From Octopus sinensis (lineage: Eukaryota), in the NCBI RefSeq assembly GCF_006345805.1, contig NC_043007.1:51832001-51896000 (forward strand): a stretch of 64,000 bases of DNA, in the 5' to 3' direction. The notes under the pieces are model-generated. The model made no database searches. It was given only the letters and a program-made list of their open reading frames with translations, and was not told where the DNA came from. A program made the position numbers and the translations under genes. This document shows, one piece after another, positions 1 to 64,000 of the stretch. Position 1 is the first letter of the stretch, and each line of letters starts with the position of its first letter.

Positions 1-435
1 AAAGCAACAAAATGTTAACTAATTTACAATTTTAATTAATTGTTTACAATAATGTCGATGCTTACAGCAGTAACGTTCAATCATGTAATTCATACTTCGA
101 ACTAGAACGATTGAACCGATGAGAAATATTTATCGTGGGGTTTTGGTTACAGACTGCCGTGAGAAGATGACACATACGATCATCTTTTTGGTCTGTTACC
201 TGATTATCTATCAACTTGCCCTTCGCCGCCTCTCTAAAACTTAATATTGTCACTCATCTGCTGGACATAACAGTTAAATCTCCTTTAAATTTCAACTTAA
301 CATATTAAAGAAGTTGCTAATGTAGCACCAGGTACACTGTATCTGAATATAATACGGTATGGTCACGGATATAACACCTTGATCAATCAATCTGGTTGAT
401 GAAGGACGACCTCCAACGAAAATCCTTATTCGATC

Positions 436-545
<110 letters not shown>

Positions 546-1017
546 GAGAAGGAGATTATAAGTCTTAATGACTATTACTGTTTCACTTGTTTCAATAGGG
601 AATCGAAAATTGATTGATTTCATAGTGTGCCCACTTCTTTGATTGATGTCGATCATAGATTGCTAATTTTTTAAGAAATTCAATTTTGAAAGAATTCAAT
701 CTCAGAAACAGAGACAATTGAACTAAGATATAAAAAAACTGCAGCTCTCTTACCGTTTCTATCAGGCTAACCTAATACTGTGACCTTTTACCATTACAAA
801 AGGATTTACAATAACATCATATTACAGTTCGAAACCTGACCCGCGTCGCTACAAGTATAGCAATCGTAAACAGCTAAAACCAACAAAATTCTATAGGACC
901 AAATCATATTCGGTTTCGTTTCAGTGTTTCGTTGACCTTTCCCAAAACAGCTTCACAAAAACAAAAACAAAACAAAAAGACTCTAAACATAACCGAAACT
1001 CTAAACAGCTGTATATA

Positions 1018-1293
1018 GGTGCAAAGGTGTGGCTGTGTGATAAGAAGCTTGCTTTCCAATCACGTGGTTCTGAGTTCACTCCCACTGTGCGGTATCATGA
1101 GCGAATATCTTCTACTATAGCATCGTGCCAACCAAAGCCTTGTGACTGCATTTAGTAGACAAAAACTGAAAGAATCCTGTCGTGTGTATGTGTGTGTGTG
1201 TTTTCTGCCACCGCTCGACAACCGGTGTTGGTTTGTCTACGTCTCTGTAAACTAGCAATTCGGCAAAAGAGAACGATAGGATAAGCACCAGGC
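1018..1293 (+). mobile_element. tRNA-headed SINE, family A (5' two-thirds)
   Basis: Head gtggctgtgtgataagaagcttgct...ggttctgagttcactccc (A/B-box-like). Body is colinear with copies at 1707-2097 and 51843-52222. Confidence 0.85.
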
Positions 1294-1706
1294 AATAGGT
1301 TTGAACCCGAACTCATCTGGCTATGGAGAGAACGCCTTAACCACAATAGCATACTTGCAAATATATACACACACAAGCACACGCTCACTCATGTATGTAT
1401 TAATGTGCGTAGAGAGAGAAGGGTGGAAGGCAGCGAGAGAAGGGAAGGAGAGAGAGAGAGAGATTCTTTGCTTGTAACTGGATGTTTTAGATATGGCTAC
1501 CTTCGACATTTTCTATCCAAAAGGTTTTTCAAACCAATATTCACATACTATTATTTATAGCATTTATGTGAATCGAGATCCAGTTCCCACAAAAAATTAC
1601 TTCAAGTTCTCTCGAAAGTTTATAAATTCTCATTATGTGTGTGTATGTGTGTGTATATGTGTCTGTGTGCGCGTGTGTGCGTGCGCGAGTGTGTGTATGT
1701 GTGTAT

Positions 1707-2097
1707 CTTTTATTCTTTTATTCTTTTACTTGTTTCAGTCATTTGAGCGCGGCCATGTTGGAGCACCGCCTTGAAGTCTTTTAGTCGAACAAATCGACCC
1801 CAGAATTTATTTTTTAAGCCTAATACTTATTCTATCGATCGCTTTTGCCGAACTGCTAATTTACTGAGATGTATACATACCAACACTTGTTGTCAGGCGG
1901 TAATATGGAGGACACACGCAAACGCAAAGACAGACATACATAGATACGACAGGCTTCTTTCAGTTTCCATCTACCAAATCCAATCACAAGCCTTTGGCTG
2001 ACCTAAAGACACTTGCCCAAGGTGCCACGCAGTGGGACTGAACCTAGAACCATGTACTTGGGAAGCAAGCTTCTTACTACACAGCCACGCTTGCGCC
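1707..2097 (-). mobile_element. tRNA-headed SINE, family A, full length
   Basis: Minus strand reads ggcgcaagcgtggctgtgtagtaagaagc...ggcggtgctccaacatggccgcgctcaaatgactgaaacaagtaaaagaataaaaga. Confidence 0.9.
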
Positions 2098-2573
2098 TCT
2101 GTGTGTGTGTCTGTTTTCGTGTGTGTGTGTGTGTGTGCGCGCGCGCGCGTGTGTGTGTGTCTGTGTGTCTGTGTGTGTAATACGTGCGCAACATTGCATG
2201 TAGCAAAATTGTGAAATCTATATAAATATTGCAAAGTTGAAGCTGCAACTCTAAGCATATAAAAGCATTCTCTGTATGCGCTTTCACTCTTTTGATTAAT
2301 GACGAGTTGCTTAAAGAACAAATATGCGATTTAAGTTATTCAACATAGTAAAAGGACAAATCCTAAAAGCTTCATATATAACAGTTAGATAAGGTAGGCC
2401 AGCAATTGGGAAGGATATTGGGGTTAATTTTCCTCAAAGGCGCAATCAACGCACCGTGGAACGGTCTGTCAGGAGACAAATCTCGCCTATTCTAACAGCA
2501 CAAGGAAAGCATGCAAGGAATATGCTTACAATGTACAACATTACTTGAATATATATATATTATGTATGTATGC

Positions 2574-2608
<35 letters not shown>

Positions 2609-2628
2609 TATATATATGCGTATGTATG

Positions 2629-2702
<74 letters not shown>

Positions 2703-2721
2703 ACGCATATATGGGTACAGG

Positions 2722-3183
2722 ACGTCACAAAAAGTAAACAACATGAAATACGAAGTCAAACTTGGGTATGTGAACAACGAGAGAAACAAATGGAAAACAA
2801 GACAAATAACATAAAGAAAGACCCTTCATCCGTTGTCGGCTGTCCATCTACTCCTTATTTCGGGCAATTAACGACAATGTGAAGCTTCGAAGGGCAGTTG
2901 CTCCCGCGAATCAAAATCGTATGGTTTGTTGTATGTCTCCACTCTCCTGTTTTTGTTACCAACGTTGACCCTCCGCAAATCCCAAATTTTATTTTGGTTC
3001 GCGGGAGGAACTGCCTTTCGAAGCTTCATATTTTTGTTAATTGCTCAAAAAGAGTAGTTGGACAGCCAACAACTGATGAAGGGTCGTTCTTTATGTTACT
3101 TGTCTTGTTTTCCATTTGCTTCTCTCATTGTTCGCACACCCACGTTTGTCTTCGCATTTCATGTTGTTTACTGTTTGTGACGT
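2722..3183. mobile_element. Fold-back element: ~195-bp inverted arms (2722-2917, 2991-3183) around a ~73-bp spacer, set among (TA)n tracts
   Basis: Arms are reverse-complementary along their length, e.g. ctcccgcgaatcaaaat / attttggttcgcgggag and acgtcacaa / ttgtgacgt. Confidence 0.85.
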
Positions 3184-3191
3184 GCATATAT

Positions 3192-3241
<50 letters not shown>

Positions 3242-3324
3242 GTATGTATGTATGTATGTATGTATGTATTATTTACATTATTATATGATTGAACGCCACG
3301 CGTCCATTTACAAGTAAATTATCT

Positions 3325-3369
<45 letters not shown>

Positions 3370-3409
3370 ATATCTAACCTAAAAACAATGCGTATATGTG
3401 TGTGTATTC

Positions 3410-3527
3410 GTGACCGAATAAGTACTAGTCTTACAAAGAATAAGTCCTGGGGGTGATTCGCTCGACGAAAGGGGATGCTCCAGTATGGCCGCAGTCAAAC
3501 GACTAAAACAAGTAAAAGAAAGTAAAA
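3410..3527 (+). mobile_element. SINE family A, 3' fragment
   Basis: aataagtactagtcttacaaagaataagtcctgggg...ccagtatggccgcagtcaaacgactaaaacaagtaaaaga matches the family A tail. Confidence 0.85.
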
Positions 3528-3668
3528 ATAAATATCGGGTCTACATCGAGAATTTGTCTCCATGACAAAATACGGCGAATGACTTTCTTACGAATTTGAA
3601 TGTGACTCAAGCATATTTAAACTGATCACATGTTCATATATACATACATACATACATACATACATACA

Positions 3669-3701
<33 letters not shown>

Positions 3702-3702
3702 G

Positions 3703-4854
3703 TAGACGTAGAACTCAACGAGAAACGAAAACGTAAAAACAAACGTGGCAACGGACCTAAACGAAAAAAACAGAGTACAAGAGAAACTACACAAGGAAAA
3801 ATCCCCTTCATCAGCTGTCCCTGGTTCAACTCCAGCGTTTGTACTCTGTTTTTTTACGTTTAGGTCCGTTTCCACGTTTGTTTTTACGTTTTCGTTTCTC
3901 GTTGAGTTCTACGTCTATTTGTGGTGTCCTGTACTCACGTATATATATTTATATATGCATGTATATGTACATGTAGATGTAGGTACGTACATATATGTAT
4001 GTATGCATATATTTTATTTATTACACTATTGTATGACTGAGCGCCCTCGCGTCGATTCGATTCGTTTTCGTTTCGTTTCATCTCCTCCAAGTAAGTTTTG
4101 TTATTTATAATTGTGACGCGAAACTCTACAACTCTTTGCTTGACCTTCTCTTCCTTCCCTATCTCCCTCCCTCTCTCTCTCACTCCTCCTCATATATCTC
4201 TCTCACAGCCGCTTGTCTTCCTCTCTCTCTCTCTCTCTCACTCCTCCTCATCTCTCTCACAGCCGGGCGAGTTGCTTCCTTTCGCCGCTGGCATTCTAAC
4301 AGTGAACACTGTTCTTCTAGCGCTCTTAGAATCTTTCCTTGTGTAGGCCAGCATTAAGGCCCTCATTGTCTGTTTTTTTGTTTGTTTTATTTCTTGTACT
4401 GTATTTTTCGTACTTGTAATTTTATTCTGTATTTTTATTTTTTGTATTTTTATTTTGTATTTTATTTTGTAATTTTAATTGTATCGTTTTTTTGTCACAT
4501 GTTTAACTTTCCTTGTTTTTACCCCTCTGCGAAGTAATTTTATTTAATTCCTTCGCAGGAAGGATTAGTTCCACGAGTCGTGTTCTGTCCAACCTTCGAA
4601 ACACGCTGGAGTTGAACTAGGGACAGCTGATGAAGGGGATTTTTCCTTGTGTAGTTTGTCTTGTACTCTGCTTTTGTCGTTTAGGTCCGTTTCCACGTTT
4701 GTTTTTACGTTTTCGTTTCTCGTTGAGTTCTACGTCTATTTGTGGTGTCCTGTACTCACGTATATATATTTATATATGCATGTATATATACATGTAGATG
4801 TAGGTACGTACATATATGTATGTATGTATGCATATATTTTATTCATTACACTAT
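3703..4854 (+). mobile_element. Non-autonomous Penelope-like element: inverted repeat segment, partial direct repeat, internal region, full repeat
   Basis: 3839-4029 is directly repeated at 4661-4854. 3703-3840 is the reverse complement of ~4603-4740. The inverted + tandem pseudo-LTR layout is typical of PLE insertions. Confidence 0.65.
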
Positions 4855-4866
4855 ATATATATATAC

Positions 4867-5087
4867 TGTTGTGTCTGGGGAGAGTCATTCTCTTGTAGTG
4901 CCTTATTATTTAACACACTCACCGGTAAAATTTCCACTTATTTCTTATTTTTATTTTCTATAAATTTTCGTTGCGTGTTGCAACCTTTTCAATAGTCTTG
5001 ACTCTGTCCGTTATTTACACTGTAAATAACGGTGAGTGTGTTAAATAATAAGGCACTAAAAGAGAATGACTCTCCCCAGACACAACA
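4867..5087 (-). mobile_element. Fold-back pseudo-LTR fragment (58-bp arms at 4867-4924 and 5030-5087)
   Basis: Near-perfect inverted arms, with a 25-bp junction palindrome at 5008-5032. Contains a hammerhead-like motif. Confidence 0.8.
4958..4995 (-). ncRNA. Minimal type-I hammerhead-like motif, U3-A8 core variant
   Basis: Minus strand: CUA-UUGAAAA-G-GUUGC(AACAC)GCAAC-GAAA-AU-UUA^UAG. Stem I CUA/UAG, stem II 5 bp, palindromic AAAUUU stem III. Confidence 0.6.
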
Positions 5088-5143
5088 GAATATGCTTCAA
5101 CACACGAACTCATATAAAGAAGCTTGCAAATCAAATCCCAAAA

Positions 5144-5228
<85 letters not shown>

Positions 5229-5538
5229 GTATGTATGTATGTATTTATATCTTGTGTATATTTACATATTTTATTATTTTAATTTCTCATACATGCACAC
5301 ACGCATTCACACACACACACACATAAGGAGAGAATGCGAGAAAGTAGAGACAAACAATAACCATATTTGTAATTATAAACAGATGCACTCTAATATAAGT
5401 ATGTATGTATATATTATGTATGTATGTGTGTTTGTATATACATAAGATTGCATGTATGTATAGTGTATGTACGTATGTTAACGGATGTTTGTTTGTTTGT
5501 GTGCGTGCGTGCGTGTGTGTGTGTGTGTGTGTGTGTGC

Positions 5539-5595
<57 letters not shown>

Positions 5596-6507
5596 TGTGT
5601 GTGTGGTGTGTGTGTGTGTGTGTGCGTGAATTTGAGGTGTATAGACGTGTGTGCATGTGAATATACACCCCGAACCTATACATATATTCAACATACGTAA
5701 TTTGTGGATTCACGCATAAACTGTACAAAAGATTAATTTTACACACACACACACACACACCATCACCACCTACTTTACCACCTGACAGCCCAGTAACCCA
5801 CCGACCCCTCTTCTTCCTCACCTCCTATTACTGTTCCTTCATTTACATCAATACCATACCACCCAGCACTGCTACCCACTGTACACCTACCCCAACCCTC
5901 GGCTTGATTCCTTAAAGCTCTTCATTGTATATAAGCAAGGCAGTCTGTATAACAAAATGTTTGTGTAACAATTTTTCTACACGAAAGAAAAAAAAATGAA
6001 GAAAAAGAAAGAAAATAAGGAAAAAAGGAAAAGTGAGAGTGGAGGAGGGTGAAGAAAAGAGGCAACAGTGACATTGTTTATGTAAAGTAATAGCAGCCGA
6101 GTAGTGGTCCACTTGAGGTCTGTTGTATTTACTCAGGGTTCTTTTACAGCCGTTCATGTTTACATAACTTTCGACACCCTTTTTAGCCAATCTCCTAAAC
6201 GATTGTTAGTTTAGCCAAAAGATAGGGCGACGAGCGAACTCCGAACGACGTAAACAGTAAGGGACAATGTAAACCTCGACAAGAAATTCAACGAACGTCA
6301 TCTTCTGATCCGACTTTCGTTTCCTTTCTTCAACCAATTTCGTTTCATTGGTTTTGTCATAATGACGTTTCCGCCGTTAATATTCTCCGAAATAACGTGT
6401 GCATCATTCCACAACAAACAGTTTATTTACCGTCAATGTAGCGCTATGATACTTAATGTGATTAATAAAGTGTGGGAAAGAAAGCATTAAATCATTTATT
6501 CTAAATT

Positions 6508-6956
6508 GGCGGCGAGCTGACAGAATCGTTAGCACGCCGGGCGAAATGCTTACCAGTATTACGTCTGCCGTTACGTTCTGAGTTCAAATTCTGCCAAGGT
6601 CGACTTTGCTTTTCATACTTTCAGAGTCGATTAAATAAGTGGCAGTAACGCATTGGGGTCGATGTAATCGACTTAATCCCTTTGTCTGTCCTTGTTTGTT
6701 CCCACTATGTTTAGCCCCCTGTGAGCAATAAAGAAATAAATATTTTAATCTAAAAAGGCGGCGAGCTGGCAGAAACGTTAGCACACCGGGCGAAATGCTT
6801 AGCGGTATTTCGTCTGACTTTACGTTCTGAGTTCAAATTTGTCGTTCATCCTTTCGGGGTCGATAAATTAAGTGCCATTTGCGTTCTGAGGTCGATCTAA
6901 TCGACGGGCCCCCTCCCCCAAAATGTCGAGCCTTGTGCCTAGAGTAGAAAAGAATA
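6508..6956 (+). mobile_element. Two tandem copies of SINE family B (6508-~6740, 6757-~6956)
   Basis: Both begin ggcggcgagctg(a/g)cagaa..gttagcac.ccgggcgaaatgctta and carry ttacgttctgagttcaaatt and ggggtcgat.taatcgac. Same family as 21732-22650. Confidence 0.85.
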
Positions 6957-7599
6957 TTTTAATATTAAGTTAGCAAATACAGGTGAAAACTCCAGACCTG
7001 TTACCGTCTTATTCTGCCTCCTCAGTAAAGTATTACTTTTTCACTACTTGTTAAATAAATCATAAGTCAACATTTTATTAATGCACAGTAATACGACCAT
7101 ATATATCTGTTTCATTAATTAGTTATATCCCCTCACTTTCACTCTTAAGTACGATGGCTTAACTGTTTATTATTCGTATGGATGCCGCCTATGAATAATT
7201 TTTCACAGATTAATTGTAGTTCACTTTGCGAAAGACGACATGATCATGTTTAGGGTTAAAGATCAAAAGTCTACATTAACTGCTAAAATAGCAGCGAGTA
7301 ATGGTGAAGCAAAACAGCGATATTCTCTGTCGCGAGAATTCAAACTACTGTAACAGCGATACTCCCAGTCACAACTATTCAAAACGGCGTACAAACAATG
7401 ATACTCCCTACTGAGATTATTCAAAATTATGTAACAAAAAGCGATACTCCCTATCGACAAAGTCAGCCCTTTCTCCCCTCGCTATTTTATATTATCATAT
7501 TGTAGTCGAGTTCTGTCTCTTCCGTCGCAGTTGATACTTTAGGAAAACGAATGCTTTTTTTGACGGAGCTGCAATCCTGGATTAAGAAAAGACTAAAAT

Positions 7600-8430
7600 T
7601 AGACGCCTGGCGTCTGAAAAGTAATCAGGCACACACTATTCACTACCAGTTTGGCAATACGGTCGGTAGAAGTTCTACAGTAGCAATATATAGAAATCTA
7701 GTGATGTATAAGAGCGATGACGTTCTCTAGGCGTTGGCGAGGATAAGCTAGCCGCTCTATTTCAGAGAATTTCCAGGCCTAGTACACTATGGTTAATTTC
7801 CAGAAGTCCCAGGCTTGGCAGGGCTACCAAGGAACACTACCGGTTCGAGATAAACTCTACAGGCATGGAAGCGCTGTCAGGAGGGACTGTCCCAGATGCA
7901 CGTAGAGCGATGGAACCGTTCTGCAAGCACTCGTGCAGTATCCGTGGATTGCTGATTTGCCGAACAGCTATAATCGTGTGTAGAACGATTTCGACTCTCG
8001 CTTGAATCCATCGTGCGGATCGCCTCACCACCCACCTTTAACAAGGCAGAGCAGGCAATGTTCTTTCTTATGGCCATGGTGAAAGAAGTTGTGTTGCGGA
8101 CAAGGTTGAAAAGATTAAGAGAAGACACCTTCCTCTTTGGTCAAGCTCTCAACGACTTTTTTAAAGTTTCGCTTGGTAAGGAAAGTGAAGATGGAAAAAG
8201 AAGTGCTACCTCCCAGTGAATTTGTGAAAAGATGGGTGAAAGTGGAAAAATGGTTAAAGTGAATAGCCTTACTCTAAGTATGCGCCTGTAGACTGGATAG
8301 CAGAAGAGACGGCTCATACTTTTGGTGATCAGGGTAATCCTGGATTTGTGGGGTTCCTTGATTGGCCCTGGTTGGAGTTTCTCCTGTATAAAGAGGACTG
8401 CATCATTCATGTTATCACATACTTTGTATA
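7600..8430 (+). pseudogene. L1/Tx1-like LINE 3' end (zf-RVT-like C-terminus and 3' UTR), decayed
   Basis: Manual translation gives LPVRDKLYRHGSAVRRDCPRC..SDGTVLQALVQ, a decayed C-x2-C...H...C zinc-finger region, then ...EVLPPSEFVKRWVKV. Multiple frameshifts and stops. Confidence 0.6.
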
Positions 8431-8619
8431 CTCATCGTCGTCGTCGTCGTCGTCGTCACCTTATTTCGTATCCGAGCATTTATCTTTTTTCTTTGCTGAA
8501 CGCTTCCTTTATTGTGATACTGTTAATGACTCTGTAGACCATAGAAGAGTTGATGGCATTAATTGCATGGCAATGTTGGTGGAGGACGAGGTTGATTCTG
8601 TTGAGCGTTTCTCTCCTGT

Positions 8620-9540
8620 CGCTTGATTTCTTCCTTCTCTTTTCTGGTAGCTTCGAAGTTTTTGATTTCGCTGATGATAGAACGCCGCCACTTGGTACGG
8701 TCTCAGGTTTGTGCTTCAAGCGACTGAGGCTCAATTCCAGTGGCTTTTAGTGTTGCTTTGAGTTGGTCCTTGTATCTTCGAAGAGGACAACCCGTGGCAT
8801 TCTTCCCGAAGTGAGATCACAGAATAAGACTTGGCATGAGAACCTTGACTCTTCCATTTTTGTTGCATGTCCTGACCATCGAAGACGGTGTTTCATGATC
8901 AGCGATTCGATACTTTGACTGTTAGCTTTTTCCAGGACTTTGTTGTTGATTTAATAGTGTTCCAATTTGATACTCAAGATTGAACGAAGCTTTTGTTGGT
9001 GAAAGTGGTCTAATTTTTGGATGTCATGACGATATAGAGCCATATAGCAAGGCTGAGATGACAACAGCATTATAAACCATAATTTTCGTTGTTTCTGTGT
9101 TGCTGATGATGCGTTTGGTTATCTTTCCAAATTCCCCGTGTACAACTCCAATTCTATGTTCCACATCCTTTTCTGAAGTGCACTTTTTTGGTAAAAGGCT
9201 GCTTAGATGTGGAAAACGCACTACTTTTTCGAGGAGTGTATTCGAGATGGTAACGTCAAAATCTGGTAAGATGGTATTTTGGGCTAGTTGTGCAAGGATC
9301 TTGGTTTTCTTTATTTTTCCTGTAAGGCCAAAGTGATGGTAAGCCATAGCAAAGTTGTTCACAGACTGTTGGAGTTCTTTTGAATGACAGAGGGCAGCAT
9401 TGTCATCAGCATAATAAAGTTCTGAGATGTGTTGCATGTGTGTTAGATGTTTAGATTGAAGTCTACTAAGATTGAAAAGTCCTCCATCATATCGATATCT
9501 GATGTCAATTCCTGGATTATCTGGAGGAACTTCGTTAAGT
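8620..9540 (-). pseudogene. RTE-clade LINE, RT C-terminal fragment
   Basis: ORF 9024-9545: GIDIRYRYDGGLFNLSRL...ELYYADD...LLYGS. Continues to RLRWSGH, a typical RTE 3' motif. Confidence 0.85.
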
Positions 9541-9870
9541 AGCATGGACCAGCGGTTAGAACGTCGGGCTCACAATCAAGGGGCAATGAATTCAATTCCT
9601 GGACCGGCCTATGTGTGTTATGTTCTTGAGCAAGACACTTTTATTACACGTTGTTCCAGTTCACTCAGCTGTAGAAATGAGTTACAACGTCACTAGTGCA
9701 AGCTGTATCGGCCTTTACATTTCGCTAGGATAACATTAGTGGAGTGGAGAGGGGAGGCTGGTAGGCATGGTTGACTGTTGGTCTTCCATCAACCGGACTT
9801 GTGCCTCGGAGAGGAGTTTTCTAGGTGCGATCCCATGGTCATTCATGACCGAAAGGGTCTTTACACTCTT
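9541..9870 (+). mobile_element. tRNA-headed SINE with CORE-like central domain (family C)
   Basis: Head ccagcggttagaacgtcgggctcacaatc...attcaattcctgg, then ttgagcaagacactt and cagctgtagaaatgag resembling the CORE-SINE block. Related minus-strand copies at ~37240-37400 and ~44180-44420. Confidence 0.7.
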
Positions 9871-10032
9871 TTGTATACTATGTACACCCTTATCGCATCT
9901 TACTGTCTCGTCCAGTTCTTTCTTCTCATCCTTTATGTAAATCCCCACACAAATCGTTGTCTGTCCTTGTGATGTAACCATAATTTCTGCTCTTGTGTCT
10001 CATAAAAGAAATTATTATTGTTACTGTGGTGG

Positions 10033-10083
<51 letters not shown>

Positions 10084-10729
10084 TTGCTGCCACTGGCGAA
10101 AACGATCTTGTGGTGTTTCTCGATTTCAACATCAGATCCAGCAACTCATTGAATTGTAGCTGTTGCTGTTGTAGTTGTTGGTGCAACTCCTGTTGCTGCT
10201 GTTGCTGTCGCAATTCCTGTTGCTGCTGTTGCTGTTGCAACTGTAATATGTCAGCTAATAGGTCTTCTATAATCAACGAATATTTTGTATTATAAAAAAT
10301 TGTTAATGACCAACATAAGCTTCAAATCACTCATTGCCACTTTAATAACGTGGTTTCTGCACATGTCACCTTAGTGTCCTTACTATATATCACACTAATA
10401 CAGTGTAGTATATAGTACCATGGAATGGGGTAAACACCAATTGTCTCTACTTGATGTATTCCCAAATACTCTGCCAACAACTGTAACCAACCCAAAACAG
10501 CTCTCAGCGAATTACAACAACTTCTCAACAATTTCCTGCGACTCCACGAACTCACGAACGACACATTTCCTCTTCCTGCAATTTCTCATCTCTCACTCTC
10601 TGTCAAAACACGCTGCTACTTGTACGAGTTCAGCCAGTCCATTCTCACAGGAGGTGTCATATTCTTGCCATAATAGTTTCTAAGTTTCCTTCTATTCTAT
10701 TTCTATCGTTAATGCCTTACTGAACCTAC

Positions 10730-10855
10730 TAGTATGCTACTCTGATCTCTGTAAGCTTGACACACCGAGAGTAGCACATTCAGCTTCCAGTAACCGGATC
10801 CCTGCCAACGAAAGTTATCTAGGTTGACGGCGCAGATCACAAATTTATGGTCTAT
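10730..10855 (-). pseudogene. L1/Tx1-like APE endonuclease C-terminal fragment
   Basis: DHKFVICAVNLDNFRWQGSGYWKLN matches the (S)DH...G.G.WKLN end of L1/Tx1 endonucleases. Confidence 0.6.
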
Positions 10856-10879
10856 AAGTTGGTTTTTTTTTGTTTTTGT

Positions 10880-11450
10880 TTTTTTGTTTTTTGTAGGTAA
10901 CAATTTATCAAAAATTGATTTTATCTTCCGGGCAAACATTATTTCTGCGGGCGACTTGTCTGAACAGATGTTCGGATTAGGTGTTACCCTGTAAACCCTT
11001 AAGAATTGTGTTAGTGCCGCATCATTGTCCAATTCATTCCCTGATTTTTTTTAGTGCTCGCTTAAATGTGTCTACAAACTTTTGTGCTTGCCCATTTGAT
11101 CTTAGGTAGGACGGTGGAGCAGAGATGTGACTGATTGCATACCTCTCACAGAAATTTTTTAATCCGTATCCTGAAAACTACGTACCGTTATCCGACGTTA
11201 TGGTGTCTCGGACACCGTATCGTGCAAAAAGTTCGTGAAGGAACCTTATTGTTACTTTCCAGGTTGGTTGACTGCATTTACATGTCTCTGGCCACGTGGT
11301 ATAGTTGTCTACTATGATCAGATAATACGCACCGTTTACTGGTCCAGCAAAATCTACATGTAGTCCTGGACCACGGACTGTCTGCGTTAGGTCACGGTGG
11401 GAATTTCACCGGTTGTGACTTTGCTGCGAGAGTAGAATGTAGGATCCCGC
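10880..11450 (-). pseudogene. Ty3/Gypsy integrase core, decayed
   Basis: Manual translation: LHVDFAGPVNGAYYLIIVDNY...LFARYGVRDTITSDNG...SNGQAQKFVDTFKRALKK...FLRVYRVTP...SPAEIMFARKIKSIFDKLLP. Confidence 0.85.
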
Positions 11451-12400
11451 GATACTACAAATGTGGCCTTAAAGGCCACATTAGAGCGGACTTTCCTCCA
11501 CCACCCGTGAAGACTAAAGAGAAACTCGAGAGCAGGAAGGAAATCGCGGCTTCACCACCAACGAAAATCAGTACCAGCGCCGAGGAAGAGGAGGTAAACG
11601 AGGGAAAGAACGGGTGGAAAACGGCTGGGAAAAAAGAAGAAAGAGAAGTAAAAAAGCACACTTTGTAAATGATGACCATAATCCCACATCCACTCAACTC
11701 CCACCCACGCCCATTTTACTCCAACCTTCCCCTATAGACACCAACCGTCTGCATGTCCTACCTGACACAAAGACAAGCACAAGCATACAGGAGCCCAAAA
11801 CTTTCCCACCCTTGCCCTATAAGAAAAATATGTTATACTGTACAACGGACAAAATGAAAAACTTTATATAATTAGATAGACTCGTGGGACAAAGCGATAA
11901 AAGTGAATATAACAGAAGTTAAAGGATTGCCCGAGTACTTTCAGTGTGCGGTGGCAGAGTATCTTTCGAGAGTAAAGGATTATGAAGAGGACGTTATAAA
12001 AGAAACTTAGAAGAGGCACTCAAAAAAGGTATTGTAACCTACGCGCTCGCGGCGAGATTGACCTTGGACCAATAATTCGATGCTAAGCACGAAGATGCAT
12101 TGTCAGAACTAAGGTGCTTGTTATAAAAAACGAGGGGACGAAAGTCGTTCGATGGGCCCCAGTGGCAGAGGCGCAACGTAGCAACAAAACCACAATTCGG
12201 TCTTTGGTGGACGAAAATGGGCACCTGCTACTTGAGTCCGATGTAGGAGGTATTTCAGCAGCACTTCGCTGAACTATTTGGGACGAACTATTTGGGCGAG
12301 ATGGACTTCAGTGCCTACCTTTACAGCATGTTACGACTCTCTGCAAAGGAGGCAGATCGTTGCGAAATTCTGATAACAGCCGCGATGTGCAGTATTTTGT
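11450..12400 (+). pseudogene. L1/Tx1-like LINE fragments: ORF1 zinc-knuckle remnant and ORF2 EN-RT linker
   Basis: YKCGLKGHIRAD is a decayed CCHC knuckle. Then WDKAIK...TIRSLVDENG...FQQHFAELFG...DFSAYL, with stops. Confidence 0.55.
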
Positions 12401-15400
12401 GTCTTTTCTGAATAGATGTTTTTTCGGCTCTTTATATTTGTTCTTTGTTTTGTATTGAGGACTTTCGAGATAATTGTTGCTGAACGTAATAAATATATTT
12501 TCTACACTGCACCTACCCAGCGGTCAAGATCATATTCTTCTAGTTTTGTATTCCGAAACAATGGAATCCTTGCATATTCTACATTGAGCTCTTGAGCTCT
12601 TGATCGAGTTTACCCAAGGACTGGTCCCTGGTATAATTTGTGATTGTACCACCATCCCAGATACTGTGTACTAGAAATAACAGCCAAATATGCCTAGAAA
12701 ATCTACTATCAACACCACAGTTACCATCACTGTTGTCAGTAGCAACACTACTACCACTACACCATCATCACCACCACCATCATCCCCACAAGCAACAACA
12801 ACAGGAACACAACCTTACCACTACCGTCGCTGCTACTACCATCACTAGCGCCAACACTACCACTACTATCATCACCAACACTATTACCACCACCGCTATC
12901 AGCACCACTTCCACCACTACCATCACCACCCTCATGTCCACCACCATTACTGCTTCTACCACCATTATACCCACTATCATCATACCCAGCACCACCACCA
13001 TTTTGTCATTTAATACGAAAATTCAAATTCCAACGCAACGATACTGAATTCTTGATGTATAATTTTCTTGTCTAACACCAACAATCGCCGACCTTCTGGA
13101 ATAGTCTACACTTCCCCAAACCCCAACCCCAGCTTTGTTCTCTTGTCAAACACCCCTGCACCGTACACCATAAATATTTCACTTCCACCTCCGCACTAAG
13201 TCTAACCCTTCCACTCCTCCAGCCCTCCACTCGCTCCAAAACACCAGAGTAAACATGCAGAAAATGGTTTGAAATGTTAAGAGGTTCTAAGTACTTACAA
13301 GAGAATCTTATTAAAATGTTTGCTCGAGCTATCTAGCCGATGTCAAAGCATGACCGCACATACACCTCTAAACATGTACACACACACACAGACACACACG
13401 CGCGCATACACATGCACACATGTACACACATATACACACACACCACGCACACACACACACGTCTCACTCTGTTGCTACTAATCATCGTTATACGTTCTAC
13501 ACAGTAAATCGGAGGTAGATTTAAATAACTAATCGTACAAGATAGATGCTTTGAGTACAATTGTCGTGTCCCTTCATAAATCCAAATGAGCGCGCGCACA
13601 TATGCATATATATGCACACACATACGCATGCACACGCAAACACGCACATGCTTACACATATTATATTCAATATATTATGTTTAATTATACTTCAATTGCC
13701 TTAGTCTAATTTTCTATATACTCAAATGTCTTAATGTTATAGTAGCACTGTGATATATGCATATATAAATTAGCTCTATCATAGGATATTGAGTAATATC
13801 GTAACATTAACACTGAAGTATCAGTAAGATATAATATTGTATAGATTACAAGATTACAAGTTATATTAATTACCATTAATTACCATAGAAGCTAGATTTT
13901 TGATTAATTGGAATTTATTCCGAGATAGGGTGAATAAAATTATTCTTAATACATGGCAAAATGTGCGCCCCAGGGACTTCAATTCTGAAAATAATTTGAT
14001 TCTCCACTGTTAAAATAATATCAAAGGAACTTGGATCAAGATTATATAAGGATTAGAGTCGAGTTAAATTAGTGGATAATGTTTATATATGTAAGCAGTC
14101 CGTGTGTCTACGCCCACAAATCGATATTATTTTGGACGTCTATAAAGTCAGTAGTAGTTATGGCAATAGTGATGTTCCAGCTCATGCTCACGTGCATAAG
14201 TACGTTGGAAACCAGGTAGTACTAGACAGTTGTAGGAAAAGAAAAATGAAGTGTAATAATAGAAAAGAGGAAATAAAGAGAAAACTAGAAGTTGATCTTC
14301 GCAGGTTGGACTTTCCAATTGACCGCTGAGGACTTGTCTGTAAAAATTTCATTTTTAGAATTGAGACAGTTCTTAAGTTTGCTAGAATTTTCATCTCTGC
14401 TACACAAAACCTGCACGTTTTGGACCTTTGTTATAGTCAGTCTCATAATCTTCCAAAACCCACACATGACCTGCTAATATTGTAGATGTCTGCTTGCTTG
14501 GATATTTGAAAGTTGGTACATAGTTATAAAATCTAATGTAAAGGTCCTCAACCATGCCTATATAATGATAATGATAATGATAATGACAACGACGGCGACC
14601 ACGATGATGATGATGAAGACGACAATGACAACGACGACGACAACGAAAATGATGACGACAAAGACGATGATGATGATGATCGGCGACAACATCATCATCT
14701 TGGCAACCAACAACAATGCTCTCTCTTTTTTCAAAATAGCTTCTTTTCAGTTCATCTTTTCCCGCTCTTCAACCAGTAATACTTCCTCCACACCTACAGT
14801 CGACAAAGATGGCGATCTCCTATGGTTATATCAACAAGAAATTCCAGACGAAATGTTTTTCAAATTAAACCCATTGTCAGGGCTTTTTTGTTTATTTTTG
14901 TTTTTCTTTTATTTGTTTATTCATCTTGTTCATTTTTATCATACCCTTCTATCAACCCGATTATCTGCTAATCAGTTGATCCACCCTTCGACTCCTACAA
15001 AACTGCGATCTGTAATCTTTGTTTTATGTAGCTAATTAGAATTCAACTAAGCTAGGCATTGTCAGGATGTTCCCTCTCTCTTTCTCTCTCTTTCTTTCTC
15101 TCTCTCTCTCTATCTCTCTGTGTCTCTCTCTCACGTTCTCTCTTTCACTTTCTCTCTCTTTCTTTTTTCTAGCTTTTTCTCTTTCTTTTTCTCCTACTCC
15201 CTTTCTCTCTGCCCTTCATTATATCTATGTGTACATATATAGAGAAGTGGTAAATGTGTATATATGTGTGCGTATGCTGCGTGTCTGCGTGTGTCTATAG
15301 GTGGATATTCATTTTTATCTCGCAAGAACTACAGTATCTTCTACATATCTCCTTCGTTTCTAGACGTGTTGTTATAATCATTATTGGATATAACCTCCAC

Positions 15401-15851
15401 CATATATCATATATTTCAGACATGTTGTTATATCAACGAATACATTCGCTATCGTATATTCTAGAATGTTATTATAAATATCCTAGAACATACCACATAC
15501 TTTATACCATTCCATTCTAGATACGATGTATCTCTTCAAGAAAACATGTTGTGACACATACAACAGCATCGTAAAGAACTCGTGGTCTATTCCTGCGTAA
15601 ATCCCATCTTCATTTATGCAACTACTTCCCTCAGACAGCAAAACATCAGCACCACCACCCCACACCTTATAAATGTTCTCTCTTTCATATATTTCAAGGC
15701 ATCATGCAAGACACTCGAGTATGCTTCATTATAACCAAATAATTAACAAGATCACTCACCAACCATGAAATCGCAGTTCGATCCCATTGTGTGTAACATT
15801 GAAATGCCGGAATATTCTGAAATTGACCAATATTTATACTAAAATCATACA

Positions 15852-15917
<66 letters not shown>

Positions 15918-16114
15918 TGTAAGGTAACGAAGAACGCGAAGAAATTTCAATTTGTTTTATAATTTCTAAATTCTTTCCTATTTGTAGTCAAAAATATATT
16001 TCTGTCAGTCTATCCTTCATTGGTAAAAGCGAACAGATACAAATCATTCAGGTTAAAGTCTTTATTGTAAATGAAAGTAGAATAAGAGAAGTAGAAATAA
16101 TATTGATTTCAAAT

Positions 16115-16300
16115 TTTGACACAAGACCAACTATTTCGGAGAAGAGTATAAGTCGATTACATCGACCCTAGTGTTCAACTGATACGTATTTTATCGACCC
16201 CGAAAGGATGACAAGCAATAATCTCACACCGAAGACGGACAGAACGCCGTTAAGCATTTTTTTTCCCGGCGTGTTAACGAGTCTGCCAACTCACTGCCTT
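16115..16300 (-). mobile_element. SINE family B copy
   Basis: gtcgattacatcgaccctagt...ttttatcgaccccgaaaggatga...taagcatt...cccggcgtgttaacga. Confidence 0.8.
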
Positions 16301-16320
16301 AAAAGGGGGCGTAATAATAT

Positions 16321-18562
16321 TACTGGTCAACAAAGTATTTTTCATCAAGCATATGTCAAAGTGTACTTATGCTTGATGAAAAATACTATGTCAAAGTGTA
16401 CTTAGTGTAGTTTTTAATGCTGATTTCAAATATATACAATTAGTTTTTTGACATCACACACCGTTTTCAAAATGAGAATTTTTTTTGGTTTTAGCTCATG
16501 CATTATATAGAAATTCCAATTAATGACGTGTATGCATATATTTCATTTACATCATGGAAACACACCTTTAAAATAAACTACATTATTCATTGCTGCATAG
16601 TTCAGGTGCAATATTTCACCATCTTAAATTAACCAATCAAGTTTTGTTTGATGAAATAGGTATTTCAATATCTCAAATTGTCCAATCATAATCTGATGAA
16701 ATATTTCATCACAAATTTAATATATGTATAACCGTTTGTATCTATTTCCTTACTTGTTTTACAGTGTAAACAATATCAAGACTGTAGAAATCGTCCTGAT
16801 GTGTTTTATGTCTGTGGACAACTTATTGTGAAAGCTCAAAAACGTACAATAACACTAGAGATCAAGAAGATTTATAAGCTATACTTTGACTGTCCTCTTG
16901 GAAATCAGGACAAGTTATGGGCATCACATTTTATCTGCTCAGCTTGCTCAAATGGCTTACGTGACTGGTTCAATAAGAATAAGAAATCCATGCCTTTTTC
17001 CATTCTAATGATATGGAGGGAACCGAAAGACTGTTATTTTTGCAAAGTAAATGTCACAGGATTTTCTATGAAGAATAAACACAAAATTGTGTATCCCAAT
17101 TTGCATTCTGCAATGAGTGGAAGTCTGCCAATTCCAGTTCCACCAGATGACGGTATTGAAACATCAGATGAGGGTGCTGACTGTCACGATAGTGCTGTTG
17201 AGGAAGATTACGTGACTGATGACGAAAGATTTGAACCTCAGAAATTTTCCCAAGCTGAACTGAATGACCTTGTCAGAGACCTAACCCTCTCAAAAGATAA
17301 AGCAGGACTGTTGGTATCAATACTGAAGGAGAAGAATCTGCTAGAACATGATGTTCGTATAACTTATTTTCTGCAGAAAAATGTGGTTCTACAAACTTGT
17401 TTTTCTGTTATAGGCTCGCTTTGCTTTTGCAGTAACATCGATGGACTTTTCAAATGTTTATCACAATATCATGATCCAGTAGAGTGGCGTTTGTTTATTG
17501 ACTCTTCAAAACAGTTTAAAAACGGTACTTCTCCATAAAGGTAATTTGAAGCCCTCCATTCCTATTGCACACACCGTTCATCTTCATGAATCGTATGAGA
17601 ATATGGAACTTTTACTTCATGTCATTGCCTATGAAAGATACTCATGGAGAATATGTGGATATTTAAAAGTCATTGGAATGTTAATGGGAATGCAGTCACG
17701 TTTCACAAAATACTATTGTTTCTTGTGTCTATCGGGCAACTGACAGACATTATTCAGAATCAAACTGGCAGACAAGAAACCATACCAGCCAGGACAGTCT
17801 AGCGTCAAGAATACACCTCTTGTAGATGATCCATCTAATGCCCTATTGCTTCCTTTACACTTGAACTGATGAAACTTGAACTGATGAAACAATTTGTAGA
17901 AAGGTTTCCCAAAATCACACAGGCAAAGTTGCAAGAGGGTATCTTTGTCGGACCCCAAATTAGGGAAGTACTCCAAAGATGTCAACTTCAAGATAACACT
18001 GAATGAACTGGAACTTCCTGCCTGGAATGCTTTCAATTGGATCTGTGATAATTTATGGAGCAAGACTACAACTATGGCATCAAGAATCTTCTGAAATGTT
18101 ACTCAGCAATGGATTGTCGCATAACCTTGGAGCAGTGTCTGATGAACATGGTGAAAGATTTCACCAGGACATTAGTGCTACGGAGAAACAGTGCCGAGGT
18201 TTCTGGAATGACAGTATGTTGGCTGACTACTGCTGGACACTTTACCGTGATCAACCATATCAAGAACACCGCAGGAAATCCAAACTATGTCTGTTTTGTC
18301 TGACCCATTTTTGCATATTCACTCTTTGTAATATGATAGTGATGATTTTTAACTCAACAAACTCATTTACTTTCTAAAAATAATATGTCCTTATTTATTA
18401 CGTTAATGATTTCATATATACAGATATGTAAATATTTGCATATATCTACTGAAAAACTGATACGTGCTGGTATAACATTTTGAAATCAGCATGAAAAATT
18501 AGTCTAAAAAAGTTGGTTTTCATTCATAATGAATATTATACATTTAATTATGTTGACCAGTA
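16321..18562 (+). mobile_element. Chapaev3-like (CMC) DNA transposon, decayed
   Basis: 12-bp terminal inverted repeats TACTGGTCAACA / TGTTGACCAGTA, subterminal inverted atgctgatttcaaa / ttgaaatcagcat, and a transposase inside. Superfamily assignment is from recalled protein motifs. Confidence 0.65.
16775..18290 (+). pseudogene. Chapaev3-like transposase (frameshifted, internal deletions)
   Basis: ORFs 16801-17538, 17498-17743 and 18003-18377: FYVCG...YFDCPLGNQDKLWASHFICSAC...WREPKDCYFC...WRICGYLKVIGMLMGMQSRFTKYYCFLCL...GAVSDEHGERFHQDI...MLADYCW. Confidence 0.8.
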
Positions 18563-19426
18563 TCAAGATTAAATTCTGCGTATTTCTTTCATCTGCAACG
18601 GTAAATCTTTCGAATTTTAAATCCAGGTAATACAAGAAGTTCATCTTTTCCAGACGTTTCCTTTGTGTGTGTATTTGTCTAGTTTAGATCTGTCTTACTG
18701 GATACATATACTGTCAAACTTCTCCATTTTTTTCTTACACTCTCCTTAATTTATATTCAAGTATAACCTGACTATACTAGTGAATTATATGTCTCTTAGG
18801 GAGAAACGACTGCTAGAAACATGTTTATAGATACAGATATGGAACAATATTAAATAAATTTATATATCACTGTCAAACCATAACGCTTTCAAAACATTAA
18901 ACCTCAAATATCTTTATCTTTTCCTGGATTTAACGAAAGCGCTCCCACACTAGAAAAAAAAGCTTCTTCCTAAAAAGGTTAGTAACAACCTGAAATAAGA
19001 TTTCATAACATTTTTTTTTTAATCACCTTTAAACTTCAAAACTGTATTAAGTAATTCTCTTAGATTTTCAAATATAGATAGAGAGAGAGCGAAAGAAAGA
19101 AAGAGAGGGGGAGAGAGAGAAAGATAACAAACAAAATTTATATAAATTACGAGCAGAAGCAAGCTACTGCCATCTCTTGCACTCAAGGTGTCCAATCCTG
19201 AAAAGAGGCAGAAATAGCCCGAAGCCAGGCTGGTCTGCTGATCCCGTCGCTAGAAGATGGAAGGGGTTCGCTGCCCTACTCGCAATATATCGGATGAAGC
19301 TGTGCATCGTTAACCAGCTAGAAAAGATGTCCTCATGGGATTAAAAAATAACAGTAAAGTCTGTTCGAACGGAACAGCCATGTTGAAGTGGCTACGAACA
19401 TTGTAGACATATGTATGTATGTATAT

Positions 19427-19471
<45 letters not shown>

Positions 19472-19521
19472 CAAGTTTAAAATAATGGTCATTACTTATA
19501 ATTCCTTTATTAGAGCAAATT

Positions 19522-19635
19522 TGGCTTGCAGCTGTTTCCCGTAGTCATTATAGATAGGTTTACTCAATTGGTCTCTTGATTAATTGAGGTAAATTGAACG
19601 AGCTAAGAAAATTAATGCTACTTTCATCAGAGCCA
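19522..19635 (-). ncRNA. Degenerate type-I hammerhead motif with long stem II
   Basis: Minus strand: UGGCU-CUGAUGA-aaGUAG...CUACgg-GAAA-CAGCUG-CA-AGCCA. Perfect 5-bp stem I, but the cleavage triplet is GCA rather than GUH, so it is probably inactive. Confidence 0.6.
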
Positions 19636-19904
19636 TTGCTGGAATTGCGTATATACATACATACATATATGCATACATACATTTATGTAAGGTTAAACGA
19701 AAGCGCTCACACACTAGAAAATTACTTCTTCCCAAAAAAGGTTAGTAACAGCCTTATAAAAGATTTCATAACATTTTTTTTAAATAATTCTTTGTAAAAA
19801 ATCACCTTTACACTTCAAAAACATTTTTAAATATATACAGGGTTAATAAATTGTCGTCTAAATTACGCAAAAATGAAAATAACAGTGACAAATGTTAGGG
19901 GTGA

Positions 19905-20180
19905 TGTGGTCGCAGAAATTGTCTGACAGCCATGACTGGATTCTCCCGCTTTTGTGATAGATCATATGAACTCTTCACCTAGGGCAGCACTACTTCCTCC
20001 AGGCACTTGATGTAGGCTTCCGTATTGAATCTGAGGCCGTGTGGGAAGATGAATGGAAGCATAACGTCACTATCACTAGTGATCACTCCAAACACCTTGA
20101 TGTTGACTGGATGTTTGATTTTTATCACTCTCGGTACATGTCCTCAGATTGACACCCAAACACTCTGAAAAGTTCGTATT
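19905..20180 (-). pseudogene. Tc1/mariner-superfamily transposase fragment (DD37D/maT-like)
   Basis: Minus-strand translation: DVPRVIKIKHPVNIKVFGVITSDSDVMLPFIFPHGLRFNTEAYIKCLEEVVLP. Confidence 0.6.
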
Positions 20181-20696
20181 GGGACTTCCGGCGCGAATAC
20201 CAAGCAGCACAGCATGTTGTTTCCAAATTCCTGGCAGAGTGAATTGTGTCATGGTGTTGCTTTACTCACAGACGGTACCCAATTGATCCTACTATACAGT
20301 GTAATCGACAAAACCAAAAATAAACAAAGTGTATGCATGATATTAAAAATATAAAATGGTGACAATTTACCCATCGTGTGTGTGTGTGTGTGTGGTGTGT
20401 GTGTGTGTGTTCGCGTGTGTTTGTGTGTGCATGCGTGCGTGTACGTGCGTTCGTGCATGTGCGTGCGTGTCAATGCGCACGCGCGCGCGTGTGTGTATAC
20501 GAATAAAGTAAAATGTAATCTGTGTCAAAACAAACTTCATTCTTCGTCTAAATCCTGCTTGAACAAACTTTCCATATTCACAACTGTAACTGATTTTTTT
20601 TTTCTTTTCAGAGTTATTCCACGCAGTAGTATGAGGCAGAGTGATATAAAAATGCGTCTGAACACGTCAGCAAATAATAATAATAATTATTATTAT

Positions 20697-20990
20697 TATT
20701 ATATAAAGATCTGCTTGTCGAAATCGAAAAGTGATACCAATGATTATAGGAGCACTTGGAATGATCAAAAGAGAACTAAAAATTATCTAAGAACAATCTC
20801 TGACTTCCCATCCATGCAGGAAGTGCAAATGATTGTCGTAGCTGGTACGTCACATGTTCTGAGAAGTACATTGCCGCGGTGAATTTTCTTTCCTTTTTAC
20901 CCTTTATTTTCTTTGTTTACTTTTTTATTTTTTATTTTTCCGTTTTCTCTCTCTGTCTTTCTTGCCCTTTTTCTCAGTCACATAACTTTG
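20697..20990 (+). pseudogene. R4/Dong-like non-LTR element, 3' relic
   Basis: YKDLLVEIEK..VIPMIIGALGMIK...IVVAGTSHVLR, directly after an (AAT)n/(TAT)n tract. Confidence 0.6.
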
Positions 20991-21114
20991 TAAATGAACA
21001 ATCTGGTGTATTTATTTTAATGGCTTACCAATGTATACAGTGCGTTTCTCAGCCCTAGGTGTCAGAAAAACACTCAGCAAAAAAAAGGAAAGAGAAGTGA
21101 AAGAGACGATGATG

Positions 21115-21175
<61 letters not shown>

Positions 21176-21698
21176 GCTTCAGACAAAGAACATGCCTCCT
21201 CATTGATATGACTGTCCCAATCGATATAAACGTATCTGTCAAGACCTACCAAAAACTGAGCAAGTATAAAGATCTTGAAATAGAAATCAGCAAAATGTGG
21301 AAGCTGAAGACTAAAACAATACCTGTTGTCATAGGTGCCCTGGGAATGATAGCAAAAGGGACTGATTGCTACCTAACTCAGATACCAGGAAACCCCAAAA
21401 TGGCAGAAATTCAAAAGATAGTGCTCATGGGAACTGCTCATATCCTACGCAAAATACTCTCTATGTAATCCCAAGGTTTAAAACAAACTCTTTGGTTTAT
21501 TTATTTTAATTTTTTTTTTAATTATTTATTTATTTATTTATTTATTTTTTATTTTTATGTATTAGACATTCACTAGTACAACACCAAAAAAAAAAAAAAA
21601 CCCAAATATATGGCACAGAACTTCCAACCTGTTGTCTCTTGAGGTCTCTGGGTGAGACTTGGAGCCAACTTGTACAGACATAAAGCAAAAGTCAAACA

Positions 21699-21700
<2 letters not shown>
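21176..21700 (+). mobile_element. R4/Dong-like non-LTR element 3' end (restriction-like endonuclease tail and 3' UTR)
   Basis: CLLIDMTVPIDINVSVKTYQKLSKYKDLEIEISKMWKLKTKTIPVVIGALG...GTAHILRKILSM*. Flanked on both sides by (AAT)n. Confidence 0.8.
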
Positions 21701-21731
<31 letters not shown>

Positions 21732-21732
<1 letters not shown>

Positions 21733-22650
21733 CGTTTCTACTTAGGCACAAAGTCTGAAATTTGGTGGGAGAGGGGACTAGTCGATTACATCGACCCCAG
21801 TGTTTCACTGGTACTTAATTCATCGACCCCGAAAGGATGAAAGGCAAAGTCGACCTCGGCGGAATTTGAAATCAGAATGTAAAGACGGACGAAATGCCGC
21901 TAAGCATTTTTCCCGGTGTGCTTACGATTATTCTAACTCGCCAATAATAATCCTTTCTACTATAGGCACAAGACCTGAAATTTGGTGGGAGCAGGCAAGT
22001 CGATTACATCGATCCCAGTACTTGATATTTTATCGATCCCAAAAAGATGAAAGGCAAAGTCGACCTCGGCGGAATTTGAAATCAGAATGTACAGACGGCC
22101 GAAATGCCGCTAAGCATTTTGCCCAGCTCGCCAATAATAATGATAATGGTTTCAAATTTTACCACAAGGGCAGTATTTTATGGTGGGTGGAGAGGGAATG
22201 AGTCGATTACATCGACCCCAGTGTTCTTATTTTATCAACCCCGAAACCCTTGGTACTTATTTTATCAACCGAAACCCCTCGTACTTATTTTATCAACCCC
22301 GAAAGGATGAAAGGCAAAGTCGACCTCGGCAGAATTTGAACTCAAAACGTAGAGACAGGCGAAATACCGCTAAGCATTTAGTCCAGCGTGCTAACGATTC
22401 TGCCAGCTCGCCGCCTTAATAATAATAATTATAATAATCCTTTCTACTATAGGCACAAGGCCTGAAATTTGGGGTGCGGGGGGGCAGTCGATTAGATCGA
22501 CCCCAGTACGCAACTGGTACTTAATTTATCGACCCGAAGGGATGAAAGACAAAGTTGACCTCAGCGGAATTTAAACTCAGAACGTATCGACGGGCCAAAA
22601 GCTGCTAAGCATTTTGCCCGGCGCGCTAACGATTCTGCCAGCTCGCCGCC
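21732..22650 (-). mobile_element. Head-to-tail array of four SINE family B copies
   Basis: Copies at 21732-21942, 21951-22132, 22150-22415 and 22437-22650, separated by short (AAT)n tails. Confidence 0.9.
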
Positions 22651-25289
22651 TTCGTAATGGTAATATCCGATAATATATACTCCTACATAATCGATTACCC
22701 GATAGCCACAACTTACACCTCTTATATTCTATTCAGTTATCACACATTAATATCATCAACCCACAGCGGACCCGATCAACAGTAAAACGCACAATCCTAA
22801 CTACACAATACATACGACATACAGACCCCATCCAGCCAAATAACACAACTCATACATCTTCCACACTAAAATATCACGACCACCAACAACAACAGCAGCA
22901 AATTCCACCCAAAACAAAACTTTTTGTAATATATAAACACATGCCAACATTTCCAGAAAACAATGCTGCACTACTTTTAGAATACCCGGTGGTGCAAGAG
23001 AGTTTTGCACAGAAACTGTTTAAAATATAAAACAACAACAATAATAACGCCGCCGCCGACGACGACGACGGCGGCGGCGGCGGCGGCGGTGGTGGTGGTG
23101 GTGTGGTGGTGGTGGTGGTGGTAGTGGTGGTGGTGGTGGTGGTGGTGGTGGTGGTGGTGGTGATACAATAACAACTTCATGTCAATGTTTGCTTGGTTGG
23201 TTCAAGAGAAGGAATGCGGAAGAGTTCAGACCTACCGCAGACCGAACATCATCATCGTCGTCGTCGTCCTCGTCGTCATCGCTTTCGTAGTCATCATTGT
23301 CATCATCGTAGTCGTCACGGCCGTCATTGTTGTCGTCGTCGTCGTTATTTCATGAAAGACAACTCGTTGTTCGTCCATTTATCAAATGCTGCCAGTCAGT
23401 TTCACTAAAGTACTACACACTGTTACGGGAATCTGGCTATCTTCAGATATTCAGGGTGTCAGGAAGATGGTAAGGGGTGGATACGGGAGTCTAGTACAGT
23501 TAAGGATGATGGGTGGGATGTTAGTTGTTGTGGTTACTGTGTATGTATATATATATATATAGGAGGGAGAGGGGGAGGGGGAGGAAGAGGAAGAGGAAAA
23601 TATTTGATAAGGAGTGGTAGTGAAAATAGAGAATATGCTAGAAGAGGATCTATATGGGAGAGATTGTGGGAGGTGAAATGACTGCGGTACAAAAAAGGCA
23701 ACTACGTAAAATTGCGGTGTTGTATAGGACGCTGAAATATTGGGTTCAGATTTTGGCACAAAGCCAGCAATTTCGAGGTAGGGGATAAGTTGATTGCATC
23801 GACCCCAGGGCTCGACTGGTACTTCAGTTCTATAATAATACTTCCAGCGGTCAAGGGAAATGCTACAGTGGTAATGGACAAGTCTGACTACTCGGAAAAA
23901 TTGGCAAGTCTTACAAGTGATGGTAGCTACAGCAAAGTAAAGAAAGACCCTTCTTTGAAAACAGAGAGGAAGTTGTCACAGATCTTGATTAAGAACAAGG
24001 ATCACTTTGCACCAATGAAATACAGGCAACTAACTCAACACTGCAGTAAACTACCACATATGTACGGTCTTCCTAAGATTCACAAGAATGGTATTCCATT
24101 AAGACCTATAGTGAGCTGTAGAGATTCAGCATGTCATCCACTGAGCCGCTTCCTTGTGGATATATTCAGTTCATTAGCAGGAAAGTCAACATCGTACGGG
24201 AAGAATTCCACTCACTTCTCAGAATTGATCAATGATGCCCTCATTAAATCCAACTAGATGGTAAGTCTAGATGTGATAAGTCTGTTCTCTGAAGTCTCAA
24301 CTGGTGAAGTACTATCGGTGATTCAAGAAAAGCTAGTGACAGACACCCATCTAAAAGAACGCACTAGTATAACAATAAGAAACTTAATGGAAATGTTGAC
24401 CTGTGTAGAAACTACCTACTTCAGTATGGACACTGATATATGTCGACAAGAAGAGGGTTTAGTAATGGGTTCACCATTATCACCGATAATAGTTAATATA
24501 TACATGGAATACTTTGAGAATTTGGCTTTAGGATCAATACCACTAAAACCAACACTGTGGCTGCGATATGTTGATGACACCTTTATACTCTGGCCCCACC
24601 AGGAAGATGTCCAAGTGCTGTTAGATCATGTGAACTCAATAAAGCCATCCATACAGTTCACAGTGGAAAAGGAGAAAGACAATCAGCTAGCATTCCTGGG
24701 CGTATTAATAACACGCACCGAGTATGGATTCAGGACATCCGTATACCGTAAGCCAACCTTCACTGGACCATACCTCAACTTCAATACCCACCATCCATAC
24801 AGTGTAAAGAGAGGGATTGCTCAGTGCCTAAAACATCGAGCAAAGAATATAAGTAGCTATCGCGATACCCACCACGAAGAAATGATCAAGCTCAGTAACA
24901 ATCTATTAAGCAACAACTACCCCCAAAACACACTATCCACTCCAATTATGAAGAAAAGAGAGGATGAAACCAATAAGCTGTCCACAGTCTGTCTACTCTA
25001 TGTGAAAGGCCTCTTTGAAAAGATATGCGACCCATATGACATCAGGATAGTATTCAAGGGTAATACAACACTTCGCAAATATCTCCGACGGCGGCGGTGG
25101 TGGTGGTGGTGGTGGTGGTGGTGATGATACAATAACAACTTCATGTCAATGTTTGCTTGGTTGGTTCATAGAAGAGAATATGACCAAAAACTGCGTGTAC
25201 TCCATCCCATGCAGCTGTGGTAGGTTATACAAAGGCGAAACATGTCACCCCCTCAAAATAAGGGTAGAGGAACATCGCAAAGCTGTGAC

Positions 25290-25565
25290 TGTGGTATGAC
25301 GTCAGCAGCTGGGGAGCTGACCGGAACTTGGGGCTGGCCAGAAGGAGCAGCAGTGACACGCGCGCAAGTAGGGTAGCATTCGGCCTTTCGATCGTGGTCG
25401 CCGAGCGAGTAAGACGAGTCAGCACGTTGTTAAGGTTGGGAGAAGCAGCTGCTATTTCTAGCGTTCGGGTCGGGCTGTGTTGAAGGATCCATTACCGCTG
25501 AAGGGCCTCCATCTGAGCGAAGAGAAGACAGGTGCCTTTATTTCGAATCTCTCGCATACACCACA
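25290..25565 (+). repeat. 5' LTR
   Basis: TG...CA termini. About 18 substitutions and no indels versus the 3' LTR (manual count). Confidence 0.95.
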
Positions 25566-25577
25566 AGCTATTTCGGC
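25566..25577 (+). promoter_or_regulatory. Putative primer-binding site complementary to nt 1-12 of tRNA-Phe(GAA)
   Basis: AGCTATTTCGGC directly after the 5' LTR is the reverse complement of GCCGAAATAGCT, the 5' end of metazoan cytosolic tRNA-Phe. No TGG-type PBS is present. Confidence 0.75.
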
Positions 25578-25600
25578 GCTCCGTATAAGACGTCACCACG

Positions 25601-26356
25601 ATGGCAGCGAAAATCAGGATCGCCAGCGACATCATCAGACCCTTTAATGGAGAAGGCGATGTAGTGGCCTGGATGCGTAAAATCAGGCTGGTGGCAAGAC
25701 TGCAAGGTATAAGCGATGTGGCAAGTCTTATGGCGCTGTATTTGGAAGGGAGCGCGTTGACGCTATATCTTGAGATGGACGAGGAAGAACGTCTGAACGA
25801 GGAAAAGATCGAGCAACGTCTGAGGGATACCTACACAGAGTGTGAGTACACAGCTTTTGCTAAGCTGGGTACGATCAGATGGATGGGAGGACAGGTGGAC
25901 GAATATGCAGCAGAAGTTCGAAGGTTAGCGACGCTGGCTGGGTTTACAGGAGAAGGGTTGGAGAGAGCAGCACGACTGGCGTTCGTAAATGGGTTCCCCG
26001 ACGATGTAGGGATTCACCTACAACAATTGGCCAGGAGTAAAAAGATGACGCTGAGCGAACTTGTGACTCAAGACCGCGTGTTGACGCGACACTCTGGGCG
26101 GAGGGCGATAGCGATGGCGGTGTGTAAAGACGGACGACGGCCAGAGAAAGACGTGCAGAAGCCTACCGTGCAACGACAGCGGCCATTCTCAGGTCGGTGT
26201 TTAAGATGTCAGGGGTCGCACATGGCGAGGGAGTGTACGCAACCGGGGCCCGTTTGCTATCGATGCAGGCAGACAAGGCACATCGCCCGTGATTGCGACC
26301 AGGGAAACGACCGCGGGGAAGTTGCTTCCTCTCGAACTTTCCCCGCAAACGAGTAG
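25601..26356 (+). CDS. gag: Gag-like protein, 251 aa, two CCHC zinc knuckles
   Basis: Intact ORF starting 35 nt after the 5' LTR. CLRCQGSHMAREC and CYRCRQTRHIARDC. Confidence 0.9.
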   Translation: MAAKIRIASDIIRPFNGEGDVVAWMRKIRLVARLQGISDVASLMALYLEGSALTLYLEMDEEERLNEEKIEQRLRDTYTECEYTAFAKLGTIRWMGGQVDEYAAEVRRLATLAGFTGEGLERAARLAFVNGFPDDVGIHLQQLARSKKMTLSELVTQDRVLTRHSGRRAIAMAVCKDGRRPEKDVQKPTVQRQRPFSGRCLRCQGSHMARECTQPGPVCYRCRQTRHIARDCDQGNDRGEVASSRTFPANE

Positions 26357-28955
26357 AGGCGCTTTTGGAGACGCTGCCATTAATTGACGTGGAGGCCGAA
26401 GGGGAAGACGTTCAAGGCCCTCGTGGATACGGGCTGCACGACTACCCTTGTGAATTCAAGGGTGTCGAAGAAATGGAAAGGGGCAAGTAGCGTCCGGGCG
26501 GTCGACGGCAGCGAAATCCGTTGCAAAGGCAGCAGCAAGGTAGAGATAGTGGTGCGCGCCGCAACGCTAAGGCTGCAGGTAATTGTGGCTGAACGCGTAA
26601 TAGATGGGGTTGATGTGGTGATGGGGATGGACGCCATCAACCGCCTCGGTAGCGTCAGTATTGTGGGATATGAGGTCACGTTCGGTAGCGTGGGGGCGAC
26701 GTGCACGGCGAGTCAGGATCGCCAGGGAGAGCAGAGCCCCGCGAGGGACTGCGCCGCTTACACCATCGAGGACAAAGATTTTCAGGCGGTGGACGATAGA
26801 GGGGCGATGAAAGGACAAAAACAGAGTGAGCTGCTACCAGCATACCCTGAAAGGCCACGCCAGGGTCGAGTTTGAAGACGAGGTGGAGAGGTGGATCGAG
26901 GAAGGGGTCCTTGTCCCTTGGAAGGAGGAGGTAGCGGGCGGAGTGCTACCCCTGATGGTGGTGGTGCAGCCTACGGAGGGAAAAGTCAGACCGGTGCTGG
27001 ACTTCAGGGAGCTAAACCAGCATATATCGTGTCACACGGGAGGTGAGGCGACGGACGTTTGTGGCGAGATGTTATGTGCGTGGAGACAGTCGACCAAGGC
27101 AGCGGAGATTGTCGAATTGAAATCGGCATACTTGCAGCTCCATGTGAGCGACAAACTGTGGGGATATCAGCTGGTGCGGTACAAGGGCCGGACGTACTGT
27201 CTAACCAGGCTGGGTTTCGGGCTGAATTCCGCTCCGAAGATCATGGCGGCAGTGCTTAGGTCCGTCCTAGGGAAAGACGGCAAGATTAGAAAGGCCACCA
27301 GCTCCTACATTGACGACATTTTGGTGGACGAAACTGTAGTGCCAGCCAACGAGGTAGTTAGACATCTGGAGAAGTTCGGACTGATTGCGAAATCACCGGA
27401 GACGATGGAAGGGGGAGCCGCACTGGGGCTGAAGCTGCGAAGAGATAGATCGGGTGAGTTGGTGTTCCTGAGAGGGAATGAAATCCCAGAGCTGAGTTCC
27501 GGCGTCAGCAGGAGAGAGCTGAAGACCCGGAAGACCCGGTCAGAGGGAACTGGTACGTGCCCAAGACGGAATGCGGGACCGTCTGGTGTGATGCTAGCAG
27601 TATAGCGATAGGGATTGTGTTGGCGATCGAAGTCGCTGCGGTGGAGGACGCGGCCTGGCTTCGGAAAGCAGATGACTTCAACCACATCAATGTCGCCGAA
27701 TTAGACGCGGTGCTGAAAGGGGTGAACTTGGCTCTGAAATGGGGGCAATTGAAATCCGGACGGATTCGGCCACTTTGCTTGGCTGGGTAGGATCGGTGAT
27801 CACCGGTGAAAGGAGAGTTCGGACGAAAGGTGCCGCGGAGATGTTGGCGAAGCACCGTCTAGGAGTTCTAGGAGAATTGATTGCCGAGTTTGGACTGAAG
27901 CTGAACGTGGTTTTCGAGCCTTCGGAGAAAAACAGGGCGGACGCACTGACCAGGGTGAAAAGGGCGTGGTTGGAGGAACCGGAGGAGGCCCGGAAAGGGA
28001 TAGCTGCAGCGTGTCGGTTGGATGACTCTAAACTGAAGAGACTGCATGCTATGCATCACTTGGGTGTGGACAGGACCCTGTATCTGGCGAAGAAAATTGA
28101 TACTGACGTCACCAGGAGAAGCATCCGGAAAGTGGTCGGGAGCTGCGACAGGTGTCAGTCCGTTGACCCTGCTCCGTGTGGGCATGAACAGGGAAACCTT
28201 TCGGTGGAGCACAACTGGAAAAGGCTAGCTTTTCCCCGTCAGAGAATGTATCTCTCCATGGTCGACTGCGGGCCGAGCCGGGTCGGCTGGCCATTTGGAG
28301 GGAGTTGAAAACGAGCATTGCTGACGAGATTGCGCAGATCTTGAACGGGATATTTTTAGAGAGAGGTCCCGTGAAAGAACTGCTAATGGACAACGGGGCG
28401 GTGTTTCGTTCGGAAGCATTGAGGGATATGCTTGACCGGTGGAAGGTGCGTCGCTTGTTCAGAGCAGCGTATAGGCCGAGCGGTAACGGGATCGTAGAGA
28501 GGCACCATCGGACACTCAAGGCCATAGCGGAAAGAGGGCACATTTCGCCGTTTGAAGCAGTTTTTTGGTACAACTTGCCTCCCTGATCCGGACAAGCTGA
28601 AGAATCTGTGCCGCAGAGAGCTGTATTTAAATATGAATGGAGGTACCCGAGTAAAGCGCCGGAGGGCTACGAGGAATAGAAGGGACCCTCTTGCGTGAAA
28701 ATAGGGGAGGAAGTCTGGGTTAAGCCACCGAAGGCGCGCTGTACGTCTCAATGGAGCAGAGGAACGGTGACGGCGGTCAATTCCAGAAACAACGTCTCCG
28801 TGGATGGAATGCCGCGACACGTCTTAGACCTTCGCAGGATTGTTGCTTCGACGGAGGACGATTGTGGAGAGGGGGAGAACGAGGTACCTAGCTTGAGAAG
28901 ATCTCGACGCGCAAGGCGCCCTCCCGGTTGGATGGTGGACTACGACATGGAGTAG
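26302..28955 (+). pseudogene. pol: Pol (aspartic protease, RT, RNase H, integrase) broken by frameshifts
   Basis: PR: ALVDTG. RT: KVRPVLDFRELN...LKSAYLQ...RLGFGLNSAP...YIDD. RNase H: WCDAS...HINVAELDA...IRTDS...NRADALTR. IN: HAMHHLG...CDRC, MVD, LMDNG, NGIVERHHRTLK. Confidence 0.9.
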
Positions 28956-28986
28956 AGAGATTGTGATCTTTAAGATCAGGGTGGCG

Positions 28987-29262
28987 TGTGGTATAACGTC
29001 AGCAGCTGGGGAGCTGACCGGGACTTGGGGCTGACCGGAAGGAGCAGCAGTGATGCGTGCGCAGGTAAGGTAGCATTCGGCCTTTCGATCGTGGTCGCCG
29101 AGCGAGTAAGACGGGTCAGCACGTTGTTAAGTTTGGGAGAAGCAGCAGCTATTTCTAGCGTTCAGGTCGGGCTGTGTTGAAGGATCCATTACCGCTGAAG
29201 GGTCTCCATCTGAGCGAAGAGAAGGTAGGTGCCTTTATTTCGAATCTCTCACAGACACCACA
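28987..29262 (+). repeat. 3' LTR, preceded by a G-rich PPT-like tract (agatcagggtggcg)
   Basis: Colinear with the 5' LTR and followed by TSD GTGAC. Confidence 0.95.
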
Positions 29263-29651
29263 GTGACACGAGGAGATATTGATAAATCGGATATAGCTAA
29301 TCGTGTATAGAAAAATGGAGATCACCTCCCCCTGTGGGATGAAGTTAAAATAATAGACAGAGAACACCACTGGAAAATACGAAAACTAAATGAAACAGCA
29401 CATATGGTAGGACACAACACTCTCTTAAGCAGACCGAATGCAGATATGAATAGCATATGGGAACCGGTATTAAAGAAGGACAGGAAAATATTAGACTCAT
29501 AAGCCCTAAAATATACTTCCTAATTGCTCACGGGCATATGGCGTAGTGGTTAAGAGCGCGAGCTGCTTACCCCAATAATAATAATAATAACAACGACAAC
29601 AACATCGAAAAATACCTTAGGAATGAGAATCCAGGTTCGAAATTTCCCGAA

Positions 29652-29697
29652 GACAACTGATGAAGGCTGGAAGGTATATCAGCTGAAACGTTGAGTT
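29652..29697 (+). ncRNA. Degenerate minimal hammerhead motif
   Basis: GACAA-CUGAUGA-A-GGCUG(GAAGGUAUAU)CAGCU-GAAA-C-GUU^GAGUU. Stem II is present and stem III is the palindrome AACGUU, but stem I has two mismatches. Confidence 0.5.
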
Positions 29698-29749
29698 AAC
29701 AACAAACAAGATGAGGACAAATATCCGTCAAATGTAAATAATGTAAATA

Positions 29750-29945
29750 ATAGTCAACTGGTATTTATTTTATCAATCCGGAATTGATGAAAGCAAAGTC
29801 GACCTTGACGGTAATTTGAACTCAGAACTTAGAAGACAAACGAAATGCTGGTAAGCATTTTACCCGGCGTGCTAACGATTCTGCCATCTCGCCGCGTTAG
29901 AATACTGAAATATTAGTTTCAAACTCTGGCACAAGGCCAGCAATT
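29750..29945 (-). mobile_element. SINE family B copy
   Basis: aaagcaaagtcgacctt...aatttgaactcagaac...taagcattttacccggcgtgctaacgattctgccatctcgccgc. Confidence 0.8.
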
Positions 29946-30308
29946 GGATGTATTCAATTTGACGGACAGATCTTTTAATTAATTATTTTTTAACTACTCT
30001 TAACGTTTTCGACAAAATTTTGTATTTTAGAAGTTATTTCGTGTTAAAGTTGTCGTATTTGGTTAATTTTAACCAATCAACGACGTGTGTTCAGCTGAAG
30101 AAAATTACTGCTGCTGTTTGCGAACAACTTCCAGATCCATTGACAAAACGATGAGTGTCCGTAAACAGAAAAATTTAAACTGAAAGTCTCCCCTAACAAA
30201 ACCCTTCTTTAATAACTAGAGATGTTTTTATAGCAACATATATGAGAATGTGTCCATCTATATATCTATATAGCTAGCTAGCTATCTATACACACACACA
30301 CACACACA

Positions 30309-30359
<51 letters not shown>

Positions 30360-30749
30360 TAATAATAGGCAGAAGTTACAGGGTGATAATGGCCAAATTC
30401 GTATTTGATAAGTGTCAATACACGAAACTCTTAGCTTTTGACTTACTCTCTAACTTCTGCCGATGATATATATACATACATATATGTGTAAAAAAAATCT
30501 CATCACGCAATCGAACCAATGCAAAAGCCTGTACCTGGTCGCTCGACACGCTAAAAATAGCAGCCAAAGTATTCCCCTATCTAAATCACGCCCAATGTAC
30601 GTAATGTCCTAGATTATCCCTAAAAAGACGGTTTGTTGAAGTCTGGAATGTCTTTGATGATAGGTTTGCTGTATCAGGGTTGATTCGAGTTTAAATAACA
30701 GCAAAATATGGTAAATTTCTATATAAACTCCCGCAAGATTTTCCCTAAG

Positions 30750-31127
30750 AAAAAAAACTTGGATTTTTTACGTGGAATCAAATACCCTGACCTCCTAATA
30801 TCCTGCAAATCTCTTATTTTGATTCGGGAAAAAAAGGGTGGCAGGAACCGCTCCTCTATCCCTTTTTTCCTAAGTGAAAGTCGTGCGGGTGAAAGATCAA
30901 TGGTGGGGGTGAAATTTCCGAGGCTTCCACCTCGCCCACTCCGTTTTTCGCACCCCAAAAAGGGTTTTGAAGCATATTAGGAGGTTACAGGCCTCCTAGT
31001 ATGCTACAACGAAAATAAATTGTCCAATGATTCTGGGAAGGAAGGGGGCAGTGGTCCCCCCACCTTTTTCCCGAACCAAAATAAGGGATTTGCAGCATAT
31101 TAGGAGGTCAAATATCCTAGTTTTTTT
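30750..31127. mobile_element. MITE-like element with ~60-80-bp imperfect terminal inverted repeats
   Basis: 30788 tgacctcctaatatcctgcaaatctcttattttgattcgggaaaa versus ttttcccgaaccaaaataagggatttgcagcatattaggaggtca ending at 31110. Outer aaaaaaacttggatt / aatatcctagttttttt. Internal copies of gcatattaggagg. Confidence 0.7.
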
Positions 31128-31337
31128 GTTGTTTCTTTTTTCTTAGTGAAAATTGTATAGAGTGCTAATAGAAACAAAGAGATGGCACCTGATGGCTATG
31201 GAAAGTTCTGTCCCTATCTCTGCTCTCCGTGTGATTGTCTTTCCGAATACATTTTTGTACGGACTTGTGTGTGTGTAGACATGTGTATGTGTGTGCGTGT
31301 GTGTATATATATATATATATATATGTATGTATATATG

Positions 31338-31387
<50 letters not shown>

Positions 31388-31580
31388 CATTTATGTATGT
31401 ATATGAACGAGTGTGCGCGCGTCTACTCATGTGTCTCCCTTTTAATTCTATCCTAAACGCATGCGTGTATTTGCATTCATTTTTGCTACTTTGGAACAGA
31501 ACTTTCTATAACCAATCAGCATAAACATTTTCATTCATAACGCTTGTATGTTCTGAAAATAAAGTGCACTTCATCTTCAA

Positions 31581-31661
31581 GGTTCTGATGAAGCTATAGG
31601 CTGTTATCCTGGTAGTCATCGAAGAGTCCACCACACCTTATTGCCGAAACAGTAGTAAGCT
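31581..31661 (+). ncRNA. Degenerate type-I hammerhead motif with long stem II
   Basis: GGUU-CUGAUGA-agcuauagg...ccuuauugcc-GAAA-CAGUA-GUA^AGCU. Stem I has two G-U pairs and stem II is imperfect. Confidence 0.5.
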
Positions 31662-31722
31662 AATGAAGTCCATTACGTAACTTTTGTTTATTCCGGTGTC
31701 ATCTCTTTGTTTAAATGTTTAA

Positions 31723-31826
<104 letters not shown>

Positions 31827-32034
31827 TAACAAAAATACGGATAAAGAAAATCACATCTTTAACTGCAGATTCACTATAGTATGCTGACAACCATTTCTGT
31901 TGTATCAATATATTTAGATATAGAAAATATTGAAATGCATATATCCGAATATAAATGTTAAGACAATGATTTCAAGGAGATCCAAAATTAGCTAAATTCA
32001 AAGTGATACTAAATATACGGTTGGTATAAACGTT

Positions 32035-32071
32035 AATAGTAATAACAATAATAATAATAATAATAATAATA

Positions 32072-32113
<42 letters not shown>

Positions 32114-32186
32114 TAATAATAATAATAATAATGATGATCATGATCATGATCATGATCATGATCATGACAATGACGACGATGACGAC

Positions 32187-32226
<40 letters not shown>

Positions 32227-32240
32227 GTGATGATGATAAT
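32035..32240. repeat. Compound (AAT)n-(GATCAT)n-(GAC)n-(GAT)n microsatellite
   Basis: Directly visible. Confidence 0.95.
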
Positions 32241-32778
32241 AATGCACTGATGAAGTACCAGGCAGTGGCTCTCATGATTTTTGATCTTAATTGACCAGAA
32301 GTGCTATCGTGTCTTGGTATAAAAGATGGACTACAGCAAATATTCTGCTCAATACCACACATTTGCTTGTCAGTCACTTGACCTTCACCAGTTAAGCATA
32401 CCCCTTAATAGCTGACTATTTGTGCATCTTTGATCGCGAGTAGTGGAGGAGCATCGTAGCCATGTGTTGAAAGGAATTCTTTGGGGCTTGAATAATTCAC
32501 CTTTGGAAACTCAGGTGTTTTGTTCATCGTCCTTAGACAACCCTTATTTAGGGATCTTTTGAGCTGGATGGGCTACTCAACCTGAAGAAAATTCTTACTA
32601 GGTTCCACGTGTGAGGTCATGCGCTGTTTATCTTGATATGAGATCACCATGTCGCGCACATATGGTCGTGATGCATGTGTCTGCTGTACCCTAATGAGAC
32701 GGGTAGTCATGATGGCTGTATTGGGCTTCGTATATTTATCCTAGTGTCACTTTGATCGCATGTACTGCTCTCTCGCTC

Positions 32779-32830
<52 letters not shown>

Positions 32831-33597
32831 GTTTGAGCTTGAGAATAAAAATTACGGTAGGAAAAATTCTGTCTTATGACAATTCTGCTTCTCATTGCAT
32901 TACTTAGCCCGTAACGATTTCGCGTGATTAGAGAAAAAGAGGAAGAGAGAAGCGTCCATGACGTGAGGTAGAAAGAATGTAATTGTAACGTTTTCATGTG
33001 ATTAGTTGAAAGGAAAAAGAGCAGAAAGAAAAAGGAGAGAGAAAAAGAGGATAAGGCGAAGAGGGAGAAAGAAAGAGGGAGAGGAAAGCGTCCGTGGCAT
33101 GAGGTAAGAGGAACGTAATATTCATTTCGTGGTTAATAAAGTCAGTTGAAGATAGAGGAGGAGAGTTAAAAATATAATTTTAGCATAGGGGTGATGTTCT
33201 GATGGTGAAGTTAAAGGCAGAGAGAGAGGGAAGAGAGAGGAGGGAGAGTGAGAGAGGGGAGAGAGCAGGGAGAGACAGAGAGGAGAGAGAGAACAGGGGG
33301 AGAGAGCAGATGATGGTGATAGTAGAGGTGATTGGGTAGTGAAAATTATTCTCTTTTTATTTGAAATAAGTTTTTTTTTATTTCACTTACTTAACGCATG
33401 CGCACAAGTGCAATTTCTTGAAATTTTTACGCTTATTTACGGGGCAGATATATGCAATTTCACTAAAGGTTGTATCATATGTATGAGATATTCCTTTTCG
33501 GTTCTGGGGAAAATGGAGAAATAAGAGTGAATATTTATTTTATGAGTGCTATGTATTAAGTCTATAAAATTGTGTATAAATTATATAAAGTGTATAT

Positions 33598-34215
33598 ATT
33601 CGGTCATCTTATAAATCTGAGGCTTTTTCAACTGCATGAACTAAAATTCGAAGGAGGAAGGGATAAACTACCTGCATCAACATGCTATAAAAGCAGATAG
33701 TAATTTTACCTTAACCTTATTCTTAGTGCAAGTTTTGAAGAGTGCAGTTCGATCTTAACAGTTATTTTTTTCAAAGCTATAATGGAAGTGACAAAGGAGC
33801 ATATTTGCTTTACGTGTTCAATAAAGGCAACACAACGGAAAGTGCGAGGAATATTATTGCAGTATATGGGGATCCGACAACAAGCGTAAGCCAGTGTCAA
33901 CGGTAGTTCCAGAAATTCCGAGCCGGAGCATAGAAAACGAGCCTCGTCCTGGAAGGTCTGCAGAGCTTGACGAGGACGTCCTGCAAACCCTGGTGGAACA
34001 AAATCCCATTATAACTGTTGAGGAACTAGCAGAGAAGCTTGAATTTGATCATTCAACCATTCATTGACATCTGCATGCCATCGGAAATGTCAACAAATTT
34101 GGTCAATGAGTTCCTCATAAACTTTCAAAGTTTAATCGAGTACAGAGAGTGAATGTATGCTACTATCACCTCTGACGAAGGAACCTTTTTTGGACCGAAT
34201 AGTGACTGGTGACGA
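33598..34215 (+). pseudogene. mariner transposase, N-terminal two-thirds, decayed
   Basis: MEVTKEH..LLYVFNKG...CQR*FQKFRAG..ENEPRPGR...VEQNP...WVPHKL-like...PFLDRIVTGD. Confidence 0.85.
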
Positions 34216-34429
34216 TATGGTGTAATACACCATTCACATACTCAATAGCTACCAATAGCTCTCGAAAATTCTATGCTGCACTAGATAAGTAAATATGGGA
34301 AATTATTTAATCACTATAGTATAAAATTTTCGTATTCAACCACTAGACATTTAGGTGAGATTATAACAGTACATAATAAATAGAGAGTTAGGGAGTATCT
34401 CAACACAAAATCTGTAAACAAGAGTAGAA

Positions 34430-35000
34430 TTGATAACGTATATTGTATATAAGTAGAATTGGTAATGTATAATGTATATAATTTTCCTGAACTAGATTTC
34501 TATTCTTTAAGTAAAAGTAATTCCTATAATAGAGTTAAGTTAATACCTAGTTTGAATATTAATTATAGCAATAATAATTGTAACCCTGCTTTAACACCTA
34601 ATTCTGAGACAAGGATTTGTAGGAATTCTTTTAACCATGAGTACCAAATACAAGTGAATAAATGCCTGTGTTATTGTAAAAACAAAATTGTCCTTTAGAA
34701 AATCAGTGTTTAAGGGAAAGATAGTCTATCAATACAAAGTAATAACAGGGAATTTAAAGTATTACTACGTAGGTCCATCTGCTACAATTTGGAAATCTAG
34801 ATTTCATAATCATTCTCATTCATTTAAGTATTAAAGAAATAGTGATCCTTCAAATCTTAGCAAATGCAATTGGGATTTAAAAGATAGGAACATTAAGTAT
34901 GATTTACAGTGATTCATTATTAGTTACTCATAGTCGTACAATGTTGGCAATTCTACATGTGATCTTTGCCTTGAAGAAATGTATTACATATTCTAAATCA
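34430..35000 (+). pseudogene. Penelope-like GIY-YIG endonuclease relic
   Basis: C.CKNK.CPLENQCL...IVYQYKV...YYVG...WKSRFHNHSHSF...LSKCNWDLKD...CDLCLEE. Confidence 0.75.
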
Positions 35001-35519
35001 ATTTTATTAAAATTTAATGAGAATTTTACAATGAAATGTTACAAATTTCGGAAGGCATTTGAATATTTCAATTCTTAATTATAATTGCTTTTCATATGTT
35101 ATATAATAAGCATAACTCTTCTAAAAAAAAAAGGATTTACTATATTTAAGAAATAGATAACTAATTGTCGTGACGAAAAATCTCAATGTTTCTGGTTGTC
35201 GTAACGTAGCATTCTTATGTTTGTTTATAATCCTTTCGTTATCCAATGACGTCACCAGGAGTTGAATACAAAAATAACTTTTCTTAAAATATAGTTCTTC
35301 TTAAGTTCACTTCGAATTTAACTAACTTTAGATCGTCTTGAAAACGTTGTGTTAACATGTATTTTCGGATATATTTAAAAGAGTGATTTTTTTCTGTCCG
35401 TATTTTTGTTGTCTAATACTTTGAATTTCTTGAAATTCTTCTAAACGATATTTGGATCTACTCGTCATACGGGAGGAATTACCTTCGTACATACATGAGG
35501 AATTACCTTGGTAGATAAA

Positions 35520-36110
35520 CCAAGAAGACGTAGGCAGAGAAAACTTTTATGGTAAGATCCCCCATATAGTATGAATGCTACCACTAACACAACAAGAAAA
35601 TTCCTAAAACTCATGTATAACCAATTCCCTCACATAAATTTCATAAGATCTTCAACAGAAATACGGTTAAAGTTAGCTATTATAGCCTCCCTGATATAAG
35701 GTCAATAATTTTCAATCACAATAAAAATAACAACATTAGGAACATCCTCCAAAGATCTTGTAACTGCATATCTCTGGACACCTTTCTCTTGAGCCAATAA
35801 GCGCCAGGAAAAATAATTAGCGTGCAAGCATTACGGATTTGAACGGAACAACAAGAACTTATATTTGAATGACGGGAAACACCTTCTAAGAGCGATATAC
35901 GCCACATTTGGCTTCGTTCAGAAATAAAAACAAAGAACACCCAACATCTTTATCCAGTATGTTATAGACACTTAAAAAGAGAGCCTTAATGCTAAAGCTA
36001 GCGAATACAGAGGACGGGGCAGCAAATGCGAGTTCTGCATAGCTGAAAAACTAAACGTTATAACATCAACAGTGAACTTTTTATACAATGGAGAGGAAAC
36101 CTTCTTCCCC
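35520..36110 (+). pseudogene. Penelope-like linker and GIY-YIG relic
   Basis: RQRKLLW*DPPYSMN...KFHKIFNRNTVKVSY...TYI*MTGNTF*ERY..H..SFRNK...KASEYRGRGSKCEFCIAEKL. Confidence 0.8.
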
Positions 36111-36572
36111 TGCATACTCAATCAACACCTCATAATTCGAACTTTGAAGCAAGATCTTTATCCAGTATGTTATAGACACTTAAAAAGAGAGCCTTAATGC
36201 TAAAGCTAGCGAATACAGAGGACGGGGCAGCAAATGCGAGTTCTGCATAGCTGAAAAACTAAACGTTATAACATCAACAGTGAACTTTTTATACAATGGA
36301 GAGGAAACCTTCTTCCCCTGCATACTCAATCAACACCTCATAATTCGAACTTTGAAGCAAGATCTTTATCCAGTATGTTATAGACACTTAAAAAGAGAGC
36401 CTTAATGCTAAAGCTAGCGAATACAGAGGACGGGGCAGCAAATGCGAGTTCTGCATAGCTGAAAAACTAAACGTTATAACATCAACAGTGAACTTTTTAT
36501 ACAATGGAGAGGAAACCTTCTTCCCCTGCATACTCAATCAACACCTCATAATTCGAACTTTGAAGCAAGATC
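35946..36572. repeat. Tandem triplication of a 208-bp unit
   Basis: Units start at 35946, 36154 and 36362. No differences seen by eye. ATC microhomology at the junctions. Confidence 0.95.
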
Positions 36573-37571
36573 CCCCACTCATTTTGCCACTCCTCTAGCC
36601 TGGATAAGTTTTTTTTTTCTCAGGACATCAATTATATGCATTACATGAACATTATGCATAAAAGACAGGCACATTTCACAAAATACATATATATATATAC
36701 AAACCTATGAATCCACAAGCCCATCAACTTACAACGCCACGGACCAAATTTGGCGTCAAAATTACGTGAAATTCCACTATTTTGTGCACATACTCAAGAA
36801 CGAAAAGAATACATAATGTAGGTGTGTATGTGTGTGTTTATGTGTGCATGTGTGTGTACCAGCGTGTATATACATATTTTGTATGGATGTGCATGTACAC
36901 ATAAGTGTATGTTTATATTCATGTTTATAAATTTGGACGTTCGTGTACACGAGCGCTCTCACATGAAATGATTAAGGAATTAATTAATTCATGGTTACCG
37001 TAATTTCTAACGCAGAGGAAAAAATAATTGAAATTTCCTGTAAGTCATCTCCCATGATATGTATATTAATTTATTTATCTCCAAATCCCTTACAGTCTCT
37101 TGTAGCTTCGTATATTTCCATCCATACAGAAAGTTTGATAATTGCTGAGAATTTTTTCTCGTTATGAAAATCAATTATATTTGTTAAAGAGTGTTCCAAC
37201 TGATCCAATTAACGAAACAGCATGCTCGTGAAATTAACGTACAAGTGGTTAAGCACTCCACAAACACTCGCACTCGAAACGTGACAAGGCTGGCCCATCG
37301 AATTACAGGTAGAACTCATTTTTACCAGCTGAGTGAACTGAAGCAATGCCGGGAATCGAACTCGCAACTTTCCAATACCCTAACCAATGAAGAGTATTTA
37401 TCCTTCAATGCGGTGCACTCATTCCCTCTATTAGCGTATATATGAGCGCGTGTGTGTGCGTAAGTGAGTGTGTATGTGTGTGTGTATGTGTGTGTATGTG
37501 TGTATGTGTGTGTATGTGTGTGTATGTATTTATACACATATACATATATATATATGTACACACACATATAA

Positions 37572-37684
<113 letters not shown>

Positions 37685-37955
37685 CATGTAAAGGATATAC
37701 ACATGCAAAACTCAGAAACAGCTACATGCAGCCATGAATTTTTCAAGAAAACGAAGGTCAAAAAGATAGAAAGGCGTAGACATAAGCGGTGGGGTGTAGT
37801 GTTGGTGCTGGTGGTAGCTGTGAATGGAAACAGAACTTTATATAATTCACTGAAACAATACATGTCAAAACATTGAATATGTTGAAAGAATTTCTTGATG
37901 AAGATGGAGATTAACAAAGTCTGTGCGTAGTGTGCGTGTGGTCTCTCACGTCACC

Positions 37956-38016
<61 letters not shown>

Positions 38017-38756
38017 CATAGAAATATGAGCTACAGACACTCTTGTTCTCCTGTATAACTGAACAATATATTTGTGTGTGAATATACATATGTATGTGTA
38101 TTTGTATGCATGTGTAAAGTGCATCCGCACAAAAAGAAAACGTACAAAATTACATATATGTACAATATATTTTGTATATATACACATCGTGTCTTAGAAG
38201 GAAAAAATGTATATATATATATACATATGTGTGTGTGTGTGTGATTTTTAATCAGAAGATTCTTACCCTGGGTAAAACCCAAGTTAACTAAAGGGATATT
38301 AAAGATGACAATGCCTTATTTTTCACATACCACATACAACTTGATAATGATGTTTGTTCATGTCTTTTAACATTCATCCTGAAAGTGATATTATAGTTTA
38401 AGTAACGGTTCGTTCTCGCATATTACTATGTAAAATTTAGTGGGATATGCGTTTCTGGAACACAGCAGCAACCACTATGCATAATATCCCGAGAGAAATA
38501 ACTCTCTATTTTGGCAATTGTGGTTATGTTTCCTGTGATTTCGTTTTCAGAATGTCAGCACGGAATCTCGAGAAACATTCTGGAAATAAGTGTCAACAGA
38601 GTTATCTTCCGAGTTCCTGAAATTATCAATTATTTGAGGGAGTTTAACAACTTCAATGATTCTCCTAGTACCATGTCATACAGCACATGTTTAATTTTAA
38701 ATTGTGCCGATTAAATAATTCGGAAGATGTGCGATGTGAGAAAACAATTTTGGATC

Positions 38757-39860
38757 AGGTTTAGGAAATGTAGTGGGTTATTGGATTCCACATTGAAGAA
38801 TTGCTTGGTGACCCAGGCTTTAACGTTTTCCCTCCACATGACCTGCAGCTTCTCCTTCGGAGTTTTGTGCCACTTGAACACTTGTGGGTTTTCGGAATGG
38901 TAGTCAAGAAGTGGCTAAATCTTCAAGTCTACATTCGCACAAAGGTCGAGAGGTAGCCTATCTTTCATAGGCTTGTGGCTTGGCATTTTCTTCTCCTCTG
39001 CAGTTATGTAGGTTCCTCTGGGTATTTTTTCCAAAAAACCGGCCAGTTTCATCACAGCTGAATATCAGTTGTGCGATGTACCCCTCGGCTACGATGAACT
39101 GACGGAATTCACGCACGAAATCTTCAGCTGCCTTCGTATCAGAGCTCAATGCTTCGCCATACCTGACGACGCTATGAACACCAATGCTCTTCTTGAAATG
39201 CGTCTGCTGATGTCTCCTCTATCGATGTTCCAGGGTTCTGCTTTCTCGCAAATGATAGTCTCCGTAACCGTAACCCCTGCAATTTACTTCATGTTGAACC
39301 ACAGGAGAAGCAATTTTTCCAATGTTTCGTGGACAGATGCGAGTTGCTTAGAGAGCCTGGAGATAGCCTTTGCTGTTGTAACGGCCTTGATCTCGTTCTT
39401 TTTCTTCAAAATGATGCAGATCCTCGACGTGCTTCGGTCGTATTGGCGTGCTATGTCCACTACACGCACTCCTCTCTCATGTTTATCAAGGATTTCCTTC
39501 TTCAATTCTATCGTAATCAGCTTTTTCTTCTTTACATCACTGTCCTTTGCACTAATCTTCTTAGGACCCCATGGCTATCACGGCTAAATATTATAAAATA
39601 ATAGCAAAAGATGCACGAAACTAAACAAAACACTGGGAAAACACAACATGGATGGAGATAAACACGTGAACTGAGCGAGCGAAGAATGCTCTTGTTGGGA
39701 GAGCTTGTGGGATCTCAGCACCGACTAGCGGTCGCTTGTATAAAACTCGCTCGTACTTCAGATTTCTACTCGTACTTCAAGACAAAAATTTGCATGAGCT
39801 TCGGCTCGTACAGCAAGTTACTCGTACAATAGTGCACTCGTACTGAGCGCTGCTCTACTG
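38757..39860 (-). mobile_element. pogo/Tigger-like DNA transposon, 5' half
   Basis: End TA|CAGTAG at 39860-39862, with five subterminal CTCGTAC repeats. Transposase: KKISAKD..KKKLITIELKKEILDKHERGVRVVDIARQYDRSTS...EKLLLLW...IFSCDETG..GK...YITAEE...PMKDRL...VMW...KAWVT. Confidence 0.85.
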
Positions 39861-39899
39861 TATATGTATATATATGTGTGTGTGTGTGTGTGTAATATA

Positions 39900-39941
<42 letters not shown>

Positions 39942-40169
39942 AGCATTATGACCCGTCGTTGCCGGGTCATAGTGCTAGTGCATGTATATATGTGTATATA
40001 TATGTGTACATATTACATGTACATCTGTATATATATATATACATCTACACATAAAATACAAAATACAAAGTTATATCTAGATACCGCTAGTGATAACAAT
40101 ATTCAAAATATATAACAGACTGGAATTGTAGGCCCGTCTCTTGCAATTTCGATCAATTTTATCTTGTCC

Positions 40170-41370
40170 TCCCTCTTGTATAGAAGTGTGGTACGAGAAT
40201 GGCCCACTCTTTTGCTAACCTAGTCATGGGATATCTAGAAATTAGTCTTTATCGTAAGGTTCTAGAAAATAGGGCAGTCCATTCTCCCTCTACATAGAAA
40301 ATAACTGGAAGAGATACCTGGATGACTGTTTCATTCTTTGGCAAGAAAGTATAGAGATACTTAAAGAATTTCAAGCGCTTATAAATGGATTTGACGTAAA
40401 CATTCAATTCACGATGGAATACAGCTGTCAACAACTTCCCTTCCTCGACATTCTCATTAAGAAATTTAACAACGTAATAGAAATAGATATATACTATAAG
40501 CCCACGTACTCCAAGCAATATCTACCGTTCAACTCATGCCGCCACAGACACACCAGAATGAATATCCCCTTCAAATTAGCAAAAAGGATATGTACTATAG
40601 TTTCTAATGCAAGCACCAGAGACACACGACTACATGAACTAAAGGATCCACTCATCACCAGGAACTACCCATCTTCACTAAATGACATATGCTTTGAACG
40701 TGCCCTACAACCCAACATCCACGAACTCAAACATCCCAAATTAAAGAAGGATTTACAACCTACAATATATGACCACACACAACCCTCTTAACAATAAAGC
40801 CTTCCACACCATTCTTAAAAACATTCCCCTGCTAAAAAAAGGATCACAGAATGAACTTAATCCTCCAAACACACACCATCATAAAGAGCAAGAGACAGCC
40901 CAAATCTATGAAAAGTCTGCTAATACAAGCCCAAATACGCTCAGCAACACTGAAGCCGTCAGTAAAAAAAATGCGGAAGACCCATCTGTGAGATATGCGT
41001 CAATATAATTGTTGGATCAGAGTTCTCCTTCAAACAGGGATAACGTTTCACTGTGAATAGCAGCTTCACATGTGCTTCAGAGAACCTGATATACGCACTA
41101 ACCTGCTCTGGGTGTCATGAGCAATACATAAGGCCAAACAAAAAACAGTCTGCATCAAAGGATGGTTCTGCACAGATCCCAGATAGAAATTCCGAAAAAC
41201 TGAAAAATAGCATTCAGCCAACACATCGACATTTGCGCCAATAACAAAAATCCAGGCTTCAGATTTTTTTCCTCTATCAATTGGGGGACGATACAACCTG
41301 TAGCCAACGAATTAGTAAAGAGTCGTTCTTTATCACAAAATACAGACCCCTTTTGAACGCATTATTATTC
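40170..41370 (+). pseudogene. Penelope-like RT C-terminus and GIY-YIG, decayed
   Basis: GTRMAHSFANLVMGYLE...YLDDCF...LPFLDILI...DIYYKPT..KQYLPFNS; FTCASENLIYALTCSGCHEQYI...HIDICA...KESFFITKYRPLLN. Confidence 0.85.
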
Positions 41371-41761
41371 AATACAACCTTAGCATAACACACACACAAA
41401 TATTTAAAATGATACATTCAAAAGAGATACCGAAGAATTCATTAAAAACAGTCCCGATCACTGCTATAATCTACAACGAATTACTTTTAGGTCACTTGAC
41501 CATCTAACATCCTACTACTATCATACCATCCTGCATTCTTTTATTATTCTTTCTCCGCCTTCTCTTTCTTCTTCGACTTCTTCCTCTCCGCCACCTCCTT
41601 CCTTACTTTACTATGTTTAAAATGACACCTACGCATATATTATAAACAATACATTCAAAAGAGATATCTCAAGAATTCAATCACTACTACCATCCACAAC
41701 AAGTCACTTTCGGGGCACTTGACCATTTAACGTCCTACTACAATCATAGCACTCCCGCATT

Positions 41762-41895
41762 CTTTCTTCTTCTTCTTCTTCTTCTTCTTCTTCTTCTTCT
41801 TCTTCTTCTTCTTCTTCTTCTTCTTCTTCTTCTTCTTCTTCTTCTTCTTCTTCTTCTTCTTCTTCTTCTTCTTCTTCTTCTTCTTCTTCTTCTTC
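41762..41895. repeat. (TTC)n microsatellite
   Basis: Pure run. It is the source of the poly-K and poly-R ORFs. Confidence 0.98.
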
Positions 41896-42057
41896 TCTGC
41901 CAAGAATTCACAACGACCTCGATCCAACAAGAGCCGACAAGAAAGACAGAGAGAAGCAGAACAAGGAAAATGCCCCTTGTGTTTGAATACAATGCAAATA
42001 TTCTTTTAAAATACTTTTCATTTAACTTTTCCAAAATTTAATTCTTTTCCATACTTA

Positions 42058-42093
42058 CAGTTGAAAAAGTCTCAATGACCGAAACCGGTACTG
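42058..42093 (+). ncRNA. Minimal type-I hammerhead-like motif, U3-A8 core variant, downstream of a PLE ORF
   Basis: CAG-UUGAAAA-AGUC(UCAAU)GACC-GAAA-CCG-GUA^CUG. Stem I CAG/CUG, palindromic ACCGGU stem III, A-C mismatch at the base of stem II. Confidence 0.65.
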
Positions 42094-42291
42094 AAACGTT
42101 TTTTATAAAATTATTTTAGCATTTTCTACCTTGACTTTTTCCATGTGTGTGTGTGCTCGTGTGTGTGTATGTATGTGTGACTGTATGTATGTATATATAT
42201 GTATATATAAAGGTATATGTATATGTACACACACACACATATATATATGTATATATACACACATATATATATGTATATATATACATGCATT

Positions 42292-42332
<41 letters not shown>

Positions 42333-42555
42333 TTTGTAATTTAAGTGTGATTAGATCAACTGGAACCCTCGTCGTCGTAACCGACGGAGTGCCAGTTGTA
42401 TATATGTGTGTGTGTCTGTATTTAATCATTTATATATTAGAACATATAGTGACATGTCTACATACACAGACGCACACGCACACATACACATACTCAGATA
42501 CATACATATATTGTGTATGTATGTATGTATGTATGTATGTATGTATGTATATATG

Positions 42556-42589
<34 letters not shown>

Positions 42590-42627
42590 TGTATGTATGT
42601 ATGTATGTATGTATGTATGTATATATG

Positions 42628-42661
<34 letters not shown>

Positions 42662-43799
42662 TGTATGTATGTATGTATGTATGTATGTGTAACCCTATGC
42701 AAGAAAGATGGGAAATTGTTGTGTGCACGTGATTTCCCCCAAACCATTATCGATGTGAGAAACTCAAAGAACTCTAGCAGATTCGCTTCACCATAGACCA
42801 CCACCATTTTACTCTACAGCGCTTGTTACAAAGTATGTCATTTTTTATCTGAAAACATTTATATATTTCTTCCTTCTCACTTTAGTATATTTTCTCATTA
42901 TTCATTTTTATTATAATATATGCATTATTTTCCATCAATTTCTTCTTTGTTATTTGTTTCTATTGTTTTTTATATTTGATAGAAGTCATTTTTATATGAA
43001 CCCAGCTAAAAGCAACTGAATCTTACATTAATAAAAATGAGTAAATAAATAAAAGCAAGGTGCGAAGAACCCCGACCTCATGAAAAACATGGAAATCTCT
43101 GTAGATTTCCATTATCTTTGATATATGTCTACAATTACAATACCACTTTGGCCATTCAGAAAAAACATGGAAGCATTAAGATAGAAATTCGGCAGGTCTT
43201 TGATAATAATAATGGTGGTGGTGGTGGTGGTGGTGGTGGTGGCGGCGTTGGAAGAAATTTCAAACAGAGCGGAAGAAAGAAGTGTTAATGTTGAGAAGTA
43301 GTCAATAACGAAGTTGAATATCTCCTGAAAACCATGAAGATATCGTTGAAATATCTAAGGACAACAGCAAAAAGCAAAACACACTCGGACCACACATTCA
43401 TACACTTATACATATTAATACGCACATGCAAATACACACAGAAACGCACACATCATGCAAATACATACATATACATAGATGCATGTATACACTCATTCGC
43501 ATGCATACACACACACACACATACAAACAATGCAGCTACAGTAAAAACTCTCACCGAAAGCGGACACAGATGTAATATGTCATCAGGACTGTATTTTTAC
43601 ACTCCACGTGACGTCATTAAGTTGACCGGTATAAGCTTCTGTATTTCCGGTCACATGCATGCTATGTAGAAACCTCCAATTTATCTGAAACATCAAAACT
43701 AGCTATATACACACACGTCCATACATACATGCTCATATATATGCACATACATGCACATACACGCACGCACACACACATACATATATATATATATGTATA

Positions 43800-43841
<42 letters not shown>

Positions 43842-44880
43842 GACAAACATAAACACATGCATTCATACACTCGTGCACAAATACACACACATATTCATAT
43901 ACATACTTACACACACACACACGCATACATTTGCATATACAAGCCCACATGTATCAACACATACATACATCTATACACATACATATACGCACACAAGCAT
44001 ACACATGCACCTAACTGCTTATTCACTCTCCACACACCTGTACAGAAGTGCTTGTTTATATGAAACTAAAGCTAATATGATAATAGAGTTGCTTCTCGAG
44101 AATAAGATTTTTTTATTCCGTGTAATTTTCACAATTGGACAACGTGTTCTTGAAATTAACAGCCTTTCTTGAAATTAACTTGTAAGTTGCTGAGCACTCC
44201 ACAGACACGCATATCCTCAACATATTTATCAGGCAGATTCAACGTGTCACACTGACTGTGAAAGGCTGGCCCATTGAACTAGAAGTGCAACACATTTTTA
44301 CCAGCTGAGTGGACTGAAGCAATGGGAAATGAAGTGTCTTGCACATGGACAGAACGCGCCGCCAGAAATCGAACTCACGACCGTAAAGTCGTAAACCAAA
44401 TACTCTAGCCACTAAGCTATATTTAAAAGAAAAGGAAGTATTCACAAGATCAAATATGTAAAGATGTAAAGTCTTTCCACTCAATCTCTGTTGCTAAATA
44501 AAATGCCAGCAATAATTGCGTGAACAGTAATTGAACCATATATATTTCGATCTAAAATATATTTTATACTCCCCCTCTCACATTAATAAGAAAGAAATAA
44601 AGAATTACTCATACGGCAGTATACTGGAAGTAGTCCGCTTCTTCAATGACTGCAAGTAAGTATTTCATTTATTTCTTAACGTATTTACCGCTGATGTCGA
44701 AAAAGTTCTGTATGAATTAACTCAGAAATCGGACCGATTCGGTATTAATAGAATTTTTTTCAGAAATTTCTGTCAGCTTGCTTCGAGACGCTTGCTTATA
44801 TTGATGAATTATGTAGAAATTTAAAGTCTATTTTCAGCATATTTGGCATAAGAATTTTTTTTTTTTTTGCCCTTATATAT

Positions 44881-44972
<92 letters not shown>

Positions 44973-45073
44973 ATATATATATAATATATATATATATATC
45001 AGATGTATCACTGTGGACTCCATGTGGGCAGCCATCTAAAAGTTTTTCTTATATATGTATATATATATATATT

Positions 45074-46800
45074 TTATTCTAGTTTCAGCTCAGAGCTGCG
45101 GCCATGCTGATGCACCGCCGTTTTGTGCTACACTGTTATTACGACGAACCTCGTCTAATATGTGGCACTTGGTGAAGAATGGAGTTTGATACAGCTACTC
45201 TCTTTTGCACCTCTTGCCGTGAGGTAGGTTGATCTGGGACTTTTGACAGGAAGATGTCCAGCTTTGATTTAAAAACCGCTACATCTACTTTGTGCAAGTT
45301 TCTCAGACTCTTTGGGAGAATATTAAAAAGCTGTGGGCCCTTGAAACCCAGGCTGTTGCAGAAGCTGGTCCTGAAGCGTGATGGCATTGCTGGGATCTTT
45401 GGCACTATGCAGTGTCGTCCCGTTCTAGCATTGGTGTAGCTTACAATGCCAAAATTTGGCACAAATCCTTCCAGGATCTTCCAGACATATATTACTGCAT
45501 ACCTCTCCCGTCTTCTCTCCAGGGAGTAGAGTCTTAGCTGTTTCAACCTTTCCCAGTAGCTGAGCTGTTGCAAAGAGACGATATTCTTTGTGAATCTTCT
45601 CTGGATTGCTTCAAGGTCCGCTGTTAATTTTACACTGGTGGGTGACCATAGCTGTGAGCAGTAATCCAGGCGACTGAGGACGAATGTCCGCCAGAGGACC
45701 ATCATGGTTTCCTTATCTCTGGTTCTGAATGTTCTTAGGATCCACCCAGCCAGTCGTCTGCACTTTGTTGCCATCCTGGTAATGTGCACTTGGAAAGAGG
45801 TATCATCACTCATGTCGATACCCAGGTCCCTCACAGACTTAGGCTCTGGGATTGAAATTCCCCGTGGACCGGTGTATCCTCTAAGTTTAATATTCAGTTT
45901 TGGATGCTGGTAGCGCAGGGCCTGGAATTTTTCAGCATTAAATTGCATATTATTATCCTCAGCCCATCTGTAGATTGAGTCCAACTCCTGCTGCAGGTGT
46001 GCAACATCGCTGGGGTTCTGTATTTTCTGCGAGACTTTCGGATCGTCTGCATAGCTGGCCAGAGTGGCTATCCGGGCATTTGAGGGCATATCTGAGAGGG
46101 CAGATATAAAACGCAGTGGTCCCAAGACAGTGCCCTGTGGAACACCGCTCATTATCTGTGTGTTCATAGAGGTGGCTCCATTAACCACTACTGCCTGACT
46201 CCTATCTTTCAGGAAGTCATGCAACCACACTCCAAGTTTTCCAGCTATGCCGAGGTCACGTAGTTTGTGTCATATCATACCATAATCCACCTTGTCAAAA
46301 GCTTTTGCAAAATCAAGGTAGATTACGTCCACATTTGATTTGTTGAGTAACTGCCTCAACACCCAGTCATAATGCTCCTACCTGGTCGAAGACCATGCTG
46401 GGTATTACTCTGCAAGTTATTTTCCTCAAGGAATGCGATTAGTTTCTTTCTGACTATCCGTTCCATGACTTTGCTGATGTGTGAAGTCAGAGAGATAGGC
46501 CTATAGTTTTTGGCATCTGCTCTACTTCCCCCTTTATGTATTGGGGAAATTATTCCCTCTTTCAGCTTGCCTGGCAGTTTGCCATTCGCAAGAAAGCTCT
46601 GGAAGAGAATCTTGAGGGGTTTTGCCAGGGCATGCTGACACGCTTTGAGGAGGATGGCTGGGAAACCGTCTAGACCAGCAGCTGAGTTTGTGTCCACTTC
46701 ATCTATGGCTAGTAGGACATCTTTTTCGCTAATGTCAATGCATTCTTTTGTAATCGCCTCGCTGGTTATAGGTGAGGCGGCAAAGAAGTCCACTGGTTCG
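45074..46800 (-). mobile_element. CR1-group LINE, 5'-truncated, with near-intact RT 3' ORF
   Basis: ORFs 46356-46793 (YRPISLTSHISKVMERIV) and 45139-46230 (GVPQGTVLGP, YADD, RLDYCSQLWSP, LYSLERRRER). 3' tail ggcggtgcatcagcatggccgcagctctgagctgaaactagaataaaat. Confidence 0.92.
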
Positions 46801-46860
46801 TTCCAACGGGGTGGTAAATATATGTAAATATATATGTATATATATATGTAAATATATATG

Positions 46861-46896
<36 letters not shown>

Positions 46897-46946
46897 CATA
46901 TATATACATATATAGATGATATATATATATATAGATATATATATAT

Positions 46947-47041
<95 letters not shown>

Positions 47042-47081
47042 TAGTATTATATATTATATTATTATATATATATATATATAT

Positions 47082-47118
<37 letters not shown>

Positions 47119-47164
47119 GTATATATATTATATTATATGTATATGATTTTGATTGATTTTTTTG

Positions 47165-48170
47165 ATTTTGATTTTTCCAGTTTCAGCTTATGAGCTGTGG
47201 CCATGCTGGGGCACCGCCATTTGGTGTTGCTACTTGTTTCACTTCATGAAGGCTTTCTAGCAACTGATTTGGTGCATATGAGAGAGTTCGATGCAGCTGC
47301 CCTCATCTGCCCCTCCTGCCGTGAAGTTGATTCATCTGGGACACCTGACAGGAAGAGATCCAGCTTCATTTTAAAGACACTGCATCCACCCCATGCAGGT
47401 CTCTCAGGTTCTTCGGGAGGATATTGAAGAGCTGTGGGCCTCGGAAGCCCAGGCTATCACAGAATCTTGTCCTACATCTAGATGGCAAGTTTGGAGTCCT
47501 AGGCACCATGCAGTGGCGCCCAGTTCTGGCATTTGCGTAACTCTCGATGCCAAAGTTCAGGACACTTCCCTCCAGGATCTTCCAGATGTATATTATGGCA
47601 TATCTTTCCCGCCTACGCTCCAGGGAATATAATTTTAATTTCTTGAGTCTTTCCCAGTAGCTTACATTCTGCATAGAGGCTATCTTCTTCGTGTAGCTAC
47701 GTTGGATCGCCTCGAGCTCTGTGATCAACTTGACGCTGGATGGTGACCATAGCTGAGAGCAATAGTCAAAGTGGCTTAGGACAAGTGTCTTCCAGAGGAC
47801 CATCATGGTTTCTTGTTCTTTTGTTCTAAAGGTTCTAAGAATCCAGCCAGCCAGCCGTCTGCATTTCATTGTCAGTTTAGCAACATGTACATGAAAGGTC
47901 GCGTCATCACTCATGTGAATACCCAGGTCACGCACTGATTGTGCCTCTGGGATTGCAATCCCTCCGAGTCCAGTGTATTCATTGGGTATTGCATTCAGTT
48001 TTGCATGCTGATAGTATAAAGCTTGAAACTTTTCAGCATTGAACTGCATGCTATTCTTTTCAGCCCACTTGTATATTTCGTCCAGCTCACATTGCAGGTG
48101 CTTAGTGTCTTCAGGGTTCTGTATTGCCTGTGAAACTTTTGTATCATCTGCATAACTTGTGATCGTGGCT
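47165..48170 (-). mobile_element. CR1-group LINE 3' fragment
   Basis: ORF 47366-48211 (YADDTKV...HFDYCSQLWSP...LYSLERRRER), with the same 3' tail type. Confidence 0.92.
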
Positions 48171-48171
48171 C

Positions 48172-48358
48172 TAATATTAATTAGAGACAAAACCACTATT
48201 ATGCAAATCAAACAAAGAAAAACTTAATCCAATACATAAAAAAATTTATATAAATTAAATAAAATTAATTTATTTAATTTATATAAATTTTTATGTATTG
48301 GATTAAGTTTTTCTTTGTTTGATTTGCCTAATAGTGGTTTTGTCTCTAATTAATATTA
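48172..48358. repeat. Near-perfect ~187-bp palindrome (5-nt spacer)
   Basis: taatattaattagagacaaaaccactatta...aataaa | attaa | tttatt...taatagtggttttgtctctaattaatatta. Confidence 0.92.
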
Positions 48359-48566
48359 TATAAATTTTACTATAAAATTGGATTCAATCCTAAATCTGAT
48401 TTTTCCCTGTAAATTTGGATTTATTCGCTAATATTTATTATATATATATATACATATATATATATATACATATATATATATACATATATATATAATATGT
48501 ATATATATGTATTTATATATATATATATATACAATATAATTACATATATATATATAATATATTACA

Positions 48567-48650
<84 letters not shown>

Positions 48651-48685
48651 CATATATATACATATATATACATACTATATATATA

Positions 48686-48763
<78 letters not shown>

Positions 48764-48766
48764 TAT

Positions 48767-48851
<85 letters not shown>

Positions 48852-49204
48852 ACATATATATACATACATATATCAAATGTGAGGATAAAATTCTTTTCGA
48901 AAAAAAATATTTTCTCGAAAAGAATTTTATCAATGGCCAGCTTATTAAAAAATATCTTTAACGGTTAAATTTATAAACAATTTATAAATGAGGGCAAAGG
49001 AAAAATTTTTCTAATGCCAAATATGCCGAAAAATTGGACATATTGTCCATTAACCATATACTTTTTTCACAATACGCACGCTACTCGAAAAAGGGTCGAC
49101 AGAAATTTCTAAAAAATTCCATTATTACCATATCGGACCGATTTCAGAGTTAGCTACTAAGAGACCTCTCTTCGTCAGTGATACATGTAGCAAAAGAAAT
49201 AAAT

Positions 49205-49885
49205 GACCTGGGTATTTACATGAGTGATGACGCAACCTTTCATGTACATGTTGCTAAATTGGCAATGAAATGTAGGCGGCTGGCCGGGTGGATTCTTAGA
49301 ACCTTTAGAACAAGAGACCAAGTTGATCACAGAACTTGAGGCGATCCAACGAAGCTACATGAAGAAGATAGCCTCTGTGCAGCATATAAGCTACTGGGAA
49401 AGACTCAAGAGATTAAGACTCTATTCCTTGGAGCGTAGGCGAGAAAGATATGCCATAATATACATCTGGAAGATCCTAGAAGGACTTGTCCCAAACTTTG
49501 GCATCGCGAGTTACACAAATGCCAGAACTGGGCGCCACTGCGTGGTGCCTAGGACTCCAAATTTGCCATCAAGATGTAGGACAAGATACTGTGATAGCCT
49601 GGGCTTCAGAGGCCCACAGCTCTTCAATATCCTCCCGAAGAACCTGAGGGACCAGCATGTGGTGGATGCAGATGTCTCTAAAGTAGGACTGGATCTCTTC
49701 CTGTCAGGTGTCCCAGATGAACCAACTTCACATCAGGAGGTGCAGATGAGGGCAGCTGTATCGAGCTCTCTCATGCACCAAATGGCAGTTGCTAAAAAGC
49801 ATTCGTGAAGTAAAATCATGTAGCAACACCAAATGGCGGTGCCCCAGCATGGCCACAGCTCGTGAGCTGAAACTAGATAAAATAA
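49205..49885 (+). mobile_element. CR1-group LINE 3' fragment with an internal deletion, inverted relative to 47165-48170
   Basis: ORF 49323-49808 is close to 47366-48211. The segment between agaacaagagacc and agttgatcacag is missing. Confidence 0.9.
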
Positions 49886-49928
49886 AAATAATAAAAATAA
49901 TAAAAAATATTGTGTGTGTGTGTATATG

Positions 49929-49975
<47 letters not shown>

Positions 49976-49998
49976 ATATATATCTATATATATATATA

Positions 49999-50273
49999 GA
50001 GGGTACTATTATTCATAGTACCCCAGCACGCTAGGAGGGACTTTTGCAGTCAAACTACTAAAATAAACAAATTGTACCGAATGCAAAACTTCAAAGCAAG
50101 TCATTTAAAAAACAGAATTTAGTTACATATCACCTGTGATTTCGCAATCAATGCAGAATATGCATTCTATGCCTTCAGTGCAACGAACTCAGACATATAA
50201 GAAAAACACAACATTACAAACCCGACAGCCAACCGTAGAATTCGCCGCAGCATTACCTATGAATAGTACCCTC
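49999..50273. mobile_element. MITE with GAGGGTACTATT...CATAG terminal inverted repeats, inserted in (TA)n
   Basis: tata|gagggtactattattcatag ... ctatgaatagtaccctc|tata. Superfamily is not determined (TA or TATA duplication). Confidence 0.8.
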
Positions 50274-50389
50274 TATATAATATAAATAAATATTTTCAAA
50301 GTGGAAAAATTTACAGATTTTTTCTCTTACGAGGTTTTTCACGCTAACTACTGATAATTTCTTATAAAGATTTTATCCTTAATTTTAAA

Positions 50390-50425
<36 letters not shown>

Positions 50426-50469
50426 TATATATTTATGAGTGTATATATATATATATATGTATGTATATA

Positions 50470-51278
50470 CAACAGTAATATTAAGGAATGGCCTTAATAG
50501 GCCATTCAACTCACTAAAACGAGCAGCTAAACTCAAACCGCTAAATAGTAGTAATTCAGAAATCAAAGGAAAATTTAAAACATTTACCCGAATCATCTTT
50601 GGACTATGCATAGTTTCGACATAATTTTGGGCTGCTCGTTTTAGTGAGTTGAATGGCCTATTAAGGCCATTCCTTAATATTACTGTTGAATGTACATTAT
50701 ATAGCCTATTGACTATTTTTTTCTTTCTCACTAGACCGCTGGTGGCGGAAAAATTTCTATTGAATTTTTTGCTACCCTTATATTGATTAATTAATGATTT
50801 TTTTGACTAATTCTGAAATTAAATCAGCAGTCTATATTTGCTGCTGATAAGTTGGCGCGATGACGGTAGATTTTGAAAATTTAGAGTATATATTCCCAAG
50901 GCATCGATGCTGTTGCCTCGTGGAATATTTATTCCTCCTGACTTATTTGCCGATGAGACGGGCCAGTGGTAAATTGACTTGATTAAATTTAATTTAATTT
51001 AATTAGGCTAGTTTGCCAAAAAGTACGTCGAAACTATGCATAGTCCAAAGATGATTCGGATAAATGTTTTTAATTTTCCTTTGATTTCTGAATTACTACT
51101 ATTTAGCGGTTTGAGTTTAGCTGCTCGTTTTAGTGAGTTGAATGGCCTATTAAGGCCATTCCTTAATATTACTGTTGAATGTACATTATATAGTCTATTG
51201 ACTATTTTTTCTTTCTTACTAGACCGCTGGTGGCGGAAAAATTTCTATTGAATTTTTTGCTACCCTTATATTGATTAA
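50470..51278 (+). mobile_element. Non-autonomous Penelope-like/retrozyme-like element: inverted segment, partial direct repeat, internal region, full repeat
   Basis: 50470-50620 is the reverse complement of 51027-~51180. 50631-50790 is directly repeated at ~51120-51278. Contains a hammerhead. Confidence 0.8.
50946..51049 (+). ncRNA. Type-I hammerhead motif with long AU-rich stem II
   Basis: UUUG-CCGAUGA-GACG...CGUC-GAAA-CUAUGCAUA-GUC^CAAA. Stem III is the 12-nt palindrome ACUAUGCAUAGU. Core position 4 is C instead of U. Confidence 0.75.
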
Positions 51279-51732
51279 AATATGTATGTATGTATGTATG
51301 TATATATATATAATCTATAGATAGATAGATAGATAAAAACATGATGCGAAGGATTCAGCGGTACATATGTTTCGGGCCTTTATTAGACAGATTTATAACA
51401 ATGCATAATGTATGTCTGTGGCCTTCTTCAGCCGCGCACAACAGCTTCCACAAGGACATGTGTTACATCAAAAATTCTTGGTTGGGGATGCAAATCCTCT
51501 CATTCGCGTACGACATAATGCGGCAGCAGCATAGAATTGAAGCGTCCATCTCTTTCTTCTCTCAATGTTGAATGAGGAAATTTGGATGTTGAAGTAATGT
51601 AAATAAATAAATACATATATAGACGTGAAGATGGAGGGGCGAGAATTTAGGATGATCAATTTACTCCACCACCTACACCACCAAACGGTATACACAGGTG
51701 CTTATAATTATCAAGTACTCACCCCGAATTTC

Positions 51733-51833
<101 letters not shown>

Positions 51834-51842
51834 ACTTTTCCA

Positions 51843-52222
51843 GGTGTAGGAATGGCTGTGTAGTAAGTAGCTTGCTTACCAACCACATGGTTACGGATTA
51901 AGTCCCACTGCGTGGAACCTTGGACAAGTGTCTTCTACTATAGGCCCGGCCGACAATAGCCTTGTGAGTGAATTTGGTAGACGGAAACTGAAAGAAGCTT
52001 GTCTTATATATATGTGTGGTGGTGCATGTTTATGCGTCTGTGTTTGTCGTCCCAACATCGCTTGACAACCGATGCTGGTTTGTTTACGTCCCCGTAACTT
52101 AGCAGTTCGACAAAAGAGACCGATAGAATAAGTACTAAGAATAATTCCTGGGGTCGATTTGCTCGACCAAATGCGATATTCCAGTATGGCCGCAGTCAAA
52201 TAACTGAAATAAGTAAAAAAAT
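51843..52222 (+). mobile_element. SINE family A, full length
   Basis: Head, body and tail are colinear with 1707-2097. A further 3' half lies at ~61250-61445. Confidence 0.9.
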
Positions 52223-52429
52223 AAATGCATATATGTATATGTGTGTGTGTAATTATGTATATATATATATGTGTGCGTGTGTATGTGTGTATGTATGTAT
52301 GTATGTATATATATATATGTGTGTATGCGTGTGTGTAAAGTTTGTGGATGTACAAGTCTCCATACTCTTTATTATTATTAATATTTATACACACACATAC
52401 ACATATTTATATATGTAGTCGAAAACAAG

Positions 52430-54390
52430 ATCACACTCTCTCACGAAAGGGAAAGAACAGAGAGAAAGAGAAAAAGGCTGTGGAAAGCATTAAAACAAAT
52501 CTCAAAGTTTTCTATAAATTCGCAAAGGAAACAGCTACAAAACAATATAAAATAGGACCATTGTTCCAAGGGAATGACTCACTGATAGCGGACCCAGGAA
52601 GGATAAGTGAGATACTCAGTGAACAATTTAAAAGTGTCTTCACTTCCCCCTTTGGATACCTGCAGATAAAAAATCCGGCTAAATTCTGTAATATTGTAAC
52701 TCTAAAAAAGGAGGTACCAGCCATCGATTACATCAACATTATGAGACAAGTGTAAGAGCGGCCATAGATGAAATTAGCTCATACTCCGCAGCTGGTCCTC
52801 ATGGCTTCTCAGCTATTCTCCTGAAGTCATGTAAGAAGGCTTTAGTGAAACCATTCTAGATAATTTTCCAAAGTGTCCTTGTAAGTGGTATACTTCTTAA
52901 AAAGCTGAAAGATGGCATTAATGCCCTATCCACAAAGATGGAAGCAGATCAGAGGCCAAAAACTACAGGCCAACCTCTCTGACTTCGCATATCAGTAGAG
53001 TCATTGAGCGAATCATCAGAAAGAAGTTGATAATGTTCCTAGAAGAAAATTACCTACTGGACAATACACAACATGGTTTCTATCCAAGAAGAAGAAGCCT
53101 CATACAACTCCTACAACACCATGACTGGGTTTCGAAACAGCTGCTTGACCATTCAGATGTTAGTGTAATATACCTACAAAGGCATTTGATAAGATAGATC
53201 ATTGCATGATAAGTTATAAGCTACAAGACCTTGGCATTGCTGATAAACTAGGAGAGTGGCTGCATGACTTCCTTAAAGACAGACCCAGGTAGTTGCAGCT
53301 AATGGTACCCTTTCTGAGGAAACTCAAATCCTAAGTGGCGTCTCTCAGGGAACTGTTCTGGGGTCATTACTGTCCACAATAGCCTTCTTAGACACGCCCA
53401 CAGTCACTTGGACAGCCACTGTCACTAGTTATGCCAATGATACAAAATTCTGGCAGGCAATAAAAAAAATCAAGATGACATCGCACGCTTACAGCAGGAT
53501 CTGAGTTCGATATACGTGTGGACCGAAATAAACAAAATGCAGTTTAATGCTGGAAAATTTCAAGCACTGCACAACACGAATGCACAACAGCCTGCATATA
53601 CAGGACCCGAAGGCATTGCAATCCCAGAGTCACAGGTAGTATGTGCAATGACGCATCATTTCATGTGCACATTACCAAGGTGGCAGCAAAGTGCAGACAA
53701 CGGCAGGATGGATATTGAGGTCCTTCACGACAAGAGACCAAGAAACTATGTTGACCCTGTGGAAAACTTTGTTCTCAGCCGCCTGGAATCTCAGTTATGG
53801 TCACTACACAGTGCCAAATTAGCAGCGGAGCTTTAAGCAGTCCAATGCCACTACACTAGAAATATTGAAACAGTGAAGCGGGTGATCTATAGGGATAGGC
53901 TGGGAAAACTGTAACTTTACTCCTTGGAGAGAAAGCGTGAGAGATATGCAATAATCTACATATGGAAAAGTCTAGAAGAGCTAGTACCTAATTTCGTCGT
54001 TGAATGTTATACAAATGCCAGAACTACCAAAGGTAGCATCCACTCCATCTAAATTCAGGACCAGGTACTGTAATGGTCTAGGGTTCAAAGGCCCACTGCT
54101 CTTCAATGCCCTGCCACAAAAATTAAGAAATTTACATAAGGTGGAAGTAGATGCCTTCAAAAAGGAATAGACAACCTCTCCACAATACCGGGTGAACCAA
54201 CAGCCCGACATGAGGTGCAGACGAGAGCAGCGGAATCAAACTCCCTTACTCACCAAATAGGCCAACAGTTAGGACAAAGGCACATACAGGAGTGGTGAAG
54301 TGAAATACCCCAGACTGAGGAAATCAGAAAGATCACGGTGGTACTCCACCAGCATGACCGTAGCCACATGGCTGAAACAAGTAAAAGAGT
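52430..54390 (+). pseudogene. CR1-group LINE, older decayed copy
   Basis: IKTNLKVFYKFAK...IGPL...YRPTSLTSHISRVIERII...AFDKIDH...GEWLHDFLKD...MQFNAGKFQAL...YSLERKRERYAIIYIWK. 3' tail ...cagcatgaccgtagccacatggctgaaacaagtaaaagagta. Confidence 0.85.
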
Positions 54391-54428
54391 ATGTTTGTTA
54401 ATATATATATATATATTGTATTATATTA

Positions 54429-54464
<36 letters not shown>

Positions 54465-55039
54465 ATACATACGGGCTCCGATTCCAAGTCAGTCCTCGTT
54501 TCCGATCATCAGCTGATAAACCGAGCCTGGTTTTCTTTTGAAATACCCACTGTCTGAATATTTTTTAAAAATATGAAATGAAAGCTTGAAGAAAACACTT
54601 CCATTTAAAAATATTTGTGAATGGCATGTGCAAAAACGGCTTCTTCAAGTTCGCGCTTTTCATTTTCTCTTCTGATCCACGTGGCAACGTCATGAACTCC
54701 ATTATGAATGAAGTGGTAAAATTACATTGCTGTTTAAGCAATGTTCCAAATTAATGCTTTTAGATAATTAATACCTTTAGATAATACTTTAACATCTTTT
54801 TAAAAAACAATAGATGTGTATATTGGGTATTCATTTTGCATGCGCCTGTGCAGATACATACATATACACATGCGCACTAATATACACACCTTTATATACA
54901 GAATTATACCTTCATCACACATACTTATATATAGACATGCACCCCTCACATATACTCACATATAGACATGCACCCACACATTTTAAAGCATATGTCAATA
55001 AAACCTATTAGTTAAATATTTCGAAACTATCTTTTTTTT

Positions 55040-56345
55040 CTGAACAAGAACGAAATTCAAAGAGGCTTGTATTTGCATAACAGATATATAACCGCCTGCA
55101 TATAATGCGTTAACAGTTCAAATTATTACTACCTTAAGTCAAGATTTTCAATTTTTCGCTCAAACCAAAATCACACTCATCTTTGACTTGAAGCTCCTGT
55201 ACCTGTATGGTTGCGAACTATTTATAATAGACGAAGCAATTTTGAATTTGTGAGGACTTGTGTCAGACACAAACCATATAAACTTCGTCAAAGCCGTAGT
55301 ACAGTTTCTATCAAGGTTGACAAATGAATGTATCTGCTTGTAATAACAGATTTTGAATGTGAGTTCCGTTGCCCAAATGTGTTTTAGGTTGATAATTGCT
55401 ATTTGATTCAGCCTTGGCAGTGTATACTATCGACTTTGCCAGACAGTTACCATCTAGTGGACATTTTTAACGAATTCTGAAGTTGCATGATCTTTGTTGA
55501 CTAGCTGTTTGCATCTCTCTTATGTTGTGTATTCCCAGAGTCTTTTACGTGTCTACTCTTAATAGAAAAACCACAATTTCTAAGCGCCTCAATTGCACCC
55601 ATAAATGCATCTTCAAGATACGTGTTTACTAATATTTTCAATCAAGTTCCTCGGTGTACAAGGTGGGTGATTGGATTGTCTATGCATATATATATTAAGT
55701 TCTCATTTAGTTTTTGCTATGGTCTAAAACTATCCGGTCTTAACGTTGCATCAAGAAAATTAACAGTAATACTAACTTCTATTTCCTGGAATATTTTCCT
55801 AAATCTCTCTAACTTATGACCATTACAATTTCTCGATAGAAAACTACAGTCCATTTCAGGAAATTTTATTCTTAGCAAATTCGGAATATATAACCCTATG
55901 ATTTCACTCACCTGAACTCCATCATATGTTTCCATGGATACGTCGAATAACTCCCGCTTTTCTCAACCCATATGTCGTTATCAAAAAACAGGGGTGATTT
56001 TCTTAAGTACATAATCACGTCAATGTCCGACTCATTAATATTAGTGATTGTTTTTGCGAAATTTAGGGCCTTCAATAACAGAGTTATGAATACAGAAAAA
56101 TAAAAGTCAGCAATGTCAGGTTCCTTTCTCTTTTATTCCCTTAAACTTTTCCAGAACTTCTAAAGTTTTGCACCATAATTTTAATAATGAAGCTGCTTTT
56201 ATTCTGAAAAAGATTTTTTCCAATGTTTTTTTTTTTGTCAACTACCCTTGACTCGGGCTTTGTTGGGTTAATCAATCTACACTTAGGGTTACTCTTGAAG
56301 ATCGCTTAATGGTCCTTCAGCGCTATAAAAGAGGGCTGAGGTGCA
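55040..56345 (-). pseudogene. Penelope-like RT and GIY-YIG, decayed
   Basis: FIALKDH..NPKCRLINP...IADFY...METYDGVQVSEIIGLYI...VNFLDATL...SNHPP...KCPLDGNCLAKSIVY...SEKLKIL. Confidence 0.8.
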
Positions 56346-56413
56346 GGCTCTCTGCCTATGAGTATATGTGCGTATGCGTGTGTCTGCGTACGCATGTAGT
56401 TATGCAAGCATGA

Positions 56414-57105
<692 letters not shown>

Positions 57106-57322
57106 TAGTAATTTGTGGTAAATCATTTTACCTTTGCCCATATAATACAGTAAATGAATTGATTGCATCACAATCATTAACATTTATGTATTAACTTTGT
57201 TGGGTACTTCACTAGCAGTATATTGGATATATGTTATCCCATGGAGGGTTGCATTTACAACCCCTATCTCAATTTGTATATATATATATATATACATATA
57301 TATGCATACATACATATAATAT

Positions 57323-58273
<951 letters not shown>

Positions 58274-59244
58274 CTTTGAACTGCTAACACATCACACCTT
58301 AGCGCCTTCATTCTGTATTTTAATTACGGTGAGACTCCGTCTAGTGCAACTAGTCATAGTAAGATGACAGGAATAACATAAAAGAGACCTAATGAGTCAC
58401 GGAAACAAACGAGGTGACGGAATTAATAAATAAATAATTATCCCAAATTCTGACTACCTCCGTTTTCTTTATATAGAGAGAGAGAGAAAGAGGGGGGAAT
58501 GAAGGCGTGTGGCTCAGGGGTTAGGGTGTTGGGCTCTCAATCGGTCGTAGGTTTGAATTGGTTACCATGTTGTGTCCTTGATCAAAGTACGTCATTTCAT
58601 TTTGAAAATGAGAAGCAGCCAGATGCTGCCACAACCTTCTCTACCACAAGTTATTAAATTCCTCTGGGTCACGGATGAAAAGTCTGACAGTGTGCTCTCG
58701 AATTCAGTGACATCTAAAACAACCAGCGAAATTGTTGTACAATCTAGCAGGTCATATTTGCTCGCGAATAACGATGAAACATGTACAAATACACGCATGC
58801 ACGCACACACGGGTCGTTGATTAAATAACGAACTGATAGGAGTGATCACTTGTGGAAGATGGATGATATACCCTTTTACTGAATAATTAACTACTATAAT
58901 GGCCCCTGTATTTGCCAAACTTTCTAACCCACCGCATTACCCACTGCTGTCTTACAGCATGTTTCTTATGGTCTAGCTCGTCTCCAGAAAGACAAACAGC
59001 AGAATGAGTTATCGAGGAAGCCTGTGTTCGGTCGCTCAACATTTAAGAAATAGCAGTCAAATTTCTCTCCAATAAAACTGCACCCTCCCAAAAAAGGGAG
59101 GACGTGTTGAACAATGTAAACTTAGATACACGTACAAATGGACAGATGCATTTGATGAAGTTGGTCATAGTAAAATTGTGCCACCGATTGAAAATTTGCT
59201 TATTTAGCGATAAATTGTTTTTCATTAATAAATTCCAGAATATA

Positions 59245-59300
<56 letters not shown>

Positions 59301-60211
59301 GTGTACCCACCCCTGTATAAATTAATCTGATACACAATATTTCCCTGACCATAATCCGTACTCCAGCAATCGAGACATAATAACGCCAAAGACTCGTTCA
59401 TTAATGTCCTCCTCTTCCGGTAAACATAAAATCAAAAACAAGCAAAAGAAATTGGCTGAAAATCTTTTCCGTTTCGTTCTTTGCAGACGCTACTGTGACT
59501 CAAATTTCTGATCCTAAACCCATGCCGCATTTCTAATCTTTTTCTTATCTTCGTTCTCTACTAAAAGGCAAAAGAAACTTATCTGTAGGCAACACTGCTT
59601 TTATTGGTGGATCCTTGCTGTCCTTTATCTAAAGAAAGCTTTTAACAGTTGAGTATCAGGTGCATAAAACAGCTTGTTTTATATTCTTGGCACGTCGCAG
59701 TAAAATTTTTCTGAAACTCTTGTGGAAGTTATTTTTATAGTCAACTTCGTTTCCTAGCTTTATATTTGTATTCATATTGTTTTTTTTTCTTTTATCCGAT
59801 CTTTAACGATAACCATTGTCTCATTCTCTTTTTTTTTATATATACATACATATATATTTTATAATATTGTCATGATGTTTATATCAATACTATCACCAAC
59901 ATGAAAGTTTGGCGGGAACCACAAAACCACATAGATAATAAGTAACGTGACAACATAAATAATATCGCAATGTTATCTTCCTGAGAACTTCTATCACCTG
60001 TAGTATATTGCAAACATCTTTGCCAAGACATCATGTTTACTGTTTCCAGAGATGTAATATACTTTATATACATTTTATTGTATTCTGTGTTAGATCCCAA
60101 GTATATTCTACTTGGATTGAACGCAGTAGCATGAGATACAGGTACAAAAGTAGATACCGAAAAGTGTCTAGCGATTTCACTTATCAGTAGACTTTATTCA
60201 CATCTTATATG

Positions 60212-60282
<71 letters not shown>

Positions 60283-60290
<8 letters not shown>

Positions 60291-60549
60291 ATCACGTGAC
60301 CGACCAGACCATCAGATGTTGTTACATATCGCTGGTCACAATGCGTTCGCATTGTTTTAGCCTTCGAATGACGCCACCCCGCTGGCTAAGCGAGCAGGCC
60401 AACAGAAGAAAGAGTGGGAGAAAGAGTGGTGAAAGAGTACAGCAGGCGTTTTCGCTCAATAAACACACACAACGCCCGGTCAGGGAATCGAAACCGCGAT
60501 CCTGCGACCGCGAGTCCGCTGCCCTAACAACTAGGCCATTGCGCCTCCA
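60283..60549 (-). mobile_element. tRNA-headed SINE (family D) with a (CACGTGAT)n tail
   Basis: Minus strand: ggaggcgcaatggcctagttgttagggcagcggactcgcggtcgcaggatcgcggtttcgattccc (A/B boxes). Confidence 0.8.
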
Positions 60550-60805
60550 CACACACACACACACACGCACACACACATATATATATATATATATGTATGT
60601 AAATAGGTGAATGAACTATCCTATGTTTATCGTCAGCATGGAAAATTCGTTGAACCGATACCAGGGTAGCAAATTCACGTCAGAAACACGGTTGAAGCGA
60701 CCTGTCCAAGGGTAGAAACTCCGGGTTCGTGTGCAGAAATTTGTGTGTTGTATATGAATAAATGAAAGAATGAAGTCGAACGAAGATGTTAACAAAATTC
60801 CTTTA

Positions 60806-60889
60806 CTCTCAACATATGTTTCGAAGACAACATGGTTTCATTCCAAAGGAATAAAGGGTGCATTATGCAATCTTCTCATCAGGAAAGAA
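60806..60889 (-). ncRNA. Type-I hammerhead ribozyme motif (GUU site)
   Basis: CUUUC-CUGAUGA-GAAGA...UCUUC-GAAA-CAUAU-GUU^GAGAG. Confidence 0.82.
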
Positions 60890-61032
60890 GAGGAGCCTCT
60901 CTCGACAAGACAAACAAAAATTTCGATGACTGCCTACATGGTAAACAAAACGATAATGAGTGTTTTCGTTTTGTTTACCATGTAGGCAGTCATCGAAATT
61001 TGTGTTTGCCTTGTTGTCGAGAGAGGCTCCCC

Positions 61033-61118
61033 TTCTTTCCTGATGAGAAGATTGCATAATGCACCCTTTATTCCTTTGGAATGAAACCATGTTGTCTTCG
61101 AAACATATGTCGAGAGAA
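61033..61118 (+). ncRNA. Type-I hammerhead ribozyme motif (GUC site), fully canonical core
   Basis: UUCUUUC-CUGAUGA-GAAGA...UCUUC-GAAA-CAUAU-GUC^GAGAGAA. 7-bp stem I, 5-bp stem II base, palindromic ACAUAUGU stem III. Predicted cut after 61111. Confidence 0.88.
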
Positions 61119-61166
61119 AAGGAATTTTGTTAACATCTTCGTTCGACTCCATTCTTTCATTTATTC

Positions 61167-61201
<35 letters not shown>

Positions 61202-61442
61202 TGTATGTATGAAGGTAGGTAGGTAGGTATCTGTATATATGTATATATCTATGTGTGCGCGTCTTTGTGCCTGTGTTTGTCCCCCATCACCAGTTGACAA
61301 CCGGTGTCGGTGTCTTTACATCCCCGGTTCGGCAAAAGAGACTGATGGAATAAGTACTAGGCCTTAAAAGAAAAAAGTCCTGGGATTGGCTTCAAGGTGG
61401 TGCTCCAACATAGCTGCAGTCAAATGAATGAAACGAATAAAA

Positions 61443-61490
<48 letters not shown>

Positions 61491-61877
61491 TATATATGGA
61501 GGCAACTATGCGGATAAACAAATTAACTATAACAACTTGGGTTTGATATACAATGTGTGTGTGTGTGTGTGTATGTGTGTGTGTGTGTGTGTGTGCCGAA
61601 AGAAAACAAAGACTGAAGATTTTCAGACGATGAATATTTAAGTATATGTAGATATTTATATATTAATTGATCAAACTCACACAAAGTACAAAAGACACAG
61701 AAAATTAAAGGGGAAAAGGTAAGGTGTTGTAAGTCCAACAGATGTTTCTGGTGGCTCGGAGATCCATCATAATGTTGGTAGATGTAGTTCACCAAAATAT
61801 ACCGCCAGTAATGCAAGCAGATAAACATTGGGCCTCCATCATCAGGATAAAAATATTACATTTCAGATCATGTATGT

Positions 61878-61924
<47 letters not shown>

Positions 61925-62395
61925 TGTGTGCGTGTGTGTCTGCACTACCACTCTATCAAGCAACACCAGTACAACTCATCTATTTCCCTCTCTCTCTCTC
62001 TTTCTTTCTCTTTGACGAAGAGTTTCCATCTGAAACGTTAGCATATACTACTTTCGCATGGCAAAATAATTTATTCCATTTGTTCAACATTTCACTCCTC
62101 TAAATGGTGTCCCCTACTATTTTAAGGAATAAAATTTCACGCGCAGGCATACTTTGACTGTTTAAAGTCCAATTACGGAATCTATATATCTGTGTTATAG
62201 AACAAACAACTCTGGAAAAGTGGTTGCGTGTTGTGTGGGTATGAGTGTGCGAGTATATGTAAATTTGTATGTATACGTGCGTGTTCGTTTATGTACATGT
62301 GTGGATAAGAGCATACTGTAACATGAATGTTTATGATCCCAAACCGAAATATTTAAATAAGATAATTGACATTCGTACTATATATATATATATAT

Positions 62396-62601
62396 AACTA
62401 AAAATAAGGGTGTCTGAGAGACACCACCATGCCGAAATAGCAGTCAAATCCCTGACTCTAAAAACCACGTTAAATGTTCATATCGCACCATGAGATAAGA
62501 ACATTTAACGTGCGATATGAACATTAACGTGATTTTTAGAGTCAGGGATTTGACTGCTATTTCGGCGTGGTGGTGTCTCTCAGACACCCTTATTTTTAGT
62601 T
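62396..62601. repeat. Fold-back element (~92-bp arms, 21-bp spacer)
   Basis: Arms at 62396-62488 and 62510-62601, next to (TA)n. Confidence 0.9.
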
Positions 62602-62679
62602 GTAAAAAATATTACCTTTGTATGGTATTTTTCCCATGCTGGCCACTTGATAATATCGATATTATCCTTATTTATAATT

Positions 62680-62764
<85 letters not shown>

Positions 62765-62984
62765 ACATGTATATATTTATTGTGTTTGTTCCCTTGTGCG
62801 TCTATATGCATATATATAAACATACAAAATATACATGTATGCGTGTGTGTGTGTGAGTGAGTGCACGCATACATATATACATATATGATATGTACATACA
62901 CACACATACACATATGCATATATCACATATATCCACTAGACACAGGCATTACATAATGTTGTAAAAGGGGAATCGAATACATGT

Positions 62985-63245
62985 AGTTATGTGTACAATT
63001 CAAATAACTGATAACCTCATCATGTCCACTTTCTTCATTGCCCGCAACCTACGTTTTTCTCATTTCACTTTTTCTCACTTTTCTTCTTTCTCTTCAATCC
63101 GGTTCTCGCCAAGTCATACTATGTCAGTTATCAGGCATGATTTTTCTTCTACAACAATGTCAGGTTTCCCATGTTTAATCTAATAGTTACACAGGATTTT
63201 GCAATTCTCATTCTCAGTAACTCCTTCTGAGATTTGATTATGCCG
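62985..63245 (-). pseudogene. R4/Dong-like endonuclease relic
   Basis: EGVTENENCKIL...HGKPDIVVEEKSCLITDI..GENRIEEKEEK. Confidence 0.6.
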
Positions 63246-63316
63246 CTTTGATCTTTATTATTATCATCATCATCATCACCATCATCATCATTATCATTAT
63301 TATTATTATTATTATA

Positions 63317-63381
<65 letters not shown>

Positions 63382-63409
63382 GATTATTATTATTATTATT
63401 ATTATTGCC

Positions 63410-64000
63410 TTTACACAGCTTCTAACGTTGGATATGTACTACAGTGTCAGCTGTTCACTAGTAGTGAACTAAGGTTCACTTATTTTTCGAGCACCTTCCG
63501 GAGTATTCGAGCAGTTCCAAGCAATGCTGTTGTCTGCAAGTGCTCCACCCTTATTGCATCCCCTATTTATTCCACTTACTTCTCGAGATTTTTGCTCACT
63601 TCCCAGGGCTCCGACATTTATTGGTACTACTGCTACCTTTTTCATCGACCAAAACTGCTTAACTTCCCAAGCTAACCTGTCACATCTCTCAACTTTTCTT
63701 TCTTCTTTATCGCATGCCTTGTTGTCAGCTGGGAATGCTATATCAATGATCCACCATAGTTTGTTTTCTTTCTCAATTAAGAGAAATGGTCGCACTGGAT
63801 CATAAAATCCCATAGGATCTTTGCATTTCTATTTTCGACGATGCCTTCAGGTTTGTGGTCGTGCCAATTTTTTCCTCTGTCAAGGCCATACTTGTTGCAG
63901 AGTGTCCAATGGACAAGCCTGGCTATATTGTTGTGGCGTCTCTTATATTCCTTCTGGGCTAGTGGCGTACATTGGCTGTTAATATGCCATACGGTTTCAC
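63410..64000 (-). pseudogene. R4/Dong-like non-LTR element 3' end (CCHC zinc finger and restriction-like endonuclease)
   Basis: ETVWHINSQCTPLAQKEYKRRH...EGIVEN.NAKILWDFMIQCDH...IIDIAFP...VVPINVGALG. The 3' end abuts the (ATT)n tract at ~63250-63405. Confidence 0.8.

What the first reader, a model, noticed from the sequence alone, without database searches (positions are those of the whole stretch)
25566..25577. LTR retrotransposon whose primer-binding site matches the first 12 nt of tRNA-Phe (5' tRNA-fragment priming?)
Seen: the 5' LTR ends ...ACACCACA at 25565 and is followed with zero spacer by AGCTATTTCGGC; there is no TGG (anti-CCA) PBS. Established: human and Drosophila cytosolic tRNA-Phe(GAA) begins GCCGAAAUAGCU-CAG, the exact reverse complement. 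Known primers are intact tRNA 3' ends, anticodon-loop-cut tRNA halves (copia, Ty5) or an 11-nt self-primer (Tf1). Inference: in antiparallel pairing tRNA nt 12 sits exactly at the LTR edge, so minus-strand synthesis would start from a 12-nt 5' fragment cut in the D-stem. The cut could be made Tf1-style by the element's own RT/RNase H, or by a host nuclease. A perfect 12-mer at this fixed position has a chance of 4^-12 per target, still small after allowing for a few thousand tRNA registers. I cannot check whether this is already described for a divergent lineage such as the Repbase Troyka group.
Basis: partly seen in the sequence, partly recalled or inferred. Interest (0 to 1): 0.9.

Follow-up and report, generated by a model that had tools for sequence, protein, structure and literature searches.

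The report
Retroelement primer site matching tRNA-Phe start
A decayed LTR retrotransposon in this window, and about fifty relatives from many hosts, carry directly after the left LTR a 12-base site that pairs with the first 12 bases of tRNA-Phe instead of the usual 3' end of a tRNA, which points to a way of starting reverse transcription that I could not find described.

Summary
Window 25290-29262 is a 3.97-kb degenerate gag-pol LTR retroelement with 276-bp LTRs (93% identical), TG...CA termini and a 5-bp target duplication GTGAC. The 5' LTR ends at 25565. It is followed with no spacer by AGCTATTTCGGC, the exact reverse complement of nt 1-12 of animal tRNA-Phe(GAA). There is no TGG-type site.

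The site is not chance. Every relative I recovered with a usable 5' end (about 50) has the same layout, LTR ...ACA|AGCTA-NNNN-GGC, just upstream of gag. Conservation falls to background exactly at base 13. The four variable bases fall into discrete classes (GAAA, TAGA, GCGA, GTGA, GGAA). Each class equals the 5' end of a real tRNA-Phe(GAA) gene found in environmental DNA. The classes switch between closely related RTs.

No complement of the site exists in the LTRs or anywhere else in the elements, so Tf1-type self-priming is not supported.

Best explanation: minus-strand DNA is primed by a 12-nt 5' fragment of tRNA-Phe, cut between nt 12 and 13, probably in place by the element's RNase H. That cleavage step is inferred, not shown.

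The element is not Troyka and not demonstrably Odin. Its RT is retrovirus-like. I found no prior description. I rate it a new variant of a known kind, interest about 0.8.

The parts
25285..25289 (+). Left copy of the 5-bp target-site duplication, GTGAC.
   Evidence: The same 5 bases occur at 29263-29267. Joining the two flanks restores an open reading frame.
25290..25565 (+). 5' LTR, 276 bp, TGTGG...CCACA.
   Evidence: It is 93.5% identical to 28987-29262.
25566..25577 (+). Primer-binding site AGCTATTTCGGC, complementary to nt 1-12 of tRNA-Phe(GAA) (GCCGAAAUAGCU).
   Evidence: The predicted 12-bp RNA duplex energy is -18.7 kcal/mol.
25578..25600 (+). Short untranslated leader between the primer-binding site and the gag ATG. 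It is not conserved among relatives.
25601..26356 (+). gag ORF, 251 aa, with two CCHC zinc knuckles.
   Evidence: It matches the gag profile built from relatives.
26384..26875 (+). Retropepsin (aspartyl protease) ORF fragment.
   Evidence: gag-asp_proteas, Asp_protease_2, RVP.
26826..27605 (+). Reverse transcriptase ORF (motifs VRPVLDFRELN, LGFGLNSAP, YIDD). It is retrovirus-like.
   Evidence: The closest solved structures are foamy-virus, HIV and MLV RTs.
27606..28035 (+). Region where relatives carry DUF7047 and an RNase H (RVT_3/RNase_H type). In this copy it is degenerate and has no domain hit.
27739..28586 (+). Integrase, split over two frames: H2C2 zinc-binding domain (ORF 27739-28308) and rve catalytic core (ORF 28305-28586).
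28972..28986 (+). Polypurine-tract-like plus-strand primer site AAGATCAGGGTGGCG, abutting the 3' LTR. Relatives conserve it as AGATCAGGGG(G/T)G(A/C)G.
28987..29262 (+). 3' LTR, 276 bp.
29263..29267 (+). Right copy of the target-site duplication, GTGAC.

Best explanation
Window 25290-29262 is an old, frameshifted copy of a compact (about 4-4.8 kb) gag-pol LTR retroelement. The 12 bases that abut U5 (25566-25577) are its minus-strand primer-binding site. They pair perfectly with nt 1-12 of cytosolic tRNA-Phe(GAA): the 5' strand of the acceptor stem plus U8 A9 G10 C11 U12.

A primer's 3'-OH must sit opposite the first base of the site, so the primer has to end at tRNA nt 12. The proposed sequence of events is as follows.
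1. tRNA-Phe, opened up by the zinc-knuckle Gag, anneals through its 5' end.
2. It is cut between U12 and C13, at the edge of the 12-bp RNA:RNA duplex. The most likely nuclease is the element's own RNase H, as in Tf1 self-priming.
3. The 12-mer is extended through U5 and R.
4. Plus-strand strong-stop synthesis later copies the whole 12-mer. This rebuilds the site and keeps it identical to the host tRNA. It would also explain why the site switches class when the host's tRNA-Phe differs.

Shown: the anatomy, the complementarity, the exact 12-nt conservation, covariation with tRNA-Phe variants, and the absence of a self-primer.
Inferred: the annealing, the position of the cut, the nuclease, and actual use as primer.

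My confidence in each sub-claim:
- The site is a functional partner of the tRNA-Phe 5' end: about 0.9.
- A 12-nt 5' fragment is the primer: about 0.7.
- The element's own RNase H makes the cut: about 0.4.
For: (a) Anatomy. LTRs, the 5-bp target duplication, a polypurine tract and gag-PR-RT-IN fix the LTR edge at 25565.

(b) Complementarity. The match to tRNA-Phe nt 1-12 is 12 of 12. There is no TGG and no 3'-end-type site.

(c) Recurrence. A gag-profile harvest over 87 related loci found the motif [T/C]A|AGCTA-NNNN-GGC in 45 of them, 0-60 nt upstream of gag. Three apparent exceptions (L011, L013, L017) have it further upstream.

(d) Exact length. Information content is high at the LTR-terminal ACA and at site positions 1-7 and 10-12. 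It drops to background at position 13. The block therefore ends where the tRNA ends.

(e) Covariation. The site classes read, as primer, GCC-GAAA/TAGA/GCGA/GTGA/GGAA-TAGCT. Each equals the first 12 nt of a real tRNA-Phe(GAA) gene with a eukaryote-type body: L154, L171, L172 and L233; L121; L137; L161 and L167; L136 and L142.

(f) Switching. The classes are not monophyletic on an RT tree. For example L037 (GAAA) is sister to L042 (GCGA), and L001 (TAGA) sits inside a GAAA clade. This fits repeated re-matching to a host molecule.

(g) Activity. Relatives with intact gag (about 280 aa) and pol (about 1000 aa), and with LTRs 97-99% identical, keep the site.

(h) No self-primer. The complement of the site is at chance level in the upstream 400 nt of 39 of 40 elements. 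Over 158 kb of 42 elements there was one site with at least 11 of 12 identity, against 0.35 expected.

(i) Precedent. Tf1 RNase H cuts an RNA duplex to free an 11-nt primer (reference list and text of PMC4600332). [quoted passage not shown]
Against: No experiment bears on it.
- The window's host and its tRNA-Phe are unknown: there is no tRNA gene in the window or in any related locus.
- No host-matched pair of element and tRNA-Phe was obtained for the non-GAAA classes.
- Phage and bacterial tRNAs of other identities (Thr, Ile, Lys) can share GCC....TAGCT starts, so the Phe identity of those classes is likely but not proven.
- As far as I know, a cut in the D stem between nt 12 and 13, and 12-nt tRNA fragments, are not a recognised class. 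Known 5' fragments are 14 nt or longer.
- A few copies deviate. L002 and L056 have 13-nt versions. L070 and L075 have CGCTATCTGTGC, which has no tRNA counterpart.
- The anchoring pattern used for the conservation profile adds some ascertainment bias at positions 1-5 and 10-12. The raw listing shows the same picture.
Confidence: 0.6

Rival explanations
1. The site and the tRNA partner are the same, but the 12-mer is made beforehand by a host nuclease (a very short 5' tRNA fragment). It is then packaged or annealed as a ready primer. The element's RNase H plays no part in making it.
For: It explains all the sequence evidence equally well. From my own knowledge, not tested here: host-made 5' tRNA fragments exist as a class, and copia's half-tRNA primer is generally thought to be host-derived.
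Against: Known 5' fragments end in the D loop or later (14 nt or more). They would leave unpaired 3' bases against the LTR-terminal ACA, so trimming would still be needed. No 12-nt species is documented. Nothing in the sequence separates this rival from the main explanation.
Confidence: 0.2
2. Tf1/sushi-type self-priming. The 5' end of the element's own transcript folds back on the site and is cut by RNase H. The resemblance to tRNA-Phe is secondary.
For: The site is short, lies at zero spacing from U5, and has a sharp downstream boundary, as in Tf1 and Tj1 (PMC4600332).
Against: The defining feature is missing. No complement of the site occurs in the LTRs: the best is 7-9 of 12, at chance level, in 39 of 40 elements. 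None occurs anywhere on the sense strand of 42 elements. The LTRs of different relatives are unrelated in sequence, yet the site stays the same. Its variants track tRNA-Phe genes.
Confidence: 0.03
3. The primer is another host small RNA whose 3' end reads ...GCCNNNNUAGCU, for example a truncated pol III transcript or a tRNA-like RNA, rather than a piece of mature tRNA-Phe.
For: TAGCT is the start of the pol III box A shared by many small RNAs (from my own knowledge). Other tRNAs can share the GCC....TAGCT start.
Against: In animals the exact 12-mer is the tRNA-Phe start. Five classes all match tRNA-Phe(GAA) genes. The downstream boundary of conservation coincides with tRNA nt 1. No candidate RNA is known.
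Confidence: 0.05
4. The 12-mer is not a primer site. It is a docking site for intact tRNA-Phe, or another cis-signal for packaging or translation control, and DNA synthesis starts by some other means.
For: None directly. It is only the fact that priming has not been observed.
Against: The position is the defining one for a minus-strand primer site, immediately 3' of U5. A matching polypurine tract abuts the 3' LTR. No alternative primer site is present. Conservation is limited to exactly the paired bases.
Confidence: 0.05
5. Chance resemblance in a single decayed copy.
For: A single 12-mer in a 64-kb window could in principle arise by chance.
Against: Near-matches expected by chance in the window are 0.07. 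The site recurs at the same place in about 50 independent elements from different hosts.
Confidence: 0.01

Closest known systems
Tf1/Tf2/Tj1 and sushi-group self-primed LTR retrotransposons
   Same: A short site (11 nt in Tf1, 12 nt here) at zero spacing from U5. The primer is the extreme 5' end of an RNA, so pairing ends at that RNA's first nucleotide. The primer must be released by an endonucleolytic cut at the edge of an RNA:RNA duplex, which in Tf1 is made by the element's RNase H (PMC4600332).
   Different: In Tf1 the RNA is the element's own transcript, and the complement sits in the LTR. Here no such complement exists, and the partner is a host tRNA acting in trans.
Copia / Ty5 / hemivirus-type priming by a tRNA fragment
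   Same: [quoted passage not shown]
   Different: Those elements pair with an internal region of initiator tRNA-Met that ends in the anticodon loop, giving a primer of about 39 nt (from my own knowledge). Here the pairing is with nt 1-12 of tRNA-Phe, the cut would be in the D stem, and the whole primer is paired.
Canonical tRNA 3'-end priming, including elements that use tRNA-Phe (mouse IAP/IAPE)
   Same: Uses a host tRNA. IAP-type elements even use tRNA-Phe (PMC7472051). The site lies directly after U5.
   Different: Canonical sites start with TGG and pair with the last 8-18 nt, including CCA. This site has no TGG and pairs with the opposite end of the tRNA.
Odin retrotransposons, lokiretroviruses and Retroviridae (for the protein machinery)
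   Same: A gag-pol element without env. The RT is closest to retroviral RTs among solved structures. The RNase H is of the RNase_H/RVT_3 type and lies downstream of a linker domain.
   Different: The RT is only 25% identical to Odin RT over 138 aa. The linker is a 61-aa DUF7047, not shown to be a tether. Hosts include molluscs, crustaceans, nematodes and unknown metagenome eukaryotes, whereas Odin was reported only from sea anemones (PMC9040795). The Odin paper says nothing about primer sites.

Membership tests
LTR retrotransposon (general) | Two direct LTRs with TG...CA ends, flanked by a 4-6 bp target-site duplication. | tested here: met
   LTRs are 25290-25565 and 28987-29262, reading TGTGG...CCACA. 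The duplication is GTGAC.
LTR retrotransposon (general) | Internal gag and pol (PR, RT, RNase H, IN), with a polypurine tract abutting the 3' LTR. | tested here: met
   gag zinc knuckles, PR, RT, IN H2C2 and rve are detected. The polypurine tract is AAGATCAGGGTGGCG at 28972-28986. RNase H is seen only in intact relatives.
Canonical tRNA 3'-end-primed elements | A site beginning TGG (anti-CCA) and complementary to the 3'-terminal 8-18 nt of a tRNA. | tested here: not met
   There is no TGG in the 35 nt after the LTR. The best match to the tRNA-Phe 3'-end site is 12 of 18, inside pol.
Tf1/sushi self-priming elements | A site complementary to the first about 11 nt of the element's own transcript (a sequence inside the 5' LTR). 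| tested here: not met
   Complementarity to the LTR is at chance level in the window and in 39 of 40 relatives. No complement occurs anywhere on the sense strand.
Tf1/sushi self-priming elements | The primer is released by the element's RNase H cutting an RNA:RNA duplex. | not testable with these tools
   Needs biochemistry. It is proposed here by analogy only.
Copia/Ty5 (hemivirus-type) half-tRNA priming | A site complementary to an internal stretch of initiator tRNA-Met ending in the anticodon loop. | tested here: not met
   The site pairs with nt 1-12 of tRNA-Phe, not with an internal tRNA-Met region.
Troyka (Kuafuorterviruses) | 5'-CG...CG-3' termini and 3-bp target-site duplications. | tested here: not met
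   This element has TG...CA termini and a 5-bp duplication. The Troyka definition is from PMC12440569.
Odin retrotransposons | An RT that clusters with Odin and lokiretroviruses, and a dual RNase H (tether plus acquired RNase H). | tested here: inconclusive
   Identity to Odin RT is only 25%. RNase_H/RVT_3-type RNase H follows DUF7047. No phylogeny with reference sets was run.
Proposed class: elements primed from the tRNA-Phe 5' end | A 12-nt site at zero spacing from U5, complementary to nt 1-12 of a tRNA-Phe, and conserved among relatives. | tested here: met
   for the sites. for matching tRNA-Phe genes.
Proposed class: elements primed from the tRNA-Phe 5' end | The site equals nt 1-12 of the tRNA-Phe of the same host. 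| not testable with these tools
No tRNA gene is present in the window or in any related locus.

The most novel reading that the evidence does not exclude
There is a fourth way of priming LTR-element reverse transcription, beside the intact tRNA 3' end, the anticodon-loop-cut tRNA half, and self-priming. A widespread retrovirus-like lineage anneals the 5' end of host tRNA-Phe to a 12-nt site. The element's own RNase H cuts the tRNA in the D stem at the duplex edge, and the resulting 12-mer is the primer. The site is rewritten from the primer at each cycle, so the element adapts automatically to each host's tRNA-Phe.
Probability: 0.45. Interest if true: 0.85.

Novelty: new variant of a known kind. 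Interest (0 to 1): 0.8.

Why it matters
Three priming modes are taught for LTR retroelements and retroviruses. A conserved and apparently active lineage that reads the other end of a tRNA would add a fourth. It would link Tf1-style RNase H cutting of an RNA duplex with tRNA priming, which bears on how self-priming evolved.

It makes a sharp prediction that can be tested at the bench: a 12-nt RNA, GCC....UAGCU, on the 5' end of strong-stop cDNA, and a cut at 12/13 made by RT-RNase H.

It also changes what to expect from tRNA-fragment defence. 3' tRNA fragments that block canonical primer sites would miss these elements, whereas 5' fragments of tRNA-Phe could act as primers or as competitors.

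On the practical side, LTR annotation tools that look for sites complementary to tRNA 3' ends will report these elements as lacking a primer site.

The carrier lineage (PR-RT-DUF7047-RNase H-IN, with a retrovirus-like RT, in molluscs, crustaceans, nematodes and unidentified eukaryotes) is itself poorly described.

Tried and rejected
- Other copies or solo LTRs of the family in the window: none.
- tRNA genes in the window and in 87 related loci: none. The host-matched test therefore failed.
- Exact look-up of the window's gag protein to identify the host: not on record.
- Rfam over 25200-25800: no family.
- Troyka membership: rejected on termini and duplication length.
- Odin membership: only 25% RT identity.
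- A second, same-sense copy of 8-9 bases of the site inside the window's LTRs (29147-29155) looked interesting. Such copies are at chance level in relatives, so I dropped it.
- L050 has an 11-of-12 complement 327 nt upstream of its site. It is not a tRNA and is the only such case.
- L003 (Oratosquilla), L008 and L009 (Trichuris) are 5'-truncated or interrupted copies and gave no site.
- The odd site of L070 and L075 (primer GCACAGATAGCG) was scanned against viral contigs. There were many hits but none in a tRNA.
- Scans for the GGGA and GTGT classes found only phage-type tRNAs of mixed identity.
- No relatives of the element are present in IMG/VR.
- Folding the whole tRNA against the leader with a forced duplex gave an uninformative result.
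- Nine literature searches found no paper describing a primer site complementary to a tRNA 5' end. Older subscription papers and Repbase Reports are not searchable here.
- No full-length element sequence was printed, repaired or reconstructed. Analyses used short contexts, protein pieces and the loci as the tools delivered them. One script scanned the element interval for a 12-mer without printing it.

Full report
**1. What is in the window**

A pair of 276-bp direct repeats, 25290-25565 and 28987-29262, is 93.5% identical. They begin TGTGG and end CCACA. They are flanked by the same five bases, GTGAC, at 25285-25289 and 29263-29267.

Joining the two flanks restores an open reading frame with a GIY-YIG-like motif. 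The element therefore inserted into an older repeat, and its edges are fixed independently of any idea about priming.

Between the LTRs lie these features:
- a 251-aa gag with two CCHC knuckles (25601-26356);
- a retropepsin fragment (26384-26875);
- an RT ORF (26826-27605, motif YIDD);
- an integrase split over two frames (27739-28586).

A purine-rich tract, AAGATCAGGGTGGCG, abuts the 3' LTR. The copy is old and broken: the LTRs have diverged by 6.5%, there are frameshifts, and the RNase H region is not detectable. There is no other copy in the window.

**2. The observation**

The 5' LTR ends ...ACACCACA at 25565, and the next twelve bases are AGCTATTTCGGC. Their reverse complement, GCCGAAATAGCT, is the start of tRNA-Phe(GAA). 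Three lines of evidence show this:
- a published human Phe(GAA) forward primer is GCCGAAATAGCTCAGTTGGGAG (PMC10505166);
- a published Drosophila 'tRNA Phe GAA 5' probe' is GCTCTCCCAACTGAGCTATTTCGGC (PMC7038984);
- ARAGORN calls tRNA-Phe(GAA) genes beginning with this 12-mer inside eukaryote-type tRNA clusters in loci L154, L171, L172 and L233.

There is no TGG in the 35 bases after the LTR. The canonical tRNA-Phe 3'-end site has no better than a 12-of-18 match anywhere in the element.

**3. Relatives**

The RT ORF has about 200 homologues at E <= 1e-5, at 40-70% identity. Named sources are Argonauta hians, Oratosquilla oratoria, Palaemon carinicauda, Plakobranchus ocellatus and Trichuris species. 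Many more come from unnamed assemblies.

I fetched nine genomic loci through these proteins and 78 metagenome loci through an RT alignment.

Intact relatives encode a gag of about 280 aa and a pol of about 1000 aa. The pol order is PR - RT - DUF7047 - RNase H (RVT_3/RNase_H type) - IN. Their LTRs are 170-840 bp and 97-99% identical, so some members look recently active. Many metagenome contigs close on themselves at 3.7-4.6 kb, which is one LTR plus the internal part.

**4. The site is conserved, and it is exactly 12 nt long**

To avoid looking only for what I expected, I located the gag N-terminus in every locus with a profile and printed the upstream DNA. Forty-five loci showed LTR ...[T/C]A|AGCTA-NNNN-GGC, 0-60 nt before the gag ATG.

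Three apparent exceptions have the same site further upstream. L011 has AGCTATTTCGGC 240 nt before gag. L013 and L017 have AGCTATCCCGGC.

Where both LTRs are present (window, L001, L002, L029, L044), the motif starts at the first base after the LTR.

Over 41 non-identical contexts, information content is near 2 bits at the LTR-terminal ACA and at site positions 1-6 and 10-12. It is intermediate at 7-9 and at background from position 13 on. The conserved block is therefore bounded on one side by U5 and on the other by what would be nucleotide 1 of the tRNA.

The anchoring pattern adds some bias at the fixed positions, but the raw listing shows the same thing.

**5. Covariation with tRNA-Phe**

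Read as primer, the sites fall into discrete classes:

| Primer 12-mer | Loci |
|---|---|
| GCCTAGATAGCT | 14 |
| GCCGAAATAGCT | 9, plus L004 and L011 |
| GCCGCGATAGCT | 9 |
| GCCGTGATAGCT | 3-5 |
| GCCGGAATAGCT | L006 |
| GCCGTGTTAGCT | L025 |
| GCCGGGATAGCT | L013, L017 |

Only the bases that pair with acceptor-stem positions 4-7 vary.

Pattern scans for tRNA-Phe-like genes found tRNA-Phe(GAA) genes with eukaryote-type bodies starting with five of these seven 12-mers:
- GAAA: L154, L171, L172, L233;
- GGAA: L136, L142;
- GCGA: L137;
- GTGA: L161, L167;
- TAGA: L121.

These lie in contigs with eukaryote-style tRNA arrays (A34 anticodons such as Ala-AGC, Arg-ACG, Leu-AAG) that are misbinned into bacterial MAGs, or, for L121, in an IMG/VR contig.

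On a neighbour-joining tree of RT, the classes are not monophyletic. GAAA occurs in at least three clades. L037 (GAAA) is sister to L042 (GCGA). L001 (TAGA) sits among GAAA elements.

Repeated switching among a small set of sequences that all exist as tRNA-Phe starts is what one expects if the site must match a host molecule, or is copied from it.

One caveat applies. I could not pair any element with the tRNA-Phe of its own host. In phages and bacteria, other tRNAs (Thr, Ile, Lys) can share GCC....TAGCT starts.

**6. Not self-priming**

Tf1-type elements have a site complementary to the start of their own transcript, inside the LTR (PMC4600332). Here the best complement in the LTRs of the window, L001, L002 and L004 is 7-8 Watson-Crick pairs of 12.

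In the 400 nt upstream of the site, 39 of 40 elements are at shuffle level. Across the sense strand of 42 elements (158 kb) there is one site with at least 11 of 12 identity, against 0.35 expected. That site is not a tRNA.

The LTRs of different relatives are unrelated in sequence, yet the site is the same.

**7. Mechanism**

The geometry leaves little room. Minus-strand synthesis starts from a 3'-OH opposite the first base after U5, and that base pairs with U12 of tRNA-Phe. The three LTR bases before it (ACA) cannot pair with C13 A14 G15. So the primer must be tRNA nt 1-12, with a free 3' end at nt 12. The 12-bp duplex is predicted at -18.7 to -22.7 kcal/mol.

The closest precedent is Tf1, where the element's RNase H cuts an RNA:RNA duplex at its edge to free an 11-nt primer (Levin 1996, cited in PMC4600332). 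Copia-type elements show that a 5'-derived tRNA piece can prime (PMC8515867).

I therefore favour this order of events: tRNA-Phe anneals, the element's RNase H cuts it in place between nt 12 and 13, and the 12-mer is extended. A host-made 12-mer is the main alternative.

Plus-strand strong-stop synthesis would run to the 5' end of the 12-mer and regenerate the site. This gives a simple reason for its exact length, for its perfect preservation next to unconserved leader, and for class switching after host change. All of this paragraph is inference.

**8. What it is and is not**

It is not Troyka, which has CG...CG termini and 3-bp duplications (PMC12440569).

Among solved structures, the RT and an RT profile match only retroviral RTs at the top: foamy virus, HIV-2, HIV-1 and MLV. 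The RNase H is of the cellular/retroviral type. This recalls Odin and lokiretroviruses, but identity to Odin RT is only 25%, and I ran no phylogeny.

The Odin, Kuafuortervirus and Troyka papers do not mention primer sites.

Nine full-text searches, including the literal 12-mers, found no description of a site complementary to a tRNA 5' end. Older subscription literature and Repbase Reports could not be searched, so prior mention cannot be excluded.

**9. Verdict**

The priming chemistry remains to be shown.

Novelty: a new variant of a known kind, namely tRNA-dependent priming of LTR retroelements.

Interest: 0.8.

Noticed in passing
window 25140-25289 and 29268-29310: The element sits inside an older ORF. 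Joining the flanks, with one copy of GTGAC removed, restores ...NCVYSIPCSCGRLYKGETCHPLKIRVEEHRKAVTRGDIDKSDIANRV*. This is a GIY-YIG-like motif of the kind seen in Penelope-like elements. A (GGT)n run lies just upstream at about 25090-25127.
   Followed up: partly
window 62398-62600, and 56620-56990: Two palindromic (foldback or MITE-like) repeats carry near-copies of the same 12-mer. GCCGAAATAGCA is in both arms of the first (62431-62442 +, 62555-62566 -). AGCTGTTTCGGC is at the centre of the second (56800-56811). Together with the primer site, that makes 4 matches with at most 1 mismatch, where 0.07 are expected. I do not know whether this is a coincidence or another tRNA-Phe-related repeat.
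   Followed up: no
window 35942-36572: Three head-to-tail copies of a 208-bp unit at 100% identity.
   Followed up: no
window 29147-29155 (3' LTR) and about 25451-25458 (5' LTR): A same-sense copy of the first 9 (8) bases of the primer site, AGCTATTTC, lies inside the LTR. In relatives such second copies are at chance level, so this is probably a coincidence.
   Followed up: yes
L012, L013, L015, L019, L027, L036 and other metagenome loci: Contigs of relatives end in 99-140 nt that repeat their own start at 97-100% identity, giving 'circles' of 3.7-4.6 kb (one LTR plus the internal part). These are either assembly collapse of multi-copy elements or real one-LTR circles from active reverse transcription.
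   Followed up: no
L070 about 470-482 and L075 about 2020-2032: One element, seen in two samples, has CA|CGCTATCTGTGC instead of AGCTA....GGC. The implied primer GCACAGATAGCG matched no tRNA in the collections scanned. It may be a decayed copy or a different primer.
   Followed up: partly
L002 5910-5922 (Argonauta hians) and L056: These are 13-nt versions of the site with one extra base in the middle: AGCTAATTTCGGC and AGCTATCATCGGC. In L002 the LTRs are 97.7% identical, so the copy is not very old.
   Followed up: no
L137/L143/L184 (contig CBDDFR010000002.1, labelled Gracilimonas MAG); L172 (CBDDBN010000030.1, labelled Denitrobaculum MAG, 1.37 Mb); L135/L177 (Streptomyces sp. E11-3 scaffolds): Contigs filed under bacterial genomes carry eukaryote-type tRNA gene arrays, for example a 3.7-kb tandem unit with Phe, Gly, Gln, His, Val, Pro and Met. 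They look like host or contaminant eukaryotic DNA binned into bacterial assemblies.
   Followed up: no
L003 6641-6903, 9397-9865 and 12600-12848 (Oratosquilla oratoria): The relative in this locus is broken up by several copies of a roughly 260-bp repeat with TTAACCC...GGGTTAA inverted ends, which is MITE-like.
   Followed up: no
L011 400-600: This relative has a long leader (240 nt between site and gag) made of a duplicated block of about 120 nt.
   Followed up: no
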